Below are positions 1 through 64,000 of a DNA stretch of 64,000 nt, in pieces. The stretch is from the IMG/VR virus record IMGVR_UViG_3300037797_000149, positions 1-64,000 of that record; one strand, given 5' to 3'. How positions within the stretch are numbered: the first letter of the stretch is position 1; each line of letters starts with the position of its first letter. The DNA is from a virus. The notes beneath the pieces are model-generated. The model had not been told where the DNA came from, did no database searches, and was given only the letters and a program-made list of their open reading frames with translations. Position numbers and translations under genes: made by a program.

Positions 1-2
1 GC

Positions 3-755
3 GCATTGTGGTATTTCAATCAGGACAGCGTCGACACCGATGTCATCGACCAGATGGGGAACGGGGCGAACCAGACCAGCCGGATCGGGACCGCAGTCAT
101 CACCGGAGACGATCCGCCCGGGTTCTCTTTCGCCACCTCGATGCCCGTGTCCGGATCGGGGGAAGGGTCCCTGTCGGCCAATCTCGCCCCGTTCGATCAG
201 CAGAACACCGGATATACCCGGGGGGATTCGACGGCACTGTCGGCGTGGATGCGTCGGGGGGAGACGCCGCTGGTGATCGCCAATCCAGGGTTTGAGATCG
301 ACACGTCGGGATGGTTCGTCGACGGAGGGACTCTTCAAAGGGCCACCGCGCAGTTCAATTCTGGTACGGCGTCCGGGCTCATCGTTCCTGACGGGGTCAC
401 CGCCACCGTGGAGTCGGGTCTGACTACCGGGGCATCCCCATCGGTGGTCGAAGGTGTTGCGTACACGGCGTCGATATGGGCTTATTCCGCGACTGGGCAT
501 CCGTTCCGGCTGGTGATTCAGTGGGAGGATGGCGGTGGTTCCGGGGTCGGCAGTGACGTCGGGGACACTGTGGACCCACTACCTGAAACATGGACCCTGA
601 TCAGCGTGTCAGGACGCGCCCCTTCAGGAGCGGCGACCGTCTCGCCCAGGATCCGGGTCACCGGTACGCCCACCGGCGATGACCTGCTGTACATTGACGA
701 TATGTCGGTGTCCACCGACGATCTCGTGCTACTGGATTCCCCGCTGATCGCCTGA
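3..755 (+). CDS. minor tail/tail-fibre protein, C-terminal part (5' end outside window) with CBM4/9-like sugar-binding module
   Basis: The frame is open to the window edge. 'NPGFEIDTSGWFVDGGTLQRA...' resembles the start of a CBM_4_9 jelly-roll. First gene of a tail-gene run. Confidence 0.55.
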   Translation, partial: ALWYFNQDSVDTDVIDQMGNGANQTSRIGTAVITGDDPPGFSFATSMPVSGSGEGSLSANLAPFDQQNTGYTRGDSTALSAWMRRGETPLVIANPGFEIDTSGWFVDGGTLQRATAQFNSGTASGLIVPDGVTATVESGLTTGASPSVVEGVAYTASIWAYSATGHPFRLVIQWEDGGGSGVGSDVGDTVDPLPETWTLISVSGRAPSGAATVSPRIRVTGTPTGDDLLYIDDMSVSTDDLVLLDSPLIA

Positions 756-767
756 AGGAGATACGTC

Positions 768-914
768 ATGACCGATCCGGCGCTCCCCGCCGACATCGTC
801 TTCGACCCGGCGAACCCTCCCGATGAGTTGCTCAGCCTGCCCCCCGGATACACCTGGGAACTGAAGATCACGGCCGAGGCCGAGGTCGTTCATCCCGACG
901 GAACGAAGAACTGA
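768..914 (+). CDS. hypothetical small protein (48 aa)
   Basis: ATG 768 is preceded by AAGGAG (755-760) and the stop is TGA 912-914. It is below the ORF-track size cut-off and fills the gap between tail genes. Confidence 0.45.
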   Translation: MTDPALPADIVFDPANPPDELLSLPPGYTWELKITAEAEVVHPDGTKN

Positions 915-927
915 CGGAAGGACGACA

Positions 928-1329
928 ATGACTGTAGGACTGTCCGCGGTCAACCTGGCCAACGCCTGGCTCAGCACGCTGCGTGGCGGCGGGAACGGCG
1001 TGAGCTTCACCGCCCCCGCCTCCACCCACGTTAAACTTCACATTGCCGATCCCGGCGCGGCAGGCGCGACCGCTCCCTCGGCCGAGACGGACCGGATGGC
1101 GCTGGAATATGCCGCCCCCTCCGGCGCTTCCATGGCGTCCAGCAACGAGCCGTCCTGGGGACCGTGGGATCAAGGCACGGAGACGATCAGCGACATCAGC
1201 GTGTGGGACGACGCGACAGCGGGGAACTTCCTATACTCGGCGGAACTGACGACGCCCCGCGAAGTGCAGGACAACGACACGCTGAATTTGACGTCCGTCA
1301 CGTTCGCTCTCACGCCGGTCGCCGCATAA
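928..1329 (+). CDS. minor tail protein (hypothetical)
   Basis: 133-aa ORF with RBS GGAAGGA upstream of ATG 928. Assigned by its position among tail-fibre genes. Confidence 0.5.
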   Translation: MTVGLSAVNLANAWLSTLRGGGNGVSFTAPASTHVKLHIADPGAAGATAPSAETDRMALEYAAPSGASMASSNEPSWGPWDQGTETISDISVWDDATAGNFLYSAELTTPREVQDNDTLNLTSVTFALTPVAA

Positions 1330-1359
1330 ATTCGACAACACGATCGGCGGGATCCCACC

Positions 1360-3381
1360 GTGGCCGTCATTCTCACCGGCAGCGAGTACATTGATCTCGA
1401 CTCGCACGGTGCTGCCCTGGACGTCCGCAGCAGGCCGCTGACCTGGTACGCCGAATTCACGTCCTCGACCACCGATCAGATTATGTTCCTGCTCGCGCAT
1501 GGCCGGAATTCGGGCGCGGGCACCCAGGAATACGCACAACTGTGGGTCAGCGCTTCCCAGATCCGGACCCGGTGGAACGGCTCCGCCCAGGGGCAAGTCG
1601 AAATCCTTGGGGCGAATACCAACGACGGCAGTTTTCACCGGTTCGCGAATGTTGTGCGTTCCAGTGTCAATACGATGGCCCAATTCCTGGACGGGTCCGC
1701 CAGCACGTCGGACTCCAACATCGGATCCGGACTGACCACCGCCGACATTAATGACACCACGGTTATCGGACGAGACTCCGGCGCCGATCAGTTTTATTTC
1801 ATTGGCCAGATCAGCAATGTCGCCGTGTGGGACGCCGAGCTCACGACGCAGCAGCTTGAAGATCTGACATCCGGGACTATTGATCCTTCAGATCTGCCGA
1901 CCGGGCTGCTCGGGTACTGGCCGCTGGATTACGACGCCAGAGACGTCTCGGGAAACGAGTTGCACGGAACCCCGGTCGGGAGCCCGGACTTCACCGAGGA
2001 ACCCCCGGGGGACGAGGTCGATGTGGTGGCCACGGCCACTGTCAGCGTCGCCGCCAGCCAGATCATCCCGGTGTCCGCGAGAGTCGGCAAAGACATCGTC
2101 TCCGACCCCCCGTTCGTCACCTCGGTGGACGCCTCCGGCAGGTTCCTGCTCGACCAGTACGGCGCGCCGATCCTGATCCGGGGCGAGTCTCCGTGGTCGA
2201 TGTTCACCGACTTGTCGCCGGTGCAGGCGGACACCTATCTGACCAACCGGGCCGGTTACGGCTGTAACACGGCTCTGGTATCCATGATCGGTTCGGTGGC
2301 GAACGGCGGCCCCTCCGATGACGGCGCCACATTCGACGACATCCTCCCGTTCACCGGCGGGGATGTCACAGTGTTCAATGAGACCTACTGGTCGCGGATG
2401 GACACGTTCATCGCCACTGCCCGCGACCTCGGGATCACATTACTGATCTACCCGATGGACGGCTGGAACACCCGTTTCGAATCGGTCGTCTTCAACCCCG
2501 GAAATGTGAGCAATGCGGATTGCCAGGCTTACGGGCAGGCCCTCGCGGAAAGATATGCGGGCGAGCCGAATATCCTGTGGGCGTTTGGCGGTGACTACGC
2601 TGAGGACAACACCGTCAACGAGCGGTTCGGAGCGTGCCTGGACGGAATCAGAGCGGCCGGCGACCAGCGGCTCGCCACGGTTCAGCTGAACTTTCGCAAA
2701 AGCCTGTCCAGTGACAGCTCGTTCTGGTCCTCACGGGTCGGATGGAACTTCGTCTACACCTATTACGTCACCTATAAGGCGATGTTCGACGGATATGGCC
2801 ACACCTGGTCGCCGTCTCCCCTGACCCGGCCCGCCCTGTTCTCAGAGGGGGCGTACGAGAATTCCGGGTCTCCGCATTTTGGCACCGACGAGGCGCTGCG
2901 CCGCCAGATCTGCTGGGCGCTCACTTCCGGATCCCCGGGCGACTTCACCGGCCAGGAGGGGGTGTGGAATTTCCAGTCGAACTGGGAGTCCCTGCTCGAC
3001 TCCACGGCGGCTGGCCAGATCCAGTCCATTCGCGACACCTTCGAAGCGCTGGCCTGGACCACGCTTGTTCCGGACACCGGCTCCGACCTGGTGACGGCGG
3101 GCCGCGGCACTGAGATCACTACGGACAGTCCCGAGGTGTTCCCGGTCGAGAATGATTACGTCACCGCGGCGCGTGCCGCCGACGGCAGCTTGGCGGTGAT
3201 CTACATGCCGGACGCGTCGGTGCAGATCACCATCGACGAAGGACAAATGTCCGGCGGCTACACCGCCACCTGGGTCGACCCGGCCAGTGGTGCCAGCATC
3301 TCCGAAACTCCCAGCGCGACGTACAGCCGCGGAAACAATTCGGCAGGCGACTCCGACTGGCTCCTGGTCTTGGAGGGCTGA
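1360..3381 (+). CDS. tail-associated glycoside hydrolase: LamG/ConA-like lectin domain + DUF4038 (GH140-like) domain + collagenase-type C-terminal beta domain
   Basis: 673 aa with a GTG start. The N-terminus is LamG-like. 'FLLDQYGAPILIRGESPWSMF' resembles the DUF4038 entry motif. 'DGSLAVIYMPDASVQITID...ATWVDPASGA' resembles the PF12904-type C-terminus. Confidence 0.65.
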   Translation: MAVILTGSEYIDLDSHGAALDVRSRPLTWYAEFTSSTTDQIMFLLAHGRNSGAGTQEYAQLWVSASQIRTRWNGSAQGQVEILGANTNDGSFHRFANVVRSSVNTMAQFLDGSASTSDSNIGSGLTTADINDTTVIGRDSGADQFYFIGQISNVAVWDAELTTQQLEDLTSGTIDPSDLPTGLLGYWPLDYDARDVSGNELHGTPVGSPDFTEEPPGDEVDVVATATVSVAASQIIPVSARVGKDIVSDPPFVTSVDASGRFLLDQYGAPILIRGESPWSMFTDLSPVQADTYLTNRAGYGCNTALVSMIGSVANGGPSDDGATFDDILPFTGGDVTVFNETYWSRMDTFIATARDLGITLLIYPMDGWNTRFESVVFNPGNVSNADCQAYGQALAERYAGEPNILWAFGGDYAEDNTVNERFGACLDGIRAAGDQRLATVQLNFRKSLSSDSSFWSSRVGWNFVYTYYVTYKAMFDGYGHTWSPSPLTRPALFSEGAYENSGSPHFGTDEALRRQICWALTSGSPGDFTGQEGVWNFQSNWESLLDSTAAGQIQSIRDTFEALAWTTLVPDTGSDLVTAGRGTEITTDSPEVFPVENDYVTAARAADGSLAVIYMPDASVQITIDEGQMSGGYTATWVDPASGASISETPSATYSRGNNSAGDSDWLLVLEG

Positions 3382-4751
3382 TGGCATTCACCGTCACCGC
3401 CCGGCATTCGGCCAACTCCGTCGCCACCGCCATCGCCGCGCAGGCCACCGACTCCGTCGCCCCGAGCGCGGACAGCCTGCTGCTGATATTCGCGGGCGCC
3501 CAGCGCGATCAGCACACCACGTCTGAGACCTGGTCGGCGTCGGGAGGGTCGCTGACGTGGACCCAGACCGCCGTGACCTCCGCATTTCCATGGGACACCA
3601 GCGCCGACTTCTCCATCAGCGCTGCCCTGCATCGGGCGGTCATCGGAGGTTCGCCTTCGGCGTTCGCCATCACCTGCGATGCCTGGGCCGACGCGTCGGA
3701 AGGCTTCTACGCGATCGTCGGTTGTGACGTTACCGGGCACAATGCGGCGTCCCCGATTGTGCAGTCCGCCACCAATGGGGCCGCCCTGACCGGCGGTGAC
3801 GCCCACTCCGGTTCGGTGACGCTCGGTACCACGCCCGTCGTGGGAAATCTGGTGGTGGTCTCGTTCTCTTCCAGCGCCGACGACGACGGTGGATTCGCCA
3901 CCCCCACATTCGGCGGACGGGCGATGACACAGTTGTTCAATCAGGCCACACTGTGGACACAGTCGAGCCTGTGGTTTCTGGTGGTGGACGGCACCGAAAC
4001 CGACGACACGATCACATGCGCCGATCTCGGACAGCAGGTCGGCAACTATGCCGCCATCGCGATCGAGATAGAGGAGGCACCTGGCGATGTCGCTGCCGAG
4101 ACCACACTGACCGCTGTTGCCGGCATCACGGCCGAACCGGTCCTGACGGCCGAATCAACAGCAACCATCGCCGCTGTTGCTGCTGTCACCGCCGAAGCCT
4201 CGATTCCAGGCGTCGTCGACGCTGAAGCCGCGATCACCGTTACCGCCGCCATCACCCCCGGCGCCACGGTGACCCCGGGGGGAACGCCGGGAGTCGCCGT
4301 CGAAGCGGACATCACCGCTGAGGCCGAAGTCCAGACCCCGCAATCGGTGGATGCGGAGGCGACTGTCACCGTCACCGCAGCGATCACCGCTGGAGCCGCC
4401 ATCACCCGCGCCGTCCAGGCGAGTGTGAGCGCTGTCGCGACCATCTCCGCAACGGTGGGATCGGGGGAAGAGGCGCTCATCATCCGCTCGATCTCCGGGA
4501 TTTTCGGAAATCCCGGACCGGTCGTGACCGGCATCGCCAAGAAGGCCACGCCGCTGTTGAACGGAACCGCGTTCTCCCACAAGGTGACCGGGGTGCGGGC
4601 CTTCTCCGTCGTGGTGACGGGTGTGGCCGCGCCCACTACAGTGGTGACAGGCGTTCGAGGTGTCCAAGATGAGCAGATGAGCGGTCCCCGAGTCGGACGG
4701 GTCGTCACCGGGCCGAAAACCAGCCGGGTCGTCACCGGGCCGAAAGTCTAG
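3381..4751 (+). CDS. minor tail protein with Ala/Thr/Val-rich internal repeats
   Basis: 456 aa; ATGA overlap with the upstream gene. Repeated 'VDAEA(A/T)(I/V)TVTAAIT(P/A)GA' and a C-terminal 'VVTG' periodicity. Confidence 0.6.
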   Translation: MAFTVTARHSANSVATAIAAQATDSVAPSADSLLLIFAGAQRDQHTTSETWSASGGSLTWTQTAVTSAFPWDTSADFSISAALHRAVIGGSPSAFAITCDAWADASEGFYAIVGCDVTGHNAASPIVQSATNGAALTGGDAHSGSVTLGTTPVVGNLVVVSFSSSADDDGGFATPTFGGRAMTQLFNQATLWTQSSLWFLVVDGTETDDTITCADLGQQVGNYAAIAIEIEEAPGDVAAETTLTAVAGITAEPVLTAESTATIAAVAAVTAEASIPGVVDAEAAITVTAAITPGATVTPGGTPGVAVEADITAEAEVQTPQSVDAEATVTVTAAITAGAAITRAVQASVSAVATISATVGSGEEALIIRSISGIFGNPGPVVTGIAKKATPLLNGTAFSHKVTGVRAFSVVVTGVAAPTTVVTGVRGVQDEQMSGPRVGRVVTGPKTSRVVTGPKV

Positions 4752-4765
4752 GAAGAGGTAAACCC

Positions 4766-5104
4766 ATGGCTCTCACCATCCAAAGAGAGACAACCGAGTT
4801 TTCTTACATGGGCGTTTCCGGAGATCCCCCGTCGGTGGGCGCCGAAGTCGCGTTCCTGGACGCCGGCGTCCGCCCCACCGATGAATGGGAGGACGGAACC
4901 CTGGTTCTGAACGACTCTGATCCGCTGTGGGCAGATGCTGTGGCCTCTGGAGCCACCGGGGACTATTTCGTCGCCAGGCTCATCGGATCCTTCGGGGGAA
5001 ATGAGCTGGTGCTGGGGCCGGGCACCTATCAGCCGTGGCTCCGGCTTACCGATACAGTGGAGCGGCCTGTTCGCATCGGCCCGGAAACCCTGATTGTGCA
5101 GTGA
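4766..5104 (+). CDS. hypothetical protein
   Basis: 112-aa ORF with RBS GGAAGAGG upstream. Confidence 0.55.
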   Translation: MALTIQRETTEFSYMGVSGDPPSVGAEVAFLDAGVRPTDEWEDGTLVLNDSDPLWADAVASGATGDYFVARLIGSFGGNELVLGPGTYQPWLRLTDTVERPVRIGPETLIVQ

Positions 5105-5108
5105 TGAC

Positions 5109-5357
5109 ATGGCCAATGTCCCCGTAAAAGTCGACTACCCGCATCGCTCCGAAGACCTGCAGACCATCTATTTGGCGGTGACCGACCAGGCCCGCCCGGC
5201 ATCCAACATCTGGCGGCCGGCGTTCCGTGACATTGATCGCACCGGGAAGAAACCCCGGCGGATCGTGTTCGCGTACTTTCCGTCGACCGGCCGGATGATG
5301 AAAGTGTGGATCCGGGATTCGGCCGGGGACCGCCCGCTGGATTCGCGAATCGTGTAG
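5109..5357 (+). CDS. hypothetical protein
   Basis: ORF 5094..5357 trimmed to the first ATG (5109), which lies just after the upstream stop. Confidence 0.45.
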   Translation: MANVPVKVDYPHRSEDLQTIYLAVTDQARPASNIWRPAFRDIDRTGKKPRRIVFAYFPSTGRMMKVWIRDSAGDRPLDSRIV

Positions 5358-5386
5358 GAGAAACTAGGTCGGATAGTATCAAAGGT

Positions 5387-5608
5387 ATGTCCGGCCTTGG
5401 AGAACCTAGCGAGCGCGCATTGCCTGCTCCCGGCGACATCGTCACCTTTCGTGACGAGAAACGCGTCGTGGTGGACATCACCGGCGAGGGTGACGCTGTT
5501 CTGCGCTACACCGATGACGATCCCCGCCGCCAGGTGAATCCCGAAGGCGGGGACATGCATTTGGAAGCGGCCGAGGCGGCCTCTCTCACAGTGGCGGGGC
5601 GGTCCTGA
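5387..5608 (+). CDS. hypothetical protein (first gene of lysis cassette?)
   Basis: Internal ATG of ORF 5306..5608. TAGTAT (5374-5379) lies 7 nt upstream, so the mRNA may be leaderless. Confidence 0.45.
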   Translation: MSGLGEPSERALPAPGDIVTFRDEKRVVVDITGEGDAVLRYTDDDPRRQVNPEGGDMHLEAAEAASLTVAGRS

Positions 5609-6837
5609 TGACCACGATCAGCGCGGAACGGTCCAAGCTGGCCAAAGTGGGTCTGTCGTTGCGCCGCCGCGAACAGTGGGGGGCCAAGCGTTCCTACACT
5701 GATGCCCGTTCGGTGACCGAGCCCGCCACGCGGGTGTTCGTGCACATCACCGTCTCCAACCCGTCCAGCTACAACGGCAACGACGCCCACGCACGAGCTA
5801 TCGAGGCCATCGGGATCAGCCGCTTCCCCAAAACTGGGATCTCCTACAACCGGCTCATCATGCCCAATGGGGCCATTTACGAAGCGCAGCCGATCGGGCG
5901 CAGAGGCGCGCACACCGTCAACGATTTCCGCCGCTCGAGTTGCTCGACACCGGGCTGCCCGGACCGGGGATCGTCCCTGACCGCCCCGAGCTGGAACCTC
6001 AACATCAACGCTCGCTCGTACGCGATCTGCCAGAACGTTGGGCATCCGGTGAGCGACAAAATGGTCGACTCGATCGCACGTGCGATCGCCGCCGACAAAC
6101 TGGCCGGATTCGTGACCAGGTCCGCCTCGATCCACGGCCACCGCTGTGTTGCGTCGAAGTCGTGCCCCGGCGACAAGATGTGGGCTCGGATGGGCGAGAT
6201 TCAGAAGCGCGTCAACCATTATCTGAAAAACGGACTGAACGGAGACGGCGAAGTGGCCAGCAACGACACCATTATCAAGAACAACAGCGTCTGGTGGGAC
6301 TCGATCTTCCAGAAGAAGTCCAACCCCAAGCAGCGGATGCGGGCTTATAGCTACCTGACCTATATCCACGCTTACGTGCTCGATGTTCGTCGCGCTCTAA
6401 CCCAGACCCTCCCGTTCAACTCCTGGATGGAGAAGCGCTGGGGCAAGGCGAATTACAGCGTGCGCACGTACATTAGAACGGCCTACGGTCACGCCCGGGC
6501 CGGCAACGAGAATTCGGCCGAAGCACTCAAAGTTTTGGCAGCGCAGGCGAAACTGCTGTCCAAGCAGGCGGGGGAGATCGCCGCCGTCAAAGAACTGGTT
6601 CGGCAGCTCATCGCACGCGAACCCATGAACGAGCAACTCGTCGAAGCCGCGGCGCAACGAGGGGCATTGGCGGGGTCTGTGGAGGCGCTGGACGACTTGG
6701 GCCTGGACTTCCAGGTCACGATCACCCCCACCGAAGAGCCCACCGAGCTCGCCGAGTCTGCCGAACCCGAAGACGAGCCCGACGAACGGATCGAATCGGT
6801 CGAGCAGCTGTCCGATGAATCGGCTGTCGACGTCTAA
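5608..6837 (+). CDS. lysA: endolysin, N-acetylmuramoyl-L-alanine amidase (Amidase_2/PGRP fold) with uncharacterised C-terminal domain
   Basis: 409 aa. 'VFVHITVSN...GISYN...GAHTVN...IHGHRCV..KSCPGDKMW' fits the Zn-amidase_2 pattern. Membrane proteins follow. Confidence 0.8.
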   Translation: MTTISAERSKLAKVGLSLRRREQWGAKRSYTDARSVTEPATRVFVHITVSNPSSYNGNDAHARAIEAIGISRFPKTGISYNRLIMPNGAIYEAQPIGRRGAHTVNDFRRSSCSTPGCPDRGSSLTAPSWNLNINARSYAICQNVGHPVSDKMVDSIARAIAADKLAGFVTRSASIHGHRCVASKSCPGDKMWARMGEIQKRVNHYLKNGLNGDGEVASNDTIIKNNSVWWDSIFQKKSNPKQRMRAYSYLTYIHAYVLDVRRALTQTLPFNSWMEKRWGKANYSVRTYIRTAYGHARAGNENSAEALKVLAAQAKLLSKQAGEIAAVKELVRQLIAREPMNEQLVEAAAQRGALAGSVEALDDLGLDFQVTITPTEEPTELAESAEPEDEPDERIESVEQLSDESAVDV

Positions 6838-6868
6838 AACGCGAAACCACCCTTACTGAGGCGGTCTG

Positions 6869-7123
6869 ATGCCAGATGAGCCGACACTCGGTGAGGCCCT
6901 GCGACGATTGGACAAGATCGAACAGCGCATCGATAGCCGTCTGGTATCGCTGGGAACTTATAGTGCCGAACGTAAGCACGATCAGGACGCCGTTACAGAA
7001 GTGTCGCGGCGTACGACCAAGCTCGAGAATCGTATCGACTGGGCTTATCGGGCGGCGGTGACAGGGATCATCATGCCGGTAGTGGTCGGGGTCATGCTTT
7101 TCCTTCTGTTGAGGGCGCGATGA
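6869..7123 (+). CDS. membrane protein, holin-like (single C-terminal TM)
   Basis: 84 aa with a coiled N-terminus and a hydrophobic 'VTGIIMPVVVGVMLFLLL' followed by RAR. Directly downstream of the endolysin. Confidence 0.5.
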   Translation: MPDEPTLGEALRRLDKIEQRIDSRLVSLGTYSAERKHDQDAVTEVSRRTTKLENRIDWAYRAAVTGIIMPVVVGVMLFLLLRAR

Positions 7124-7845
7124 TGATGATGGCGAGGGTACGGCGGCAGCGTGGCAACATCGCGTTCTATGCGGCGGTGGTCGTGTTGTCGGTCATTGTC
7201 GCGCTCGTCATCTCCGAGGTCGTCAAGCTGTCCGATCGCGCCGATACCGCCGCCAGCGCTTCGGCTGAGCGGCAGCAGACCGTGGAAGACTTGTCAGCCG
7301 ACGTCGAGGCGCTGCGTCACCAGGTGTCCGGTTTGGGCGAGGAGCCGGTGGCGCCGGACCCGGACGAGCGCACCGACGATCTGACGCCGATCCCCGGACC
7401 TGAAGGCAAACAGGGTGAACGCGGGCCGCGGGGTTTTCCGCCGACACGGCAACAAGTGATGAATGTCGTGGTTCCCGTCGTCGCTCAGTACCTGATCGAG
7501 AATCCCCCGCCGGCCGGAGCGGATGGTGAAGATTCCACGATTCCGGGTCCTCAAGGCGAGCCCGGCGCGGACTCTACGGTTCCTGGACCGGCGGGTGCCG
7601 ACGGTGAGGATTCCACGATTCCGGGTCCTCAAGGCGAACCCGGCGAAGATTCCACGGTTCCAGGTCCGCCAGGCGATGACGGCGACGATGGAGATGATGG
7701 CCGTGGCATCGCGGCTGTGACCATCGAGGGCGACGGCCGGGAGTCGTGCGAATTGGTCGTACACTACGACGACGAAGATGAAACCGAAGATCGGATAGGA
7801 ATCAACCCACTCATTTGCATCCGCTCCAACGAAGGAGAATCATGA
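7120..7845 (+). CDS. membrane-anchored protein with collagen-like G-X-Y/acidic repeats
   Basis: 241 aa. N-terminal TM 'IAFYAAVVVLSVIVALVI'. Repeats 'GADGEDSTIPGPQGEPG(A/E)DSTVPGP' at about nt 7516-7700. Confidence 0.65.
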   Translation: MMMMARVRRQRGNIAFYAAVVVLSVIVALVISEVVKLSDRADTAASASAERQQTVEDLSADVEALRHQVSGLGEEPVAPDPDERTDDLTPIPGPEGKQGERGPRGFPPTRQQVMNVVVPVVAQYLIENPPPAGADGEDSTIPGPQGEPGADSTVPGPAGADGEDSTIPGPQGEPGEDSTVPGPPGDDGDDGDDGRGIAAVTIEGDGRESCELVVHYDDEDETEDRIGINPLICIRSNEGES

Positions 7846-8186
7846 CCACATTCAAGATTTTCGGCCGCGAGCCGGCGGCCTTCATCGCACTGATCGGATC
7901 GCTTCTCACTGTCGTCGCGGCACTCAACGTGGAATTCCTGTCGGCAGGCCAGGCAGCCGCCATCACCGGTCTGGTGTCGGGTCTGGTGATGGCCTGGGCT
8001 ACACGACCTCTGGCGCCGTCACTTCTGACCGGGGCGTGGACGGCCGCTGTGGCGCTGTTCGCCGAATACGGTCTTGACCTGTCCGATCATCTGGTGGCGT
8101 CGGTGTCCGCGTCCATGCTGGCGTTGTTCAGCTTCATTACCCGGCAACAGGTTTCCCCGCAGAACACGGCGATCACCAGGTCCTAG
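7842..8186 (+). CDS. multi-pass membrane protein, holin candidate
   Basis: ATG 7842 with RBS GAAGGAG and an ATGA overlap. About 4 hydrophobic segments. Last gene before the terminator. Confidence 0.55.
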   Translation: MTTFKIFGREPAAFIALIGSLLTVVAALNVEFLSAGQAAAITGLVSGLVMAWATRPLAPSLLTGAWTAAVALFAEYGLDLSDHLVASVSASMLALFSFITRQQVSPQNTAITRS

Positions 8187-8223
8187 CCCGGCAACCTGAC
8201 TGAATTGCGCTGACGGGGAATGT

Positions 8224-8265
8224 GAAATCCCCCGATGGGAAGCCGCCTCTCCATCGGGGGATTTC
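8224..8265. terminator. bidirectional rho-independent terminator
   Basis: Perfect 15-bp inverted repeat gaaatcccccgatgg / ccatcgggggatttc with a 12-nt loop and T-rich flanks. It lies between convergent gene blocks. Confidence 0.8.
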
Positions 8266-8308
8266 TTTGCGTCTAAGAGTGCCACTGTGCCAGCACTCGG
8301 CATGTGGT

Positions 8309-8488
8309 TCAGCCCGCACCCGAGACCCGGAACGGGCGGTCGTCAGGGCCGGATTCGTCCCTAGGTGCAGGCGGTCGTTTCTGGGGGTCCGCCGGTTCTT
8401 GAACGACTCCGGAATCTTCTTGCACCTTGGCGGCGTTACCCGTCACCAGGCGTTGCTTGAGCCTATTCAGGTGGCTTTTGTCGGCCAT
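8309..8488 (-). CDS. hypothetical small protein (59 aa)
   Basis: ATG at 8488 with GGGAGAA upstream; overlaps the 3' end of the upstream gene. Just below the ORF-track cut-off. Confidence 0.35.
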   Translation of the reverse strand: MADKSHLNRLKQRLVTGNAAKVQEDSGVVQEPADPQKRPPAPRDESGPDDRPFRVSGAG

Positions 8489-8801
8489 GCGATTCGTTCT
8501 CCCAGAATTCGATTATTTTTCCCATCGAGTTCGCGAACTTGATCTCGCGTCTCACCGTTGGCGGGATACGGTCGTCGACAACGACGACGTACACACGCTG
8601 GGACTGCCTTATCTTAGCCAGCTGCGCGGTTTCTAGTATGTCCATTTGGTCCCCGGTGATGGGGGTACCCTCAGGCGGGAACACGGGTGTGTACACCACA
8701 CATCCGGCGAGCGTGAGATCCAGTTCGACTTTGGTTATCTCAGCTTGGAATCGGTGTGACCCGCAAATGGTGACAATTGCGGGGTTGTCATCAGTCGCCA
8801 T
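8463..8801 (-). CDS. nucleoside 2-deoxyribosyltransferase-like (Rossmann-like 'CGSxRF' family) protein
   Basis: ORF 8463..8837 trimmed to ATG 8801 (RBS GGAG). 'ICGSHRF...LAG..V...KI..S..V.VV' is paralogous to the C-terminus of 44821..45363. Confidence 0.45.
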   Translation of the reverse strand: MATDDNPAIVTICGSHRFQAEITKVELDLTLAGCVVYTPVFPPEGTPITGDQMDILETAQLAKIRQSQRVYVVVVDDRIPPTVRREIKFANSMGKIIEFWENESHGRQKPPE

Positions 8802-8817
8802 GGTTTTCACTCCTGTC

Positions 8818-8937
8818 TTAGTTCCAGTGGGTTGCACGTGTCTGCAGTATGAAGATCATCAGAGAGACGACGGCCGCGGCCAGGCTGAGAGCCAGGATCG
8901 CCAGAAGTGCCAGTACGATGCCCTGCTCGATCGTCAT
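8818..8937 (-). CDS. small membrane protein (39 aa)
   Basis: MTIEQGIVLALLAILALSLAAAVVSLMIFILQTRATHWN has one clear TM segment. Not in the ORF track because of its size. Confidence 0.4.
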   Translation of the reverse strand: MTIEQGIVLALLAILALSLAAAVVSLMIFILQTRATHWN

Positions 8938-9070
8938 TCGCGGGCCGTCCCGTCATATCCGAAGTCGGGGAGTATGCACACCGACAAGACGAGAGGTGGG
9001 GCCGCAACAAGCGAGGGTTTTAACCCCCTACACCCGCTGGCTGCGGCTTGGCTCCACCGGTAATAGTCCC

Positions 9071-9099
9071 AGACTAACGCGATCATGTCGGGACGTCAA
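9071..9099 (-). promoter_or_regulatory. sigma-70-like promoter candidate (TTGACG-17-TAGTCT)
   Basis: Read on the minus strand in the 180-bp gap upstream of 8818..8937. It lacks the TGn extension of the main promoter family. Confidence 0.35.
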
Positions 9100-9118
9100 C
9101 CTGTTCTTCCCAGGGCTG

Positions 9119-9394
9119 TCAAAATTCTGCCGGAGTAGACCTGTCTATTCGGAGTCCCCCGCGATTGAGGCCCGGCGGAGTGTCGAAAACGTTGACCCCA
9201 GTGGCCCCGCTGGGCGCGACGGCCCTTTCGTTCTCGGCGATCCACGTCCGGGCCGACTCCGTTGTGCGTCTCATGGCGGCCCGTATCTGTTCGGTGGTGG
9301 CGGGGTCCTCAGTGCTGAATTCTTCTGTGATGGTGACGTTTCGCTCACCACATCGGATGATGATGGTCACTTCGTTGCTCACATCATTGCTCAT
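9119..9394 (-). CDS. hypothetical protein
   Basis: ORF 9119..9403 trimmed to ATG 9394: GGAGG lies 8 nt upstream and there is an ATGA overlap with the upstream stop. Confidence 0.5.
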   Translation of the reverse strand: MSNDVSNEVTIIIRCGERNVTITEEFSTEDPATTEQIRAAMRRTTESARTWIAENERAVAPSGATGVNVFDTPPGLNRGGLRIDRSTPAEF

Positions 9395-9939
9395 GGGGTC
9401 CATCCTCCAATCTTCTCCCGGGCGAAGGCGCCCGCGTATCCCACCAGGCGGGAATCCGCGATCCCAGGGGCACCTGGTGCCTGCGCGGGCGGGGTTTCAG
9501 GCCGGCCCCTGGCAAAGTCCCGCGACCAGTCCATGAACCCTCCGGGAGCGTAAATGCGGTCCGGGTCATAGAAGACCACATTCCACCGTTCCACCTCGGC
9601 CAGGGTCAGTGTCTGGACGTCGAGCTCGGCTGTAGCGTTCGAGGTGATCTGGTGGAAGATGGACACTGAGGCGCGCTCGGTTTCACGGTCGACGATGTGG
9701 TCGATGTCCGGATGCTCAGCGACGTAGGAATGCAGGAATTCCACCGCGTCCACGGCGGAGTACAATCCCCGGGCGGCCAGGATCCGCTTGGCCTCACTGA
9801 TCGGGTCGACCACGGCTTCCACCACTGGCGCCGGATCGTCCGATTCAGCCACTGCAGGCGTTGCAGATGTCGCTTTTGCGATCGGGACCGGGGACTTTTT
9901 CGCCGGCCTCTTCTTGGCGGTTGTCTTCCGTGCGGTCAT
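9391..9939 (-). CDS. hypothetical protein (basic Ala/Lys-rich N-terminus)
   Basis: ORF 9391..10161 trimmed to ATG 9939, which forms an ATGA overlap with the stop of 9936..10661. Confidence 0.55.
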   Translation of the reverse strand: MTARKTTAKKRPAKKSPVPIAKATSATPAVAESDDPAPVVEAVVDPISEAKRILAARGLYSAVDAVEFLHSYVAEHPDIDHIVDRETERASVSIFHQITSNATAELDVQTLTLAEVERWNVVFYDPDRIYAPGGFMDWSRDFARGRPETPPAQAPGAPGIADSRLVGYAGAFAREKIGGWTP

Positions 9940-10661
9940 AGGTCGGTCACCTTCTTCTCGTTTCGTATCGGGGAACCGGAAAGCAAGGCGCCCCAGGTCG
10001 CGGTGAGGTTGGTCCGTACGATCTCGTCCAGCCGGTTTATGCCAAGATACTGGTACATGTCGATGGTCTTCTTTGAGACGTAACAGATCTGGGTCGCGGA
10101 ATCGGAGATCGTGCGTTCGGCGAACTGGTTCTCCGCTTCCGACCAGGACCTTTGCAGCCACACCACAGTGGCCGCCTGGGAGAGGTCCAGCCCGATCGGA
10201 ACCGACGAGATGTTCTGAACCAGGAATGGTAATTCGCCCGAACTGAACAAATCGGCGATTCTCTTCACCGCCTCGGGATTTTGGGTAATTCCGGGATCGA
10301 TTTGCCGGACATTGCCCCGGCTGGCCGCCAGGGAGAAGATTTTCCGGTGAATTATCGTTGTCAGCTGGCTGGACTGGGTGAAATACACGACCGGGCCGGG
10401 GCTGTACATCGAATCATTTACAGCCCGTGATCCGGACGATCGTCCCCAGGACGACGACAGCTGAACCTCTCCGGTGGTCTTCCAATGTCTGAAATCTCCG
10501 GTTGCGGAGGCGAACGCGGACAGCACCGTCAGGTAAGCGATGCCGTGTTTAGACCCGAGAATGTCAACACCGGCGTTCCGGGTCAGGGAGAGGCATAGCT
10601 TCCGGTACTCCGCTGCCTGCTTTTCCGACATGGGGGTAGTCCTGTACTCCATTGCGGTCAT
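9936..10661 (-). CDS. helicase C-terminal-domain-like protein (no Walker A/B visible)
   Basis: 'FLVQNISSVPIGLDLSQAATVVWLQRSWSEAENQFAERT' resembles SF2/SNF2 motifs V-VI. Start is ATG 10661 (ATGA overlap). Confidence 0.4.
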   Translation of the reverse strand: MTAMEYRTTPMSEKQAAEYRKLCLSLTRNAGVDILGSKHGIAYLTVLSAFASATGDFRHWKTTGEVQLSSSWGRSSGSRAVNDSMYSPGPVVYFTQSSQLTTIIHRKIFSLAASRGNVRQIDPGITQNPEAVKRIADLFSSGELPFLVQNISSVPIGLDLSQAATVVWLQRSWSEAENQFAERTISDSATQICYVSKKTIDMYQYLGINRLDEIVRTNLTATWGALLSGSPIRNEKKVTDL

Positions 10662-10885
10662 TCCCACGTCGCCAGAGATTCAATGTTCCCGCCGGCGTCG
10701 AGGAAAGTGAACGTCACCACGGGATTGCGGACTTCCAGGTCGAAATCTTCGATCAGATCTCGCAGGTCCATCTTGCCGGCAATCATCTCGTCGGCAAGAT
10801 GTGCGGCATCGACATGACGTCCCAGCTGGAATTCCCTGGCGGTGTCCTTGACCTCGATTTGGATCTTCAAGACTCGCTCACTCAT
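10658..10885 (-). CDS. hypothetical protein
   Basis: 75-aa ORF, start/stop coupled to both neighbours. Confidence 0.55.
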   Translation of the reverse strand: MSERVLKIQIEVKDTAREFQLGRHVDAAHLADEMIAGKMDLRDLIEDFDLEVRNPVVTFTFLDAGGNIESLATWE

Positions 10886-11406
10886 CAGAACGAGGCCCCC
10901 TCAATAGTCTGCTGTGGCGCGACGCCGGACAGGCCCGCTTCAACCAGCACCCGGCGGGAGATGTCGGTCATGTACTGGTACCCGGAATCGTCGATGGACC
11001 AGCAGGCCGCGACGAGCTCGGGAGCTCCGGGCGCGAAGACCACCGAGGAGCGGTCGACCTCAGCGGCGATCAGTTCCTCGTCGCTGAGTCCGGCGACTGC
11101 GGGTGGGTGACACCGCGTGCACGGATGGTCGCCTTCCTCGAGTTCTGACGCGGGCATCACGACACCGTAGCCACAGGCGCTCGTGCCCTGGTTCAGTGCG
11201 TGGTAGACGTCAGAGCATCCGACCCGCTCGAGGGCGTAACCGCCATCGTCGAGGCGGTATATCGTCATCTCGGTCCAGCGCAGGCCGTCGGCATCGCGCA
11301 GCCGCCCTCCGCGCCGGCGGCCAGAGTCGCGGGTGGAACCGTGTGCCAGCTGTTCACCGTGGATGACGATGGCTTGGTCCGAATTGTAGATCGTGAATGC
11401 GGTCAT
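10885..11406 (-). CDS. hypothetical protein
   Basis: 173-aa ORF with RBS AGGAGG upstream of ATG 11406. A promoter lies just upstream. Confidence 0.6.
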   Translation of the reverse strand: MTAFTIYNSDQAIVIHGEQLAHGSTRDSGRRRGGRLRDADGLRWTEMTIYRLDDGGYALERVGCSDVYHALNQGTSACGYGVVMPASELEEGDHPCTRCHPPAVAGLSDEELIAAEVDRSSVVFAPGAPELVAACWSIDDSGYQYMTDISRRVLVEAGLSGVAPQQTIEGASF

Positions 11407-11445
11407 GAAGGGCCTCCTGGAGGTCTGGTGTCGTTGTCGATCGTT

Positions 11446-11474
11446 ACTGTATCAGAGTCGGGGGAGTGTGTCAT
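11446..11474 (-). promoter_or_regulatory. promoter, conserved family (ATGACA-17-TGaTACAGT)
   Basis: The minus strand reads atgacacactcccccgactcTGATACAGT. Member of the tGACAC...TGnTACAGT family. Confidence 0.55.
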
Positions 11475-11697
11475 CCCGCAGCATCCTTCTCACCAGCGAA
11501 GTCAAGATCGTGACATCGGTGAATTTGATGCGATGAGTGTTGCGAACGGCGGCCGACCGCCACGACCCTGGGGACACTTCCCGGGCGTACACGGCGCCGA
11601 AAGACCCCCGGTTGGCGGTGACCTTGCACAGAACGCCATCATCGTCCCACATCACCGTGTACAGGTATTTGGTTACGAAGACCCTGAATTTCCCCAC
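11452..11697 (-). CDS. hypothetical protein
   Basis: 81-aa ORF with a GTG start that overlaps the WhiB gene's 3' end. Confidence 0.45.
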   Translation of the reverse strand: MGKFRVFVTKYLYTVMWDDDGVLCKVTANRGSFGAVYAREVSPGSWRSAAVRNTHRIKFTDVTILTSLVRRMLRDDTLPRL

Positions 11698-11990
11698 AGC
11701 AGCCCTTTCATTTCGAGAGCTTCCAGCGCGTTTTTCAGAAGATGCCGGCGTCTCTCGGAGGATTTCAGCTGCGACATCTCATAGCCCCCGAAGACTCCGA
11801 AGCGGTCATCGCGGGACAGTGACGACGCTAGGCACTGCAGCCGGACCGGGCAATGATTCCAGCACACGTTCCGGGCCTGATCTCGCTGGTCTTCAGCAAT
11901 CGCGGTGGTCCCGACGATGAAGAATTCTTCAGGATTCCGGCCGAGGCATGCGGCCTGGTCCCGCCATGACGATCTGAATTCGTCAGACAT
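11673..11990 (-). CDS. whiB: WhiB-family transcription factor
   Basis: Four Cys in a WhiB arrangement ('AACLG...CWNHCPVRLQC') and a 'FGVFGG' turn. Trimmed to ATG 11990. Confidence 0.8.
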   Translation of the reverse strand: MSDEFRSSWRDQAACLGRNPEEFFIVGTTAIAEDQRDQARNVCWNHCPVRLQCLASSLSRDDRFGVFGGYEMSQLKSSERRRHLLKNALEALEMKGLLWGNSGSS

Positions 11991-12237
11991 TGCCGTACGC
12001 ACTTTCCGCCGCGTTCTCTTCATCTTCAGCGACGGTCAGCGGGTCCAGGCCCAGCATGGAGATCAAATCTCTCGCTTCAAGCATGAAGGCCGGCCCTTTC
12101 ACGTCGTCGATTCCAGATTCGCAGTCCTGGAATCCGGAAGTGTTCTCGATCACCGTTATCCGGGCCGAGTGGATCATTTCGGGGGGCAGTGGTTTCACGA
12201 TGAAGATCACACTGCTCTTTCCGGTCTCGATTCCCAT
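11983..12237 (-). CDS. hypothetical protein
   Basis: ORF 11983..12498 trimmed to ATG 12237 (RBS GGAAGAGG). The upstream part of the ORF is the alternate frame of the methyltransferase remnant. Confidence 0.5.
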   Translation of the reverse strand: MGIETGKSSVIFIVKPLPPEMIHSARITVIENTSGFQDCESGIDDVKGPAFMLEARDLISMLGLDPLTVAEDEENAAESAYGNV

Positions 12238-12840
12238 GTATCGCCTCTTCCAGTCGCACTTCGGAGAATGTGGTAAGCCAGTAAAGGAGGAATTGCGTTT
12301 CCGACCTGGCGAAAACGTTTGGTCTTGGTGCCCTGCCACGGGAACCCCGCCGGGAAGCTCTGAAGCGCCGCCGCTTCCTCCACGGTGACCCGGATGGCCC
12401 CGGCCTGTTGCGACCCGGACGTGTGCTCGTCGTGATGGCCAGGTTTGGAGATGCGCGGGTCCCCGTTCACCGTCGTGGACGGGCGCTTGTCCGGCCACAG
12501 GGCGTCCAGCGAATGACCGACCAGGCCGCCCTTGCTCGACCGCCGAGTGGTGGTAATGGTGGTGGCAGGACGGTCATTGGCCCACTCCACGCCACTAGGG
12601 TGCGATCCGCTTCCCTCAGCCCTGATCGTGTACGAGGGGGCCTGGTCGGTAGGGCGGGGCTCGCGTGCCGCGCCTGGGCCGGAGTTGCGCCGCTGCGCGG
12701 GTGGCCACGGCGGCGTCATCGTTCTCCACGCCGATCGTGTCGACCCCCAGTTCCAGCGCCGCGACATCCCAGCCACCTGCTCCAGCGAATAAGTCGACAG
12801 CCCTCACAAGGTGGTCCTCCCGCTCACTGGCACTTGTCAT
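12207..12840 (-). pseudogene. degenerate DNA (cytosine-5) methyltransferase: frameshifted and lacking catalytic motifs IV-VIII
   Basis: Motif I 'DLFAGAGGW' is in frame A (12840..12616). Motifs IX/X 'QSFPAGF...RQVGNAIPP' are in frame B (..12207). No PCQ or ENV motif appears in any frame. Confidence 0.7.
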
Positions 12841-13142
12841 CCCGTGAACCACTCCTGCTCGCGCAAGAGGGCGGTGACCTCAGCGTAGTTCGCCGACAGC
12901 TCGGAGCCGTCGGGTTTGAATGCGTTCGTGAAGCGGGTCAGGCAACGTTCGGCGACCTCTTTCTCGGGTATGTCGAACGGCCGGGCATCGAATTCGGCCA
13001 GCACTTCACCGACCATGATGGAAGCCACCTGATTGGCCTCGACACCTGTGATGTTGCGTTCGGCGCAGTAGTCCTGCGACAGGGTCAGTGCCCCGAGGAT
13101 GAGGATTTGCCGTGTTCTGGGGATGTCGTGAGTTTCAGTCAT
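12837..13142 (-). CDS. hypothetical protein
   Basis: 101-aa ORF with RBS AAGGAG. First gene downstream of promoter 13189..13218. Confidence 0.6.
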   Translation of the reverse strand: MTETHDIPRTRQILILGALTLSQDYCAERNITGVEANQVASIMVGEVLAEFDARPFDIPEKEVAERCLTRFTNAFKPDGSELSANYAEVTALLREQEWFTG

Positions 13143-13188
13143 GTGGGGTCTCCTTGCTGGTAAGCGGTCACTGTCGGTATCGAGAGTT

Positions 13189-13218
13189 ACTGTACCAGTC
13201 CTCCGGTTTCGGTGTCTA
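13189..13218 (-). promoter_or_regulatory. promoter, conserved family (TAGACA-18-TGgTACAGT)
   Basis: The minus strand reads tagacaccgaaaccggaggacTGGTACAGT, in a divergent intergenic region. Confidence 0.55.
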
Positions 13219-13278
13219 GATCATGAGGATCTTTTACCCCGGTTGCATTGAGCTGCACCCGGCTGCAGAATTCAGACC

Positions 13279-13497
13279 ATGACGTGGATGACCAGACAAG
13301 AAGCCGCCGATCATCTGAAGGTGAGCCTTCGGACGATCGATGCCATGAAGGCGAACGGGAGGATCGGGTTCCACGAGATCGAGATGCCTGGCGGCAGGAA
13401 GCTGATCCGGTTCAGCACCGAAGATCTGGACGGTCTGGCGCAGCCCAGACGCAACGAACCCCGCCACTGGTGGCAGCGGCGGGGTTCGAAGGAGTGA
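13279..13497 (+). CDS. helix-turn-helix DNA-binding protein (MerR/excisionase-like HTH_17)
   Basis: 'TRQEAADHLKVSLRTIDAMKANGRIGFH' is a typical Xis/MerR-type HTH. Lone plus-strand gene in a leftward block. TTGCAT-17-CAGAAT plus 7 nt before the ATG suggests a leaderless mRNA. Confidence 0.65.
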   Translation: MTWMTRQEAADHLKVSLRTIDAMKANGRIGFHEIEMPGGRKLIRFSTEDLDGLAQPRRNEPRHWWQRRGSKE

Positions 13498-13503
13498 ACG
13501 CCT

Positions 13504-13983
13504 CTAGAACGGCGGCTCGTCGTCGATGTCGGCATCGGCGGTGTTGCCGAGGTCCGGCTCGTCGAATGTGGTGTCGTCCGGCGGCTCGTACTTGGCCTTG
13601 AACTGCCGGGCCGGAGAGCCCTTGCCGGTCTTCTTGTCGCCGGTGTACTTCACCTTCAGCGTGCCGCTCTTGCGGATCGACAGTGCCTTCTCGCCCTCGC
13701 CGGCGGCAGCTTTGAGAGCCTCCCGGACGGCCGCGAACAGAGCCGACGGCTTGCCCATCCAGAGATTGAGCTCGTCGCCGTCGATGTTCAGGCCGACGAC
13801 GACGTTCATCTTCGGCTGGGTCTCATTCTTGTCCCAGAATTCCAGCTCGCCCGTGCTGAAATCGCGGGACTGGACTTCGGTGGGTTCCTCGGTCACCGTT
13901 CCGGTGACCACGGTGCCGACCTTGGCACTCTTCCAAGAGACCGCCGGCTTCTTATCGGGTGTGTCGAACGGATCGTCGGACAT
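13504..13983 (-). CDS. SSB-like / ssDNA-binding or annealing protein with host-type acidic tip
   Basis: 159 aa ending '...DIDDEPPF', the actinobacterial SSB C-terminal tip. Next to the exonuclease gene. Confidence 0.5.
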   Translation of the reverse strand: MSDDPFDTPDKKPAVSWKSAKVGTVVTGTVTEEPTEVQSRDFSTGELEFWDKNETQPKMNVVVGLNIDGDELNLWMGKPSALFAAVREALKAAAGEGEKALSIRKSGTLKVKYTGDKKTGKGSPARQFKAKYEPPDDTTFDEPDLGNTADADIDDEPPF

Positions 13984-14042
13984 GTGTGTCGCCTTTCCTT
14001 CATACCTTGTGCGGGGGTGGTGGCTCTCAGGCGGTTCTCCGC

Positions 14043-14291
14043 CTAAGCGAATGGGTCGTCATCGTCGTCGTACCGGTTCTCGAAACGATCGATGGCGTGG
14101 GAGGAGATGTGCTGGTCACAGACATACCCGCCATCTTTGCCCATGGCATAGTCCCCCTCGGTGATGGAGGCGCCGCACTCATCGCAACGGCTGTAGAACG
14201 AAGCGATGAACACGGTTCCCAGATCTTCATTGGAGGCCGGGTTGCAGAAGTCGCACCACTCCTCTTCGACGCCGTGCTTGCATTCGGACAT
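14043..14291 (-). CDS. zinc-ribbon protein with acidic aromatic C-terminus
   Basis: 82 aa with Cys pairs 'CDFC...CDEC' and ending 'DDDDDPFA'. Confidence 0.55.
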   Translation of the reverse strand: MSECKHGVEEEWCDFCNPASNEDLGTVFIASFYSRCDECGASITEGDYAMGKDGGYVCDQHISSHAIDRFENRYDDDDDPFA

Positions 14292-14297
14292 TTCGGC

Positions 14298-15950
14298 CTA
14301 GTCCCAGTCGTCGTCATCGTCGATCAAGGCCACTTCGGCCGTCAGGATCTCGGCTTTGCGCGATACCGCCGCTCGAGTATGGCGGTCGGACCACAGCGTG
14401 TTCTTGTAGTCCTTCCACAGGTCGGAGAGCTTCTGTTCGGTGGCCGCTTCCAAAACGGCCGCGAGCAGGCTGGCCTTGGTCTTGATGACACCATCGACAT
14501 CGAGCGGAACCTCGGCGGGGGCGTTCTTGGCGGCCTGCGTCTCGCGCAGTTCCTCGAGGTCGCTTTGCAGCGCTTTGACATCGGGGCCAGGGGGCGGTCC
14601 TGCGGCTTCGACATCCCACTCGTCATCGGAGGGGGCGGGGGCCAGAGGTACGTCACTCCAAGGCCCTGATGCCTTGGCTTCGGCATCCCAGTCATCGTCA
14701 GATTCGGGTTCGCCATCGCGCACGGCTTCAACTTCGGCCTTGGCCTCAGGGTCCTGAAGTATGAGCTCGAGCTTGGCTTTGGCGTCGCGGCGCAGCTTGT
14801 ACGACCACCAGTCGCCCGATCCGGTATTGACCGCGAGATAGCGGGCAGTCTTGCTTTCCCCGACTTTGACCGGCTGAGTCGTCCACGACGGATCGAGCCC
14901 GGCCGCCAACCATTCCTCGGGCCATTGTTCGTCGTCGAAATCGCTGAGATGTCCAGATTCCAGATACTTGCCTGGGTCGGCGGCGTTCTTCGCTTTACCG
15001 GTAGCCGTCGTGGACTTTGTCTTCGGCTTCTTAGCCGGTTCGTCGTCCCAATCGTCGTCGCCAGAGATGGCGGGGGCCTCTTCGACGGTCTCCTCGATTG
15101 AGAAGTCGAGCGCCTGCACGTAGCCTTTGCGGCTGCGAAGTTCACGCACCTTCTTGGACGCCTGTGCGACTTCGCCTCCGAAAGCGAGGTCGATCTCGTA
15201 CAGTTTCGGATCGGCGAGCCCAACCGGGAGGTGCATCACCATGGCCTTGTCAGGGTTGATCGGGGGCATTTCGACAAGCTCTTCGGTTTCAAGATCGTAG
15301 TAGTGCGTGGCCCGGGAGTAGGCGAAGAGCTGGCAGGCGATCTCCATCCAGGCGTACTGAACACTGTGCCCAGTTTTTAGATCTGCCACAATGTGGTCCT
15401 CGCCCCATGGCGGGAAAAATCCGAGACGGTCCAGAGTTCCGGCTACGCCCAATTCGGGAACGACGACCACGGTCTCGACGAATTTCGGGTCGATTTTGAG
15501 GCCGGCTTCTTTGACGATTTCCACGTAAGCCTTGACGTCGGCGTCCCACGGCTCGGGAACGGTGACCTTCTGCTTGAGGTCGACCTTCTCGGTGAAAGTA
15601 TGCAACGCGGTGCCCAGACGGGATTTCTTCGACTTGCCGGCCGCCTCCATGGCGGTTTCGGCGATCGTGTTCAGAGCGGTCTTATCTTCCTCGTGGGTGC
15701 CCGCCGCCTCCGCATAGAGATCCGGGCGCAGGCTCATGCCTTTGGCGACCAGGCGGTTCTCGTACAGATTCAGGTTGTACGTGTCGGCCACGGCTTTGGC
15801 GAATGTGGTCACCCGGGTCCAGGCTTGGCGTTTTCCGGTGTCGGGATTGGGGAGCAGGTAGCGGCCGTACTGGTCTCGCTTGATTTGAAGCGGCGGTTCG
15901 CCGGGAGGATTCTCATCGGAGAACGGGTCGTGGACCGGTGTGTCGGGCAT
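14298..15950 (-). CDS. PD-(D/E)XK RecB-family exonuclease with long acidic C-terminal extension
   Basis: 550 aa. 'GTLDRLG...IVADLKTG...QLFAY' matches the D..(D/E)xK..Q.xY nuclease core. The C-terminal half is Asp/Glu/Lys-rich and ends 'DDDDDWD'. Confidence 0.65.
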   Translation of the reverse strand: MPDTPVHDPFSDENPPGEPPLQIKRDQYGRYLLPNPDTGKRQAWTRVTTFAKAVADTYNLNLYENRLVAKGMSLRPDLYAEAAGTHEEDKTALNTIAETAMEAAGKSKKSRLGTALHTFTEKVDLKQKVTVPEPWDADVKAYVEIVKEAGLKIDPKFVETVVVVPELGVAGTLDRLGFFPPWGEDHIVADLKTGHSVQYAWMEIACQLFAYSRATHYYDLETEELVEMPPINPDKAMVMHLPVGLADPKLYEIDLAFGGEVAQASKKVRELRSRKGYVQALDFSIEETVEEAPAISGDDDWDDEPAKKPKTKSTTATGKAKNAADPGKYLESGHLSDFDDEQWPEEWLAAGLDPSWTTQPVKVGESKTARYLAVNTGSGDWWSYKLRRDAKAKLELILQDPEAKAEVEAVRDGEPESDDDWDAEAKASGPWSDVPLAPAPSDDEWDVEAAGPPPGPDVKALQSDLEELRETQAAKNAPAEVPLDVDGVIKTKASLLAAVLEAATEQKLSDLWKDYKNTLWSDRHTRAAVSRKAEILTAEVALIDDDDDWD

Positions 15951-15981
15951 GGGTCTCCTCGTCGGGGATTTTCCAAGTCGA

Positions 15982-16010
15982 ATTGTATCAGGTCAGAGTC
16001 AGAGTGTACA
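15982..16010 (-). promoter_or_regulatory. promoter, conserved family (TGTACA-17-TGaTACAAT)
   Basis: The minus strand reads tgtacactctgactctgaccTGATACAAT, upstream of the exonuclease gene. Confidence 0.5.
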
Positions 16011-16027
16011 CGCAGCCGGCGAAAAAT

Positions 16028-17674
16028 TCAGGCCCTCACCTTGGGATCGAGCGCCCGGGACGCCATGGTGACAGAAATCTTGTCGCTCAGCTCGGCGACA
16101 TGCTCGTTTCCGGTGACGTCGACACCTTGCGACAACGCGAAATCGACCTGTTTTTTCCTCGGGCGGGATTTTTTCTTCCGCCAGGCCGCCTGCCGCCCAG
16201 AAATCGAGACATCAGAATGCTGGTCGTCGTCCTCCCGGGCGTAATTTTCCGCCCATGACATGGCGTAGGACAGCGTCAGGCCGTCATGCAGGAGGTTATA
16301 GCCACCGCGGGTGCGGTGGTAAACGTAGAAGGTCTGGCCGTCCTTTTTGGGCCACAGGAAGTACATCCCGGTGGCGGTGGGGATGAACCAGACGCCTTTC
16401 ACGGTTTGCAGCCAGGCGGATTTGGACGCCGCGAACAGGTCGACGTCGTCGTAGCTCATCGATCCGCTGGCGCCCTTGCGCTGATCGGCGTAAGCGCCGG
16501 CGATCAGTTCCTCGAGGTCGGTCTCGCCTTCGCCTTCACCGTAGATGAGCTCGATGTCCTTGTCCCGGGTGCGGTCGGACAGGTCGGACAGGTTGGCCAG
16601 GCGATGGTCCGCGCTGGCGCCTATGACGTCCAGGATGAGCGCGTCCGCCTTGCCCGGATAGGTGCGCAGGACCCGCCCACACATCTGCACATACAGCGGT
16701 GCTGACGTGGTGGGGCGGGCGATGACCGCGCATGACACGTGCGGGGCGTCCCAGCCTTCAGTAAGGAGCATGGCGTTGGAGAGCACCTGGATGTCGCCAG
16801 CAGTGAACCGCTTCAACGTCGCCCGGCGGTCTTCCAGCGGCATGTCGCCCCACACCGGTTCGCAGGTGATGCCCGCCTCGCGCATGTCCTGGGCGAACAG
16901 GTGGGCGGTGGCCACGCTGGGCGCGAAGATGACCCCGGCGCGGTCGGCGGCATACTCGGTGTACGCCTTGGCGATCACCTGTCCGGCCCCCGCGTCCGCT
17001 AGTTCGTCTCCGAGCTCGCCGACGGCGAAATCACCCCGGGTGAGGCGGATATCGGACAGATCCAGATCGCCGACCCGCACCCGCCGGCCCCGGACCGGAA
17101 CCAAGTGGCCTTCACTGATCAGCTCGAGGATGTCCTTGGTATAGGAGACCTTCTCGATGACGTCGGACAGACGTTTCTCGTCGTTTCGGGCGAGCGTGGC
17201 GGTGACGCCGATCATAGGCACTGGGTCGGCTTCGTCGAAACACCCCAGCCGGGTGAGAACACTGCGGTAGCTGTCGGAACTGATGTGGTGACATTCGTCG
17301 GTGATCACCAATCCGACGTCGGTCAGCCTTTCCGTACGTCCCGGGCGCACCAGGGTCTGCACACTGGCCACCACGACGTCGGCATCGTGTTCATCACGGT
17401 CGGCCTTCACCACCCCGACTGACAACCCCGGCGCCACCTGAGAGATCTTGTCTACGGCTTGCAGGACGAGCTCGTCACGGTGCGCCAGGACCAGCGAACG
17501 CTTGTGATGCGGATTGAACTCGTGCTGTTCGGCGATCAGGTGGCTAAAGATGACGGTCTTTCCCGACCCCGTGGCCAGGACCAGCGCGAGGCGGCTGAAT
17601 CCGTCGGCCATGTCCTTTTTGACGGCGTCGATTGCCTCGCGCTGATAATTTCGGAGTGGTAGTAGTTGGGTCAT
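16028..17674 (-). CDS. SF2 DEAH-box DNA helicase
   Basis: 'ATGSGKT' (motif I), 'DECHH' (motif II) and 'QMCGRVLR' (motif VI). Trimmed to ATG 17674 (ATGA overlap). Confidence 0.8.
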   Translation of the reverse strand: MTQLLPLRNYQREAIDAVKKDMADGFSRLALVLATGSGKTVIFSHLIAEQHEFNPHHKRSLVLAHRDELVLQAVDKISQVAPGLSVGVVKADRDEHDADVVVASVQTLVRPGRTERLTDVGLVITDECHHISSDSYRSVLTRLGCFDEADPVPMIGVTATLARNDEKRLSDVIEKVSYTKDILELISEGHLVPVRGRRVRVGDLDLSDIRLTRGDFAVGELGDELADAGAGQVIAKAYTEYAADRAGVIFAPSVATAHLFAQDMREAGITCEPVWGDMPLEDRRATLKRFTAGDIQVLSNAMLLTEGWDAPHVSCAVIARPTTSAPLYVQMCGRVLRTYPGKADALILDVIGASADHRLANLSDLSDRTRDKDIELIYGEGEGETDLEELIAGAYADQRKGASGSMSYDDVDLFAASKSAWLQTVKGVWFIPTATGMYFLWPKKDGQTFYVYHRTRGGYNLLHDGLTLSYAMSWAENYAREDDDQHSDVSISGRQAAWRKKKSRPRKKQVDFALSQGVDVTGNEHVAELSDKISVTMASRALDPKVRA

Positions 17675-18003
17675 TCGTCCGGGTCCCGCCATTCGATCTC
17701 GAACAGATGCCGCATCAGCCCGGAAGCGGTGTACCAGGTTCCGACATAAGTCAGCGTGTTCTTATCCCGAGCAGGCCCGAAGACGAGGTCTTCGTCGGTG
17801 AGATGCCCGGTTCCGACGATCAGAAATCGGCGATCCTCCTGGAACTGGGCGCCTGAAGCATCCAGTTTCACCCACATCGTGGGGACCCCGTTCTGCTCCC
17901 GGACTGTCAGGATTTGCGAGTACATCGGCATGCGGATCGTCGCCTCCGCAGGATCCGAACCAGGGTCGGGGACGATCGGGTACTTCCAGACAGTGAAGAT
18001 CAT
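17671..18003 (-). CDS. hypothetical protein
   Basis: ORF 17671..18408 trimmed to ATG 18003 (ATGA overlap with 18000..18632). Confidence 0.55.
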   Translation of the reverse strand: MIFTVWKYPIVPDPGSDPAEATIRMPMYSQILTVREQNGVPTMWVKLDASGAQFQEDRRFLIVGTGHLTDEDLVFGPARDKNTLTYVGTWYTASGLMRHLFEIEWRDPDE

Positions 18004-18632
18004 CGGGCTCTCTCGCTGTAGGGGCGGATCCACATCGACGCAGGAAACCGCATGTTCAGCTCGACACGATCGCCAGGGGTAAATTTCTGGTCGATCCGGA
18101 ACCACAGTTCCTGATCCTCGTTCATCATGTTCTCGTAGGTGAATTGGTCTTTTCCGAAGCCCGACCATATCGGGTGCTCGTCGTACCAGTGGCGATATGG
18201 CGATCCAAGCGGTGATGGACCCGATGGAGGCGATGAGGGCTTCCCGTATGGCGATCCAAGCGAAGGGAACGACGGGAGTTCCCGGTCGTCGACCATCACC
18301 TGAGACCCGAAAACAGATCTCTCCATGTCTCTGAGTTCTGCGGATTTCTCCGCAGCGGTCTTCGGTATCAGCCGGCCGACCATCGCAGAGACCCCTGCAA
18401 ACGGCCACGCAAGGTTCCAGAGCAGGATCATCCCCGAATCAGAGGTGGTGCGTTCCACCGGATTCGCATGCCAGTCTTCAAGGTTGTGCCAGTACCGGCA
18501 CCTCTCCTTGGTTTTCGCCGGGGAGATGTGGTGATTGCAGCGGGGCTGGGCCTTCTTCTCGAAATGCCGTTTGCCGGCCGAGCGCAGCGAAGCCAGGTAC
18601 CCGACCAGGTACACGGCGAGAATGATCTCCAT
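18000..18632 (-). CDS. membrane protein (hypothetical)
   Basis: 210 aa with N-terminal TM 'MEIILAVYLVGYLA' and a second hydrophobic segment. RBS GAGGAGG. Confidence 0.55.
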   Translation of the reverse strand: MEIILAVYLVGYLASLRSAGKRHFEKKAQPRCNHHISPAKTKERCRYWHNLEDWHANPVERTTSDSGMILLWNLAWPFAGVSAMVGRLIPKTAAEKSAELRDMERSVFGSQVMVDDRELPSFPSLGSPYGKPSSPPSGPSPLGSPYRHWYDEHPIWSGFGKDQFTYENMMNEDQELWFRIDQKFTPGDRVELNMRFPASMWIRPYSERAR

Positions 18633-18665
18633 GGATGGCCTCCTCGAATGTCGGTGTCACCCATG

Positions 18666-18695
18666 ACTGTACCAGGCTTCGCTAGTTGTGTCCAA
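18666..18695 (-). promoter_or_regulatory. promoter, conserved family (TTGGAC-18-TGgTACAGT)
   Basis: The minus strand reads ttggacacaactagcgaagccTGGTACAGT and overlaps the RusA 3' end. Confidence 0.55.
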
Positions 18696-19194
18696 GGATT
18701 TTCCGGACCACGATGACCGCGCCTGGCCGTGGCGAGTCGACGTCGTCTCGCACGTATGCCTTGTCCGCCACCAGCCGGACCACGTTCTTGTCATCGATCC
18801 ACACGCCGGCGTCGGTGATCGCGTCCTCGGTGGCCCGGATCAGTTTGCTCAGGTCCGGAACCGTCGCCGGGGCGATCGGAGCGTCGTCGCGCAGCACGTG
18901 GGAAAACTTCCCGGTGCGGAAGTGTTTTTTGGGGCGGAATTGGTAGAAGGTGACGGTGAGACTGAGGGGACCGTCGAACGGCATACGCATCCCGGCCTCG
19001 GACTTGGCCTGCTCAGCGGCCTGTTTGACGTAGTACCGCCAGACCTTCACGTCCGCGCTGGATTCACGCACCGACACCCGGCCGGTGAATTCCCGGGTGC
19101 CCTTCTTCACCGACCCCCGGTAGATGGGCGCGGCGTTCTTCGAACCCTGCGGCTTACCCACCCCGGTGACCCAGACGGTCAGGGAATCGGTCAT
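18682..19194 (-). CDS. rusA: RusA-family Holliday junction resolvase
   Basis: 'VPDLSKLIRATEDAITDAGVWIDDKNVVRL' is the RusA catalytic Asp motif; the size is typical. Confidence 0.75.
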   Translation of the reverse strand: MTDSLTVWVTGVGKPQGSKNAAPIYRGSVKKGTREFTGRVSVRESSADVKVWRYYVKQAAEQAKSEAGMRMPFDGPLSLTVTFYQFRPKKHFRTGKFSHVLRDDAPIAPATVPDLSKLIRATEDAITDAGVWIDDKNVVRLVADKAYVRDDVDSPRPGAVIVVRKILGHN

Positions 19195-19790
19195 CGACGA
19201 CTGCTAGCCAGAACAGCACGCTCCAAATCTGTCAAATCCCACACCGCCATCACAGCCCACAGATCTCCGCCGATGTGCTTCAACAGAGCCGGGTCACGCG
19301 GTACCACGAGTGTCCAGGATTCAACTTCGAACAAGATATGGAAGCGGTGCAGCCTGCGAGGGTTGGGGCGGTGCGGCGGGGGAATGTTCGGGACGATAGT
19401 GGAACCCCGGCGCCATGAATCTCGGGAGTTCCACTCTCGGGACGTGTGGACCCGAACGGTGTCGGCTCCGACCAGCGCGCCCCGGTTCTCCGAATCCCGG
19501 AACCGGGAAAAGACCAGGTCCACCTTCCAGCTCCCGGCCATATCCCGGGTCACGAAGCACTGGGTAGCGTCCGCCCGGACGATGGCGATCCGGGGCAGGC
19601 CGTTGTCGAAGAATCCTCCAGCGTCGATCGTCTCGCTCAGGCTCAGGATCGGCATTCCCCGTGCCGCCGCCCGGTAGCCGGCGGCGATCGCCTCGTCTTC
19701 GGAATTGCGGTTGTGGCGCAGGGACTCGCGGTATTCGGCCAGCCGGTGCTCGGCTTCGGCGACCGGCATGTCTATCGTGTTCAGCTCCAT
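19191..19790 (-). CDS. hypothetical protein
   Basis: ORF 19191..19799 trimmed to ATG 19790 (GGAGG 8 nt upstream). Confidence 0.55.
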   Translation of the reverse strand: MELNTIDMPVAEAEHRLAEYRESLRHNRNSEDEAIAAGYRAAARGMPILSLSETIDAGGFFDNGLPRIAIVRADATQCFVTRDMAGSWKVDLVFSRFRDSENRGALVGADTVRVHTSREWNSRDSWRRGSTIVPNIPPPHRPNPRRLHRFHILFEVESWTLVVPRDPALLKHIGGDLWAVMAVWDLTDLERAVLASSRR

Positions 19791-19810
19791 GGTGAACACC
19801 TCCAGCTTTT

Positions 19811-19839
19811 ACGGTATCAGTATTTTTGAACCGTGTCGG
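19811..19839 (-). promoter_or_regulatory. promoter, conserved family (CCGACA-17-TGaTACCGT)
   Basis: The minus strand reads ccgacacggttcaaaaatacTGATACCGT. Confidence 0.5.
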
Positions 19840-20296
19840 CGGGTAAGAGCTCCCCACCGCTCAATGCGTGGAACCGCACGCACGGTATCCCCCGGTCGTC
19901 GCACAGTCCGGCGGTGTGCGTAGCCCCATGCGACCAATGCGGATCCGGCCCGTGCGGGCAGCCCCGTTTGGTGCATGGCTGGATGAACGCCAGGGCGATG
20001 TCCGGCTTGAGGCCGACCATCACCTCGTTACGGGCGAAGCCGGCCCCCTTCCCATCGGGGCCGTCCCAGTCGGCCGGGTGCGGATCTTCGGAGGCGGCGG
20101 CGTGCAGCTTCGCCCATTTCTTGGCGATCGCGTCCCCGCCAGAGAGGCAATCGCCGTGGATCACCAGGATCCGTTTGTCGACCTCCGCCCGCGGCGGGGC
20201 GTACCTCAGGCAGATGGCCAGAGCACGGTAGACCAGGGTGACGTCCTCCCAGGTGCGAGACGACGTCACCAGAACTTTGATCTGCGCGTGGTTCAC
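19817..20296 (-). CDS. DUF2493/SLOG-family protein
   Basis: 'ILVIHGDCLSGGDAIAKKWA' matches the 'GDCPxGADxxAxxWA' signature. GTG start with a GTGA overlap. Confidence 0.6.
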   Translation of the reverse strand: MNHAQIKVLVTSSRTWEDVTLVYRALAICLRYAPPRAEVDKRILVIHGDCLSGGDAIAKKWAKLHAAASEDPHPADWDGPDGKGAGFARNEVMVGLKPDIALAFIQPCTKRGCPHGPDPHWSHGATHTAGLCDDRGIPCVRFHALSGGELLPADTVQKY

Positions 20297-20643
20297 AATG
20301 CTTCGACCTCACGTAGCAGGTCCATGCGGCCGGGGCAGAAATGCCCGATCCACACTTCGTGGATCTGAGGGCGGAACTGGCCGGCCCCGACCGGGTCCAT
20401 GGACACGAACATCTTGAACGACATGTCGCTGGTCTGCTCGGGGTCGCACACTTCGGTGAACGTCTTGGCCACGATGCCCCAGTCGTCCACCTCGTAGTTG
20501 TGCACCGCCAGGGCCGCCGAATAGTCGGCCCGAAAGGCGGTCTCGTCGAGTGTGTGCTCCTCGTCCGGACTGGTTCCGGAACAACCGGCTACCAGCACCG
20601 CTGTTACGGCAGCGGACAGAATCGTCGTTATCGGAAAGCGCAT
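20293..20643 (-). CDS. lipoprotein
   Basis: Signal peptide with lipobox 'LVAGC'. Trimmed to ATG 20643 (RBS GAGAGGAG). Confidence 0.65.
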   Translation of the reverse strand: MRFPITTILSAAVTAVLVAGCSGTSPDEEHTLDETAFRADYSAALAVHNYEVDDWGIVAKTFTEVCDPEQTSDMSFKMFVSMDPVGAGQFRPQIHEVWIGHFCPGRMDLLREVEAL

Positions 20644-20654
20644 TCCTGCTCCTC

Positions 20655-20930
20655 TCAATTCAGCGGAAAGTACACCACTTCCATGGCCCCGTGGGCCTTC
20701 GGGTGGGCTTCCACCAGGTGCACTTCGTGGTCTTGGGTCTCACACCATGCGGGACATTTGGGGACGGTCCTCATCCAGGACGCCTTCCCTTTGCGGGGAG
20801 TGATCTGTTTCACCGCATCTGGTTCGTTGTCCCTGAGAAACCGGGCGGCCACGTTGACGTCCAGAGTGCCCATGACGAACCATCCGTCTCCGTCAAAGTC
20901 CGCTCTCATCGGCCTGCGCGGCATCTCCAT
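20655..20930 (-). CDS. hypothetical protein
   Basis: 91-aa ORF with RBS GGAAAGGA. Confidence 0.5.
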   Translation of the reverse strand: MEMPRRPMRADFDGDGWFVMGTLDVNVAARFLRDNEPDAVKQITPRKGKASWMRTVPKCPAWCETQDHEVHLVEAHPKAHGAMEVVYFPLN

Positions 20931-21105
20931 CGTCCTTTCCGCTGAATTTGGCTTGAGACGTCACATGCCAGTCCGGGCAGTGGCGGCATTCGTAGGCGCG
21001 GTAATCCCTGTCGTCATTGGCCCAGGACAGCAGTGTGGCCAGGTTGTCCGCCAGCGACTGCGACGGCAGCGACCAGACTTTCCCCGAAGGGCAGTCCGAA
21101 GTCAT
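20893..21105 (-). CDS. hypothetical protein (CxxC..H motif)
   Basis: 70-aa ORF containing 'YECRHCPDWH'. Confidence 0.45.
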   Translation of the reverse strand: MTSDCPSGKVWSLPSQSLADNLATLLSWANDDRDYRAYECRHCPDWHVTSQAKFSGKDDGDAAQADESGL

Positions 21106-21111
21106 GACCCA

Positions 21112-21468
21112 TCACCCGCTGCGGTCCTGAGATTCCCGGGCGGCGAGTTCATGATTCAGGTACTCCAGCAGCCGTGTGACCTGGACGATCTCCTCACGTA
21201 GATCGTCGGTCCCGAATTCGGAGATCAGGTGCCTGACATGCAGGTCCCCGGCCATCAGCATCCCGAACAAGATGTGGATCCGGTTGGTCGAATTCCCGAA
21301 ATGCAGGACCGAGTCCTCGCCTTCGGTGCACTCGGCGATCAGGAACCACTCGTTGAGCTGGGCGATATGCGCGGAGTCCGACCCGTCGATCACGAATTTC
21401 TCGATGGCCTTCTCGATGTTCCTGGAACGGGGCGAGTCCGCCTCCACCGTGTCATCGGGATCTATCAC
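21112..21468 (-). CDS. hypothetical protein
   Basis: 118-aa ORF, GTG start with a GTGA overlap. Confidence 0.5.
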   Translation of the reverse strand: MIDPDDTVEADSPRSRNIEKAIEKFVIDGSDSAHIAQLNEWFLIAECTEGEDSVLHFGNSTNRIHILFGMLMAGDLHVRHLISEFGTDDLREEIVQVTRLLEYLNHELAARESQDRSG

Positions 21469-21683
21469 GAGGCCGCCCTGTTACCGGCGGATCTCTCGCC
21501 GGCCAGCTGGGCGAATTCCGCGATCGCCTCGCGCTCGTCGCTGGTCACCGCCAGAATGTGCCGGCCGCGGCGGACCACCCAGGCGTGCTCGATTGAGATG
21601 ATCCCCACACGCTTGTACCCGACCGTCTTGAACCATACGACTCCTGCGATACAAATCGCGGCCACGATCAGCATTGCTGTCAT
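21465..21683 (-). CDS. small membrane protein
   Basis: ORF 21465..21866 trimmed to ATG 21683 (RBS GGGAGG). N-terminal TM 'MLIVAAICIAGVVWF'. Confidence 0.5.
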   Translation of the reverse strand: MTAMLIVAAICIAGVVWFKTVGYKRVGIISIEHAWVVRRGRHILAVTSDEREAIAEFAQLAGERSAGNRAAS

Positions 21684-21804
21684 CACAGTCCTCCCCTCGT
21701 AGCGAAAAATGACCAGTTCTCGCACCTCACGGTACGCACGAACCTCCTGCAGGCGCACCTCACCGGATGTCGGTGCCCTCCGATACGGTCCGCGAACGCG
21801 CGTA

Positions 21805-22449
21805 TCAGAATTCCCACGTCCCAATCGGGCCACCGTCGTAATTCGGCGCATAGGCGAGCGTGCCATGCTCCATTGGCAGATCGAACACCAGCAGGCCGGA
21901 CCTGTTCTCGCCTGCGTTCAGCTCCGCATAGCCGAGCTGGTCGTCATAGTCGATCGCGTCCCACGAGTTGCCGCCGCCCTGATCGAAGCGCTTGCCGTCA
22001 TCGTCGACCACATAGAAGTCGTCCTCGTAGACATCCATGGTCGCGTCGGCGTCAAGGTCGACTGTGAATATGACGAACGTGCCGTTCTTCGGCGCATCGC
22101 CATAGGAGTCGGCTGGCTGCGTTGACGTGTCGATGTTCGACACCGTGATCGAGCCGAGGACGTCGTCGTACTCTGTCACCGTCAGCGTGTCGCCGATCTC
22201 GGCGACAGCTGGGCCAGTCTCTTCCGGCTCGGGCTCTGGTTCGGGTTCTGGCTCTTCGGTCGGTGCCTCTTCCGCGACCGGCTCCGCATCAGCCGTCACG
22301 GTCACCGTGGGTGCCGGGTCGGCGGACGGAGTCTCGTCCGTCCCGGCCTGCCCGATGCCGACACCGGCGAGCAGCGCGGCCACGATGGCGGCGATCCACG
22401 GCCAGCGGCGGGACTTGCGTGGGGGTGGGGGTACGGGGGTCTGAGTCAT
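21805..22449 (-). CDS. membrane-anchored DUF4352-like protein
   Basis: 214 aa: TM 'WPWIAAIVAALLAGVGI', a Pro/Glu linker (EPEPEPEPE), then a beta-rich domain 'GTFVIFTVDLDA...RSGLLVFDLP'. Confidence 0.55.
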   Translation of the reverse strand: MTQTPVPPPPRKSRRWPWIAAIVAALLAGVGIGQAGTDETPSADPAPTVTVTADAEPVAEEAPTEEPEPEPEPEPEETGPAVAEIGDTLTVTEYDDVLGSITVSNIDTSTQPADSYGDAPKNGTFVIFTVDLDADATMDVYEDDFYVVDDDGKRFDQGGGNSWDAIDYDDQLGYAELNAGENRSGLLVFDLPMEHGTLAYAPNYDGGPIGTWEF

Positions 22450-22471
22450 GGCTTCTCCCTATTGCTCACGT

Positions 22472-22630
22472 TCACCGGATGTCGGTTCCTGGCCCGGATC
22501 TCTCGTGACCTTCTGACATGCTGCGCCAGGCGGCCTTCTTGGCGGCCTTGCCCTTGGCTCTGGGGCTGTCCTGGCGGTAGTGGCCCTTCTTGGATTTGAC
22601 CTTGGACTTCCCTGATCTAAAAATTTTCAC
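22472..22630 (-). CDS. small Lys-rich basic protein (52 aa)
   Basis: GTG 22630 with AGGAGG upstream and a GTGA overlap. Below the ORF-track logic because it has no ATG start. Confidence 0.35.
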   Translation of the reverse strand: MKIFRSGKSKVKSKKGHYRQDSPRAKGKAAKKAAWRSMSEGHERSGPGTDIR

Positions 22631-22908
22631 GATCGCGCCTCCTTCGATGTTTGGGGGTTGGCGAATAAGCCGGCGTTCACCTTGCCACCGCGGGGCCTGA
22701 AATCGACGCCGGACTCGACGAGCAGCTTGTGGACGAAGCCATAGGACCGGCCGGTGGCCTTGCAGATCGCACGCACTGAGTCGCCCGCCTCGTACATGGT
22801 GGCCAATTCCCGGCGCAAGCTCAGCCGTTTCTCGCTGTCCTTCGGGTATCGCTCGCCCCGGTCGGGGCGGGTGACGCGGCGCAGATCCACATGATCGCTG
22901 TCGAACAT
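22627..22908 (-). CDS. helix-turn-helix DNA-binding protein
   Basis: 'ELATMYEAGDSVRAICKATGRSYGFVHKLLVESGVDFRPRGG' is a widespread actinobacterial HTH module. ATG 22908 with AGGAGG. First gene of the leftward block. Confidence 0.65.
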   Translation of the reverse strand: MFDSDHVDLRRVTRPDRGERYPKDSEKRLSLRRELATMYEAGDSVRAICKATGRSYGFVHKLLVESGVDFRPRGGKVNAGLFANPQTSKEARS

Positions 22909-22952
22909 GGTGGTACCTCCTGTGATTGGCTGTGATCTTGGCTTCGACATCG

Positions 22953-22983
22953 ACAGTATCAGGCGTGTACATTGTGTGTCCAA
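22953..22983 (-). promoter_or_regulatory. promoter, conserved family (TTGGACA-18/19-TGaTACTGT)
   Basis: The minus strand reads ttggacacacaatgtacacgccTGATACTGT, in the divergent region between the two big blocks. Confidence 0.55.
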
Positions 22984-23017
22984 TAGATCGATTTTTCCGC
23001 AGAGGACTTTAATCACC

Positions 23018-23446
23018 ATGACTTTCGAAAAGATCAGCCGATTCACCGGGCCGTTCCGCTTTCTGTCCAACTTCTACATCGAAGACGACGGCAAGTCCGT
23101 CGAGCACCGCTTCCAGGCGGTCAAGACGCTGGACGAATCCGAACGGGAATTCATTTACTCCGCCCCCACCGCAGCTGCCGCCAAGCGCCGCGGGCGGCAA
23201 GTCACGATGCGCCAGGACTGGGACGAGGTCAAAGAACAGGTGATGGAGTTCCTGCTCACCAAGAAGTTCGAGGATCCCCGGATGCGCAAACTATTGCTGC
23301 AAACCGGCGACGCACGCCTGGAAGAGGGCAACTATTGGGGGGATGAGTATTGGGGTGTGGACATGGTCACCGGTGAAGGCCTGAACCGGCTGGGCATCCT
23401 GCTGATGAAGATCCGTAAGAGAATTTCGCAGGAGGAGGACCAGTGA
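23018..23446 (+). CDS. NADAR (DUF1768/YbiA-like) family protein
   Basis: 'FTGPFRFLSNFY...HRFQA.K.........RLEEGNYWGDEYWG' is typical of NADAR. Trimmed to ATG 23018. Confidence 0.7.
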   Translation: MTFEKISRFTGPFRFLSNFYIEDDGKSVEHRFQAVKTLDESEREFIYSAPTAAAAKRRGRQVTMRQDWDEVKEQVMEFLLTKKFEDPRMRKLLLQTGDARLEEGNYWGDEYWGVDMVTGEGLNRLGILLMKIRKRISQEEDQ

Positions 23447-23700
23447 AGCTCAGACGACTCGAACTCCGCTGCCCAAAATGTGGCGACCTGGTCGACGAGG
23501 TCGAACCGGAGCATCTCAATGAGGGCGCGCAATGGCTGGTCGTTCGCAGCATTTTCACCGGCCTGCGAGTGAAAGCCCTGTTCGGGTGGCATCTGAAACC
23601 TTGTGGGCATTTCGTGTCCGCGAACCAGTACGTCCTGTACTGGAGACTGACCGAGACCGAGAGACGGGCGAGGTTCCTCCCCGTCGAGGAGGACCAATGA
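23443..23700 (+). CDS. hypothetical zinc-ribbon protein
   Basis: 85 aa with 'CPKCG...CGH'. GTG start with a GTGA overlap. Confidence 0.5.
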   Translation: MKLRRLELRCPKCGDLVDEVEPEHLNEGAQWLVVRSIFTGLRVKALFGWHLKPCGHFVSANQYVLYWRLTETERRARFLPVEEDQ

Positions 23701-23888
23701 GCGCAGAAGAGGCGATCCGACAGACAATCCTCAAAACTCTGGAGGATCATCTGGAGGAGGACGACGGAGCCACGAAAATCCACAGCATGGGGGCCCATAA
23801 CGTCGTGATCGACTACTCCTACCTCGACCGGCTCAATTTCAGGAAAGAAGTGACCTACCTGGTCAAGATTGAGGCCACCAAGTTGTGA
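23697..23888 (+). CDS. hypothetical protein
   Basis: Internal ATG 23697 (ATGA overlap) of ORF 23532..23888. Confidence 0.5.
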   Translation: MSAEEAIRQTILKTLEDHLEEDDGATKIHSMGAHNVVIDYSYLDRLNFRKEVTYLVKIEATKL

Positions 23889-25675
23889 TCAACCTCGCGT
23901 TCGACATCGAGAGCCACGATTCTGAACTTCTGTGGTCGATGGGGCCGGAGTTCTTCCGGGTCGCGGGCTACTCGACCGGCCAAGGTGTGCGCATCACCAC
24001 CGATCCGCATGAGCTCAACCGCAATCTCACATCTCCACTAGTGGACGCCATCGCCGGTAGCCACATCATGGGATTCGACCTCCCGGTGCTGCGGAAGATC
24101 TGTGGATTCGACATCGTCGAGGCCGCAGAACGCGGGCGATTGCGCGACAGCATGCTGATCGCCTTCTACCGCGACCCGCCGCCGGCGCAAATGAATACCG
24201 GGCAGATTCAGAGGTACTTCAACCTCAGCAATACCGCGAAACGGGTATTGAACGACGTCAAACACACCGACGCCTCCAAAGCCCTGGTGAAGGAGTACGG
24301 ATCGTGGGGCGCGATCCCCGTCGACGACGCGAGGTTCGCCTCCTACCTGCACACCGATGTCGAGCTGGCCGGTAACGTGACTTCCGCACTGTGCGGACCC
24401 GAATGGGACATGCCGCCATACCTGTTCCGCGAACACCGCATCGCCGCGCTCGGGGCGATCATCACGATGAACGGGTTCCGGGTCGACGACGAACTGGTGC
24501 TGAAGCGGTACGAGGCGGGCGAGCTGAAGCGCCGCACCATCCTGGAACGACTCACGCAGGACTTCGGCCTGCCCACCGTGCGCAAAGACGGCTCCCCGTC
24601 CAAGGCCCCGCAGAACACCCAGGAAGGCCGCCTGGCGGTGAAGCGGGCCTTCGAAGCCGTCGGCGCCAAGCACATGCCCAAGACCGACAAGGGCGCCTGG
24701 GGCACCGGCAAAGAAGCCATGAACAAAATGATCGAGCATTACGGGTCACCCAAGGGCGGTCTGTCCGATCGGCGCCAGCAGTCGGTGCGCGACTTGGCCG
24801 AAACCATTCAGAGCCTGAACGGCATCCGCACGGTGTACGAGACCACCAAGAAGTACATGGTCGAAGACGGCGACGGATCCTGGCGGGTGCATCCCGCCGT
24901 GGACGCACGGCAAGCCTCGGGGCGGCTGTCGTTCACCAAACCCGGCCTGACGGTGATGGGAAAGCGCGGCGGACGGCACCACGAGCGTGAGATCTTCCTG
25001 CCCGAACCGGGCCACGTCATCGTGTGCGCGGACTTGTCCCAGATCGACGCCCGGGCGGTGGCGGTGCTGAGCCAGGACCAGGGCTACATGGATCTTTTCG
25101 GGCCAGGCGCCGACCTGCACGCCGAAGTCGCCAAACGGGTGTTCGGGAATGCGGATCTCAGGGAGATGGCGAAGCCCTTAAATCACGGCTATAACTACGG
25201 GCTCGGTGCACGCAAGGTCATCGACACGATGGGCCTGGACCCGAAAGTGGTGTTCCAGTTCTACGAACAGATGCAGCGCCAGTTCCCCCGTCTGATGGAG
25301 TGGAAGGCCGAGATCGCAGAGATCGCCGCACAGGGCCATCTGCTGGATAACGGATGGGGCCGGCGGATGCGGCCGGAACCGCGCCGCGCCTACACCCAGG
25401 GGCCTGCCCTGATGGGGCAGGGCTGCGCCCGGGACCTGATGATGGAGGGAATGCTCAGACTGCCACGCGAGATCCACCCGATGCTGCGCGGGGTGATCCA
25501 CGACGAGGTGGTGTGCAGTGTGCCGATCGATATCGTGGACGATGTGGAGAAGGCGATCGTCAAGGCGTTCACCTTTGAGTGGGCGCCGCCGAAGATGCCG
25601 AACGCCAGGCCGATCCAGATCGTGGCCGACGTGGGGAACCGTGGGACGAGCTGGGGAAACGTGTACGAGAAATAG
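23885..25675 (+). CDS. DNA polymerase I (family A) with 3'-5' exonuclease domain
   Basis: ExoI 'FDIES', motif A 'DLSQIDARA', motif B 'AKPLNHGYNYG', motif C 'VIHDEV'. Confidence 0.9.
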   Translation: MINLAFDIESHDSELLWSMGPEFFRVAGYSTGQGVRITTDPHELNRNLTSPLVDAIAGSHIMGFDLPVLRKICGFDIVEAAERGRLRDSMLIAFYRDPPPAQMNTGQIQRYFNLSNTAKRVLNDVKHTDASKALVKEYGSWGAIPVDDARFASYLHTDVELAGNVTSALCGPEWDMPPYLFREHRIAALGAIITMNGFRVDDELVLKRYEAGELKRRTILERLTQDFGLPTVRKDGSPSKAPQNTQEGRLAVKRAFEAVGAKHMPKTDKGAWGTGKEAMNKMIEHYGSPKGGLSDRRQQSVRDLAETIQSLNGIRTVYETTKKYMVEDGDGSWRVHPAVDARQASGRLSFTKPGLTVMGKRGGRHHEREIFLPEPGHVIVCADLSQIDARAVAVLSQDQGYMDLFGPGADLHAEVAKRVFGNADLREMAKPLNHGYNYGLGARKVIDTMGLDPKVVFQFYEQMQRQFPRLMEWKAEIAEIAAQGHLLDNGWGRRMRPEPRRAYTQGPALMGQGCARDLMMEGMLRLPREIHPMLRGVIHDEVVCSVPIDIVDDVEKAIVKAFTFEWAPPKMPNARPIQIVADVGNRGTSWGNVYEK

Positions 25676-25679
25676 CGCC

Positions 25680-25708
25680 TGGACACGATCTCAACGCTCT
25701 GATACAGT
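25680..25708 (+). promoter_or_regulatory. promoter, conserved family (TGGACA-17-TGaTACAGT)
   Basis: The plus strand reads tggacacgatctcaacgctcTGATACAGT, immediately after the polymerase stop. Confidence 0.6.
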
Positions 25709-25755
25709 CTCGTTCTGACAGTGACGCACATCACCTTACAAATCAGGAGGCTGAC

Positions 25756-25941
25756 ATGGCACGATCCGACCGTCCCACCAGAAACGACCTCGCCACCGCC
25801 GAGATGCTCTCGCAGCAACTGGCCGCGAAGGGCGTTCCCGTCACCAGAATGAGCCGCTCACAGGCGCGCAAGGCCGTCAAAAGCGTCCGGGGACGCCCGG
25901 CCGCTCCGGGCTTTGTCGACTGGCTGCTGGGACGGAAGTGA
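25756..25941 (+). CDS. hypothetical protein
   Basis: ATG 25756 with AGGAGG upstream; internal to ORF 25579..25941. Confidence 0.55.
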   Translation: MARSDRPTRNDLATAEMLSQQLAAKGVPVTRMSRSQARKAVKSVRGRPAAPGFVDWLLGRK

Positions 25942-26498
25942 AGCGAGCGATGACCGATGGAACACTTGTTGAGGCGAGTTCTGCCGCCGGGGCCGCGTCC
26001 ATCTGGTGGGCGGCTCAGATCAAGAATCCCACATTCCGCCACACTGATCCGGGGTCCAGCGATAATCCCGCAGTCGCCATTCTGAGCATGGACCTGGCAT
26101 ACATGGTGTCCGAACAAACCATGGCCGATGATCAGTCCACGGCGAAATTCGTGAAAATCCTTCGCGAAAAAGTGCAGGGTGAACTCGACGCTTGTGTCGA
26201 TGATCTGACGTACATAAATCTCGATGTCGACTACGGTCCCGGCAGACTTCTCAAAGAAGCCGCTGACGAGGCGGGCATCCCTTACAGCCGTTTCCCATGG
26301 AAGACGATGATGTTCGTCTACCCCGACCATGTCATCGCCGCACTCGGATACGGAGCACCGAGCTCCCTGGTATGGGCCACGGACGAATGGCTGAACAACC
26401 GCCAGCCATGCGGGGCCAACAGGTGTAACAAGGATTTCGATCCTCTCGACGAGGTCTGCCCCAAACCGGTGTTTCATGAAGGCGAATGCGGGGACTAG
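25938..26498 (+). CDS. hypothetical protein
   Basis: 186-aa ORF with start coupled to the upstream stop. Confidence 0.55.
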   Translation: MKRAMTDGTLVEASSAAGAASIWWAAQIKNPTFRHTDPGSSDNPAVAILSMDLAYMVSEQTMADDQSTAKFVKILREKVQGELDACVDDLTYINLDVDYGPGRLLKEAADEAGIPYSRFPWKTMMFVYPDHVIAALGYGAPSSLVWATDEWLNNRQPCGANRCNKDFDPLDEVCPKPVFHEGECGD

Positions 26499-26627
26499 GT
26501 GGCCGACACCGCCAGATGCCTGGACTGCGGTCTGAGCTACGCCGGGCATTACAGTTCCGCCGCTATGAAACGTCTTGCAGAGACAAAGGACCTGCACCAT
26601 TACCGGACCCGTGAGGACGATTCGTGA
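26499..26627 (+). CDS. hypothetical small protein (42 aa)
   Basis: GTG 26499 lies directly after TAG 26496-26498. Contains 'CLDCG'. It fills a gap exactly and ends overlapping the next start. Confidence 0.3.
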   Translation: MADTARCLDCGLSYAGHYSSAAMKRLAETKDLHHYRTREDDS

Positions 26628-26908
26628 TGCCCAAGCAGGACCGGCAGGTCAGGATTTTCGAGAACCGCAAGCATCCCGGATTCGAGTTCACCGCTCCGGG
26701 GGTCATGATGGGCACCGAAAATCTGCAAGTCGAAATGACGGGCCGCGGGTGGCGGATCACCTGGGAGGAACCAGGATATTCGGACACGGTTCAAGAGGAG
26801 CTCTACATGGGGGCCATCTTGAAACTGGTAACCCGGCGGCTTGGTCTCGACGCAACGTTTCGCCTTAGAACGTCTCAACCTGGAAACTACGTGGAGGACG
26901 ACTCGTGA
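26627..26908 (+). CDS. hypothetical protein
   Basis: ORF 26624..26908; ATG at 26627. Confidence 0.55.
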   Translation: MPKQDRQVRIFENRKHPGFEFTAPGVMMGTENLQVEMTGRGWRITWEEPGYSDTVQEELYMGAILKLVTRRLGLDATFRLRTSQPGNYVEDDS

Positions 26909-27099
26909 TTCACATCGCGACATGCCACCTGTGCACCTGGAAGTCCTTCTGGGGCGGCGAGAAGTCGGCGGAGAACGCGTCCGCATGGCACGTGTACTAC
27001 CGGCACCGCAATCACTGGGTGAAAATCATAGGTGAAGACAGACCGCCCGACACGGGCGTAGCCCCACCGCTGCGCCAGCTCACCACGGTCACCGGTTAG
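26905..27099 (+). CDS. hypothetical protein
   Basis: 64-aa ORF with a GTGA overlap. Confidence 0.5.
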   Translation: MIHIATCHLCTWKSFWGGEKSAENASAWHVYYRHRNHWVKIIGEDRPPDTGVAPPLRQLTTVTG

Positions 27100-27108
27100 G
27101 AGAGGGCA

Positions 27109-27501
27109 ATGGCAGAGGACAAGTGCAAGACGGCCATCGACACGATCGCCAGGTACCTGGTGTACGTGTCTCCGCCGCTTCCCGGCCGGGCATGGCCATG
27201 GATGACCAACAAGATGATCAATGACATCGAGACACGCGTGCTCGAGATCTGCCGTGCGTCCAACCCTTCCGATGCCGCACTGGTGGCAGCCCTGGAATAC
27301 CTCGACGACCTCAGCGACGACGAAGGCCGGGAAGAAAAGACCGTGGCCGGCAACTGCGTCAAGATCGAAGTTCATGCCCACGGCCTGTCCGATAAAGCAT
27401 GGGACGCGTTGTTCGACCGTGTCGCGGACGCGGCGCACAAACTCGACGAAGAAGTCACATGCGGCGGCCAGGCCTGTACCGATTGCGTGGCCGCAGAATG
27501 A
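27109..27501 (+). CDS. hypothetical protein
   Basis: 130-aa ORF with RBS AGGAGAGGG. Confidence 0.55.
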   Translation: MAEDKCKTAIDTIARYLVYVSPPLPGRAWPWMTNKMINDIETRVLEICRASNPSDAALVAALEYLDDLSDDEGREEKTVAGNCVKIEVHAHGLSDKAWDALFDRVADAAHKLDEEVTCGGQACTDCVAAE

Positions 27502-27767
27502 CCACCGTCATCTTCGACGAGCTCGAAAATCTGCATGTCGTGAATGAGAACGACGATGGCGATCACATCGCCTGCGCTCATTGCGACCCCGATACGGCAT
27601 TGTGCGGCCAGGACGTTTCAGAATCCTCGTGGAACGAGACTCCGTACAAGCTCGGCGATTCGATTTGCGGCAAATGCTTCCACGTGTGGAATACCCAGAG
27701 CGCTTGTTGCAGTGATGAATGTGTGCTGTGCAATGCCATCCAAGACCAGCTGGAGGGACGATCATGA
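27498..27767 (+). CDS. Cys-rich hypothetical protein
   Basis: ATG 27498 (ATGA overlap) inside ORF 27399..27767. Multiple CxxC pairs. Confidence 0.5.
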   Translation: MTTVIFDELENLHVVNENDDGDHIACAHCDPDTALCGQDVSESSWNETPYKLGDSICGKCFHVWNTQSACCSDECVLCNAIQDQLEGRS

Positions 27768-27958
27768 ACATTGAGTACGAAGAACTGATGACGCCGGCCG
27801 AAGTGGCGCAGCTATACCGGGTCAGCCCAAAGACCGTGGCCAAATGGGACCGGGAGGGGCGGCTACCGAAGTCCATTCGCACACCTGGAGGACACCGGAG
27901 GTGGCCGGCCGCGAAGGTCCTGGCGCAGCGGGAGATGATGTCCAATGGAGACGGATAG
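27764..27958 (+). CDS. helix-turn-helix DNA-binding protein (excisionase/MerR-like)
   Basis: 'MTPAEVAQLYRVSPKTVAKWDREGRLP' is an HTH_17-type motif. ATG 27764 (ATGA overlap). Confidence 0.65.
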   Translation: MNIEYEELMTPAEVAQLYRVSPKTVAKWDREGRLPKSIRTPGGHRRWPAAKVLAQREMMSNGDG

Positions 27959-28220
27959 GGAAGCCGGAAAAGCCGTCTACGAGGGGAAACGCAATCTGAT
28001 ACGTCTTTTCAGTGACAGACCTCCACCCCCTCCGGCCTCGGAAGGCATCGACTACACAAAAGTTGAGATGGTCGAAGCCCAGCAAGGTGATCGCAGTGAT
28101 CTGCGAACGTCCAGGCAGCCCCGTACGTACCGGGTCAGATTCCTGACCGGCCTGCTGGCCGTGGTCGTGGTGATCGCATGGGATGTGTGGCTGACGCTGC
28201 GCGTCGAAGGGGTGCTGTGA
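27945..28220 (+). CDS. membrane protein
   Basis: 91 aa with C-terminal TM 'FLTGLLAVVVVIAWDVWL'. Confidence 0.5.
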   Translation: METDREAGKAVYEGKRNLIRLFSDRPPPPPASEGIDYTKVEMVEAQQGDRSDLRTSRQPRTYRVRFLTGLLAVVVVIAWDVWLTLRVEGVL

Positions 28221-28221
28221 G

Positions 28222-28437
28222 ATGTGGGTTGAGCGAAGAGAAATCGGCGGCGTGACTTGTGACGCCACGGATTGCGACGAGCGCTTCGATATTCCGTGGA
28301 CTAACCCTGTAGACGCCTATGGTCACATCAAGGAACTGGCCAGAGCGCAGGGCTGGACTTTCTGGAGAAACCGGATTTCCCGGCAGTACTGCCGTAGCCA
28401 CGGTCCGAAACGCGGTCACACGATGTGGGAGATCTAA
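28222..28437 (+). CDS. hypothetical protein
   Basis: 71-aa ORF. Confidence 0.5.
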   Translation: MWVERREIGGVTCDATDCDERFDIPWTNPVDAYGHIKELARAQGWTFWRNRISRQYCRSHGPKRGHTMWEI

Positions 28438-28438
28438 T

Positions 28439-28945
28439 ATGCGCAGAAAACCATGGCGAACCGGACGAAAGCTCGGGCGGACCCTTTACATCTGCAACGG
28501 CGAAACCCCCGGCGACGATGATCAGCTAGTCGGCATGATGGACACGCCTGAACTGGCTGATCGGGTAGTCGACGCCGTCAACCGAACGATGCCCAAGGAT
28601 GCGTCTGCGGGCGGCGCGGACGAAGTCTCCAAGACCATCTGGCGGGCCGCCAGTGTTCTCTGGAACGGTCTTGGAGATCTCGACCTTGACGACGACGATG
28701 TGAAAGTCCACGACACTCTGAGAGCCCTCTCTATGTGGATGTTCAGCATCGCTGAAACCCATATGGCCGACCCTTCTGATTACTGTGCGGGACGGGGGCA
28801 CGAGCTCCGGTGGCCTTTTGTCATGGCACATGATGACGACTTCAACGAATGCACGTCCTGGTGGTGTAAAACCGTTGGGCACGCTCTGAGCGTGTCCGAG
28901 GCTTTACTGCGCGAAACCGATGTAGAGCCCGAAAATGTCGGCTGA
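28439..28945 (+). CDS. hypothetical protein
   Basis: Internal ATG 28439 of ORF 28319..28945, directly after the upstream stop. Confidence 0.5.
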   Translation: MRRKPWRTGRKLGRTLYICNGETPGDDDQLVGMMDTPELADRVVDAVNRTMPKDASAGGADEVSKTIWRAASVLWNGLGDLDLDDDDVKVHDTLRALSMWMFSIAETHMADPSDYCAGRGHELRWPFVMAHDDDFNECTSWWCKTVGHALSVSEALLRETDVEPENVG

Positions 28946-29201
28946 ATTCCGGGTCGTCGCCGCGCTGGAAGACGGGAAGATCGCCTTCATCACCCGGGGG
29001 AAAGGCCAGCGCTACTTCTGGTGGGAGGGCGACGTGAAGAGGACGCTGGCCGACGTCGAATTCAAGGCGATGGAGAGCCTGCGCCGGCGAGGGCGGCTGG
29101 AGTTCGTGCACAACCACGGGCAATACGGAAACGGGAAAGTCCGCTTGCGCAGCCGTCAGGGAACATTGTTGAGGAGAATTGTCAATGGTCATGAGATATA
29201 A
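28935..29201 (+). CDS. hypothetical protein
   Basis: 88-aa ORF. Confidence 0.5.
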   Translation: MSAEFRVVAALEDGKIAFITRGKGQRYFWWEGDVKRTLADVEFKAMESLRRRGRLEFVHNHGQYGNGKVRLRSRQGTLLRRIVNGHEI

Positions 29202-29676
29202 GTCCCGCCCCAGCGAGATCGAGGCCGTCCGCTGGGACGGTTTCAATCTGGCAGAAGTCCAGATGTTCGGCGCCGACGTGTTCGTCGACCGCGGCGGAAC
29301 CCTGAAACTGAAGGCCGGCGCGGGTGGGTCCCAGGAGTACGTCCCGGTCCCATCCGGGCACTGGATCGCCCGGGACGCCAATGGGAAAGGCGACGACTAC
29401 TGGCCGATCCACCCGGACTATCTGGCGAGGAAGTACGCGGCGACCGGGGGTGGGGCCGCTTCGCGCGATTTGCAAGATCGTTACTACGAGTCGCTGCGTG
29501 GGCTGATAGTCCAAGTCAACCCTCCTGAACTGCGTGATCTCAGGCTGTGGCTGGGGCGCCGGATCGGGGCGCACATTGTGAACTCGAGATTGACCATCGA
29601 GGCTGTGGACAATGGCGGAATCCTCGTCCGGACGAAGCCTTACCTGAATAACGATCACCGTTCGGAGGAAGAATGA
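29185..29676 (+). CDS. hypothetical protein
   Basis: ORF 29179..29676; ATG 29185 lies 8 nt after GAGGAG. Confidence 0.5.
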   Translation: MVMRYKSRPSEIEAVRWDGFNLAEVQMFGADVFVDRGGTLKLKAGAGGSQEYVPVPSGHWIARDANGKGDDYWPIHPDYLARKYAATGGGAASRDLQDRYYESLRGLIVQVNPPELRDLRLWLGRRIGAHIVNSRLTIEAVDNGGILVRTKPYLNNDHRSEEE

Positions 29677-30035
29677 AAGACGTCCTGCTGAAGATGACCG
29701 AATCGGTCAAAGTAGCCCTAGAGGATCTAGAAGAAGACCCTAGCGTTGATCCCGCCATCGCGACCGAGCTGGAGTACCTATGGGGCGACCTCAGCTGGGC
29801 ACTGCGCGGAGCCATCAACGGTGTGTGGTCCCAGCAATGCGACAACCTCGTATGGCGGATCGTCCTGCTGACCCGGCACACCGGCCAGCCCACACCGTGG
29901 GGCGACGTCTCGATCGAGTTGCTGGAATCCGGGGTGTACCAGGCCCTGCACGACGCGATGGGCATTCCCGCCCCCGTGGACATGCAGAGGGTCGCGAAGA
30001 TCCGCGAGCATATCGACGAAGGACTGACGCCGTGA
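29673..30035 (+). CDS. hypothetical protein
   Basis: 120-aa ORF with an ATGA overlap. Confidence 0.55.
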   Translation: MKDVLLKMTESVKVALEDLEEDPSVDPAIATELEYLWGDLSWALRGAINGVWSQQCDNLVWRIVLLTRHTGQPTPWGDVSIELLESGVYQALHDAMGIPAPVDMQRVAKIREHIDEGLTP

Positions 30036-30286
30036 AAGACGTCCTGCCCTGGCTGCTGAGCATTGTCACGGTCACCATCATGTGGCTGGCCGGATCGAAG
30101 AACCCGACCGCCTGGGTACTGGGTTTGGCCGCGCAGGCGGGCTGGATCGCCTTCGCCCTGCTGTTCGAGGCGTGGGGGCTGCTGCCTCTGTCGTTCGTGC
30201 TCATCGTGGTGTACGCGAGAAACCTCCGGCGATGGCTGGAACCCACGACGGGAACAGGGTCAGACGTTGACATTCGTCAGAGCTGA
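30032..30286 (+). CDS. three-TM membrane protein
   Basis: GTG 30032 (GTGA overlap). Hydrophobic segments 'WLLSIVTVTIMWLA', 'WVLGLAAQAGWIAFALLF', 'LLPLSFVLIVVY'. Confidence 0.55.
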   Translation: MKDVLPWLLSIVTVTIMWLAGSKNPTAWVLGLAAQAGWIAFALLFEAWGLLPLSFVLIVVYARNLRRWLEPTTGTGSDVDIRQS

Positions 30287-30503
30287 CTACGACAAGCCGC
30301 ACCGCTGTTCCTGCTGCTGGAGGGTCGGCGAACGGGGACTGCTCGGCGTATACCGGTGTGGGCAATGCAGCCTGCGCTGGCACCCCGTCTGGCAGATGCG
30401 GCAAGGCTTGAAAGAACTCAGCGACTCGTGCCGGGCTTACGCAGCATGCTCCGACGGGCGAATGCACAGATACGGACCGAAATCACGGGAAGAGGGGTGC
30501 TAG
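30267..30503 (+). CDS. Cys-rich hypothetical protein
   Basis: Only a TTG start is available downstream of the membrane-protein frame. Contains 'CSCC...CGQC'. Confidence 0.3.
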   Translation: MTFVRADYDKPHRCSCCWRVGERGLLGVYRCGQCSLRWHPVWQMRQGLKELSDSCRAYAACSDGRMHRYGPKSREEGC

Positions 30504-30506
30504 ATC

Positions 30507-30776
30507 ATGCGCATCACTGAAACCTACGACCGAGTGAGGGCTACGGCCAGGCGCCGTGTCGTGTGCGATGTGTGCGGGCAGAAGCGCTACATTCAGCGCA
30601 CCTTCACCGCCACTGTCAACCCGTTCAACCGCAATGTGGACGGGACGCCTCGATCCGCCGGGCAAGTGCAGTCTGTGGTCAACGCGCAAGCCCGAGACTG
30701 GGAGCCGGACGAGAACGAACGGGTGCACGAGAAATGCTTCCAGGGGTATCCCTGGCTGGATTCTCAAACCACATAA
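30507..30776 (+). CDS. hypothetical protein
   Basis: 89-aa ORF containing 'CDVCG'. Last gene before the terminator. Confidence 0.55.
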   Translation: MRITETYDRVRATARRRVVCDVCGQKRYIQRTFTATVNPFNRNVDGTPRSAGQVQSVVNAQARDWEPDENERVHEKCFQGYPWLDSQTT

Positions 30777-30791
30777 TGAGGCAGGACTAGC

Positions 30792-30823
30792 GCAGCCCCC
30801 AGGTAGTACGACCTGGGGGCTGC
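30792..30823. terminator. bidirectional rho-independent terminator
   Basis: 13-bp perfect stem gcagcccccaggt / acctgggggctgc with a 6-nt loop, between convergent genes. Confidence 0.7.
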
Positions 30824-30907
30824 TGCCACGACGGCACGACCTGGAGAAGGTGCTTGGACAACCCCCGGAGTGCGTTCGACGCCAAGGCTATCAGTTCCGC
30901 CGGCGGT

Positions 30908-31216
30908 TTATTCGTCCTTGCCGAACGCCTGACCTCGGGCATGGCGCAGCACCCGGATTAGTTTGTTGACATAGTAACGATCGAGAGTGCAGAACAGGCC
31001 TGTGGCCAGTTCTTTCGTGTCGTCATCCCATTCCCGGACCAACTCGGCCAGCGGCAGCGTGATGTTTCCCTGTCCCGGCCGGGTCGTGGACCCGATTTGG
31101 ATGTGCCCCGTATCCCGGCCCCAGTTGACCTCAAGGATGAATTGCGCATCGGGGGTGTAGATCAGTTCTTTCGGCATCTCGCCATCTCCCATCTTGGGGG
31201 TTTGTTCATACGTCAT
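30908..31216 (-). CDS. hypothetical protein (lone leftward gene)
   Basis: ORF 30908..31300 trimmed to ATG 31216. Divergent from the helicase promoter. Confidence 0.45.
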   Translation of the reverse strand: MTYEQTPKMGDGEMPKELIYTPDAQFILEVNWGRDTGHIQIGSTTRPGQGNITLPLAELVREWDDDTKELATGLFCTLDRYYVNKLIRVLRHARGQAFGKDE

Positions 31217-31251
31217 CGAAGATACCGGCAATCTGAAACGACGCAAATCAT

Positions 31252-31281
31252 GCGACACGATCACATCGAGTCTGGTACAAT
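31252..31281 (+). promoter_or_regulatory. promoter, conserved family (GCGACA-18-TGgTACAAT)
   Basis: The plus strand reads gcgacacgatcacatcgagtcTGGTACAAT, 39 nt upstream of ATG 31320. Confidence 0.6.
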
Positions 31282-31319
31282 CGAAGTTCCCTGAAACCAC
31301 CGCCGGACGGAGGAAGCAT

Positions 31320-32648
31320 ATGGCGATGATCGCATTCGACGACCTCTCCCCACAGCAGCGTGAGGCGGTAGAGAAGGTCTCAACATGGTGGAAGAGCGCC
31401 GGGGCGCTTCGTGGCGTCGGCGAAATGCCGGGAATGCCCGGTTCTCAGACGTTCTACCTGGCAGGATTCGCCGGGACCGGCAAAACCTCGATCGCCCAGA
31501 CCATCGTGTCCTACCTAGGACTGAGTGAGCACGAGGTCATCTACTCCGCCTTCACCGGCAAGGCGTGCCACGTGCTGCGAACCAAGGGATGCCGTCCGGT
31601 CACCACCCTGCACAGCCTGATCTATACCCCGGTGGACAAGTTCAGGGCTTTCGCCGAAACCGAGACCCTCGAGGCCGAGCTCGAAAACGGTGTGACGTCA
31701 CAGCGCCAAGCGCTGATCGAGAAAAGACTGGGCGAACTGCACGAGGAGATGGACGCCCCCGGCTGGATCCTGAATCCCACCTCCGACCTGGCCCGGGCGA
31801 AACTCCTGGTGGTCGACGAAGTGTCCATGGTGAACGAGCGCCTGGCGGCCGATCTGCTCAGCTTCAAAGTCCCCGTCCTGGTGCTCGGCGATCCCGCCCA
31901 GCTCCCGCCGGTGGCCGGCAACGGATACTTCACCAGTTCCGATCCTGACATGATGCTCACCCAGATCCACCGTTACGCCCTTGAGTCCCCGATCACCTCC
32001 ATCGCCACCACCGTGCGGACCCACACCGGGGGGCTGGAGACGGTCACCGGTCTGGTGGAGTCCCCCGACGGGTCCAAACCTCCCAGCGGACGGTGGCACA
32101 AGCCGCTGACCGCCGCACAGGCGGCGCGTTTCGACGTGGTGCTGTGCTGGCGCAACGACACCCGCTGGCACCTGACGAGGAAACTGAGGGCGCAGCGCGG
32201 GTACAAAGGCGGTCTGCCAAACGTCGGGGAGAAGATCATTGTGCTGACCAACAATCGCGATCTCGCGGTGTACAACGGACAGATCTTCACCGTGCAGCGC
32301 CTGGACAGCCGGACTCGCGGTTCGGACCGGAACGGGTTCACCGCCAAAGTCAGCGACGACGAGGGAGGCGTGCGGACTCTGCCTCTGGTCACCGGGGGAT
32401 TCGCCAATAAGAAGACCCAGGAGGACACCGAGCGCAGGTCGCGGTTTCAGCGCACCGCCGCCGTGGCCACGTTCGCCCATGTGATCACCGTGCATAAATT
32501 TCAGGGTTCGGAAGAATCGAAGATCCTGGTCATCGACGAATCAGCGGGCGTGGCCCGGGCCGGCGGGGCAGATCAGGCACGGCAATGGGGGTACACCGCC
32601 ATTACAAGAGCGTCAACTCAGGCGATCATCACGTCAGGAATTGTGTGA
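31320..32648 (+). CDS. RecD/Dda/Pif1-like SF1 DNA helicase
   Basis: Walker A 'GFAGTGKTS', Walker B 'LLVVDEVSM', 'LGDPAQLPPV' and C-terminal 'VHKFQGSE'. Confidence 0.8.
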   Translation: MAMIAFDDLSPQQREAVEKVSTWWKSAGALRGVGEMPGMPGSQTFYLAGFAGTGKTSIAQTIVSYLGLSEHEVIYSAFTGKACHVLRTKGCRPVTTLHSLIYTPVDKFRAFAETETLEAELENGVTSQRQALIEKRLGELHEEMDAPGWILNPTSDLARAKLLVVDEVSMVNERLAADLLSFKVPVLVLGDPAQLPPVAGNGYFTSSDPDMMLTQIHRYALESPITSIATTVRTHTGGLETVTGLVESPDGSKPPSGRWHKPLTAAQAARFDVVLCWRNDTRWHLTRKLRAQRGYKGGLPNVGEKIIVLTNNRDLAVYNGQIFTVQRLDSRTRGSDRNGFTAKVSDDEGGVRTLPLVTGGFANKKTQEDTERRSRFQRTAAVATFAHVITVHKFQGSEESKILVIDESAGVARAGGADQARQWGYTAITRASTQAIITSGIV

Positions 32649-32659
32649 GAGGAGACGAT

Positions 32660-33079
32660 ATGAAACTCGACGACATCATCGACCGAATGGGAAATCTGCC
32701 GTCCAGTGACGCCTCGAAGATCATCCAAGACGAACTGGACGGGTCTACGACTCGGCTGGGCCGCATCGCGTTCCGGCAACATTTCGGCCGTCGCGTGGCC
32801 AATCTGCTGGAAGACGAGGGGCTTCTGATCGTCACAACATTCAGGACCCCCTCCGATCGCGACCTGCGCATGATGCGGCAACGCTGCAGGACGCTATTGC
32901 TGAAAGTCGCGCAAGGCGACCGAATCGAGAACACTGATATTGAGCGCCTCGCCACCGATCTGACAGAGGTCGTCGACGAACTTCAGCGTGAACGGCAGCG
33001 TCTGCGCACCCTGGCGATCACCGATTCTCGAGAATTTGAGCAGCTGCGCGACCGGATCGCCGAACTGGAGAAGACGTGA
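32660..33079 (+). CDS. hypothetical protein (C-terminal coiled coil)
   Basis: ATG 32660 with GAGAGGAG upstream. Confidence 0.5.
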   Translation: MKLDDIIDRMGNLPSSDASKIIQDELDGSTTRLGRIAFRQHFGRRVANLLEDEGLLIVTTFRTPSDRDLRMMRQRCRTLLLKVAQGDRIENTDIERLATDLTEVVDELQRERQRLRTLAITDSREFEQLRDRIAELEKT

Positions 33080-33252
33080 GCCAGGAGAGCGAGAAGAAAT
33101 CCCGGCTTCAGAAGATCGACGAGAAGGACATCCCGAAAGCGAAAAAACGCATGGAATCCGGACGGCAGAGTTACCGGCTCAAGCCCGGCAAGTCCCGGCG
33201 CATCCTGGGCAGGATCGTCTACAACGCCGACGAAAAGAGGAAGAAACGATGA
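33076..33252 (+). CDS. small basic protein (58 aa)
   Basis: GTG 33076 (GTGA overlap) and TGA 33250-33252, which overlaps the next ATG. Lys/Arg-rich. Confidence 0.4.
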   Translation: MSQESEKKSRLQKIDEKDIPKAKKRMESGRQSYRLKPGKSRRILGRIVYNADEKRKKR

Positions 33253-33518
33253 CCAACGACAACGATCAACTCCTTTTAAACCTCACCGACGAACTCATGG
33301 ACTGGTACGGGCGAGTCGCAGACGCCGCCTGGGCGACAGTGGTCGAGCAGGCTCCCGGAATAGCCGAGAAGATCTCCGAAGAGGAACTGGAGGTCCTGCG
33401 TAATCACGCCATCGCCACCGTGGCATTCGTCTTCGAGAACCTGCTCAAAATCGACGCCCCGGCCACCGAAGGACTGATCCGGAAAATACTGAATGTGGGT
33501 GACGACGATGTCTCCTGA
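33249..33518 (+). CDS. hypothetical protein
   Basis: ATG 33249 internal to ORF 32988..33518 (ATGA overlap). Confidence 0.5.
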   Translation: MTNDNDQLLLNLTDELMDWYGRVADAAWATVVEQAPGIAEKISEEELEVLRNHAIATVAFVFENLLKIDAPATEGLIRKILNVGDDDVS

Positions 33519-34248
33519 TAACGATCGAACCCACTCAAGGTGGGCCAGACCCCACATGACCATCGGCGGCACCGTGATCCTCGAGGGCATCGTCGGATCG
33601 CACGCCTATGGTCTGGAGCGAGAGGATAGCGACTCCGACTTCCAGGGAGTGTTCGTCGCCCCCACGCTAGAAGTGGCCGGTCTGCACTGGCGAGCCGGCC
33701 GCGAGAGCGTGCACAAGGCCACTGAGAACGAGGACTTCACCTACCACGAGGTGGGCAAGTTCCTGCGGCTCGCACTGAAGTGCAACCCGACCGTCCTGGA
33801 ACTGCTGTGGCTGGACCACTACACCACGATCACAATCCACGGCCGGAAACTGCTCTCATTGCGCGAGGCGTTCCTCTCACGTGACGCGGTGCGCAACTCC
33901 TATCTCGGGTATGCCCGATCGCAGAACCTGAAATTGCGGGCGAAGGCAGATGTCGGCCACCCGCGGCAGGCCAAGATGGGCCGCCACATGCTGCGCCTGC
34001 TGCGGCAGGGCCGCCTGCTCGCGCAGACCGGCCAGATGCACCTGAAGGTCGGGGACCCGCAAGAGTACTTCGACTTCGACGACATGTCAGTGCGCGACAT
34101 GCTCGAGATTTACTCACGGGAGATCATGCAGACGCACGAGGCGTTCGAAAAGGGCAACGCGGCCTTGCCGGACAAGCCCGATCTGGAGGAAGTGGAACTG
34201 GCGCTGGACGGTTTCCGGCGCACATTCACCAGGAGAGGTGTGGGATGA
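33508..34248 (+). CDS. nucleotidyltransferase (Pol-beta superfamily, RlaP/PF10127-like)
   Basis: 'GIVGSHAYGLEREDSDSDFQGVFV' fits GSx(n)D.D, and the helical C-terminal half is typical of this family. Confidence 0.65.
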   Translation: MSPDNDRTHSRWARPHMTIGGTVILEGIVGSHAYGLEREDSDSDFQGVFVAPTLEVAGLHWRAGRESVHKATENEDFTYHEVGKFLRLALKCNPTVLELLWLDHYTTITIHGRKLLSLREAFLSRDAVRNSYLGYARSQNLKLRAKADVGHPRQAKMGRHMLRLLRQGRLLAQTGQMHLKVGDPQEYFDFDDMSVRDMLEIYSREIMQTHEAFEKGNAALPDKPDLEEVELALDGFRRTFTRRGVG

Positions 34249-34463
34249 CCTTCCCGAGAGTCATCTTTTACGACGACACCCGAGGCCAGATCATCTTTGA
34301 GACACGGGGCCACCAAATCATCGTCCCGCCGGTAGGTTCATCGGTGCGTTGCCCCCGAGGGGAAACCTATGAGGTCAAAAGACTGGAATTCACCTATGTG
34401 GAGTGGTCCAATTTTATGCTTTCGCAAGTAACCGTCACCATACGCAACCGGAAAAAGAGGTGA
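34245..34463 (+). CDS. hypothetical protein
   Basis: 72-aa ORF with an ATGA overlap. Confidence 0.5.
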   Translation: MTFPRVIFYDDTRGQIIFETRGHQIIVPPVGSSVRCPRGETYEVKRLEFTYVEWSNFMLSQVTVTIRNRKKR

Positions 34464-34468
34464 CGAAC

Positions 34469-34696
34469 ATGACCAGTTTTCTGCGGCGCCTCCGATTCAA
34501 GAGACGCCTGCGCCTTCTGAACCGGCGCTACCTGAATCCGCAGGGCCTCGAACTGCACCTCATTGAGATCTTGGACGATGAACGCCTCTCAGTGCGCAGA
34601 GACTGTGCGTTCTGCGGTCGTGAACGCTCAACCTCGGACGACAACCACAGCGACGACTGCCCCTACTGGGACTACTTCAGAGGAACTCAACTATGA
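34469..34696 (+). CDS. hypothetical protein
   Basis: ATG 34469 with AAGAGG upstream; internal to ORF 34403..34696. Confidence 0.5.
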   Translation: MTSFLRRLRFKRRLRLLNRRYLNPQGLELHLIEILDDERLSVRRDCAFCGRERSTSDDNHSDDCPYWDYFRGTQL

Positions 34697-34878
34697 CCAT
34701 CTGGAACTGGGCCGGCATCGCGATACTACTGATCTTTTTGGCCGGGGTCACCTGGGTGGCCAAACGGGACCCTGAGATCCGGGACGTGGTCAAATTCTTC
34801 CTATTCCTTCTGGTCGGAGCGGCTATAGGTGCGGCAGTAGTCCTCGGGATCGCCCTGGCGATAGGAAGATTGCCATGA
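34693..34878 (+). CDS. small two-TM membrane protein
   Basis: 61 aa: 'WAGIAILLIFLAGVTWV' and 'FFLFLLVGAAIGAAVVLGIALAI'. Confidence 0.55.
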   Translation: MTIWNWAGIAILLIFLAGVTWVAKRDPEIRDVVKFFLFLLVGAAIGAAVVLGIALAIGRLP

Positions 34879-35045
34879 CCCAGGAACAGAGCGATCTGGC
34901 ATGCGGGGACGTGTTCACCGCCCGCCGGCACGGGATCGTGTGGACCTACACCTGCGTACTGACCGCCGGGCACGCCGGCCTGTGCCAAGACCACGCCGGC
35001 ATCCAGTGGATCGGGGCACACCGGATTAAAGAGAGGGACTCGTGA
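34875..35045 (+). CDS. hypothetical small protein (56 aa)
   Basis: ATG 34875 (ATGA overlap); the stop overlaps GTG 35042. Not in the ORF track because of its size. Confidence 0.45.
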   Translation: MTQEQSDLACGDVFTARRHGIVWTYTCVLTAGHAGLCQDHAGIQWIGAHRIKERDS

Positions 35046-35263
35046 AACGACTTCTCGACACTTTCAGAAAGCTCATCGACGTCGTCATGGCCGTCCTGCT
35101 GGTGCTCGGCATACTCACGATGATTTCCGGGATCCTCTACGACAACCGGGAGAGCGCGATGCTGGGCCTGGTCACCGTGCTCTACTGGCACGTCTACGAC
35201 CTGCGGAAATCATTGAGAAGCCTGACCGCCAGAATGGATGAAACTCGCGAGGTGCGATCGTGA
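35042..35263 (+). CDS. small membrane protein
   Basis: 73 aa: 'VVMAVLLVLGILTMISGILY' and 'LGLVTVLYWHVY'. Confidence 0.55.
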   Translation: MKRLLDTFRKLIDVVMAVLLVLGILTMISGILYDNRESAMLGLVTVLYWHVYDLRKSLRSLTARMDETREVRS

Positions 35264-35547
35264 CCCGCCGGCTCGACATGATTCGTATCGAATGCTCCGG
35301 ACACTCAGCAGTGCTGTCCACGCTTCTGCTCGAGAGCCTGCAAACGGACCTGCCCGTGCCCTGTCCGGCGGCCGGATGCCATCACACGCTCGGAACGGCT
35401 GAGAGGATCCTAGCCGCCGCCGAGAAGATGCAGCGTGAAGCGGGAGACCAGGCGAAGCGGAACCGCGAGGAACACCGGCAGAGAGACGAACTGGACGAGG
35501 CGATCCGCCTCTCCGAACGGCGACAGGCGCTGGAAGGGGAGTTGTGA
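35260..35547 (+). CDS. hypothetical protein
   Basis: 95-aa ORF with a GTGA overlap. Confidence 0.5.
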   Translation: MTRRLDMIRIECSGHSAVLSTLLLESLQTDLPVPCPAAGCHHTLGTAERILAAAEKMQREAGDQAKRNREEHRQRDELDEAIRLSERRQALEGEL

Positions 35548-36017
35548 TTGCAGCCGGCAAACCCGAAGCCGCCCTGTTCGACATGGACGGCACGCTGTGC
35601 GACGTCTCCTCGATCAGACATCACGTCATGGGCAAAAGCAAGAACTTCGACGCCTTCCACGCCGCGGCCATCGATTGCCCGCCGGTTGCTCTGACGCTCG
35701 AGCACTACCACCGGCAGGTCGAGCTCGGGCGGGAGATCGTCATCGTCACCGCCCGCAAGAAGAAGTGGCAATACCAGACGATCTGGTGGACGCTGCTCAA
35801 CGACATCGAATACGCGGGCATGTGGATGCGCGAGAATCACGACGGCCGGCCGGACTACGAAGTCAAGGCCGGCCTGCTCGCCCGTATCAGGACCGTGTTC
35901 ACTCCGGTGATCGCCTTCGACGACAATCCGAAGGTGATACGGCTGTGGGAGGAGAACGGCATCGAGACCATCGCCATCCCCGGCTGGGACCACGACTACG
36001 ACGCTCAGAAGAGGTAA
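35544..36017 (+). CDS. HAD-superfamily phosphatase (polynucleotide 3'-phosphatase / nucleotidase-like)
   Basis: 'LFDMDGTL' (DxDxT motif I), 'VIVTAR' (motif II) and 'FDDN' (motif IV). Confidence 0.7.
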   Translation: MIAAGKPEAALFDMDGTLCDVSSIRHHVMGKSKNFDAFHAAAIDCPPVALTLEHYHRQVELGREIVIVTARKKKWQYQTIWWTLLNDIEYAGMWMRENHDGRPDYEVKAGLLARIRTVFTPVIAFDDNPKVIRLWEENGIETIAIPGWDHDYDAQKR

Positions 36018-36023
36018 GGCGAC

Positions 36024-36323
36024 ATGACCGTCACCCGAGGGTTCGTCTTCATCCCCCCACACGTGCTCACCCCGCCCCGCGATGGGCTGAACTGGGTCTT
36101 CCGTGACCGGTTCTGGATGTACGCCAAAGGCAAAGGGCTGGCATTCTGGCGGAACGGAAAACACTTTGCCCCGCAGTGCAATGCGAGCAGGTCGATCGTT
36201 GAACAGTTGGTCAGTGAGATCGGGACAGAGGGCGCCACGGTCGTCTATCAGTCCTTCATCTGCGTCAAGACGGACAGCGAAGGACGCCTCTACCTTCCAG
36301 AGAAGGAATTGAGGGGCAGCTGA
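36024..36323 (+). CDS. hypothetical protein
   Basis: 99-aa ORF. Last gene of the rightward block; a terminator follows. Confidence 0.55.
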   Translation: MTVTRGFVFIPPHVLTPPRDGLNWVFRDRFWMYAKGKGLAFWRNGKHFAPQCNASRSIVEQLVSEIGTEGATVVYQSFICVKTDSEGRLYLPEKELRGS

Positions 36324-36326
36324 TCC

Positions 36327-36364
36327 GGGAGATGCGCTCGAGTCCGGACACGAGCGCATCTCCC
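36327..36364 (+). terminator. rho-independent terminator
   Basis: 14-bp perfect stem gggagatgcgctcg / cgagcgcatctccc with a 10-nt loop, 4 nt after the stop. Confidence 0.7.
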
Positions 36365-36416
36365 TAGGATTGGTTGGCAGCCCTACCGACGAACTCCCCA
36401 CAACATGGGGACGCCG

Positions 36417-36503
36417 CGGAAGATTGAGGAATCGAACCCCCGAGCTCTCACTCGTCGTTCCAGATTTCAAATCCGGTTGCCGGCCCAAGCGGCGAAATCT
36501 TCC
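36417..36503 (-). tRNA. tRNA-Ser (anticodon UGA), type II, slightly non-canonical
   Basis: Minus-strand fold: acceptor GGAAGAT/ATCTTCC; anticodon arm CCGGA-TTTGAAA-TCTGG; long variable arm CGAGT-GAGA-GCTCG; T-loop GGGGG-TTCGATT-CCTCA. There is an extra nt between acceptor and D stem, and one T-stem mismatch. Confidence 0.6.
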
Positions 36504-36517
36504 CTATTGAGAATGGT

Positions 36518-36567
36518 TCTGACGGCCCCTCCCGCCAAGGGACGGGTGGCTGGGAGGGGCCGTCAGA
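36518..36567 (-). terminator. rho-independent terminator of the LPXTG gene
   Basis: 16-bp perfect inverted repeat tctgacggcccctccc / gggaggggccgtcaga with an 18-nt loop, 9 nt beyond the stop. Confidence 0.7.
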
Positions 36568-36575
36568 CATCTTAA

Positions 36576-37838
36576 TTAGCTAATAGTGAGAAAGCGGCGC
36601 AGCAGCAGGCCCAGCCCGCCCAGGCCGATCAGCCCTGCAGCGGTCCCGGCCAGCATGGCCGACGAGCCACCCGAACCGGTGTCCGGAAGCTCACTGTCAT
36701 CATCGGGACTGCCCGGCAGATCTTCCTTGCCACAATTGACGGTGACCGACTTCCAGTCCTCACCCGCGACCCGGTATTCGACGACATGCTCGCCGCTGTT
36801 CTGGCTGAACTGAGCGCTCAGGACTTCGGACTCGCCCGGTTCAATATCCCGGGGAACGATCGAACCGTCATCCACCCGTGCCTCGCCTGTGACGGTCTCG
36901 TCAGTGTTGTTCGTGAACTCGACTTCTACAAGCTCGCACTTCTCGCTGGTGACGACTACTTCAACTCCATCATCAGAGGCATCCTTGCCGTCCTTGCCGT
37001 CCTTGCCATCTTTACCATCGGCTCCGTCGTTCCCGTCGCCGTCCTTACCGTCGCAGCCCTTTGCGGCATTGAAATCGAACGTCCAGGTCCAGTCGCCCTC
37101 TGTCAGCACGTAACCCTGATCGGCCCCTGCTGTGACTTCAAGAGTCTGTGGCAACGGAGTCACGTCAGAATCGGACTCGTGGCTGTAGGACACGCCCTCG
37201 ACCTCGGGAACGGTCAGTGTAGCGGGCTCGTCGCACACCGCCTGGGTGATTGCAGGATCTTCAGGTGCCACCTCAACACACGGTTCGACTTCCAGGGACA
37301 ACCACGTCGTGAATGGGTTCGGGTCATCCGGCCCAGCAATGGTCCATTCCCAACCGTGTTCAGCACCGTAGGCGTTGATGTCGTCCTTGAACTCATCGTT
37401 GGTCTGATCGCTGATACTTGGATGGCCGTCCCACAGCGGGACATCGTCATCACGTTCGCCGCCGCCAAACGCCCGGTAGTAGATGGTAAGTGGCTCGAAC
37501 GAGTCGGAGTAGAACGGGCCGACCTGGATGGGCTCGCCCCCCACAGGTACAGCTATAGTGCCGTCAGATCCGGCAACGACGAGGAGCGCGTTGTCAGCAG
37601 AGAAGTCCTTGGCATCCGTAGAGAGCACCGCGATTCCACAATCACCCAGCTCGTAGCTGATGGAATCAGATTCTCCGCCTTCGGTGGCGCTTGCCGGCGG
37701 GCCGGTGAAGAACACCGCCAGCACAAAGCCGAGCGTGGCCAGACCGGCCAGGAAGCGTTTCTTGAACGAGGGAACGAGGGAAACAGGTGCGCGGCGCCGC
37801 TTCGCGTGCTTCGCGGGCGCATGACGGGGTGTGTACAC
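36576..37838 (-). CDS. LPXTG cell-wall-anchored surface protein
   Basis: C-terminal 'LPDTG' plus a hydrophobic stretch plus 'RRF'. Signal peptide ending 'PPASA'. 'DGKDGKDGKDGKD' repeats. GTG 37838 is chosen because GGAGG lies 5 nt upstream and ATG 37892 lies upstream of the predicted transcription start. Confidence 0.75.
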   Translation of the reverse strand: MYTPRHAPAKHAKRRRAPVSLVPSFKKRFLAGLATLGFVLAVFFTGPPASATEGGESDSISYELGDCGIAVLSTDAKDFSADNALLVVAGSDGTIAVPVGGEPIQVGPFYSDSFEPLTIYYRAFGGGERDDDVPLWDGHPSISDQTNDEFKDDINAYGAEHGWEWTIAGPDDPNPFTTWLSLEVEPCVEVAPEDPAITQAVCDEPATLTVPEVEGVSYSHESDSDVTPLPQTLEVTAGADQGYVLTEGDWTWTFDFNAAKGCDGKDGDGNDGADGKDGKDGKDGKDASDDGVEVVVTSEKCELVEVEFTNNTDETVTGEARVDDGSIVPRDIEPGESEVLSAQFSQNSGEHVVEYRVAGEDWKSVTVNCGKEDLPGSPDDDSELPDTGSGGSSAMLAGTAAGLIGLGGLGLLLRRFLTIS

Positions 37839-37894
37839 AGGGCCTCCAAGGATTTGAGGGGGTAAGATCGATGTCTTTTCAAACGAACGCATTA

Positions 37895-37923
37895 TTTGTA
37901 TCAGGGATTAGGACTTGTGTCAA
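37895..37923 (-). promoter_or_regulatory. promoter, conserved family (TTGACA-17-TGaTACAAA)
   Basis: The minus strand reads ttgacacaagtcctaatcccTGATACAAA, with a perfect -35. It drives the LPXTG gene and overlaps the divergent phosphatase promoter. Confidence 0.6.
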
Positions 37924-37945
37924 AGATCTCGGTAGGATCAGCGGC

Positions 37946-38428
37946 ATGACACTCACAGACGACTGGGACGACATCGCAACGAAAACCATCCCCATCACCA
38001 ACCATGTCCGCGTCCCCCTGATCACCCGCGTGACCGGGAATCTCTACATGGGCGGATGCCTGGACGAGACCCGGCTGCCCAGCGACTTCGGCCTGGTGAT
38101 CGCGGCCTACCAGTCGGAGAAATACACCCTGGGTGAGAACACCCGGCGATTCGACTACGAGATGCTCGACGGACCCGACGTCCCCGCAAAGGAACAACTG
38201 GAACACGCGGCGCGAACCGTGCTGACTCACATGTCGGCAAGCCCAGACTCCAAAGTCCTCATCCACTGCCAGGCCGGCCTCAACCGCAGCGCCCTGATCA
38301 CCGTCTACACCATGTGGACCGCTGGATGGAGCATCGCCAGCGCAATCGAACTACTGCGACTCAGACGATCGGAGTGGGTCCTGTACAACAACGACTTCCA
38401 CGACTTCCTGACCGGGCTCGACGACTGA
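37946..38428 (+). CDS. dual-specificity / tyrosine protein phosphatase
   Basis: Active-site 'HCQAGLNRS' (CX5R). TAGGAT (37933-37938) lies 7 nt before the ATG, so the mRNA may be leaderless. Confidence 0.75.
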   Translation: MTLTDDWDDIATKTIPITNHVRVPLITRVTGNLYMGGCLDETRLPSDFGLVIAAYQSEKYTLGENTRRFDYEMLDGPDVPAKEQLEHAARTVLTHMSASPDSKVLIHCQAGLNRSALITVYTMWTAGWSIASAIELLRLRRSEWVLYNNDFHDFLTGLDD

Positions 38429-38701
38429 ACCACCGGCACGCTCATACTCGTTGATCTGGAGAGACAGGACATCGGCAAACGCGGAGAAATCCCGTGCCAG
38501 ACGCTGAGCCAGCACCACAGCCCGCTTGCCCGCCATCAACGTCTGGGGACGGGGGAAGGCCAGACATCGCTGATTCCAGGCCCAGATGCAATCCTCGAGC
38601 TCAGTGGAGGCGAACCTGGCCCCCTCGGGCAGGGGAGGAAGGTCTGGAAGGGTCATGTCAGTCACGCGAAACGCGGGCCGGGGGTCTCCAGAAGTCACCA
38701 T
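38351..38701 (-). CDS. hypothetical protein
   Basis: ORF 38351..38818 trimmed to ATG 38701 (GGGAGAG upstream). Its 3' end overlaps the convergent phosphatase gene. Confidence 0.45.
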   Translation of the reverse strand: MVTSGDPRPAFRVTDMTLPDLPPLPEGARFASTELEDCIWAWNQRCLAFPRPQTLMAGKRAVVLAQRLARDFSAFADVLSLQINEYERAGGSVVEPGQEVVEVVVVQDPLRSSESQ

Positions 38702-38874
38702 GATCTCTCCCACCAGGGCAGGCCCGTGAGGGAGAGTACGAGTCTGATGACGAGAAAGGCTGCGGCACAGGCCGCCCATCTCAGCAGGAAGAAAAAAACC
38801 AGGTGGCCCACATCCCACCGATTGACCGTGTCCACATTCTCAAGCAGTTCGCGGATACCCATAGTGCGTTTCAT
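38695..38874 (-). CDS. small membrane protein (59 aa)
   Basis: ATG 38874 with GGTGAGGA upstream. 'HLVFFFLLRWAACAAAFLVIRLVLSL'. Below the ORF-track cut-off. Confidence 0.45.
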   Translation of the reverse strand: MKRTMGIRELLENVDTVNRWDVGHLVFFFLLRWAACAAAFLVIRLVLSLTGLPWWERSW

Positions 38875-38884
38875 CCGTCAGTCC

Positions 38885-39268
38885 TCACCCTCCACTTGGG
38901 GGATTCGTCATCCCGCATTCGTAGCAGAAAAGCTCATCAGGGGTGTCCACGACAATCTGACCGGCCGTATTCCGCAATCGGAAACCGCCACGCATATCGG
39001 TATCGGAATGGGTGCATTCAAACTGGCGCGTCAAGCGGCCGGCCGAGACCATAGCCTCCTCCAGCTTCTGATCGCACATGTCGCAATGACCGGCGATCAG
39101 GGGTAAGCCGTTCTCATGTTGCCAGCGCAGCCTCTCAGACCATTCACTGGCGAGAATGCTGTCCAGGCACTCGATGTAGGTCTCGGTATCGCCGAACAAC
39201 CAGTCCAGACCATCGTGGTGGCAGGGGTAACGCATGCGATGCGCTGCGGGGCGGTCCGAGGTGGTCAT
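38885..39268 (-). CDS. Cys/His-rich hypothetical protein
   Basis: ORF 38885..39472 trimmed to ATG 39268 (ATGA overlap). Confidence 0.5.
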   Translation of the reverse strand: MTTSDRPAAHRMRYPCHHDGLDWLFGDTETYIECLDSILASEWSERLRWQHENGLPLIAGHCDMCDQKLEEAMVSAGRLTRQFECTHSDTDMRGGFRLRNTAGQIVVDTPDELFCYECGMTNPPSGG

Positions 39269-39462
39269 GGAATCTCCCCTGTCAGCAACGCGACTCCAAG
39301 GACGACCGACCCGAACAGCCCCAGCGTGACGATGAGCAATGCGAGGAAACTCACGACCCTGGAGATGGTCTTGACCCATCCGACGGTCTTCCCAAAGTAG
39401 ACGAACATCGAAGCGGGAAGGATACTGAGAATCGCGCCGCCGAGGAACTGCCACCCGCTCAC
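39265..39462 (-). CDS. small two-TM membrane protein
   Basis: 65-aa hydrophobic ORF with an overlap-coupled start. Confidence 0.55.
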   Translation of the reverse strand: MSGWQFLGGAILSILPASMFVYFGKTVGWVKTISRVVSFLALLIVTLGLFGSVVLGVALLTGEIP

Positions 39463-39710
39463 GAGGGATCATCCCGGCTCTCTGGCGGGAGCTGGGAAGT
39501 CTGCTCCGCGACCCAGGTGGTGTCGAAAACCACCGACGTCATCATGCCCGTGTCGCTCTTGGACGAGATGGACTTCGCCTCGAGATGACGCAGAGCGTAA
39601 TGGCGGTCCCCGAAATAGGCGCGTGCGACGGCATGCGCCTCGGCTTCGGCCAGGATGAAATTCAGGTTGCCACTAGTCTCAATGATCAGCGTGCTGACGC
39701 GTATCTTCAT
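39459..39710 (-). CDS. hypothetical protein
   Basis: ORF 39459..39776 trimmed to ATG 39710 (GGTGAGGG upstream). Confidence 0.5.
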   Translation of the reverse strand: MKIRVSTLIIETSGNLNFILAEAEAHAVARAYFGDRHYALRHLEAKSISSKSDTGMMTSVVFDTTWVAEQTSQLPPESRDDPS

Positions 39711-39715
39711 GACCC

Positions 39716-39976
39716 TCACCATCCTGCCGGTGTTGGCGGCGTGGCGTCGTCCAGGATCTGGTGATACAGCCTCCACGAAGTCTCATGAGGCCGGTCGGTG
39801 GGATTACTTCCAACCCAGTCCCGATCACTCCAAGCCACCCGGGCCCATTCGATGTCGTCGAAGCGGTCCGCCTCCTGTCTGGCCAGAAGAGGGTCAGAGA
39901 ACACGCCGAGAATCTCCCGGCCCCTCGTATGCTGGAGAATCCACACGATCCCAGGCTTTTCGTCAGTCTTCGTCAT
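39716..39976 (-). CDS. hypothetical protein
   Basis: ORF 39716..40213 trimmed to ATG 39976. Confidence 0.45.
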   Translation of the reverse strand: MTKTDEKPGIVWILQHTRGREILGVFSDPLLARQEADRFDDIEWARVAWSDRDWVGSNPTDRPHETSWRLYHQILDDATPPTPAGW

Positions 39977-40340
39977 GACTCGTTCCGCCTTCCTCGAATT
40001 CCCCTGTAGCGGTGACGACGGATAGCTTCGTGTAGTCGCCCAGCACTTCTTGAAGTACGAGGTCTGCGTTGTCCAATCCGACCTCGACGCTCTCCCTTTG
40101 TGCTCCCTGGCCTCTGTTCTGCCACTCCCCGAGGAAGAACACTTGGTGATAATCAAGGCCGATCCGATCCATACCGTGTTCCTTGCGCATGGTGTTTCGC
40201 AGGAGATCTGCATTCTGCATGGTGTGCGTGATAATGATCCGGCTCCAATACGGCCATGTGTTGATCTCGTGCCCTTGCTTCACCCACTTGATCAACTTGG
40301 TGGTCTTTCCTTCCCCCTGGTCCAGGATGATGAATTTCAT
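39963..40340 (-). CDS. small P-loop protein
   Basis: 'ILDQGEGKTTKL' is Walker-A-like. ATG 40340 lies 5 nt after AGGAGG. Confidence 0.45.
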   Translation of the reverse strand: MKFIILDQGEGKTTKLIKWVKQGHEINTWPYWSRIIITHTMQNADLLRNTMRKEHGMDRIGLDYHQVFFLGEWQNRGQGAQRESVEVGLDNADLVLQEVLGDYTKLSVVTATGEFEEGGTSHDED

Positions 40341-40351
40341 GACGTCCTCCT

Positions 40352-40624
40352 TCATCTCTGCCGGGCGGTCTTCAACTGAACCTTCAACTGCTCGATCTCA
40401 ACCATGAGGTGGGCGTTCTCTACCCCCAGTTCGAGAAGCATCTCTCGCAGCACATGACGCTCGCCGGCCAGACGCTCCAGACCTATGAATGCTTCACGGA
40501 TTTCTCTGCGAGCCTTACGCTTGGTCTCCTTCGGATCGAGATCGGCGTAGTTCGTCGCACCGAGCTGGTCGAGATACGACTCGATTTCCTGCCAGTCGTA
40601 GTCCGTGCCCGTCTCATTCGTCAT
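40352..40624 (-). CDS. hypothetical protein (coiled coil)
   Basis: 90-aa ORF with an ATGA overlap upstream. Confidence 0.5.
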   Translation of the reverse strand: MTNETGTDYDWQEIESYLDQLGATNYADLDPKETKRKARREIREAFIGLERLAGERHVLREMLLELGVENAHLMVEIEQLKVQLKTARQR

Positions 40625-40869
40625 GACTCATCACGTCCTTTCATGTTCGAAGCCTTTTCAGCCGCCCTGGCCTTCATGCGCTCCTCCAGATCCGCGGCGG
40701 CGTCGACCAGCAGATCGGTGAGCTCATCGGTCTTCACACCCAGCAGGCCCGCGCCCGAATGCTGCGAATCGACCTGAAGATGTCCGATCAGCAGACACCT
40801 GGCGCCCTCAGGGCCAAGGCGTATGTACACGGGGATGTGGAACTTCTCAGAGACCGCCATGCGTGTCAC
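40621..40869 (-). CDS. hypothetical protein
   Basis: 82-aa ORF, overlap-coupled. Confidence 0.5.
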   Translation of the reverse strand: MTRMAVSEKFHIPVYIRLGPEGARCLLIGHLQVDSQHSGAGLLGVKTDELTDLLVDAAADLEERMKARAAEKASNMKGRDES

Positions 40870-41156
40870 CAGTGTTCCGGTTTTGGAAGAGGTGAGCGGG
40901 GAAGCTCCCAGTCCACCACGAAGTCAAACATGTCCATGTTCAGCGCCTGCGCCAGAACTCCACGGGCGAGACCCACGACACCATCGAAAGCACTCCCGGT
41001 CGCCAGCAGGATCCGACGGCCGTCATCGTCTTGCGCTGCGGTTTCGAACAGCCCTCCAGTTTCCGGCGACGGGCTGGAGACCACGATCCGGTACATGGGC
41101 TTGCCCGTGATCTGGGACCGGCCGACCGGCTGAAGCGAATTATTCGTTAATGTCAT
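40866..41156 (-). CDS. hypothetical protein
   Basis: ORF 40866..41312 trimmed to ATG 41156 (GAAGGTGGTGG upstream). Confidence 0.5.
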   Translation of the reverse strand: MTLTNNSLQPVGRSQITGKPMYRIVVSSPSPETGGLFETAAQDDDGRRILLATGSAFDGVVGLARGVLAQALNMDMFDFVVDWELPRSPLPKPEHW

Positions 41157-41580
41157 CACCACCACCTTCGCTTTCGGAATTTTCGAGGATTTGGAGAATC
41201 CGTTCTGCAAGACACCCAGCGTGTATCCGGTAGCACGTTGGCCAATGCGCCTTCTTACGTTTCTCAGTAGCAGCACGCATTGAATCCCGGTGCTCATGCG
41301 TCTGGAGCACATTCACCGATAGGTCACGCACAGCATCGCACTTGGCCTGCTGCCACCCGACCTCATAGAGCAGTTTCATCGCATCGTCAGGGGCTATGGA
41401 GGACTCCGACCGCTTCCGAATGATGTTCAGCTCTTCGGCGGTCAAAGGTCTAGCCGGATCCGGGCGCATGAGCGCTTCGATCTTCTCCCGTTCGCCACAG
41501 TTACACGCATAAGTCACGCGACCGGACGATTTGTCGGGGCAGCCCTCTTCATGCCAGAACGGTCCCTGGTGTTCAATCAT
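41140..41580 (-). CDS. hypothetical protein
   Basis: ORF 41140..41595 trimmed to ATG 41580 (GGAGGTGG upstream). Confidence 0.5.
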   Translation of the reverse strand: MIEHQGPFWHEEGCPDKSSGRVTYACNCGEREKIEALMRPDPARPLTAEELNIIRKRSESSIAPDDAMKLLYEVGWQQAKCDAVRDLSVNVLQTHEHRDSMRAATEKRKKAHWPTCYRIHAGCLAERILQILENSESEGGGDDINE

Positions 41581-41875
41581 CGTCGCCACCTCCATTAACG
41601 GTCAGCCCTTCGATGGCGTGGTCGCAGGGGCGGACATCGGCTCCGGCGAAGCGGAATTTCCCGACGCCGTAGTAGGGGTAGGCGCCCACGCATCCCGAGT
41701 TCTGTTCAGAATGGTTCGGGCCAGTGCAGCAATCACACCAATGCCAATCGTCGTGTCCCCGGGGGAGGTCGCATCCGTGGCTGCCCCAGTAGACGTCACA
41801 GACGTCCGGATTCGGCGAGAGACGCCCCACAGAGCCAGGGTCCGCCGCCCACGGTTCCACCGGGCCGCCTAGCAC
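41573..41875 (-). CDS. Cys/His-rich hypothetical protein
   Basis: GTG 41875 overlaps the upstream stop. Contains 'CDVYWGSHGCD...HWCDCC'. Confidence 0.45.
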   Translation of the reverse strand: MLGGPVEPWAADPGSVGRLSPNPDVCDVYWGSHGCDLPRGHDDWHWCDCCTGPNHSEQNSGCVGAYPYYGVGKFRFAGADVRPCDHAIEGLTVNGGGDDD

Positions 41876-42060
41876 GAGATTCCCCTGCCGTGAAGGGCAC
41901 AGTCGACCACTGCATACCCGCCTTCTTCCGCCGACAACGGCGAAGCATCGCTGACCATCCGCACGATCCTGGTGAATCGCCCACACTTCGGGCACTGCGC
42001 TGAACCTTTCGGGACAGGCCGCGTGAGGAAGAGACCTCGGGCGCCATCTAGATCACTCAT
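41869..42060 (-). CDS. zinc-ribbon hypothetical protein
   Basis: ATG 42060 lies 5 nt after GGAGG. Contains 'CPKCG...C'. Confidence 0.5.
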   Translation of the reverse strand: MSDLDGARGLFLTRPVPKGSAQCPKCGRFTRIVRMVSDASPLSAEEGGYAVVDCALHGRGISC

Positions 42061-42490
42061 CGCCACCTCCGTCGAGAATGACCGCCGTCATGCATTGCGG
42101 CACGTCTTTACCATGGCGATGGCCCAGACAATCCTCAGTCTGATATCGGCTGCCCTGCATGCAGCACGACCAGCAGATCGAGTACTGATAGCCGTCGTCA
42201 CAGACCAGGCCGACCTCTTCGACCTCGCGAACGCCGTCAGGCAGACTGCCGTCGCCGTTCCATTCGTGCTCATGACCGCACTCGTCGAAGATCTTATGCG
42301 GCTGATGCAGCTCGCGTATGTCAGCGAGCTTGTTCAGCGCGGTGTCGCGTTCAATGCGCGTTTTCCGCACTTCCCAGACCAGGTGATGTCCGTCGCTACT
42401 ATCAGGCCGGCCTCGATTGGCCCGGATGGCGTACGGTCCCAGATCCAGGTCTGCGACGGTGATACGGATTGCGTCAGGCATCGTCGTCAC
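42053..42490 (-). CDS. hypothetical protein, N-terminal domain paralogous to 43403..43780
   Basis: 145 aa. 'DLDLGPYAIRANRGRPDSSDGHHLVWEVRKTRIERDTA' aligns with 'DLALEPYDLRALRGWPSSHDVHDLVREVYKTRKERDEA'. Confidence 0.55.
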   Translation of the reverse strand: MTTMPDAIRITVADLDLGPYAIRANRGRPDSSDGHHLVWEVRKTRIERDTALNKLADIRELHQPHKIFDECGHEHEWNGDGSLPDGVREVEEVGLVCDDGYQYSICWSCCMQGSRYQTEDCLGHRHGKDVPQCMTAVILDGGGDE

Positions 42491-42809
42491 CCGCTTTCGC
42501 GAGCACGTCGGCGGCGGTCATGCCGTTGATTCGGATCAGTGGTGCGTGGTGGCAGGCCGTGGCGTACGCGGTCAGGTAGTCGAACCGGGTGCGCTCAATG
42601 AAATCGTCTTCGCGAGATGACGGGATTGGTTCGTACTCCCATTCGCCGTCGCTGTTGAAGACCTTGCTGAGGAACTTGACGGCGTACTTGTCGCCGCCGC
42701 GCCACACGACCTTGACGCACCAGGGGTCACGGTTGATGTTGTCGGCAGGCAGCAGGCTGACCGTGATCTCGGTGACCAAGACATGAAGCTCACTCACCGT
42801 CGCCACCAC
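42474..42809 (-). CDS. hypothetical protein
   Basis: 111-aa ORF. The start is uncertain among GTG 42809, 42806 and 42797. Confidence 0.45.
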   Translation of the reverse strand: MVATVSELHVLVTEITVSLLPADNINRDPWCVKVVWRGGDKYAVKFLSKVFNSDGEWEYEPIPSSREDDFIERTRFDYLTAYATACHHAPLIRINGMTAADVLAKAGDDDA

Positions 42810-43413
42810 CCTTCAATGCTTTGGCCATCTCACACGTCACGCACATGCAGTTCGATCCGATGGACAGGCCCTCATGTCTGGCGTGGATCTCTAGCGCGGC
42901 GTCGATCCTGGCCTGTGTCACAGTGAGGGCATCCACGTACGCCTGAATGGCGCGCGCGGCTTCAGCACTGTCGGCTTCCGCCCTCTCGGCGCGGTCAAAA
43001 GCGGCATCACGTTCCCGGATCACACTCGCCTCGCGCGTACGGAGTTCCTCGACCAGCAAATCAAGCCGGTCAATGTTCTCGCTCCGATACGCAGCCAGCC
43101 CGTCTACGGCCTTGAACCGACGATGCGACTCTTCGATCTCATCCAGCAGCTTCGGCACCCACTCGCGAGCGGCAGCGATGAACTCGGCGTCAGCTTCGTC
43201 TAGGTCTGCGTAAGCCAGAACCTGTGGGATGCCGCCATAGACGACGCCGGTCGGGTGGAATCGAATATCGGAATCTCGCCACTCGTTCCCGTTCCGGTCG
43301 CCCTCGTGATAGTTGTGGCGAACGGACCATGGCCCAGGCGTGGCCTTGCCGACACGTTCGCGGATCTCGGCCAGCTCTTCGGCGGTCATCGGGTCAGAGG
43401 GGTCACTCATCAT
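42790..43413 (-). CDS. hypothetical protein (PGPW motif + coiled coil; Ead/Ea22-like?)
   Basis: ORF 42790..43488 trimmed to ATG 43413. Contains 'GKATPGPWSV' followed by a long Ala/Glu/Arg coiled coil. Confidence 0.45.
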   Translation of the reverse strand: MMSDPSDPMTAEELAEIRERVGKATPGPWSVRHNYHEGDRNGNEWRDSDIRFHPTGVVYGGIPQVLAYADLDEADAEFIAAAREWVPKLLDEIEESHRRFKAVDGLAAYRSENIDRLDLLVEELRTREASVIRERDAAFDRAERAEADSAEAARAIQAYVDALTVTQARIDAALEIHARHEGLSIGSNCMCVTCEMAKALKGGGDGE

Positions 43414-43780
43414 CTGCCTCACTGAAAATCGAGCCATCGGCGATGGCCTTGTTGAGTGCGGCCGCCGCTCCAGGACCGTGCACCTCATCGATGCGGTCGT
43501 CGAGTCTTTTCTCGGTTATCAGGTCGATCGAGACGCCGTCGAGAATTCGCTGCACATCTAACACGTCAACGACCTGATGGCGAAGCCCGCCGGCGTTATA
43601 CGCCTCAAACGAGAAGTGGTCGATCAGTTTGTGGACGGCGTCGAGCTTGACCTGCGCCTCGTCGCGCTCTTTGCGCGTCTTGTAGACCTCGCGAACTAGA
43701 TCGTGCACATCGTGGCTGCTTGGCCAGCCGCGCAAGGCTCGTAAGTCATACGGCTCTAGCGCGAGATCGTCAGTCGTCAT
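43403..43780 (-). CDS. hypothetical protein, paralogue of 42053..42490 N-domain
   Basis: ORF 43403..43792 trimmed to ATG 43780 ('MTTDD...'). Confidence 0.5.
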   Translation of the reverse strand: MTTDDLALEPYDLRALRGWPSSHDVHDLVREVYKTRKERDEAQVKLDAVHKLIDHFSFEAYNAGGLRHQVVDVLDVQRILDGVSIDLITEKRLDDRIDEVHGPGAAAALNKAIADGSIFSEADDE

Positions 43781-44168
43781 TTCGTATCTCACTGTCCTTG
43801 ATCCGCTGATCAGTCCACGGCAGCGCCAGACCGTCGTTCTCGCGGCGTGGCACTACGTGTAGATGGAGATGGAACACGCTCTGAGTGGCCGGTCTGCCGA
43901 CGCTGGTAATGATGTTCACGCTCTTGTACCGCTCGTCGCCCTGTTCGGCCATGGAAGCGGCCCACGTAGCTGCGTCCCGCATCGCAAGGGCAGACGTCTG
44001 CGGATCTTCGCAGGCGTCGGTGACATGCTTGACCGGGATGACCAGGAAATGGCCGTCAACGACCGGCTTGAGCGGTGTGATCGCGAAGCACACGCTGTTG
44101 GCGTGGAACACGTGCGCCGGCTCGAATCCCAACACGATCCGGCAGAACACGCAGAACTCACTAGTCAT
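43770..44168 (-). CDS. HIT (histidine triad) family nucleotide hydrolase/transferase
   Basis: 'HLHLHVVP' histidine triad and N-terminal 'CVFC'. The start sits in the GAGGTGCGCGATGAC module. Confidence 0.75.
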   Translation of the reverse strand: MTSEFCVFCRIVLGFEPAHVFHANSVCFAITPLKPVVDGHFLVIPVKHVTDACEDPQTSALAMRDAATWAASMAEQGDERYKSVNIITSVGRPATQSVFHLHLHVVPRRENDGLALPWTDQRIKDSEIRNDD

Positions 44169-44577
44169 CGCGCACCTCGCTGTTCTGAATTTTCACTCGC
44201 TGATGTCTACGGCACCTATCGTCATGCGATCCGAATGCTCCACCGTGTACTGGACAATCGACGCACTCAAATTCAGGCCACTCCTGACTCTTTACGCGCT
44301 TGCCACGATTTCCTATGGCAGCACCCCACATACAGCAGCACTCACTCTTTGTGTCAGATTTGCCTGAACATCCGCATGTCGCGGTATGGCGATTGTCATG
44401 CTTTCCGTCAGTACCCAGCGGGCGATGCCGATCGCACTCATCGATCAACCGCCCGATCAGATCGGAATCACGCTGGATTTGTGCAACATCCCAATCGCGA
44501 TGGCTCACGGCACTTTGCGCGCGGCAGAGGGTCTCGCGAATCTGCTTCGGAAGATCGGGAACGCTCAGCTCAGTCAT
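44161..44577 (-). CDS. Cys-rich hypothetical protein
   Basis: ORF 44161..44811 trimmed to ATG 44577 inside GGGTGCGCGATGAC (ATGA overlap). Confidence 0.5.
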   Translation of the reverse strand: MTELSVPDLPKQIRETLCRAQSAVSHRDWDVAQIQRDSDLIGRLIDECDRHRPLGTDGKHDNRHTATCGCSGKSDTKSECCCMWGAAIGNRGKRVKSQEWPEFECVDCPVHGGAFGSHDDRCRRHQRVKIQNSEVRDD

Positions 44578-44849
44578 CGCGCACCCGACTTCATGCAGCG
44601 CAAGCACTTCGGCAATCTGGCTAGGCGCTCGTACTCGTCCTGAGTTCCGGTACCGCGCCAATGTGACGGAAGTGCGACAGCGAGTCCGCACAGGCTGAAC
44701 CGGGACGAGTCGAAGATATTGAGGCTGGTCATGTGGCGAACGCCACCGCGAGCCAGGTAGCGCCAGCCCTCGCCGACAAGTAGCGCACCACGTTCGCCGA
44801 GGGTTTCCCATTGACGCCCGTCAAATCGCGTCGGGATCTGAGTGGTCAT
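44574..44849 (-). CDS. hypothetical protein
   Basis: ORF 44574..44963 trimmed to ATG 44849 inside GAGGTGCGCGATGAC. Confidence 0.5.
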   Translation of the reverse strand: MTTQIPTRFDGRQWETLGERGALLVGEGWRYLARGGVRHMTSLNIFDSSRFSLCGLAVALPSHWRGTGTQDEYERLARLPKCLRCMKSGAR

Positions 44850-45363
44850 CGCGCACCTCACTGTCCGTGTCCTCGACCGGCTGTAGATAGCTGACCGGTC
44901 GGCCGATCTTCTTGGCGTAGTCGATCTCCGAACGGGTCGATTCGCCGATGTAGCCACCGACATTGAGCACGAGCACCTTGTCAGCCAGGTCGATCTTGCG
45001 CTTGTGCAGCTCGTCGAGCCGCGCCTTGAGACCGTGGTCTACGTGCTGTGGGTCCTCATCGAGCGCCTGCGTGGTGACGATCTCGATTGACAAAACGATC
45101 GCCCCGGCATGAGTGAGCCGCACGCGCTGGCGGTTGAACTCGTCAACGAAGCGCGTCGAACCGCAAAGGCAGACGATTTCTGGTTTTGAGCCACCCCACT
45201 CAACGGTGGTCTCCGTGTCGTCGCCGGGGATAAGTCCCGCATCAGCGAGGATGTCCAGTGCGGCCTCCAGAGGTGCGTTGATCCAGTGGCCAGGCTTGTT
45301 CTTGTTCAACGCACCCTTACGACTGAAGGCCTCGGCGGCGCGTTCGATATTGCTCAGCATCAT
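44821..45363 (-). CDS. fusion: MMxSNIE N-module + nucleoside 2-deoxyribosyltransferase-like 'CGSxRF' domain
   Basis: 180 aa. The N-terminus 'MMLSNIERAAE...LADAGLIPGDD' is shared with three downstream paralogues. The C-terminus 'CLCGSTRF...YIGESTRSEIDYA' is paralogous to 8463..8801. Confidence 0.5.
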   Translation of the reverse strand: MMLSNIERAAEAFSRKGALNKNKPGHWINAPLEAALDILADAGLIPGDDTETTVEWGGSKPEIVCLCGSTRFVDEFNRQRVRLTHAGAIVLSIEIVTTQALDEDPQHVDHGLKARLDELHKRKIDLADKVLVLNVGGYIGESTRSEIDYAKKIGRPVSYLQPVEDTDSEVRDDHSDPDAI

Positions 45364-45647
45364 TTGACCTTTTCCTGATTGTCCATATCCTCGACCGGGT
45401 CGCCTTCCTCATCGAGCTTGTGCTCACTGCTGAGGAAAAGGCGCTGAGCCCTGACGAACGCCTCCGTGAAATTCACGAGAACCGATGTGGCTGTCACGGT
45501 TCTGTGCTCACACCTAATGCGGCAGCGCACCCACTGATCAAAAGCGAATTCGATCCGAATGATGGTCGGGCAGGCATTTTCTAATTTTCGGTTCAGGAAT
45601 GCCCCGAGGACGTCGGAATCGTTGGGCATCAGCCAGTTAGCTGTCAT
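45360..45647 (-). CDS. hypothetical protein
   Basis: ORF 45360..45812 trimmed to ATG 45647 inside GAGGTGCGCGATGAC. Confidence 0.5.
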   Translation of the reverse strand: MTANWLMPNDSDVLGAFLNRKLENACPTIIRIEFAFDQWVRCRIRCEHRTVTATSVLVNFTEAFVRAQRLFLSSEHKLDEEGDPVEDMDNQEKVK

Positions 45648-45900
45648 CGCGCACCTCGCTGTCCGTGTCCTCGACATGATCTTTGTGTGGATAGCCGTCA
45701 CAACGACATCCATCCACCGGCCCCCAAGACGGGCATGTGCTGTTGATAGCGGCATCATGCCGACACGGTTCATTCCAGTACCCCATGTCACAGCCGCACT
45801 TTTCCGGGTCATGCCAGCGGGGAACCGACTCGTGGCATTGAGTGCATGCCAGGTTCGGGTTGGCGAACGTGATGTAGACGTGTGTTCGAGTGAAGGTCAC
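45637..45900 (-). CDS. Cys-rich hypothetical protein
   Basis: GTG 45900 with AGGAGGTGAG upstream and a GTGA overlap. Ends 'VEDTDSEVRDDS'. Confidence 0.45.
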   Translation of the reverse strand: MTFTRTHVYITFANPNLACTQCHESVPRWHDPEKCGCDMGYWNEPCRHDAAINSTCPSWGPVDGCRCDGYPHKDHVEDTDSEVRDDS

Positions 45901-46283
45901 GACTCGCTCACCTCCTGATTGTCCGTGTCCTCGACCGGCTGCCACAGCGTGCGGTGCGTGGTCACGGTGCGATTGACGACAGCAGTGAGCGTGTACCCGT
46001 GATTCGCGAACTGATTGGGGTACTTGCGGAGTTTTCGCGCCTCATGTTCAGAGCCGACAATAATGTCTGCGCCATCGCTCGTGCGCACGCCCCATTGGAC
46101 TCCAGTCTTTGCGTCGTCGCCAGGGATGAGACCCGCGTCGGCGAGAGCCTGAGCCAGCTCCAGGGCAGACATGCCGCCAAAGTGGCCGATCTGGCCCTCC
46201 CACGGTTTGGGTGGCGGGAGGGTGCGCGTTTTGAGCGTATGCTCGATCACCTCGGCTGCTTTCTCAACGTTGCTCGGCATCAT
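45897..46283 (-). CDS. MMPSNVE-family paralogue
   Basis: Trimmed to ATG 46283 (ATGA overlap). 'MMPSNVEKAAE...LADAGLIPGDDAKTGVQWGV'. Confidence 0.55.
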   Translation of the reverse strand: MMPSNVEKAAEVIEHTLKTRTLPPPKPWEGQIGHFGGMSALELAQALADAGLIPGDDAKTGVQWGVRTSDGADIIVGSEHEARKLRKYPNQFANHGYTLTAVVNRTVTTHRTLWQPVEDTDNQEVSES

Positions 46284-46648
46284 TCGCCTCCTTTCTGATA
46301 CGGCACCCACGGTGTGTGAATTGCGCTTCGGTGGACCGCCCAGCCTGCAGGGGGATGGACGCCTGCGGATTCCTGGTCGATCTCAAACCCAAATGCTTCA
46401 GTCGCGTCCCGAACCTTCTCGACCCGCCCGTTGTTCCATTGAACGCCGTACTGGGCAGTGGTCTCAGCGTTGTCGGGAATGAGAAGGCCCTCCTCGGCCA
46501 GAGCCTGGGCCTGATGCGTATCCGGATCGACGTAGGCGTCTTCGCACGCTGCGCACCGCCACGAGATGAAGCCGCCCACCACCCTGCGGAAGATGGGTTT
46601 GTGTGCAACGACGATCTCAGATGCTTTTTCGACGTTGGACGGCATCAT
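46280..46648 (-). CDS. MMPSNVE-family paralogue
   Basis: 122 aa. 'MMPSNVEKASE...LAEEGLLIPDNAETTAQYGV'. Confidence 0.55.
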   Translation of the reverse strand: MMPSNVEKASEIVVAHKPIFRRVVGGFISWRCAACEDAYVDPDTHQAQALAEEGLLIPDNAETTAQYGVQWNNGRVEKVRDATEAFGFEIDQESAGVHPPAGWAVHRSAIHTPWVPYQKGGE

Positions 46649-47031
46649 TCACCCCCTTCCTGATCGATCTTCCATGGACCGCGATGGGTGGTCACAGTGC
46701 TGTATACGACCGCTTCCACATACCCGGACTCGGCCTCGTCAGGACCACCTTTAGGGAGATCCTTCGCCTGAGCCCATGCCATCCTCCGAGGCGGACCCCA
46801 GTCAGCGGGGTCATGATCACTGCCGAAACTGTCGATCTCACCATCGTCGTAACGCACAGCCCACTCAGTGACCTGTGACGAATCACCTTCGGGGATGAGT
46901 CCCGCGTCGGCGAGATCGCGAGCCAACTGGCGGCAGAAGTCTCGGGGTCCTGCTACAACGCCTTCCTCCGCCCACATCAACCAGCGGTCATGCATCACCC
47001 CGGCGGCACGTTCGATATTGTCAGGCATCAT
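46645..47031 (-). CDS. MMPSNVE-family paralogue
   Basis: 128 aa. 'MMPDNIERAAG...LADAGLIPEGDSSQVTEWAV'. Confidence 0.55.
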   Translation of the reverse strand: MMPDNIERAAGVMHDRWLMWAEEGVVAGPRDFCRQLARDLADAGLIPEGDSSQVTEWAVRYDDGEIDSFGSDHDPADWGPPRRMAWAQAKDLPKGGPDEAESGYVEAVVYSTVTTHRGPWKIDQEGGE

Positions 47032-47034
47032 CGA

Positions 47035-47259
47035 TCACCTCCGGCGGAGCGCACTCTGTTGAGCAGTACCAATACCCGAGGCTGGTCCAGATCCCGCGCT
47101 CTCCGGTCTTTCTCGCCGCAAGACCCAGGAAGCACGCCCCGCACAAGGCGCAGCGCCGCGTGAACTCAGAGGCCGGTTCAGGTTTCCCCCAAGCGGATTT
47201 GACACGGATCGGCCAGTTGGGTCAAAAGAGCCGGCGGGCCAATCGGCGCTGGACGGCAT
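47035..47259 (-). CDS. uncertain small gene; ATG frame looks non-coding downstream, alternate frame encodes a zinc ribbon
   Basis: ATG 47259 is start-coupled (TGATG). The Arg/Ser/Pro/Gly-rich product looks like an off-frame translation. The -1 frame (47021..47221) reads '..RRCALCGACF...YWYCSTEC..' but has no canonical start. Confidence 0.3.
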   Translation of the reverse strand: MPSSADWPAGSFDPTGRSVSNPLGGNLNRPLSSRGAAPCAGRASWVLRRERPESAGSGPASGIGTAQQSALRRR

Positions 47260-47549
47260 CAGTGATCACCACCTTTGCGGACGACAAGCGTGGCCATTCC
47301 CAGACCGTGCCGGATCGCCAGCTCCGAACAACCGTCCCCGGCGTCGTCCACGGAGTCGCCCGCACGTTCGATGTCCGTCGCGATCTGCTCACGTTGCGCC
47401 TTGAGCGCCCTTTGAACCTCCGCCTGTACGTACGTGTCGATGTGTGGCATCAGTGCGTCAGTGACCGCCTCCGCATGCGCATTCGTCACGATCGGGTCGT
47501 CGGGCAACGCGTCCTGCAATTCGCCGATCAGTTCGTCCCGTGTCGTCAC
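47259..47549 (-). CDS. hypothetical protein
   Basis: 96-aa ORF with an ATGA overlap upstream. Confidence 0.55.
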   Translation of the reverse strand: MTTRDELIGELQDALPDDPIVTNAHAEAVTDALMPHIDTYVQAEVQRALKAQREQIATDIERAGDSVDDAGDGCSELAIRHGLGMATLVVRKGGDH

Positions 47550-47875
47550 GACGAATCACCCTTCCATTCCCATATACGGTCCTTCTGACGCTCGACCGAC
47601 TTGGCCTCGGATTCGTGGATCTGCACAACGAAGAAGCTGGTGGGACTCTCAGTGAAATCGAGCTCGTCCGCGAAATCGCGCAGATCCACTGGCCCCAACG
47701 GATCGCCCTGACGTAATACTGCGCCATACGGCAGCAGAATCCAGCCGCCTTCGGAGTCAGGGATCAGGTTCAGCTTCAGGCAGATGGCGATCGCGACCGT
47801 CGCCTCGTCGATTCCGATTTTCTCGGGCAGATGCACCACCCGCGGTTCAGCCCGAGGCTGGGAGTGGGAGGTCAT
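47546..47875 (-). CDS. hypothetical protein (first gene of the ~9.5-kb leftward operon)
   Basis: 109-aa ORF directly downstream of promoter 47942..47970. Confidence 0.55.
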   Translation of the reverse strand: MTSHSQPRAEPRVVHLPEKIGIDEATVAIAICLKLNLIPDSEGGWILLPYGAVLRQGDPLGPVDLRDFADELDFTESPTSFFVVQIHESEAKSVERQKDRIWEWKGDSS

Positions 47876-47941
47876 TCACATCACCTCTCTTGATTCGTAA
47901 GGAATGTAGGCATGGGCCAAGCGTCGTTGTCAGAAATCCTG

Positions 47942-47970
47942 ACTGTATCAGGTAGATCGGATCGTGTCGA
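47942..47970 (-). promoter_or_regulatory. promoter, conserved family (TCGACA-17-TGaTACAGT)
   Basis: The minus strand reads tcgacacgatccgatctaccTGATACAGT. The -10 is embedded in the near-palindrome cctgactgtatcagg. Confidence 0.6.
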
Positions 47971-48085
47971 GACGTGACGTCCGCACGGTCTCCAGCGTGG
48001 GGTGATAGGTTGTCACGACCACACCCGCCACCTGATCATCAGGTTATGAGGCGGGCGTATGTGAATAACAGAGAGGAACGCCCCA

Positions 48086-48358
48086 ATGACGACCACCACA
48101 ATCCCAGCGAGCGTGAACGCGGACATGACTGTCGCCATCGACCGCCCCGAGGGCCAGACCAGTGACCCGATCACCGCCAAAGCCATGCTGGGGGTCGCCG
48201 TCAGGCGGCACGGAAAAGACTCGTTTCAGGCGTACAGCGCCCGCCAGGACCTGGCTGAAGCCGTCATCGCCGTCGCCATCGAAAGACGCCTGAACTCCGG
48301 TCCTCCACTGAAAGACGAGGCCAAACGGCGGCTTGCGCTGCAGCTGCTGGACGTCTGA
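48086..48358 (+). CDS. hypothetical protein
   Basis: 90-aa ORF with RBS GAGAGGA. Confidence 0.55.
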   Translation: MTTTTIPASVNADMTVAIDRPEGQTSDPITAKAMLGVAVRRHGKDSFQAYSARQDLAEAVIAVAIERRLNSGPPLKDEAKRRLALQLLDV

Positions 48359-48473
48359 GACCGCTCGAAACGAGTGGACGTATGAAAACTGACGCCGGAC
48401 ATCCGGCCATCAACTATCCCGCCCGCCCCGCACAGGTTGCACGGGCATCGAGCACGAAAGAGAAGGGGCGGTC

Positions 48474-51260
48474 ATGACAGACGTCACACACCGCAATCCA
48501 TTCGCCGCCGCACCCGCCTATCGCGAAAAAGGCTGGGAAGGGACGGTCCCGGTGGCCTATGAGGGCAAGACGCTGCTGGTGAAATCGTTCACCGGCAGGC
48601 AGGGGAAATGGCCCAGCGACGAACAGGTGAGTAGAAGGATCGCGAAGGGGGAGGCGAACGGGGGAAAGCTTGAGAACATCGCGCTGCGGCTGCCCGCCGG
48701 GGTCGTCGGGGTGGACGTGGACGATTATGGAGGCAAGAACGGAGCCCGATCGCTGCGCGAGCTCGAAGCCGAATACGGGGAACTGCCGGAAACGGCCCGG
48801 TCGAGCGCCCGCGGATTCGACGGGGCCGGGGGAATCAGGCTGTTCCGGTTGCCCGCGGAGCACGCGGGGGCAGAACTGGCCGGCGCGCCCGCCGACGGGA
48901 TCGAGATCATCCAATTCCACCATCGCTACGCCATCGTCTGGCCGTCGGTGCACCCGAAGACCAAGACCCGGTATGAGTGGGAGAGCGGGGAAATCCCGGC
49001 GGTGGATGAGTTGGCCGAACTGCCTTCGGGGTGGGTTCTCGGGCTGAGCGCCACCAGCACTGGGGGGCGCAAGGAAGCCGGCGCCATCGAGGCCGGCGAG
49101 AAGGACGTTGCGGCGTATTTCGAGGCGATACGGGACGGCTCAGGGCAGATGTGCCGGGCTGTGGAGCGGATGGCGGACAGGCTGATCGAAGGGGCGTCAC
49201 GGGAACGCGGGAACGCCCACGACGCCGTCAACCGCGACATCCTCGCACTCATCGAGATGGGCTACCAGGGCCATCGCGGCGTGGCGTCGGCACTGGGGAA
49301 AGGCCGGCGGATATTCATCGAGACCGCCTCGGACCGGTCGACCAAGGCCGAACTGGCCGCCGAATGGCGGCGGATGGCCGCTGGGGCGCTAGCGATCAAG
49401 CAGGCGGAGAAGGACGGGCGGGGACGGGAGATGGAGCACGTCTGCGCCTGTGACCATCCTGGGAAACTGGGGCCGTTCGGTGAGGTCGTCGACGATGTGG
49501 TTCCCGGGGCTGCGGCGGCCGGCGACGGAGCGGGCAGCAACGGCGAGAGCGGCCCACCGGGGGCGCTGTACGACCTGGTGAGCGATGAAAGCGGTGATGA
49601 GGCGGCACGGGCCGCGCTGGTGGCCGCCGGAGTCACACGGGCCGAATTGGACGGTCTGGCGAAGGTGGACGCCAGCGAATGGGACCGGGGAGGGTTCACC
49701 GACCGGTGGATTGCGGAGAGTTTCGCCTACAACGTGTGCGCACCGCGGTTCTGCTGGGTGGCTGCGTTCGGGTGGCTGCGCTTCGACGGGAAGAAATGGT
49801 CGAGATGTTCGGACGAGCGCGTCATGGAGATGGCCGGCCGCTGGGCGCGGACCAAGCTCGCGGAGCGGGTCAAAGCCGGCGACCTGGATTCCTCGAAATT
49901 CAAGGGCTGGAAGACGATGCTCTCGGAGAAACGGCAGCGCGACGTGGTCAAGCTGGCCCGTGGGCTGACGGAAGTCGACGGGGCGCTGTTCGACGCCGAC
50001 CCGGACCTTTTGAACTGCCAGAACGGGGTTGTGGATCTGCGGACCGGGAGGATCATGGAGCACGCGCCGGACTTCTACATGCGCAAGATCACGAAATGTG
50101 CGTACGTGGAGGGGGCCGAACACGAGGACTGGAACAAAGCCTTGACCGCACTACCGCCCGACGTCGCGATGTGGATGAAAGCGCGTTACGGGCAGGCGAT
50201 CACGGGTCATATGACGCCAGACGATTTGCTGATCGTGCAGAACGGGACCGGGTCCAACGGGAAGAGTTCGGTGTTCGCCGGGATGCAGTCTCTCGGGGGT
50301 TATATCGGGTTGCTGTCGGACCGGGTCATCTTCGCCGACCCGAGAGATCATCCGACCGAACTCATGGATCTGCAAGGACTGCGGATGGCGCTGATCGAAG
50401 AGACGCTGGAAACGCGGCGACTCAACGTACAGCGACTGAAGAAACTAATCGGGACCACCCAAGTGACCGCCCGGCACATCCGGAAAGACTCGGTCACCTT
50501 CGATGCCACGCATTCAATTTTCCTGTCCACGAACTACCGTCCGGCCGTCGAGGAGACCGATGACGGCACATGGCGCCGGCTGGCGCTGGTGACGTTCCCG
50601 TACACGTTCATCAAGCCGGGCGAGACACTGAGCACCGGCCTCGGCGTGGGGATGGACGAAGCGGGGGACTACAGCGACTCCCGGGACGAATGGCGGCCGG
50701 GGGACGCGGGGCTGCGGGAACGACTACATCACGGTGACAGTGGCAGGCATGAGGCCGCTCTTGCCTGGATGGTGGCCGGCGCACGGCAGTGGTACGACGC
50801 CGACAAACAGATGCCTGAAATGCCGATCACGGTGGCCATGGACACCCGGGAATGGCGGGCGGAGTCAGACGTGGTGATGGCCTACTGCGACGAACGGCTG
50901 GAATTCGAGCCGGGGTACCACGTGGCCAGCGGTGATCTGTTGCTGGACTTGAACGGGTGGCTGGAGAACCACGGGCACAAACCCTGGTCGGCCAAATTGA
51001 TGGCAACCCGGTTCGAGAATAGTAGCGAGGTACGCAAAAACCGGGTACGGCAAGAGCGCGTAAGGAAAGATCAGAAGACCGGTGGAGGGGTCTTGTCACG
51101 GCCCGACATGGGCTTTGAATCCAAAACTCTGTACATCCACCTATCGGATCTCGGAAAACAGTACCGGGCGTGGTCAGGAGTGCGCTTCGCCAACGATACC
51201 GTCTCTACACCGGACAAGATTTCACCGGAAACACACGATGATGACCCAAACCCCTTCTGA
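48474..51260 (+). CDS. bifunctional DNA primase-polymerase / D5-type SF3 helicase
   Basis: 928 aa. N-terminal prim-pol ('VGVDVDDYGG', 'HHRYAIVWPSVHP'). Central D5_N-like region. Walker A 'GTGSNGKS'. Confidence 0.8.
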   Translation: MTDVTHRNPFAAAPAYREKGWEGTVPVAYEGKTLLVKSFTGRQGKWPSDEQVSRRIAKGEANGGKLENIALRLPAGVVGVDVDDYGGKNGARSLRELEAEYGELPETARSSARGFDGAGGIRLFRLPAEHAGAELAGAPADGIEIIQFHHRYAIVWPSVHPKTKTRYEWESGEIPAVDELAELPSGWVLGLSATSTGGRKEAGAIEAGEKDVAAYFEAIRDGSGQMCRAVERMADRLIEGASRERGNAHDAVNRDILALIEMGYQGHRGVASALGKGRRIFIETASDRSTKAELAAEWRRMAAGALAIKQAEKDGRGREMEHVCACDHPGKLGPFGEVVDDVVPGAAAAGDGAGSNGESGPPGALYDLVSDESGDEAARAALVAAGVTRAELDGLAKVDASEWDRGGFTDRWIAESFAYNVCAPRFCWVAAFGWLRFDGKKWSRCSDERVMEMAGRWARTKLAERVKAGDLDSSKFKGWKTMLSEKRQRDVVKLARGLTEVDGALFDADPDLLNCQNGVVDLRTGRIMEHAPDFYMRKITKCAYVEGAEHEDWNKALTALPPDVAMWMKARYGQAITGHMTPDDLLIVQNGTGSNGKSSVFAGMQSLGGYIGLLSDRVIFADPRDHPTELMDLQGLRMALIEETLETRRLNVQRLKKLIGTTQVTARHIRKDSVTFDATHSIFLSTNYRPAVEETDDGTWRRLALVTFPYTFIKPGETLSTGLGVGMDEAGDYSDSRDEWRPGDAGLRERLHHGDSGRHEAALAWMVAGARQWYDADKQMPEMPITVAMDTREWRAESDVVMAYCDERLEFEPGYHVASGDLLLDLNGWLENHGHKPWSAKLMATRFENSSEVRKNRVRQERVRKDQKTGGGVLSRPDMGFESKTLYIHLSDLGKQYRAWSGVRFANDTVSTPDKISPETHDDDPNPF

Positions 51261-51280
51261 CCTGCATAAATGCAAAAGTG

Positions 51281-51366
51281 TGGGACGCTTGGGACGGCAG
51301 TTCCTATGTACCCTTACGCGTACGCGATGTAAGGGGGTACCGAAAAATGCCGTCCCAAGCGTCCCA
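51281..51366. terminator. compound hairpin / bidirectional terminator candidate
   Basis: 19-bp perfect inverted repeat tgggacgcttgggacggca / tgccgtcccaagcgtccca encloses a second hairpin (gtacccttac...gtaagggggtac). T-runs on both sides; between convergent genes. Confidence 0.6.
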
Positions 51367-51471
51367 AGAATTTTCGATCAAGATCTTTTAGAGGGCGGAA
51401 TGTGGATCTTGAAAACGGCCTCGGACGAGACCGTTTCCGAAGGGGGTAGCGCCGGGTGAGCGAAGGCGGGC

Positions 51472-51891
51472 TCACTCGATCGCGTCGATGTCCCAATACC
51501 ATCGTTGCGGAGTTGCCATTTGCTCATCGGCGTTGGTCCAGACCTTGGCGTGGAACAGCGCGCTGGTTTTGCACGGGTGCGGGGGTCCACGGTCGATGTA
51601 GCGGTAATCGGCCCTGGTTTCGGTGCCGCCGGGGTCGTCCGGACTGGTGTGGCGGACGATCTCGGTCATGTCGCAGACGAACCAGGGTGATTCGGTTCGC
51701 CGCGGATCGTAAGCCGCGAACCGGTAGAGGGTCAGGGTCTCGAATTCGCCAGACTCCAGTCGCCGTGTCCAGTACAGCGAATGGGCGGGACCGGCCTGGA
51801 TGTCGCCGCCCACGTCGCCGGCATCGTCGAAGCGGACGACCTCAGACCAGTTCGCTTCGCTCGTACGGTCTTCGGCGTTGGTGTGAGTCAT
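51472..51891 (-). CDS. hypothetical protein
   Basis: 139-aa ORF. Confidence 0.55.
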   Translation of the reverse strand: MTHTNAEDRTSEANWSEVVRFDDAGDVGGDIQAGPAHSLYWTRRLESGEFETLTLYRFAAYDPRRTESPWFVCDMTEIVRHTSPDDPGGTETRADYRYIDRGPPHPCKTSALFHAKVWTNADEQMATPQRWYWDIDAIE

Positions 51892-52055
51892 GATGAAACA
51901 CCGTCCTGTCGGAGAGTCTTTGAAAGGTTTTGGCGATGGGAGCTTTCCCCGCTTGTCGAGAATCCGCTAAATTGGGTTCCGGGCGTTCGGGTGCCCGGCA
52001 AGCCTGTAAGGCCGTCTGTGGCCGATGGAGAAGTTAATGAGGTAGGGTTCTGGCC

Positions 52056-52310
52056 ATGCAATGGACTCACACATGCGGCAGGGTCGTGCATGGCCGGAAT
52101 ACGCAACACTGCCCTGTCTGCCACCAAGATTTTCGATCTACCAAGGCCGGTGATGCGCACCGGGTCGGGCCTTACGAAATTCCGGGTGCCCGGCGGTGCG
52201 TCAGCGGAGCCGAGATGCGCGACCGCGGTTTCATCCAAGACGAACGCGGGCGGTGGCACGAGCCGATGACTGATGAACGAAAGGCGCAGATTGCGGCATT
52301 GCGCGAGTAA
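52056..52310 (+). CDS. FDxHR-type zinc-binding protein
   Basis: 'HCPVCHQDFRSTKAGDAHR' fits CxxCHxxF...DxHR. Lone plus-strand gene; the overlapping minus ORF 51888..52361 looks like off-frame junk. Confidence 0.5.
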   Translation: MQWTHTCGRVVHGRNTQHCPVCHQDFRSTKAGDAHRVGPYEIPGARRCVSGAEMRDRGFIQDERGRWHEPMTDERKAQIAALRE

Positions 52311-52317
52311 TGGCATT

Positions 52318-52461
52318 TCAGCGGTGCAGGTCGTCGTGCAGCAGGTTCCGGCCCGTCGCAACGGCGAGGGTGATCAGGCCACGGGCCACGATCAGCACTA
52401 GGCAGGCGGCCACCGTCAGGCAGGCCAGTGCCCCGCCGGCGAAGATCGCAGTGGTGATCAT
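52318..52461 (-). CDS. small membrane protein (47 aa)
   Basis: ATG 52461 (ATGA overlap). 'ITTAIFAGGALACLTVAACLVLIVA'. Confidence 0.45.
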   Translation of the reverse strand: MITTAIFAGGALACLTVAACLVLIVARGLITLAVATGRNLLHDDLHR

Positions 52462-52970
52462 TCGGCGTCGCCGAGACCGTGACGGGCGATCGCGGCGCGG
52501 GCCTGGTGCCGCCACTGGTCGGTCAGCGGGCTCATACGGGCTTTGAATTCGGCCTCGGTGGTCACGCCGCCGAAGTATCCGGGAGCGGCGCGCAAGTAGC
52601 GTTCTGCCCGTTGTGCGGGGGTCATGGAGAACATGGGTTCGTGGACTGGCTCAAGGTGCGTGCCGTCGCCGTTGCCGTCGCTGAACCAGAACCAGCCGTT
52701 CTCAAGGGCGTGCATCGGCCGGCCGTCGATATCACAGAGGTGGAGGGCGATCAGGTCGCGCAATTCCGGGAACACCCCGGCGATCATCTCGTGTATGCAG
52801 CCGTGCGCATCGGGGTTGCGGCGGCGGGAGCTCTTTTCCCATGCTTCGCCTGTCACGCTGAAATACGATGGTTGGTCACCGAGTTTGCGGAGACCGTATT
52901 CGGCGTGGATCAACCGGTATTCGGTGCCTAGTACTGTGACGTTCTTGAGTTCCTTCGTCTTCATGGTCAT
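52458..52970 (-). CDS. hypothetical protein
   Basis: 170-aa ORF with an ATGA overlap upstream. Confidence 0.55.
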   Translation of the reverse strand: MTMKTKELKNVTVLGTEYRLIHAEYGLRKLGDQPSYFSVTGEAWEKSSRRRNPDAHGCIHEMIAGVFPELRDLIALHLCDIDGRPMHALENGWFWFSDGNGDGTHLEPVHEPMFSMTPAQRAERYLRAAPGYFGGVTTEAEFKARMSPLTDQWRHQARAAIARHGLGDAE

Positions 52971-53212
52971 GGTGATGCCTCCTCGGTTTCGGGTGTGCGG
53001 TCGTACAGCGGCGGAACAGGGCGTTCCAGACGCCGTAAGAATTTGTCCGCGTAGGTGGAATCACCGAAGTTTCCATCGCCGGGATGTGGTCTCATCTGCC
53101 CGACGACGTCCGCGATGTCTTCCAATGTGTCGGCCGACCAGTCGGGCGAGGTGCCCAATAGCGTGGCGATGGCGTCGAGCGCCCTTTCGTCTGTCCATCC
53201 GGCAGTGGTCAC
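52967..53212 (-). CDS. hypothetical protein
   Basis: 81-aa ORF, GTG start with GAGGAGG upstream. Confidence 0.5.
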   Translation of the reverse strand: MTTAGWTDERALDAIATLLGTSPDWSADTLEDIADVVGQMRPHPGDGNFGDSTYADKFLRRLERPVPPLYDRTPETEEASP

Positions 53213-53244
53213 GTGTGCCTCCTCGTGGTGGTGTGCGGTTTGTA

Positions 53245-53448
53245 TTACAGATGGCTTTCCGTCATTTTCCCTAGGGCGATAGTGAAGTCGTACCCCATCG
53301 TGTTACCGGCGATGATGTCGCCGTGCCCATTCAGAATCACAACCGCTCTATGGTTCTTGGTATGACCGTCTATCTTTTCCCATAGGGACGTTAGGTTTCT
53401 TTTGTACTCGATGGGTCTTCCAGTGAGTGCGTTCACCAGTTTGTACAT
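53245..53448 (-). CDS. hypothetical protein (AT-richer gene)
   Basis: ORF 53245..53517 trimmed to ATG 53448 (GAAAGGA upstream). Visibly lower GC than its neighbours. Confidence 0.45.
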   Translation of the reverse strand: MYKLVNALTGRPIEYKRNLTSLWEKIDGHTKNHRAVVILNGHGDIIAGNTMGYDFTIALGKMTESHL

Positions 53449-53543
53449 AATCTGAATTCCTTTCACAGTGGTGCGCGGTGCATTTTCGAGTGGCTTCAGT
53501 GCCGATCGAACGGCCACGGCTTAACCGCTGGAGCCGAAGTGGT

Positions 53544-53972
53544 TCAGTACCGCTTTATCGCGCCGCAACCCTTGGCGCATCGCACGACATGAACGGGACC
53601 GATGGTTTGAACCACCTCCCATTTGTGTTGGTCGCATGGGGTGAAATCGGCGGTGTCGAATCGTTCGCCGGTTCTGAAACGGAAGTCGGCGAGACCGTCG
53701 TAGTTGTCCGAGGCGGCGTTTGGGTCGATCGTGAACAGGTGGTTTAAAAATATTCCCCATTCATCCCATGTCGCGGCGGCGTCATAAGTCGCTCCACGAT
53801 TGCCTGAATTGCGGAACCGGCGACCTTTACGGGGTTCCGCCGTAAGCGTGACATTGAAAGCGTGATCACGCTTACGGCTCCCGTGCAAGGTGTATTCGAC
53901 GTATACGTTCTCAATTTCCCGGGCCGCGTCGTACAGGTCTTGGAACGAGAGTTTGTCAGTGTGAATTCTCAT
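53544..53972 (-). CDS. hypothetical protein
   Basis: ORF 53544..54434 trimmed to ATG 53972 (GAGGAGG upstream, ATGA overlap). Confidence 0.55.
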   Translation of the reverse strand: MRIHTDKLSFQDLYDAAREIENVYVEYTLHGSRKRDHAFNVTLTAEPRKGRRFRNSGNRGATYDAAATWDEWGIFLNHLFTIDPNAASDNYDGLADFRFRTGERFDTADFTPCDQHKWEVVQTIGPVHVVRCAKGCGAIKRY

Positions 53973-54406
53973 GTCGTTTCCTCCTCGTTCTGGGTTTCGA
54001 TGTAGTGGAATATCGTCGTGTGTTCGTCCATGTCGGAATCGCAGAAATCGACGGAGACTTCGCGAAGGGCTTTGCGGACGATCGCCAGTCGTGCGGCTTC
54101 GGGGGTGTGGGGTGCGAGATCGCTGTTGGCGTCGGTCACACTCACGTAGGCGTGCCATCTGCCGTCGTCGTCTTCGGCCAGGTCCACGTTTAGGACGCTG
54201 GCCGGGTCCAGGAACCGGGCCAGGACATGGGCGATGTCGTGGGCGTCGTCGTCGGCGATGGTCCAGTGATCCTCGGCGGTCGCCTGGTCGTTTTCGTCGG
54301 AGGCGTCGTTCCCGGCTTGGAGTCCGGCCAGACGGGACGTGTTCAACTCGCGGAACCGGCTCACCGTGTCGGCGGGGATCATCACGCCGGGCGTTGTTTC
54401 GGTCAT
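53969..54406 (-). CDS. acidic hypothetical protein
   Basis: 145-aa ORF with RBS AGGAGAGAG. Confidence 0.55.
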   Translation of the reverse strand: MTETTPGVMIPADTVSRFRELNTSRLAGLQAGNDASDENDQATAEDHWTIADDDAHDIAHVLARFLDPASVLNVDLAEDDDGRWHAYVSVTDANSDLAPHTPEAARLAIVRKALREVSVDFCDSDMDEHTTIFHYIETQNEEETT

Positions 54407-54466
54407 CGGTCTCTCTCCTGTTCCGGCCCGGCACTTCCGGGCCTCGTGGGTCTCGCGGATGACGCT

Positions 54467-55063
54467 TTAGATCAATTTCGCTAATTCGTTCTCGGCTTCA
54501 CTGAGTTCTTGCTGCCGGGTCGTGAGTGCCTGTTCGGCCTCGCGGACCGCTTTTTCAGCGTTGGCGATCTGCCGGCGTTTTCCGGCGAGGGTGGTTTCAG
54601 AGATCCGTTCGGGGGTCATGAACGCTTCGGCCACCGGGCCGGTCACCAGATCACGCAGTGCGCGGCTGGCCGCCGGGCTCATGGACCCGTGAACGGTGAT
54701 GGTTCCGACCCGGTCGATGGATGAGTACTCAACGCGCCATTGCCCGTCGACGGTGGGTGCGAGGTGAACGGTGCCGCGATAGGCCACGCCGTTGATCCGG
54801 ACGGGGTTTCGTATCACGGCCTGGCCGGTATTGATTTCGTCGGCTTCGGGGTCGGCGGAACGGTAGACGGTTCGGCCGTTGTCGCCGGTAAGTGTCGGAG
54901 AGAGCTCGATGAAAAATCCCGGGACGGGCTCACCGCTTCGCGGCATGGTCGTCATCGCGGCGCGGATGTGGGCTCGTCCGGTGATTTTCGGTGTGTGGAA
55001 CGTCAGTTCGTGGCGGCCCACGTGGTCGGGGCTGCCGGCGATGGTAAAGGGCGCATCGGTCAT
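54467..55063 (-). CDS. hypothetical protein (C-terminal coiled coil)
   Basis: ORF 54467..55123 trimmed to ATG 55063 (GGAGGAGG upstream). Confidence 0.55.
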   Translation of the reverse strand: MTDAPFTIAGSPDHVGRHELTFHTPKITGRAHIRAAMTTMPRSGEPVPGFFIELSPTLTGDNGRTVYRSADPEADEINTGQAVIRNPVRINGVAYRGTVHLAPTVDGQWRVEYSSIDRVGTITVHGSMSPAASRALRDLVTGPVAEAFMTPERISETTLAGKRRQIANAEKAVREAEQALTTRQQELSEAENELAKLI

Positions 55064-55087
55064 GAGGGTATTACCTCCTCCGGGAGG

Positions 55088-55100
55088 CCGGGACGTCCGG
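55088..55100 (-). promoter_or_regulatory. start-associated element, variant copy (CCGGACGTCCCGG)
   Basis: Lies in the 5' UTR between promoter 55114..55142 and ATG 55063, 24 nt from the start codon. Confidence 0.4.
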
Positions 55101-55113
55101 CCTGATGAATGGA

Positions 55114-55142
55114 ACAGTACCATACTTGGCTTGGTGTGTCGA
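55114..55142 (-). promoter_or_regulatory. promoter, conserved family (TCGACA-17-TGgTACTGT)
   Basis: The minus strand reads tcgacacaccaagccaagtaTGGTACTGT. Confidence 0.55.
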
Positions 55143-55155
55143 TGGCTTCGGGCTG

Positions 55156-55181
55156 CTTGACATAACTACTTGACATAACTA
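55156..55181. repeat. 13-bp tandem direct repeat x2 (cttgacataacta)
   Basis: Two exact adjacent copies, each containing TTGACA, 14 bp upstream of the -35 of promoter 55114..55142. Confidence 0.85.
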
Positions 55182-55253
55182 GTGCCGTGATAATGGTCTA
55201 GACCGGTTTTCTGGTGATTGGTGCCGTGGTCTAGACCGGTTTTCTGGTGATTG
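55182..55253. repeat. 33/39-bp tandem direct repeat x2, each with palindrome GGTCTAGACC
   Basis: gtgccgtg(ataatg)gtctagaccggttttctggtgattg occurs twice and is followed by a partial third 'gtgccg'. The region is non-coding. Confidence 0.85.
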
Positions 55254-55361
55254 GTGCCGATCCCATGTGTGATCGTTTCCGCCGTGCCGTAAAAATCTGC
55301 CGACTGAGAGCCGAGACGCGAAGGTAATTTTCCCACGGGGAAAAGCCGGCGCGCCGGTGAA

Positions 55362-55397
55362 TTTCCCCCGGGCGAAAAATTTCTCGCCCGGGGGAAA
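55362..55397 (-). terminator. rho-independent terminator (one of 2-3 stacked hairpins)
   Basis: 14-bp perfect stem tttcccccgggcga / tcgcccgggggaaa, 5 nt after the stop of 55402..55809. Further hairpins lie at 55328-55344 and 55345-55358. Confidence 0.65.
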
Positions 55398-55401
55398 ATT
55401 T

Positions 55402-55809
55402 TCATGAGTCGTCGTCGCCGAGAAGTGAAAAAAGCCGCTCGATCAATTTTTCCGCTACGGCCAAGTTGAGTTTGTTGGCCAAGTCGACGGCGTCCGTGGC
55501 CAAACGGAAGATCGCCCGTATGTCACCTTCCGACCACGTTTCACCGGTTCGGTAATCCTTGAGACCGGCGAAAACCGTGTAGGTGCCGTTGAGCTCACGG
55601 CCCACGGTGTAGTGAGTCCGGAATTCCACGGGGATCGTCGCTCTTGGATCTCTGTCGGAATCGTCAGAGAGCACGCGGGCAATTTCGGTTAGCTGCCCTG
55701 GCGTGATGTTGGTCCATTTTGAGCTGTACTCGCGATTGCCGGACTCACCACGGGGTGAGATCTTGATCGCGTAGGTCTCGGCTTCGCCGAGCTGGTCGCG
55801 AATGTCCAT
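55402..55809 (-). CDS. hypothetical protein
   Basis: 135-aa ORF with RBS GAGGAGG. Confidence 0.55.
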   Translation of the reverse strand: MDIRDQLGEAETYAIKISPRGESGNREYSSKWTNITPGQLTEIARVLSDDSDRDPRATIPVEFRTHYTVGRELNGTYTVFAGLKDYRTGETWSEGDIRAIFRLATDAVDLANKLNLAVAEKLIERLFSLLGDDDS

Positions 55810-55814
55810 GTCTC

Positions 55815-55973
55815 TCAGACCTCCTCGGTGTTGCGCATGCGGCGCCGCATGGTGCCCGACGACGGCATGTCGTCGAACTTCGCGGTGGCGAGCTGCCGGC
55901 GGGCGCTCAGGCGGTCGGTGCGTCGGGTGACGCGCTTGGTGTTGCGGACTGCGATAGCGGTCTTCGTTGCCAT
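55815..55973 (-). CDS. small basic protein (52 aa)
   Basis: ATG 55973 is preceded by the conserved element plus GAGAGGA. Internal to ORF 55815..56336. Confidence 0.45.
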   Translation of the reverse strand: MATKTAIAVRNTKRVTRRTDRLSARRQLATAKFDDMPSSGTMRRRMRNTEEV

Positions 55974-55981
55974 GATGGCGA

Positions 55982-56013
55982 TCCTCTCAATGCGGGTATC
56001 CGGTACGTCCGGA
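55982..56013 (-). promoter_or_regulatory. start-associated conserved element, copy 1
   Basis: The minus strand reads TCCGGACGTACCGGATACCCGCATTGAGAGGA, identical to copy 2. The core CCGGACGTACCGG ends 26 nt before the ATG. Confidence 0.6.
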
Positions 56014-56028
56014 ACTAGAAACCCATAA

Positions 56029-56053
56029 GGCATATCGTGCGAGACGATATGCC
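56029..56053 (-). terminator. hairpin / terminator candidate
   Basis: 10-bp perfect stem ggcatatcgt / acgatatgcc with a 5-nt loop, just beyond the stop of 56065..56499. Confidence 0.5.
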
Positions 56054-56064
56054 GTGATGAGCCG

Positions 56065-56499
56065 CTAGGCAATGAGTTCACTGCAGATTCTTCGTACCTC
56101 GTTTTCGGCTGCTTCATTGAATGCATTATCGTATGCGTCGCATAATGATTCATCGTTGCATGAGAGTTCTTCGTCGTCGCTATCGAACGGTAATAGCCCG
56201 CAAACTGTACATGTTTTAGTACTGGTAAATCTTGCGTACTGCCATTCGTGATCAGCGTCGATTTCGTCGTATAGGTCTTGGGAGCTATAACCGTCCGACC
56301 ATTGCCCGGACAGGTCGGGAGTGGGGAGATCGTCAAGGATTTGCGGATCCCCGTCGTCGATTCCCGCTAGAACGCGTTTGGCAGTTTCCTGCATGTCTCC
56401 CGTGGCGCGTGATCCTACGGCGCTCTGTGCCCACCATTCCGCCGCGTTCACGCCGTGCTCACGTCCGATGCGTTCCGCGTGCTCTGTCGCCTTGCTCAT
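56065..56499 (-). CDS. acidic hypothetical protein ('MSKATEH' N-terminus)
   Basis: ORF 56065..56643 trimmed to ATG 56499, downstream of element copy 2. The 3' half is AT-richer. Confidence 0.5.
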   Translation of the reverse strand: MSKATEHAERIGREHGVNAAEWWAQSAVGSRATGDMQETAKRVLAGIDDGDPQILDDLPTPDLSGQWSDGYSSQDLYDEIDADHEWQYARFTSTKTCTVCGLLPFDSDDEELSCNDESLCDAYDNAFNEAAENEVRRICSELIA

Positions 56500-56507
56500 G
56501 ATCTCTA

Positions 56508-56539
56508 TCCTCTCAATGCGGGTATCCGGTACGTCCGGA
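56508..56539 (-). promoter_or_regulatory. start-associated conserved element, copy 2
   Basis: Same 32-nt sequence as copy 1, at the same distance from the ATG. Confidence 0.6.
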
Positions 56540-56554
56540 CCAAGTGACCCGAGA

Positions 56555-56580
56555 GCGTGCACGTGACGAGACGTGCACGC
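56555..56580 (-). terminator. hairpin / terminator candidate
   Basis: 10-bp stem gcgtgcacgt / acgtgcacgc with a 6-nt loop, after the stop of 56591..56788. Confidence 0.5.
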
Positions 56581-56590
56581 GACTGGACAC

Positions 56591-56788
56591 CTAGCGAACG
56601 GGAGTGACGCCCGGCAATTTGTGGCCAGCAAATGACGGATCATGTGCGATGTGGACGACGTTGTGAGTGTTGAGTTTCGACATGGGCTCTGTCACGTCGG
56701 CCTTAAGTGGGAATGACGCGCCTATCTTCTCTGCATTGATTTTGCATATAGGGCAACCGCACGAGATTCTGACGATTTTGTGAGCCAT
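56591..56788 (-). CDS. hypothetical protein (CxC..C motif)
   Basis: ORF 56591..56890 trimmed to ATG 56788 (GGAAGGGA upstream). Confidence 0.45.
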   Translation of the reverse strand: MAHKIVRISCGCPICKINAEKIGASFPLKADVTEPMSKLNTHNVVHIAHDPSFAGHKLPGVTPVR

Positions 56789-56804
56789 CGTTCCCAGTCC
56801 CTTC

Positions 56805-56921
56805 CTAGGCGAGTGTGACGCGAATTGCGGCAATGATAATGGTGCTGATAATGGCGAGAAATGCCAGTGTCGATAGTCCCTCACGGACATGTTGCGGAAT
56901 GCGTACAGTCTTAGATCTCAT
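56805..56921 (-). CDS. small membrane protein (38 aa)
   Basis: Internal ATG 56921 of ORF 56805..57044. 'LSTLAFLAIISTIIIAAI'. Confidence 0.3.
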   Translation of the reverse strand: MRSKTVRIPQHVREGLSTLAFLAIISTIIIAAIRVTLA

Positions 56922-57165
56922 CGTCGGTAACCCACTTTTCAAAAGCACCCTGAATGCTGTGCATATGGAGTCGTTTCTCAGCGCGAAAATCCATGTAGGC
57001 ATCTGCGTAAGCGTTCGCGAATTCTTCCGAGTCGATGGCGTCATGTCCCTGGTCTACGCGACCCCATGCGTACCCGATAGCCCACGTTTTTAGTTGCTCC
57101 CACGTGTCCGCCTGCCACGGGATGCGGCTACGTTTCCAGTCCGGGTGCTCTGTCGCCTTGTCCAT
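56911..57165 (-). CDS. hypothetical protein ('MDKATEH' N-terminus)
   Basis: ORF 56911..57282 trimmed to ATG 57165, downstream of element copy 3. Its first codons are shared with 56065..56499. Confidence 0.5.
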   Translation of the reverse strand: MDKATEHPDWKRSRIPWQADTWEQLKTWAIGYAWGRVDQGHDAIDSEEFANAYADAYMDFRAEKRLHMHSIQGAFEKWVTDDEI

Positions 57166-57173
57166 TGTTCTCA

Positions 57174-57205
57174 TCCTCTCTGATGCGGGTATCCGGTACG
57201 TCCGG
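57174..57205 (-). promoter_or_regulatory. start-associated conserved element, copy 3
   Basis: The minus strand reads CCGGACGTACCGGATACCCGCATCAGAGAGGA. The core ends 27 nt before the ATG. Confidence 0.55.
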
Positions 57206-57278
57206 GCGAGGTGTCCCGTGATGAGACTCCCACAGTGGCCACCCTGTGTATCCCCGGTGAGTGGCCACCATGGCAACC

Positions 57279-57512
57279 TCACCTAAGGGTCACGTGGTCG
57301 GCGTACCCGTCGCCGTCAGGGTCCGTCAAGGTGAACGAACGGCCCTGCCCATTGCCCTGCCGCTCTGCATCCCACTGGCACGGGTAGCTGCTCTCGGCCT
57401 CGTCCGTCAGGCACGGGGGCAGCTCGGGGCGTGGCAGTGATTGGCCGAGCGGCACCATGGAAGCTGCCCACAGAGTGCTTCCTACGAGCACCGCGATAGC
57501 TGTACGTATCAT
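57279..57512 (-). CDS. secreted small protein
   Basis: 77 aa with signal-peptide-like 'MIRTAIAVLVGSTLWAASMVPLG'. Confidence 0.55.
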   Translation of the reverse strand: MIRTAIAVLVGSTLWAASMVPLGQSLPRPELPPCLTDEAESSYPCQWDAERQGNGQGRSFTLTDPDGDGYADHVTLR

Positions 57513-57535
57513 CGTGCTTCACCTCACATGCGCAG

Positions 57536-57548
57536 CCGGTACGTCCGG
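57536..57548 (-). promoter_or_regulatory. start-associated element, copy 4 (core only)
   Basis: CCGGACGTACCGG in the 5' UTR between promoter 57570..57598 and ATG 57512, 23 nt from the start. Confidence 0.45.
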
Positions 57549-57569
57549 AACTTCGCGCGTCATGACATG

Positions 57570-57598
57570 ACAGTATCAGACGTGCCACACCGTGTCTA
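57570..57598 (-). promoter_or_regulatory. promoter, conserved family (TAGACA-17-TGaTACTGT)
   Basis: The minus strand reads tagacacggtgtggcacgtcTGATACTGT. First promoter of the 57.5-51.5 kb leftward block. Confidence 0.6.
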
Positions 57599-57806
57599 CA
57601 CGCATGGCGCAGTGATCGAGCGCGGTTCTGAGCTCGTTGCGCGACACGCGTTGCCCACGTCGCCACCCGACCCCCTTCCGCCGCTCTCGCAACCCCCCCG
57701 GTACCCGTCGGGAAATGAAGCCGGCCGGCCGGCAGGGTGGCGGAGCGTAGGTCGCCGACAGAAGTCGTGTGCTGCAAGATCAAGACCGTTTTCCGGAATG
57801 GGAAGG

Positions 57807-57984
57807 CGAAAAATCCACCACGCGTGAAAGCGAAAAATCCTCGAGGCTAGCGACGAAAAATCCACCACGCGTGAAAGCGAAAAATCCTCGAGGCTAGCGA
57901 CGAAAAATCCACCACGCGTGAAAGCGAAAAATCCTCGAAGCTAGCGACGAAAAATCCACCACGCGTGGAGGCGAAAAATCTCCC
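57807..57984. repeat. 47-bp tandem array (3.7 units) = 8 phased copies of (G)CGAAAAATC
   Basis: 'cgaaaaatc' starts at 57807, 57831, 57854, 57878, 57901, 57925, 57948 and 57972 (spacing 24/23 bp). Each unit carries the palindromes ACGCGT, CTCGAG and GCTAGC. Non-coding divergent region upstream of the packaging genes. Confidence 0.9.
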
Positions 57985-58068
57985 ATGCGCGTGAACCGTG
58001 TGACGTCAGGTGCGTGTGTGACCCCTTCTCGCTTACCCTATGTGCAATGCGTTCGAAGAGGTGAGGAT

Positions 58069-58659
58069 ATGGATGAGATGAAGTTTTCGCCACAACTGGT
58101 GCGGTCGGGCAACAGGAGTCTGGGTTTCGACGGATGCCTTCTGGCGTCGGTGTCGTCTAAACGCCCTCTGGCGGCCCGGTGGACGGATCTGGAGTTGTAC
58201 CGGATCGGATTGGACGGCCTGCCCTCACATGACCCGTCGTACGTGTTCTGCCGCACTGGACTGTCCCGGGTCTACCACACCGCGGATTGCCCCCAGGTTC
58301 CGCCTCGCCTGCCGTTCGGGCATGAGATGGCCGAGCAGGTGGAGTTCTCCGAACTCGTCGCTTGCCACGTGTGCGCCCCTGTGAGACCTCCCGAGCCGGG
58401 TGGGTCGGGGGTTTTCGCCACCGATTTCGCCACGTCGCATCGTTTCGAGGTGACCCGGCGCCGGGCCTGGTTGTTCGCCGGTGCTCCCGAGTTGCTGGAT
58501 TTCCTGTCCACGTCCCGCTCGCAGGACGATCGGAAGGTGCCTATGGGTGCCGCGGGCTTGCCCAGGTTGTCTTCGGAGTTGCTGTTCACCGCGGCCCGTC
58601 TCGATCCCGGCCTGGCCGGCGCTCTCTCACCTTCGACTGGGGTGACCGGCCGTGTCTGA
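58069..58659 (+). CDS. hypothetical protein (first gene of packaging/structural block)
   Basis: ORF 57985..58659 trimmed to ATG 58069 (GAGGTGAGGA upstream). Confidence 0.5.
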   Translation: MDEMKFSPQLVRSGNRSLGFDGCLLASVSSKRPLAARWTDLELYRIGLDGLPSHDPSYVFCRTGLSRVYHTADCPQVPPRLPFGHEMAEQVEFSELVACHVCAPVRPPEPGGSGVFATDFATSHRFEVTRRRAWLFAGAPELLDFLSTSRSQDDRKVPMGAAGLPRLSSELLFTAARLDPGLAGALSPSTGVTGRV

Positions 58660-59629
58660 TGATATTTTCGAGACCGCGACGTCTTCCCGGCTGCCGTTCC
58701 CGCACTGGCTGGCGCTGCACCATGATCCGTCCAGCCGGTTCTGGGAAATCGCCCATCTGGTGCTGTCCGGGGGTCCGGAGTCGATGTGGGCGGGCCGTTT
58801 CGATTTGACGCCTGAGATCATCGCCGGTGACGTGAAACTCCTGTACGCCTCTGGGAATCCGGCGGTGACTTCCGATCACATGGAGCAGTGCGCCGCTGCG
58901 ATGGCCGAATATCACGACAACGCCCCCACGGTGGCCCAGATGGTGCGGATGCGCGCCGGGGCAGAGAAGGATTTCGGCGCTGACGAATCCCCCCAGGGAG
59001 CGGCCGGCCGGGTGCGCTCGGCCATGCGTGAATCGTTCACATCCCGGGGTTTGACGGTGAGCAGCGGCATCGACGAGCCGGTCTCGGAAGCGGACGGCTC
59101 GGATGTGGCCGAGTTCACCGGGCCTTCCCTGGTGTTGCGCACCAAGTGCAGGCACGTGTCGGCCAAGACCGGTGTCATGTGCCGGAGCATCGTGCCGGCC
59201 GGATCGGATTTGTGCACTCGGCATGGTGGCCGGATCTACACCGTGGAAGAACTGGCCAACATTCACCGGGCCACCCGGGAGAAGATCGTGGCGGCCAGTG
59301 AGGCGGCGGTGGACACTCTGGTGGACCTGCTGAACTCCCCCAACGACATGGTGCGGCTGCGAGCGTCGGAGGCGGTGCTGAACCGGGCGGGCCTGCCCGA
59401 GGGTGTGGAGATCACGGTGGTGTCATCGACGTCCGGCGGGTCTACCCCGTCCCAGTTGGTGGCCGAGAAGCTGGAGCGCCTCGCCGAGGGCACGCGGGCG
59501 ATCCGGTCTCCCGCTTCGGAATTCGATGATGACTCGTCCCCCGCTTCACAGCCCGGCCGGTCATCAGATTCTGATTCTGATCCTGATTCGGATGTGGTGG
59601 ACGCCGAAGTGGTCGAGGACGGGAGGTAG
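58652..59629 (+). CDS. terS: putative terminase small subunit
   Basis: Lies immediately upstream of TerL. 'LLNSPNDMVRLRASEAVLNRAG' resembles a motif seen in actinophage small terminases. Acidic Ser/Asp tail. The call rests mostly on position. Confidence 0.45.
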   Translation: MSDDIFETATSSRLPFPHWLALHHDPSSRFWEIAHLVLSGGPESMWAGRFDLTPEIIAGDVKLLYASGNPAVTSDHMEQCAAAMAEYHDNAPTVAQMVRMRAGAEKDFGADESPQGAAGRVRSAMRESFTSRGLTVSSGIDEPVSEADGSDVAEFTGPSLVLRTKCRHVSAKTGVMCRSIVPAGSDLCTRHGGRIYTVEELANIHRATREKIVAASEAAVDTLVDLLNSPNDMVRLRASEAVLNRAGLPEGVEITVVSSTSGGSTPSQLVAEKLERLAEGTRAIRSPASEFDDDSSPASQPGRSSDSDSDPDSDVVDAEVVEDGR

Positions 59630-59634
59630 CGCAC

Positions 59635-62343
59635 GTGGCTGGGACACTGGTCCTCCCCAAGCTGGTCGCCCCGGCCGATGCCGGGCGGTGGTTCCCGGCG
59701 AATGCGGATCTGGCACTGGCCGACCGGGTGGCCATGCTGGACCCGGACACCCGGGTCAAGACGTTGACCACGGGTGACGGGAAGCCGATCGACCCGGACA
59801 CGCTGCTTTACGATTTCAGATTCTGGGGGCGCCCGAGCCAGCTTTGCGTCTACGATTCCAGCGCGCACATCACCGCCATGATCTCCGGAAGGGGTGGAGG
59901 CAAGACAAGATCATTGTCCGAGGTGGCGCACCATCTGGCCGAGATGATGCCGGGCAGCCGAGGGGCGCTGATCGCCCGCACCGCCGCCGACGTGCGTGAC
60001 ACTTTGATCAGGGGTGACAGTGGGATCATCGAGACCGCCCATCCCGACGCCCGGCCCAGGTATGTGGCCAACAACCGCTCTCTGACCTGGCCTAACGGGA
60101 CGACGGCGACGTCGTTTTCGGCGCAGCAGCCTGATGGTCTGAGGGGTCCACAGTTTAATTGGGCACTGTGCATCGCCGCAGGCCAGAAGGTGAGAGTGGA
60201 ACGAGGGTTCGTACCAATCGAGGATGTGACCAGTGACGACAAGGTACTGGTGCGCGACGGGCGGTACGTCCCGCTTCGGCAAGGTGCGCGACTGACTCGC
60301 CGCCGGACTGAGGTTATCAGGATCGCTACTGCGACTCGCACACTGGACCTGACGCCGGACCATAGAGTCGCTACGCCTGAAGGTTGGGTCGAGGCTCGTG
60401 AACTCCGGCCCGGTGATACTATCCTGACATGTCAAATTCCGACCCAATACCCAGTGCCGCACCAGGCTGGTTCACCTTCGATGACCAGCGATGGTACCTC
60501 AGGAAAAAGTTCAATCACTACGCCAATCGAAAAGGTGAACTCCTTCATCGAGAAGTCTGGAAATCGGTCAATGGGCCGATTCCAGAAGGCATGGTCATTC
60601 ATCACAAAGACCATGATCCGACGAACAACCGGCTCGGCAATCTGGAACTCCGAACCGATGACGATCACAGACGGCATCACACGTCAGTACGAGAAGACGA
60701 AGCTTGGGTCGAGCAGTACAAGGCTGAAACCAGATCGGCCAACGCCAGGAAGCTCTGGGATGCGCGTCGAGAAGATCCGGATGAGCGCATCTGCCAGCAC
60801 TGCGGGGAAGTTTATACATCGGTTGGCATGGTCTCGCTTTTCTGTTCTGCTCGATGCCGGAATCTGGCTGGACCTGCGACACGTCGCGGTGAGTATGCCA
60901 AGACGGTCGCATCGGAATGCCTTGGTTGCGGCGAAAAGTTCGCTTCGACGAGCACGCGAGCCAAATACTGCTCCAATCGATGCAAACGGCGTCTCCAGAA
61001 CCGGCAACGATCTGAACTTCGGAAGTCTGAAGACAATCGCATCTGCCCGGTCTGCGGCTCCGGCAATTTCGGCAATCGCCGGTCCGATGCCGTCTTCTGT
61101 TCAACCCATTGTCAAGCACGAGACGCTCGTATCCGTCGATTCCGCGCCAAGGCAGGACGTGTATGACCTGACCACGTCCGATCCAGATTTTCCGGAGTTC
61201 TTCGCCAGCGGCATACTCGTCCACAATTGTGACGAGGTAGCGGCCTGGCCGACCCGCCCGCCATCTGGCTCGATCGCCAATGCCTGGGACAACGTGAAGC
61301 TGGCCACCCGGCTGGGGAACAACCCGCAGATCTTCGTGGCGACCACGCCGCGCCGGGTGCCGGTGGTGATCGAGCTGCTGAACGCCACCCACGCCGATCC
61401 GTCCAAGTGCCTGGTGGTGCGGGGGTCGACGATGGCGAACCGGCATCTGGCGCAGGTGTACCGCGACACCGTGGTGGCCATGTACGCCGGGACGACGCTG
61501 GCCCAGCAGGAGCTAGAGGGCGAACTGCTGGGGGACATCGACGGCGCGCTGCTGACGATGGACAAGATTTCCAGGGTGAGCGATCCGGACGAGATCGCCC
61601 GGTTGCAGGATATGAACTATCTGCGCAGCAAGTATCCGGTGCGCATCGTGGGGGTGGACCCGTCGACCAGCGACAAGCCGCGAGACGAGTGCGGGATCGT
61701 GGTGGTGGCCGCGACGGCGGAGCGCAATCCGCACAAGCGCAAATGTGTGGTGCTGGCGGATGAGTCGCTGCACGGGTCGCCGGGTGTGTGGGCGGCCAGG
61801 GTGGCGGAGGTGGCCCGCGAATACGAGGCGTTCGTGGTGGTGGAGGACAACCAGGGCGGCGAGATGGTGCGCATGGTGATCCGGGCGCACGATGAGCATG
61901 TGCCGGTGGTGCTGGCGCGCAGCGACGAGTCGAAGGTGGTGCGGGCCGAGCCGGTCGTTTTGGCTTTTGAGAAGTCGAATGTGCGTCATCTGGATTTTTT
62001 CGGAGAACTCGAAACTCAGTGGACGTCCTGGGTGCCCGACGAGAGCCTGTACTCCCCCGATCGCCTGGACGCGTCGGTGATCGCGATTTCGGCGTCACTG
62101 GTGGCGCAGCCCAGCGGAATGGGCGGGCGGATCCGGGTGGGCAGCCGGCAGCGCGGAGCGGCTGGCAAGCGGAAGGTCCGCGGGCTGAAGCAGCACGAGA
62201 AGTCGATTGCGTCCACGCCGGCGGCCAACGCTTTCGCCGCGGCGCCCAGGATCAGGTACGTGAAGCAGTCGCCGGCCGAAAAACGACGTGCCCGAAAATC
62301 CGCTTCGAGGCGGCTGGACGGATTCGGTTCGCCGTATCCGTGA
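59635..62343 (+). CDS. terL: terminase large subunit, interrupted by an intein (60169-61227)
   Basis: Walker A 'GRGGGKT'. Exteins rejoin as '..FNWAL/CDEVAAWP' (Walker B). The nuclease half contains 'IVGVDPSTS..ECGIVVV'. GTG start 8 nt after GGGAGG. Confidence 0.85.
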   Translation: MAGTLVLPKLVAPADAGRWFPANADLALADRVAMLDPDTRVKTLTTGDGKPIDPDTLLYDFRFWGRPSQLCVYDSSAHITAMISGRGGGKTRSLSEVAHHLAEMMPGSRGALIARTAADVRDTLIRGDSGIIETAHPDARPRYVANNRSLTWPNGTTATSFSAQQPDGLRGPQFNWALCIAAGQKVRVERGFVPIEDVTSDDKVLVRDGRYVPLRQGARLTRRRTEVIRIATATRTLDLTPDHRVATPEGWVEARELRPGDTILTCQIPTQYPVPHQAGSPSMTSDGTSGKSSITTPIEKVNSFIEKSGNRSMGRFQKAWSFITKTMIRRTTGSAIWNSEPMTITDGITRQYEKTKLGSSSTRLKPDRPTPGSSGMRVEKIRMSASASTAGKFIHRLAWSRFSVLLDAGIWLDLRHVAVSMPRRSHRNALVAAKSSLRRAREPNTAPIDANGVSRTGNDLNFGSLKTIASARSAAPAISAIAGPMPSSVQPIVKHETLVSVDSAPRQDVYDLTTSDPDFPEFFASGILVHNCDEVAAWPTRPPSGSIANAWDNVKLATRLGNNPQIFVATTPRRVPVVIELLNATHADPSKCLVVRGSTMANRHLAQVYRDTVVAMYAGTTLAQQELEGELLGDIDGALLTMDKISRVSDPDEIARLQDMNYLRSKYPVRIVGVDPSTSDKPRDECGIVVVAATAERNPHKRKCVVLADESLHGSPGVWAARVAEVAREYEAFVVVEDNQGGEMVRMVIRAHDEHVPVVLARSDESKVVRAEPVVLAFEKSNVRHLDFFGELETQWTSWVPDESLYSPDRLDASVIAISASLVAQPSGMGGRIRVGSRQRGAAGKRKVRGLKQHEKSIASTPAANAFAAAPRIRYVKQSPAEKRRARKSASRRLDGFGSPYP
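60169..61227 (+). mobile_element. intein (Hint domain split by a ~230-codon linker)
   Basis: Cys1 (TGC 60169-71), block B 'LTPDH', blocks F/G 'VYDLTT...FFASGILVHN' (His-Asn 61222-27) and +1 Cys (TGT 61228-30). Confidence 0.8.
60429..61166 (+). CDS. HNH (HNH_3-type) endonuclease with three zinc-ribbon repeats, nested out of frame inside the TerL intein
   Basis: 245-aa ORF in the -1 frame relative to TerL. 'HREVW...GPIPEGMVIHHKDHDPTNNRLGNLEL' plus 3x CxxCG..(F/Y)CSxxC. An in-frame TGA lies 4 codons upstream of the ATG. Confidence 0.8.
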   Translation: MSNSDPIPSAAPGWFTFDDQRWYLRKKFNHYANRKGELLHREVWKSVNGPIPEGMVIHHKDHDPTNNRLGNLELRTDDDHRRHHTSVREDEAWVEQYKAETRSANARKLWDARREDPDERICQHCGEVYTSVGMVSLFCSARCRNLAGPATRRGEYAKTVASECLGCGEKFASTSTRAKYCSNRCKRRLQNRQRSELRKSEDNRICPVCGSGNFGNRRSDAVFCSTHCQARDARIRRFRAKAGRV

Positions 62344-62350
62344 TCCCCGC

Positions 62351-62392
62351 CCACTTTCACCCCCACCTCGTCCACTTTCACCCCCACCTCGT
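62351..62392. repeat. 21-bp tandem direct repeat x2 (ccactttcacccccacctcgt)
   Basis: Two exact adjacent copies starting 8 nt after the TerL stop, just upstream of promoter 62417..62445. Confidence 0.85.
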
Positions 62393-62416
62393 CCTATCCC
62401 TGTCCTTTCGCACATT

Positions 62417-62445
62417 ATGACACTGATCTTCGTCCTTGATACTAT
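62417..62445 (+). promoter_or_regulatory. promoter, conserved family (ATGACA-17-TGaTACTAT)
   Basis: The plus strand reads atgacactgatcttcgtcctTGATACTAT. The ATG lies 8 nt after the -10, so the mRNA is (near-)leaderless. Confidence 0.55.
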
Positions 62446-62453
62446 GAGGCATC

Positions 62454-63497
62454 ATGACGACATCGCGCACGCTCGAGCAACAGATAGCCGCGGAATACGA
62501 CTACCTGCGGTTATTGATCAAAACCGGGCGTGAGGCCGAGGCCGGATACCGGATCGGGGTGCTGCGCGACCATGGGTGGGAGATCCGGTCCACTGCGCAG
62601 GCTCTCGGGGTGTCCCGGCAGGGGATGTACTATCTGATGGATTCTGCCGCTCGTAAAGAGATCACCGCCCCGGCCGACTCCCCTCCGGTGCTGGATTTGA
62701 GACCGCCTCCGGTGAGTCTGGTGATGCGTTCCGACGCCGCCGACGTGCCGCCGCCACTGTGCAAGCCGCTGCGGGCCATGTGGGCGCACGTGTTCCGGGA
62801 CAAGTCGGCAGGCCGGTCAGACCTGTCGGCGGCGCTGGACGTGCTGCTGCACCTGTTGTTGCGCCGCGGTGTGCCCAACATCCGGATCGGGGATTGCGGA
62901 AATGTGACCCACCGGGCGGTCAGCGAGCGGATGCGCAGGGCCGTTTCCCGGGGGACGCTGCCGTCTGAGGCGGGCAGTTCTTTTCTGCCGCATCCCGCTG
63001 AAGACCTTCCCGCCGCACGGATCATGTCGCAGGCTTTGCACCCGGCCCGGATGTCGGCGGTGGTGCAGGTGGTGTCGGCTAGTTTTCCCAGGTTCTACAC
63101 CGCGCAGTACGGTAATGCGCCCGAACGCGATCGGTCGCGGTTGTTCATGTTTGATCCGTCCAAACCGGTCCCGGCCAGTGTGTCCGATATCGGTCTGGAC
63201 GAGTCCACCCGGGTGGATGTGACCAGTGAGGAACAGTGGGTCGATGTGATCGCCGACGCCGATCCGAACGAGTCCCCGCTGTACGTGGTGCCGGTGCAGT
63301 GGCTGTACGTTTTCAGTGTGTTCGATGCCCGCGTGTTCGCACCGCAGAATTTCGACCTGATTCCGGGTGTCTATCCCCAAGCGCTGCGGCCGCCTGGAAA
63401 TCTCATGAAATTCTTCACTAAAACCGATGGCATGCTGCGGCAGGCCAGGCCGATCGCCTGGTCCGGATCGAAAGGTATGGGCAATGACGACGCCTGA
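62454..63497 (+). CDS. HTH-containing protein inserted between terminase and the next structural gene
   Basis: 347 aa with HTH-like 'IRSTAQALGVSRQGMYYLM' near the N-terminus. It has its own promoter. Confidence 0.55.
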   Translation: MTTSRTLEQQIAAEYDYLRLLIKTGREAEAGYRIGVLRDHGWEIRSTAQALGVSRQGMYYLMDSAARKEITAPADSPPVLDLRPPPVSLVMRSDAADVPPPLCKPLRAMWAHVFRDKSAGRSDLSAALDVLLHLLLRRGVPNIRIGDCGNVTHRAVSERMRRAVSRGTLPSEAGSSFLPHPAEDLPAARIMSQALHPARMSAVVQVVSASFPRFYTAQYGNAPERDRSRLFMFDPSKPVPASVSDIGLDESTRVDVTSEEQWVDVIADADPNESPLYVVPVQWLYVFSVFDARVFAPQNFDLIPGVYPQALRPPGNLMKFFTKTDGMLRQARPIAWSGSKGMGNDDA

Positions 63498-64000
63498 GCA
63501 GGACTACACCACGTACAGCCCCGCCGAGTTGCGCAAGCTGATAACCGAGCGGGACCTCGATTCGAACGGTGCGGACCTGCGCAAGAAGACCGAACTCGTC
63601 GAAGTCTTGAGAGCCGGCGACGAGGGCCGGGATCCGATGTTCGCCGTGGACGAATCCGCGCCTCCGCCGCGCCGCGCCGCTGCGGACACTGTCGTGGAGA
63701 TCGGGGCTGCCGCTGATGTGATGGCTGCGGCGTATGCGGGCACCGTCATTGATGATGCTCATGGTGCGGTGAAGCAGGCTCAGGGGACTTTGAGCGGAAC
63801 CCTCGGTCCGGCCGAGCCACTGTCCGGCGTCCTCCACGACCCGCTGGAGCCGCTGACCCCCGACGACCTGGTGTTCGTGGACCGCAACCGGGTGCGGGTG
63901 CACATGAATTCGTTCCCGGTGACGGTGGACGGGAAGAGGGAATGCCGCTTGGTCATCGCCCAGGTGCCGGGGGAGCCCGGCGTGATGGCGGCGGGCTGGT
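63484..64000 (+). CDS. structural-module protein with N-terminal SAP/HeH motif (portal by position?); 3' end outside window
   Basis: ATG 63484; the frame is open to the window end. 'YSPAELRKLITERDLDSNGADLRKKTELVEVL' is SAP/Rho-N-like. Not in the ORF track because it has no stop in the window. Confidence 0.5.
   Translation, partial: MTTPEQDYTTYSPAELRKLITERDLDSNGADLRKKTELVEVLRAGDEGRDPMFAVDESAPPPRRAAADTVVEIGAAADVMAAAYAGTVIDDAHGAVKQAQGTLSGTLGPAEPLSGVLHDPLEPLTPDDLVFVDRNRVRVHMNSFPVTVDGKRECRLVIAQVPGEPGVMAAGW

Follow-up and report, generated by a model that had tools for sequence, protein, structure and literature searches.

A complete HNH endonuclease gene nested out of frame within a mini-intein of a phage large terminase

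Introduction

Nuclease genes that overlap an intein in another reading frame have precedents. Inteins with a homing endonuclease encoded on the same strand but out of frame, including inteins of the phage large terminase (TerL), were described by Gosselin, Arsenault & Gogarten (bioRxiv 10.1101/2025.01.02.630785) and likewise by Phillips, DeSimone & Gogarten (bioRxiv 10.64898/2026.09.14.751524); the latter, in its account of the literature, credits the first proposal to the 'non-canonical inteins' of Gorbalenya (1998). An earlier note on the DNA analysed here knew of no such description, a view that these publications overturn. The DNA is a 64,000-nt stretch of viral sequence (IMG/VR record IMGVR_UViG_3300037797_000149; hereafter the window) in which a TerL gene has the features of a non-canonical intein: a complete nuclease ORF on the same strand and out of frame, with the host frame uninterrupted.

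The inteins of Gosselin et al. (2025) resemble the one in the window in being mini-inteins with canonical splicing halves, many of them in TerL, and in that the nuclease segment, translated in the host frame, yields no recognisable fold. They were proposed to have arisen when a free-standing homing endonuclease gene (HEG) invaded an intein, an origin that is plausible here as well. Their nuclease is an Endonuclease_7 (~130 aa), in contrast to the HNH_3 domain plus three zinc modules (245 aa) in the window; the nested ORF of Keitabear matches PF02945 (Endonuclease_7) at 9e-20. The architecture was found in actinobacteriophages and called rare, whereas the HNH_3 family spans a wider range of phages and viromes. 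An overlapping endonuclease ORF also occurs within a cyanobacterial dnaX intein (10.64898/2026.09.14.751524), where omega is low in the endonuclease frame and high in the host frame, a frame-dependent pattern that the window family repeats, and for which origin by secondary invasion was proposed. That system has one extein, in a cellular host gene, and its nuclease is of the LAGLIDADG type; the window family instead has phage terminase and portal hosts, an HNH nuclease and many insertion sites.

A 'hidden' third-frame HNH that lacks an intein is known from mycobacteriophage DNA methylases (the ShiLan domain; Arsenault et al., Genes 2025, PMC11855218). It shares an I-HmuI-like HNH, flanking zinc fingers, a stop-free host ORF and a sporadic, homing-like distribution. 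No splicing domains were detectable, so the insert probably remains in the methylase, and no RBS was found; the insert of the window family, by contrast, lies between canonical Hint halves, and the family is enriched in SD motifs. Fractured genes (Dassa et al., 2009, PMC2677866) likewise carry, between intein halves, an HEG of the free-standing type that has translation signals of its own; they occur in phage-type hosts including a terminase, and support HEG invasion of inteins. However, the host gene there is in two ORFs joined by trans-splicing, whereas the window has a continuous frame and splicing would be in cis. In canonical bifunctional inteins, the HNH or LAGLIDADG domain enters the Hint fold at the same point, the targets are again conserved active-site motifs in essential genes and the homing cycle is presumably shared, but the nuclease is part of the intein polypeptide rather than a separate ORF.

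Results

The terminase and its intein

All features are on the plus strand (+). The TerL precursor ORF (59635..62343) has a GTG start and encodes 902 aa including the intein, with matches to Terminase_6N and Terminase_6C. Alignment with five intein-less TerL homologues shows a precise insertion, the gap in those proteins being exactly aa 179-531. The N-extein (aa 1-178, 59635..60168) ends '...LRGPQFNWAL'. The C-extein (aa 532-902 plus stop codon, 61228..62343), which carries the Terminase_6C match, starts with Cys+1 (codon 61228-30) followed by 'DEVAAWP'; Cys+1 and the Walker-B acidic pair (C-D-E, 61228..61236) align with [C/A/G]DE of the intein-less proteins. The Cys1 and HN-Cys+1 junctions read from the sequence in the earlier note are thus borne out, and its ORFs, frames, stop and intein residues were all correct on re-checking.

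The intein itself (60169..61227) is a class-1 type (Cys1...His-Asn) of 353 aa in the TerL frame. Its N-terminal splicing half (60169..60429, blocks A and B), with Cys1 encoded at 60169-71 and the block B TxxH 'LTPDH' at 60349-60363, scores 109 bits against an N-half HMM over TerL aa 179-267 and matches Hint_2. The C-terminal half (61102..61227, blocks F and G, '...VYDLTT...FFASGILVHN'), which ends in '...GILVHN' at 61227, scores 62 bits against a C-half HMM over TerL aa 490-531; its 5' part shares nucleotides with the last codons of the HNH ORF. Hint_2 passes its Pfam cut-off on the TerL-frame intein (29.8-32.1 versus 28.4 bits) and Intein_splicing (PF14890) falls below its own (27-31 versus 35.8 bits). 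The same Cys1/His-Asn/+1 pattern and homologous splicing halves are present in ~70 related loci. Alignment and profile matches show a predicted class-1 mini-intein in TerL, directly ahead of its Walker-B Cys-Asp-Glu.

The nested HNH gene

We identified a nested HNH homing-endonuclease gene at 60429..61166 (ATG start, TGA at 61164-66, 245 aa) in phase 2 relative to TerL, i.e., 2 nt out of phase, with TerL codons beginning at HNH codon position 2. The HNH frame is closed by a TGA (60414..60416) 4 codons upstream of the start and is open from 60417. A bifunctional in-frame HNH intein was ruled out by the 2-nt phase difference and the upstream stop, which supports the proposal in the earlier note of a separate out-of-frame gene rather than a read-through domain.

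The protein matches HNH_3 (PF13392) at 1.3e-16 (60.4 bits versus a Pfam cut-off of 24.8) and is assigned to PHROG 15471, 'HNH endonuclease' (1.8e-24). Pfam match coordinates place the catalytic core, 'LHREVW...IHHKDHDPTNNRLGNLEL', at 60540..60674 (HNH residues 38-82). Three zinc modules follow: the first (60792..60857, residues 122-143, CxxC...FCSxxC) has invariant Cys columns and pLDDT >90, the second lies at 60918..60983 (residues 164-185), and the third, counted from its motif, at 61044..61112 (residues 206-228). The third is common to the window HNH and its same-site relatives L148 and L149. Zinc module 1 is similar to YacG/FCS-type zinc fingers. H58, H59, N67, N71 and H80, invariant in 49 family sequences, are all present, as is every other family-invariant catalytic and zinc-binding residue. 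The AF2 model of the 245-aa protein has a mean pLDDT of 81; its top Foldseek match is I-HmuI (1u3e), a weak one (E=0.022, low TM), and direct sequence comparison with I-HmuI gives an E-value of 0.21. A Pfam search of the protein found no match to PF01844 or PF02945, and the family HMM detected no copy in the 64-kb window other than the nested one. These matches show a complete predicted HNH_3 (I-HmuI-type) gene with three zinc modules, as the earlier note had recognised, lying between the splicing halves, where inteins usually carry their endonuclease.

The overlapping TerL frame

Read in the TerL frame, the HNH gene gives a stop-free 'linker' of 240 aa (60430..61149) with no recognisable domain; Pfam found none in it even at E<=0.1. 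Serine makes up 14.6% of the linker, versus 7.1% of the exteins, in keeping with the Ser-rich, off-frame appearance noticed earlier. The AF2 model of the precursor intein in this frame has a pLDDT of only 35, and the linker may be a disordered loop. GC content is 0.50-0.58 over 60400-61200, versus 0.62-0.70 in the flanks, which agrees with the AT-rich stretch judged by eye in the earlier note.

Codon choice within the HNH ORF fits stop avoidance. Codons NTG or NTA never precede an A-initial codon there; the CTC and GTC codons singled out earlier (ctc agg 60498-503, gtc aat 60567-72, gtc att 60594-99) are present, and the exteins are biased to GTG (43, versus 6 GTC) and CTG (30, versus 2 CTC). 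The remaining out-of-phase forward frame of the segment has 9 stops. However, the surprise that the earlier note expressed at a stop-free TerL frame is overstated for the window. Only 1-3 stops are expected over the 245 HNH codons, and the probability of none is 0.25 when synonymous codons are shuffled within the ORF, 0.026 when codon order is shuffled and 0.003 when extein codon usage is applied. Therefore, the open TerL frame in the window, taken alone, is weak to moderate evidence. The constraint is instead proven by the relatives.

Constraint and selection in the family

Of 80 viral-metagenome (IMG/VR) loci with homologous HNH genes, 66 share the nested arrangement and its phase, as do four GenBank phages (TJE1, phiCDHM19, Highwayman and MD07), and the same-site inteins of P0040 and P0041 have this HNH phase as well. 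Stops in the TerL-phase frame number 0 in all 71 nested copies, versus 2-13 in all 15 free-standing homologues; in the third frame, the two groups are equally rich in stops. For phiCDHM19 (31% GC) and Highwayman (39% GC), shuffling predicts 5-10 stops where 0 are observed (P<=2e-4 to <2e-4). Within a cluster of family relatives that are 77-97% identical (we found no close relatives of the window element), the overlap has a dN/dS of 0.11 for the HNH frame versus 1.03 for the TerL frame, and variable sites are moved towards TerL codon position 2. Decisively at the family level, these comparisons support selection that keeps the TerL frame free of stops.

The open frame could instead be an artefact of two compensating sequencing indels, or fortuitous in GC-rich DNA. 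A quarter of synonymous shuffles of the window ORF do leave the TerL frame open, and high-GC free-standing homologues have just 2-4 stops in this frame. However, the phase is the same in the 71 loci, which range from 31% to 67% GC, the low-GC relatives depart strongly from chance, and the ORF is bracketed by a stop, a start and an SD of its own. Over 6,092 nt the window matches a Logan assembly at 100% identity, although the assembly may not be an independent sample; its protein P0003 is identical to the window TerL. We regard artefact or chance as extremely improbable; conservation strongly implies that the assembled sequence is correct. On this comparative evidence, the arrangement is real and maintained by selection.

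The phase itself is probably not arbitrary. In free-standing homologues, the frame that corresponds to the nested phase has ~3x fewer stops than the other, and is therefore the easiest for a host to read through when a nuclease gene is inserted. The third frame is likewise used by two unrelated nested nucleases, the Keitabear Endonuclease_7 and the HNH of ShiLan.

Translation of the nuclease

ATG 60429 is the sole start codon before the HNH domain in its open stretch, and is preceded by just a weak SD-like GGTGA at 12-nt spacing. Across the family, a start codon is present at the nested HNH in 54 of 54 non-redundant loci, and a strong SD in 17 of the 54 versus 24 of 1291 control windows (odds ratio 24, p about 1e-14). 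The start codons and the SD enrichment point to separate translation of the HNH.

Alternatively, the nuclease could be made by programmed -1 frameshifting from the TerL frame, yielding an N-extein/Hint-N/HNH fusion and no free protein. The HNH frame is indeed -1 relative to TerL, the window lacks a strong SD, and 10 of the 54 relatives have a slippery X_XXY_YYZ heptamer somewhere in the entry window. These heptamers are mainly A/T runs, however, several of them from AT-rich genomes, and the entry window is just 4-12 codons in several loci. Scanning 60408-60503 revealed no such heptamer in the window, as the earlier note had reported, and the stop closes the HNH frame shortly ahead of the ATG. 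With start codons at every locus and the SD enrichment, frameshifting is very unlikely.

The window copy might also be a recently dead passenger, in which the intein splices and the TerL frame stays open while the nuclease is unexpressed or inactive and the unit is inherited only vertically. Besides the weak SD, this would fit the lack of a 'WHxSEEG' motif that ~90% of the HNH family possess, and no close relatives were found that might reveal purifying selection or recent transfer in the window lineage. However, all Walker-B-site members lack the motif and the ORFs of this same-site subgroup are intact. The window ORF keeps its 245 codons and its family-invariant residues, the other out-of-phase forward frame has 9 stops, and family members are under purifying selection. 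We therefore consider a dead copy improbable.

Distribution and insertion sites

The TerLs nearest to that of the window (51-65% identity) have no intein, and more distant ones carry the element or a mini-intein at the same site. At this one TerL site, an empty allele, a 131-aa HNH-less mini-intein (P0013) and the intein with HNH are all present. The composite was found in portal proteins and in TerLs of two families, Terminase_6 and Terminase_3, where it occupies at least four sites; the phages concerned belong to hosts from several bacterial phyla. Phages with the HNH family include those of Clostridium, Acinetobacter and Rhodobacteraceae, alongside gut and environmental viromes; a tblastn search with the window HNH found no actinophage except Tetrasphaera TJE1. 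At E<=1e-30 the family comprises 1,536 clusters at 50% identity. No in-frame fusion of the HNH family was found among 80 loci, 120 word-index matches and 150 exhaustive-search matches.

The earlier note also raised a role in DNA packaging. HNH proteins with zinc ribbons beside terminases are known (PMC3592412), the gene lies physically within terL, and its free-standing homologues often adjoin terL or portal genes, all of which would suit, in place of a homing enzyme, a terminase cofactor like that of HK97 gp74-type cos phages. However, gp74-type packaging HNH proteins are small and of the PF01844 type, whereas the window HNH is of the homing type (HNH_3, I-HmuI-like). An HMM search within +/-3 kb of terL found no family copy in ten intein-less relatives or at the mini-intein-only locus. 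The element is sporadic among alleles of its host gene, and the intein with HNH also occurs in portal genes and two unrelated TerL families. A packaging function is thus highly unlikely.

Discussion

We consider it quite probable that this essential phage gene houses a composite selfish element, whose intein splices and whose nested HNH is separately made and active in homing. Ribosomes translating TerL would read through the nuclease gene off-frame, adding a meaningless, Ser-rich linker of ~240 aa that would loop out of the Hint fold. The intein would then excise itself together with the linker, leaving an intact TerL ATPase site, and the sole demand on the linker would be the absence of a stop codon. 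The nuclease would arise from internal initiation at ATG 60429, a step for which family-level support is strong. By analogy with known homing endonucleases, it would, in mixed infections, nick or cut intein-less terminase alleles near the insertion site, and repair would copy the whole unit of intein and nuclease into them. Origin by HEG invasion of a mini-intein is plausible because the HNH-less mini-intein of P0013 lies at the same TerL site.

The earlier note saw in this arrangement a hypothesised intermediate on the way to bifunctional inteins. It is instead old, widespread and uniform, with 71 nested copies and 0 in frame across several host genes and sites, which fits a stable state and not a transient one. 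The apparent novelty lies in the HNH_3/zinc-ribbon family, in how broadly it is distributed, in its constant phase and in the lack of in-frame versions; these suggest a stable design and not a passing intermediate. We lean slightly towards the view that out-of-frame nesting is an old design, both stable and common, and not a brief and rare step towards bifunctional inteins. Under such a design, the mini-intein may serve as a 'landing pad' that splices out around a homing gene of the free-standing HNH_3/zinc-ribbon type, comparable to a group I intron that hosts its own separately translated HEG. Partial support comes from the movement of the composite among TerL sites, TerL families and portal genes, and from the phase, which is invariably the one that costs least to keep open, with no in-frame copy. 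As gene callers report the host ORF alone, most nested copies would escape protein databases, and the HNH family itself is large.

The nested nuclease explains ~700 nt of apparent nonsense in an essential packaging gene, and points to a nuclease gene that will be overlooked in standard annotation. It extends the 'non-canonical' intein class to a different nuclease family and suggests that the class is common, not rare, in phage terminase and portal genes. The SD enrichment bears on the question, raised by the ShiLan authors, of how hidden nucleases are translated. Mini-inteins that appear to tolerate an arbitrary insert of 200-240 aa may be of practical interest for protein engineering. The TerL site with empty, mini-intein and nested-nuclease alleles provides a natural series on which to test the 'splicing first, endonuclease invades later' model of how inteins evolve. 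Finally, the same phase in three unrelated nested nucleases suggests a rule, whereby overprinted selfish genes persist where the host reads the frame with fewest stops.

The terL intein and its nested ORF

The large terminase (TerL) is encoded by a plus-strand ORF of 902 aa (59635-62343; ORF and Pfam), within which a second ORF of 245 aa (ATG 60429 to TGA 61164-66) lies 2 nt out of phase. The ORF list and direct reading agree with the earlier note on both ORFs and on the shift between them. In the TerL frame, Pfam matches are Terminase_6N, Terminase_6C, Hint_2, which scores above the curated cut-off, and Intein_splicing, which scores under it. The short frame matches HNH_3 at 1.3e-16, and the linker (the TerL-frame translation of the HNH segment, 60430-61149, 240 aa) is rich in Ser, with zero Pfam matches even at E<=0.1. 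The upstream TGA described for the HNH frame is present at 60414-16, and 60429 is the sole start codon ahead of the domain. The segment is also AT-richer, as it had appeared, with a GC content of 0.50-0.58 over 60400-61200 versus 0.62-0.70 in the flanks.

The splice junctions proposed earlier hold in an alignment with five TerL homologues that lack the intein (L096, 64% identical, and L097-L100), where the gap is exactly TerL aa 179-531. To its left is '...RGPQFxxx' and to its right the Walker-B sequence '[C/A/G]DE...W', and Cys+1 of the intein is the first residue of 'CDE'. The fused-extein (intein-less) junction reads ...CAGTTTAATTGGGCACTG followed by TGTGACGAGGTAGCG... Given this insertion at Walker-B, the ATPase active site is interrupted by the intein. 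TerL relatives in a further alignment (A3) have inteins at other sites. The AF2 model of the intein in the TerL frame has a pLDDT of 35 (5-sequence alignment), too low for any structural reading of the linker. The observation is real, and its first structural reading is right.

The nuclease

The window HNH has every residue that is invariant in the family. Its AF2 model has a mean pLDDT of 81, with values >90 across the HNH core and zinc modules. The best PDB match of the model is I-HmuI, a weak one (E=0.02), and the zinc modules are similar to YacG/FCS-type fingers; T4 endonuclease VII is not in the top 50 structure matches. At the sequence level, the HNH profile had no significant match in the PDB, and PHROG 15471 ('HNH endonuclease') matches at 1.8e-24. 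The WHxSEEG motif, found in most family members, is absent from the Walker-B-site subgroup. A third zinc module is common to the window and two relatives (L148, L149).

Nested relatives in phages and metagenomes

Searching GenBank phages with the HNH (tblastn) gave matches inside the annotated terL of four: Tetrasphaera phage TJE1, Clostridium phage phiCDHM19, Acinetobacter phage Highwayman and Rhodobacteraceae phage MD07. By direct translation, the TerL CDS of all four is stop-free and has an intein (C...[H/S]N followed by C/S), with a homologous HNH/zinc-ribbon protein in phase 2 (TerL codons begin at HNH codon position 2) in 4/4. Scanning IMG/VR yielded 492 confirmed relatives of the HNH, the best 80 of which were examined for nesting. 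The HNH is nested in an ORF of 585-1,237 codons in 66 of these 80, in phase 2 every time, and is free-standing in 14; in none of the 80 is it in frame with the host or in the other phase.

An in-frame version of the family was found neither in these 80 loci nor in 120 word-index matches or the 150 best matches of an exhaustive search, which gave 1,536 clusters at E<=1e-30. Among the exhaustive-search matches, the longer ones lack Hint and terminase domains and have only duplicated HNH_3 or extra zinc ribbons, which rules them out as in-frame Hint fusions. Megablast of the window TerL against GenBank phages gave no match, and a genome-contig scan with it no close relative (best 59% identity, C-terminal domain only). 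The HNH alone, searched against the protein word index, had 2 matches only.

Many HNH-family proteins in the collection stem from contigs <1.5 kb and, where a full terL ORF exists, gene callers annotate terL alone. The coverage of such nested nucleases in protein databases is thus systematically too low.

A Logan assembly (SRR12683079) matches the window at 100% identity over 6,092 nt, possibly not as an independent sample. Compensating indels, i.e., a sequencing artefact, are untenable because the architecture is conserved across 71 loci.

Chance or constraint in the open TerL frame

With TerL codons offset to begin at HNH position 2, the TerL frame acquires a stop only where NTA or NTG is followed by an A-initial codon (or NTA by a G-initial one). 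For the window, 1.05 stops are expected by synonymous shuffling within the ORF (P(no stop) 0.25), 2.67 by codon-order shuffling (0.026) and 3.09 when synonymous codons are drawn from extein usage (0.003). The stop every few dozen codons assumed in the earlier note is too high for this frame. Taken alone, the open frame in the window is only modestly beyond chance.

The three codon pairs quoted earlier, with CTC or GTC before an A-initial codon, were all found at their positions. Extein usage is GTG 43 vs GTC 6 and CTG 30 vs CTC 2; the HNH ORF uses GTC and CTC, and NTG or NTA never precedes an A-initial codon.

The relatives settle the question. In phiCDHM19 (31% GC) and Highwayman (39% GC), 5-10 stops are expected and 0 observed (P<=2e-4, down to 0/5,000 shuffles). 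Before A-initial codons in phiCDHM19, the extein-favoured TTA, ATA and GTA give way to CTT, ATT and GTT. In free-standing homologues (n=15; 14 IMG/VR loci and Brevundimonas phage Poludnitsa) the TerL-equivalent frame has 2-13 stops in 15/15 (~0.029 per codon), versus 0 in 71/71 nested copies, which rules out a chance open frame. The third frame is similarly stop-rich in the two groups (means 17.0 and 16.3).

Selection was assessed in eight gut-phage loci of 77-97% identity, whose alignment has hardly any gaps. In the TerL frame, dN/dS is 0.03 for the N-extein, 0.16 for the N half of the intein and 0.05 for its C half with the C-extein. For the overlap it is 1.03 in the TerL frame and 0.11 in the HNH frame, and variable sites shift there from TerL position 3 to position 2, the latter being position 3 of the HNH codons (117 vs 43 and 55). 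Thus, in these loci, the HNH is a protein under purifying selection. The amino acid sequence of the linker is free of constraint except for stop avoidance.

We infer that the fixed phase probably reflects ease of read-through, because the host-used frame of the free-standing homologues has ~3x fewer stops than the other frame (fewer in 14/15 loci) and two unrelated nested nucleases share this phase: the Endonuclease_7 in the intein of phage Keitabear and the ShiLan HNH hidden in mycobacteriophage methylases. Common ancestry of the intein-HNH composite may also account for the phase.

Translation of the nested gene

In 54/54 non-redundant nested loci, a start codon follows the upstream HNH-frame stop and precedes the point where homology begins. 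A strong SD (>=5-mer, spacing 4-12) is present in 17 of the 54, versus 24/1,291 control windows taken from those host ORFs in the same frame (odds ratio 24, p ~1e-14). The window HNH start has a weak SD signal (GGTGA, 12-nt spacing). A canonical -1 slippery heptamer occurs in 10/54 loci and, as first noticed, there is none in the window. Independent internal initiation is the mechanism that these start codons, the SD enrichment and the scarcity of heptamers support for the HNH family. Production of the nuclease by -1 frameshift fusion is rejected as improbable on the same grounds.

Insertion sites and mobility

HMMs for the N- and C-terminal halves, built from five seed inteins, recovered homologous halves in almost every nested locus, and the junctions of these halves are canonical. 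In most loci the site is the C-terminal nuclease motif ('D.NH^C...HN^CIDA.RY'). The Walker-B site of the window ('RGPQF..W^C...HN^CDE[LV]AAW') is also occupied in L033, L084, L011, L046, P0040 and P0041. Further TerL sites also carry the intein, as does a Terminase_3-family TerL (L069).

Portal proteins (Phage_portal_3; L076 1025-4219, L026 619-3129) have the same mini-intein type and nested phase-2 HNH, inserted at '...GLNA^C...HN^SS[DE]GE'. Two inteins per ORF are found in L011 (host ORF 1165-4401) and L046, at the Walker-B and C-terminal 'HDD[FL]' sites. L049 combines an in-frame LAGLIDADG intein and a nested-HNH intein in one ORF.

Three states exist at the Walker-B site: empty, bare mini-intein, and intein with nested HNH. 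The nearest TerLs (51-65% identity, ~510-550 aa) are intein-less. P0013 (L147) has a 131-aa mini-intein that contains no nested ORF, flanked by 'LRGPQGNWAL^C...VLVHN^CDELAAW', and P0040 (L148) and P0041 (L149) have ~331-aa inteins with a phase-2 HNH_3 ORF and three zinc modules. The P0013 TerL also has a P-loop intein. In L149, a free-standing HNH_3 gene (818-1471, minus strand) is directly upstream of terL (1501-4746), which holds the intein-nested HNH_3; the locus thus has two nucleases of one Pfam family.

The window HNH shares 31-40% identity with many of the family, and the inteins nearest to the Hint halves of the window occupy other sites, so HNH and splicing halves may not be strictly co-inherited.

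The earlier note also raised a packaging role, as in HNH-dependent cos phages. The family HMM identified only the nested copy over the whole 64-kb window and no HNH copy in ~3 kb around terL in ten intein-less relatives, which argues against an HK97 gp74-like packaging cofactor.

Surroundings of terL

A 325-aa ORF (58652-59629) ends 6 nt ahead of the TerL start. It could, by position, encode the small terminase; it has no PHROG match. A GATTCT hexamer repeat within it (59567-59593, 4.5 copies) encodes its acidic C-terminal Ser/Asp tail ('SDSDSDPDSD'). Starting 8 nt past the TerL stop codon, in the spacer before the next gene, is a perfect 21-nt tandem repeat (62351-62394; CCACTTTCACCCCCACCTCGT, 2.1 copies), a candidate regulatory or binding site. 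The 928-aa primase/helicase at 48474-51260 (PHROG 1156, 1e-113), ~8 kb upstream of the terminase, supports a phage or prophage origin of the window.

A Logan contig (L150, 7062-11621) runs on beyond the 3' end of the window. Downstream of terL and before a Mu-F-like head gene, it has a minus-strand glycosyltransferase/epimerase/methyltransferase block (Epimerase_2, Glycos_transf_2, Methyltransf_21, Gly_transf_sug), genes not usually carried between those for packaging and for the head.

Relation to known nested nucleases

The earlier note knew of no description of the arrangement, but out-of-frame nucleases in inteins are already published. The idea is credited to Gorbalenya 1998 by Phillips et al. 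(bioRxiv 10.64898/2026.09.14.751524), who describe an out-of-frame LAGLIDADG in a cyanobacterial dnaX intein, with frame-dependent omega. Gosselin et al. (bioRxiv 10.1101/2025.01.02.630785) describe same-strand out-of-frame nucleases in inteins, those of TerL among them, as well as antisense LAGLIDADG and VSR-like HENs, and propose that free-standing HEGs invaded inteins. The nested ORF of the Keitabear intein (from their supplement, translated here) has a phase like that of the window, but its nuclease is an Endonuclease_7 (PF02945, 9e-20) rather than an HNH_3. A 'hidden' third-frame HNH occurs in methylases without an intein or RBS (Arsenault et al., Genes 2025, PMC11855218), and a split-intein counterpart was described by Dassa et al. 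2009 (PMC2677866). Searches of the literature outside subscription journals turned up no account of nesting of the HNH_3/zinc-ribbon family within inteins of TerL or portal proteins, and none of an intein in the terminase of TJE1 or of phiCD119-type phages.

What appears to be new is the different nuclease family within a known architecture, its breadth (phages infecting Actinomycetota, Bacillota and Pseudomonadota, as well as many viruses from metagenomes), and its occurrence in several host genes and insertion sites in an invariant phase, with no in-frame version in the sets examined. The evidence points to a stable and widespread design more than to a transient intermediate on the way to bifunctional inteins, and the family-level pattern merits a systematic survey.
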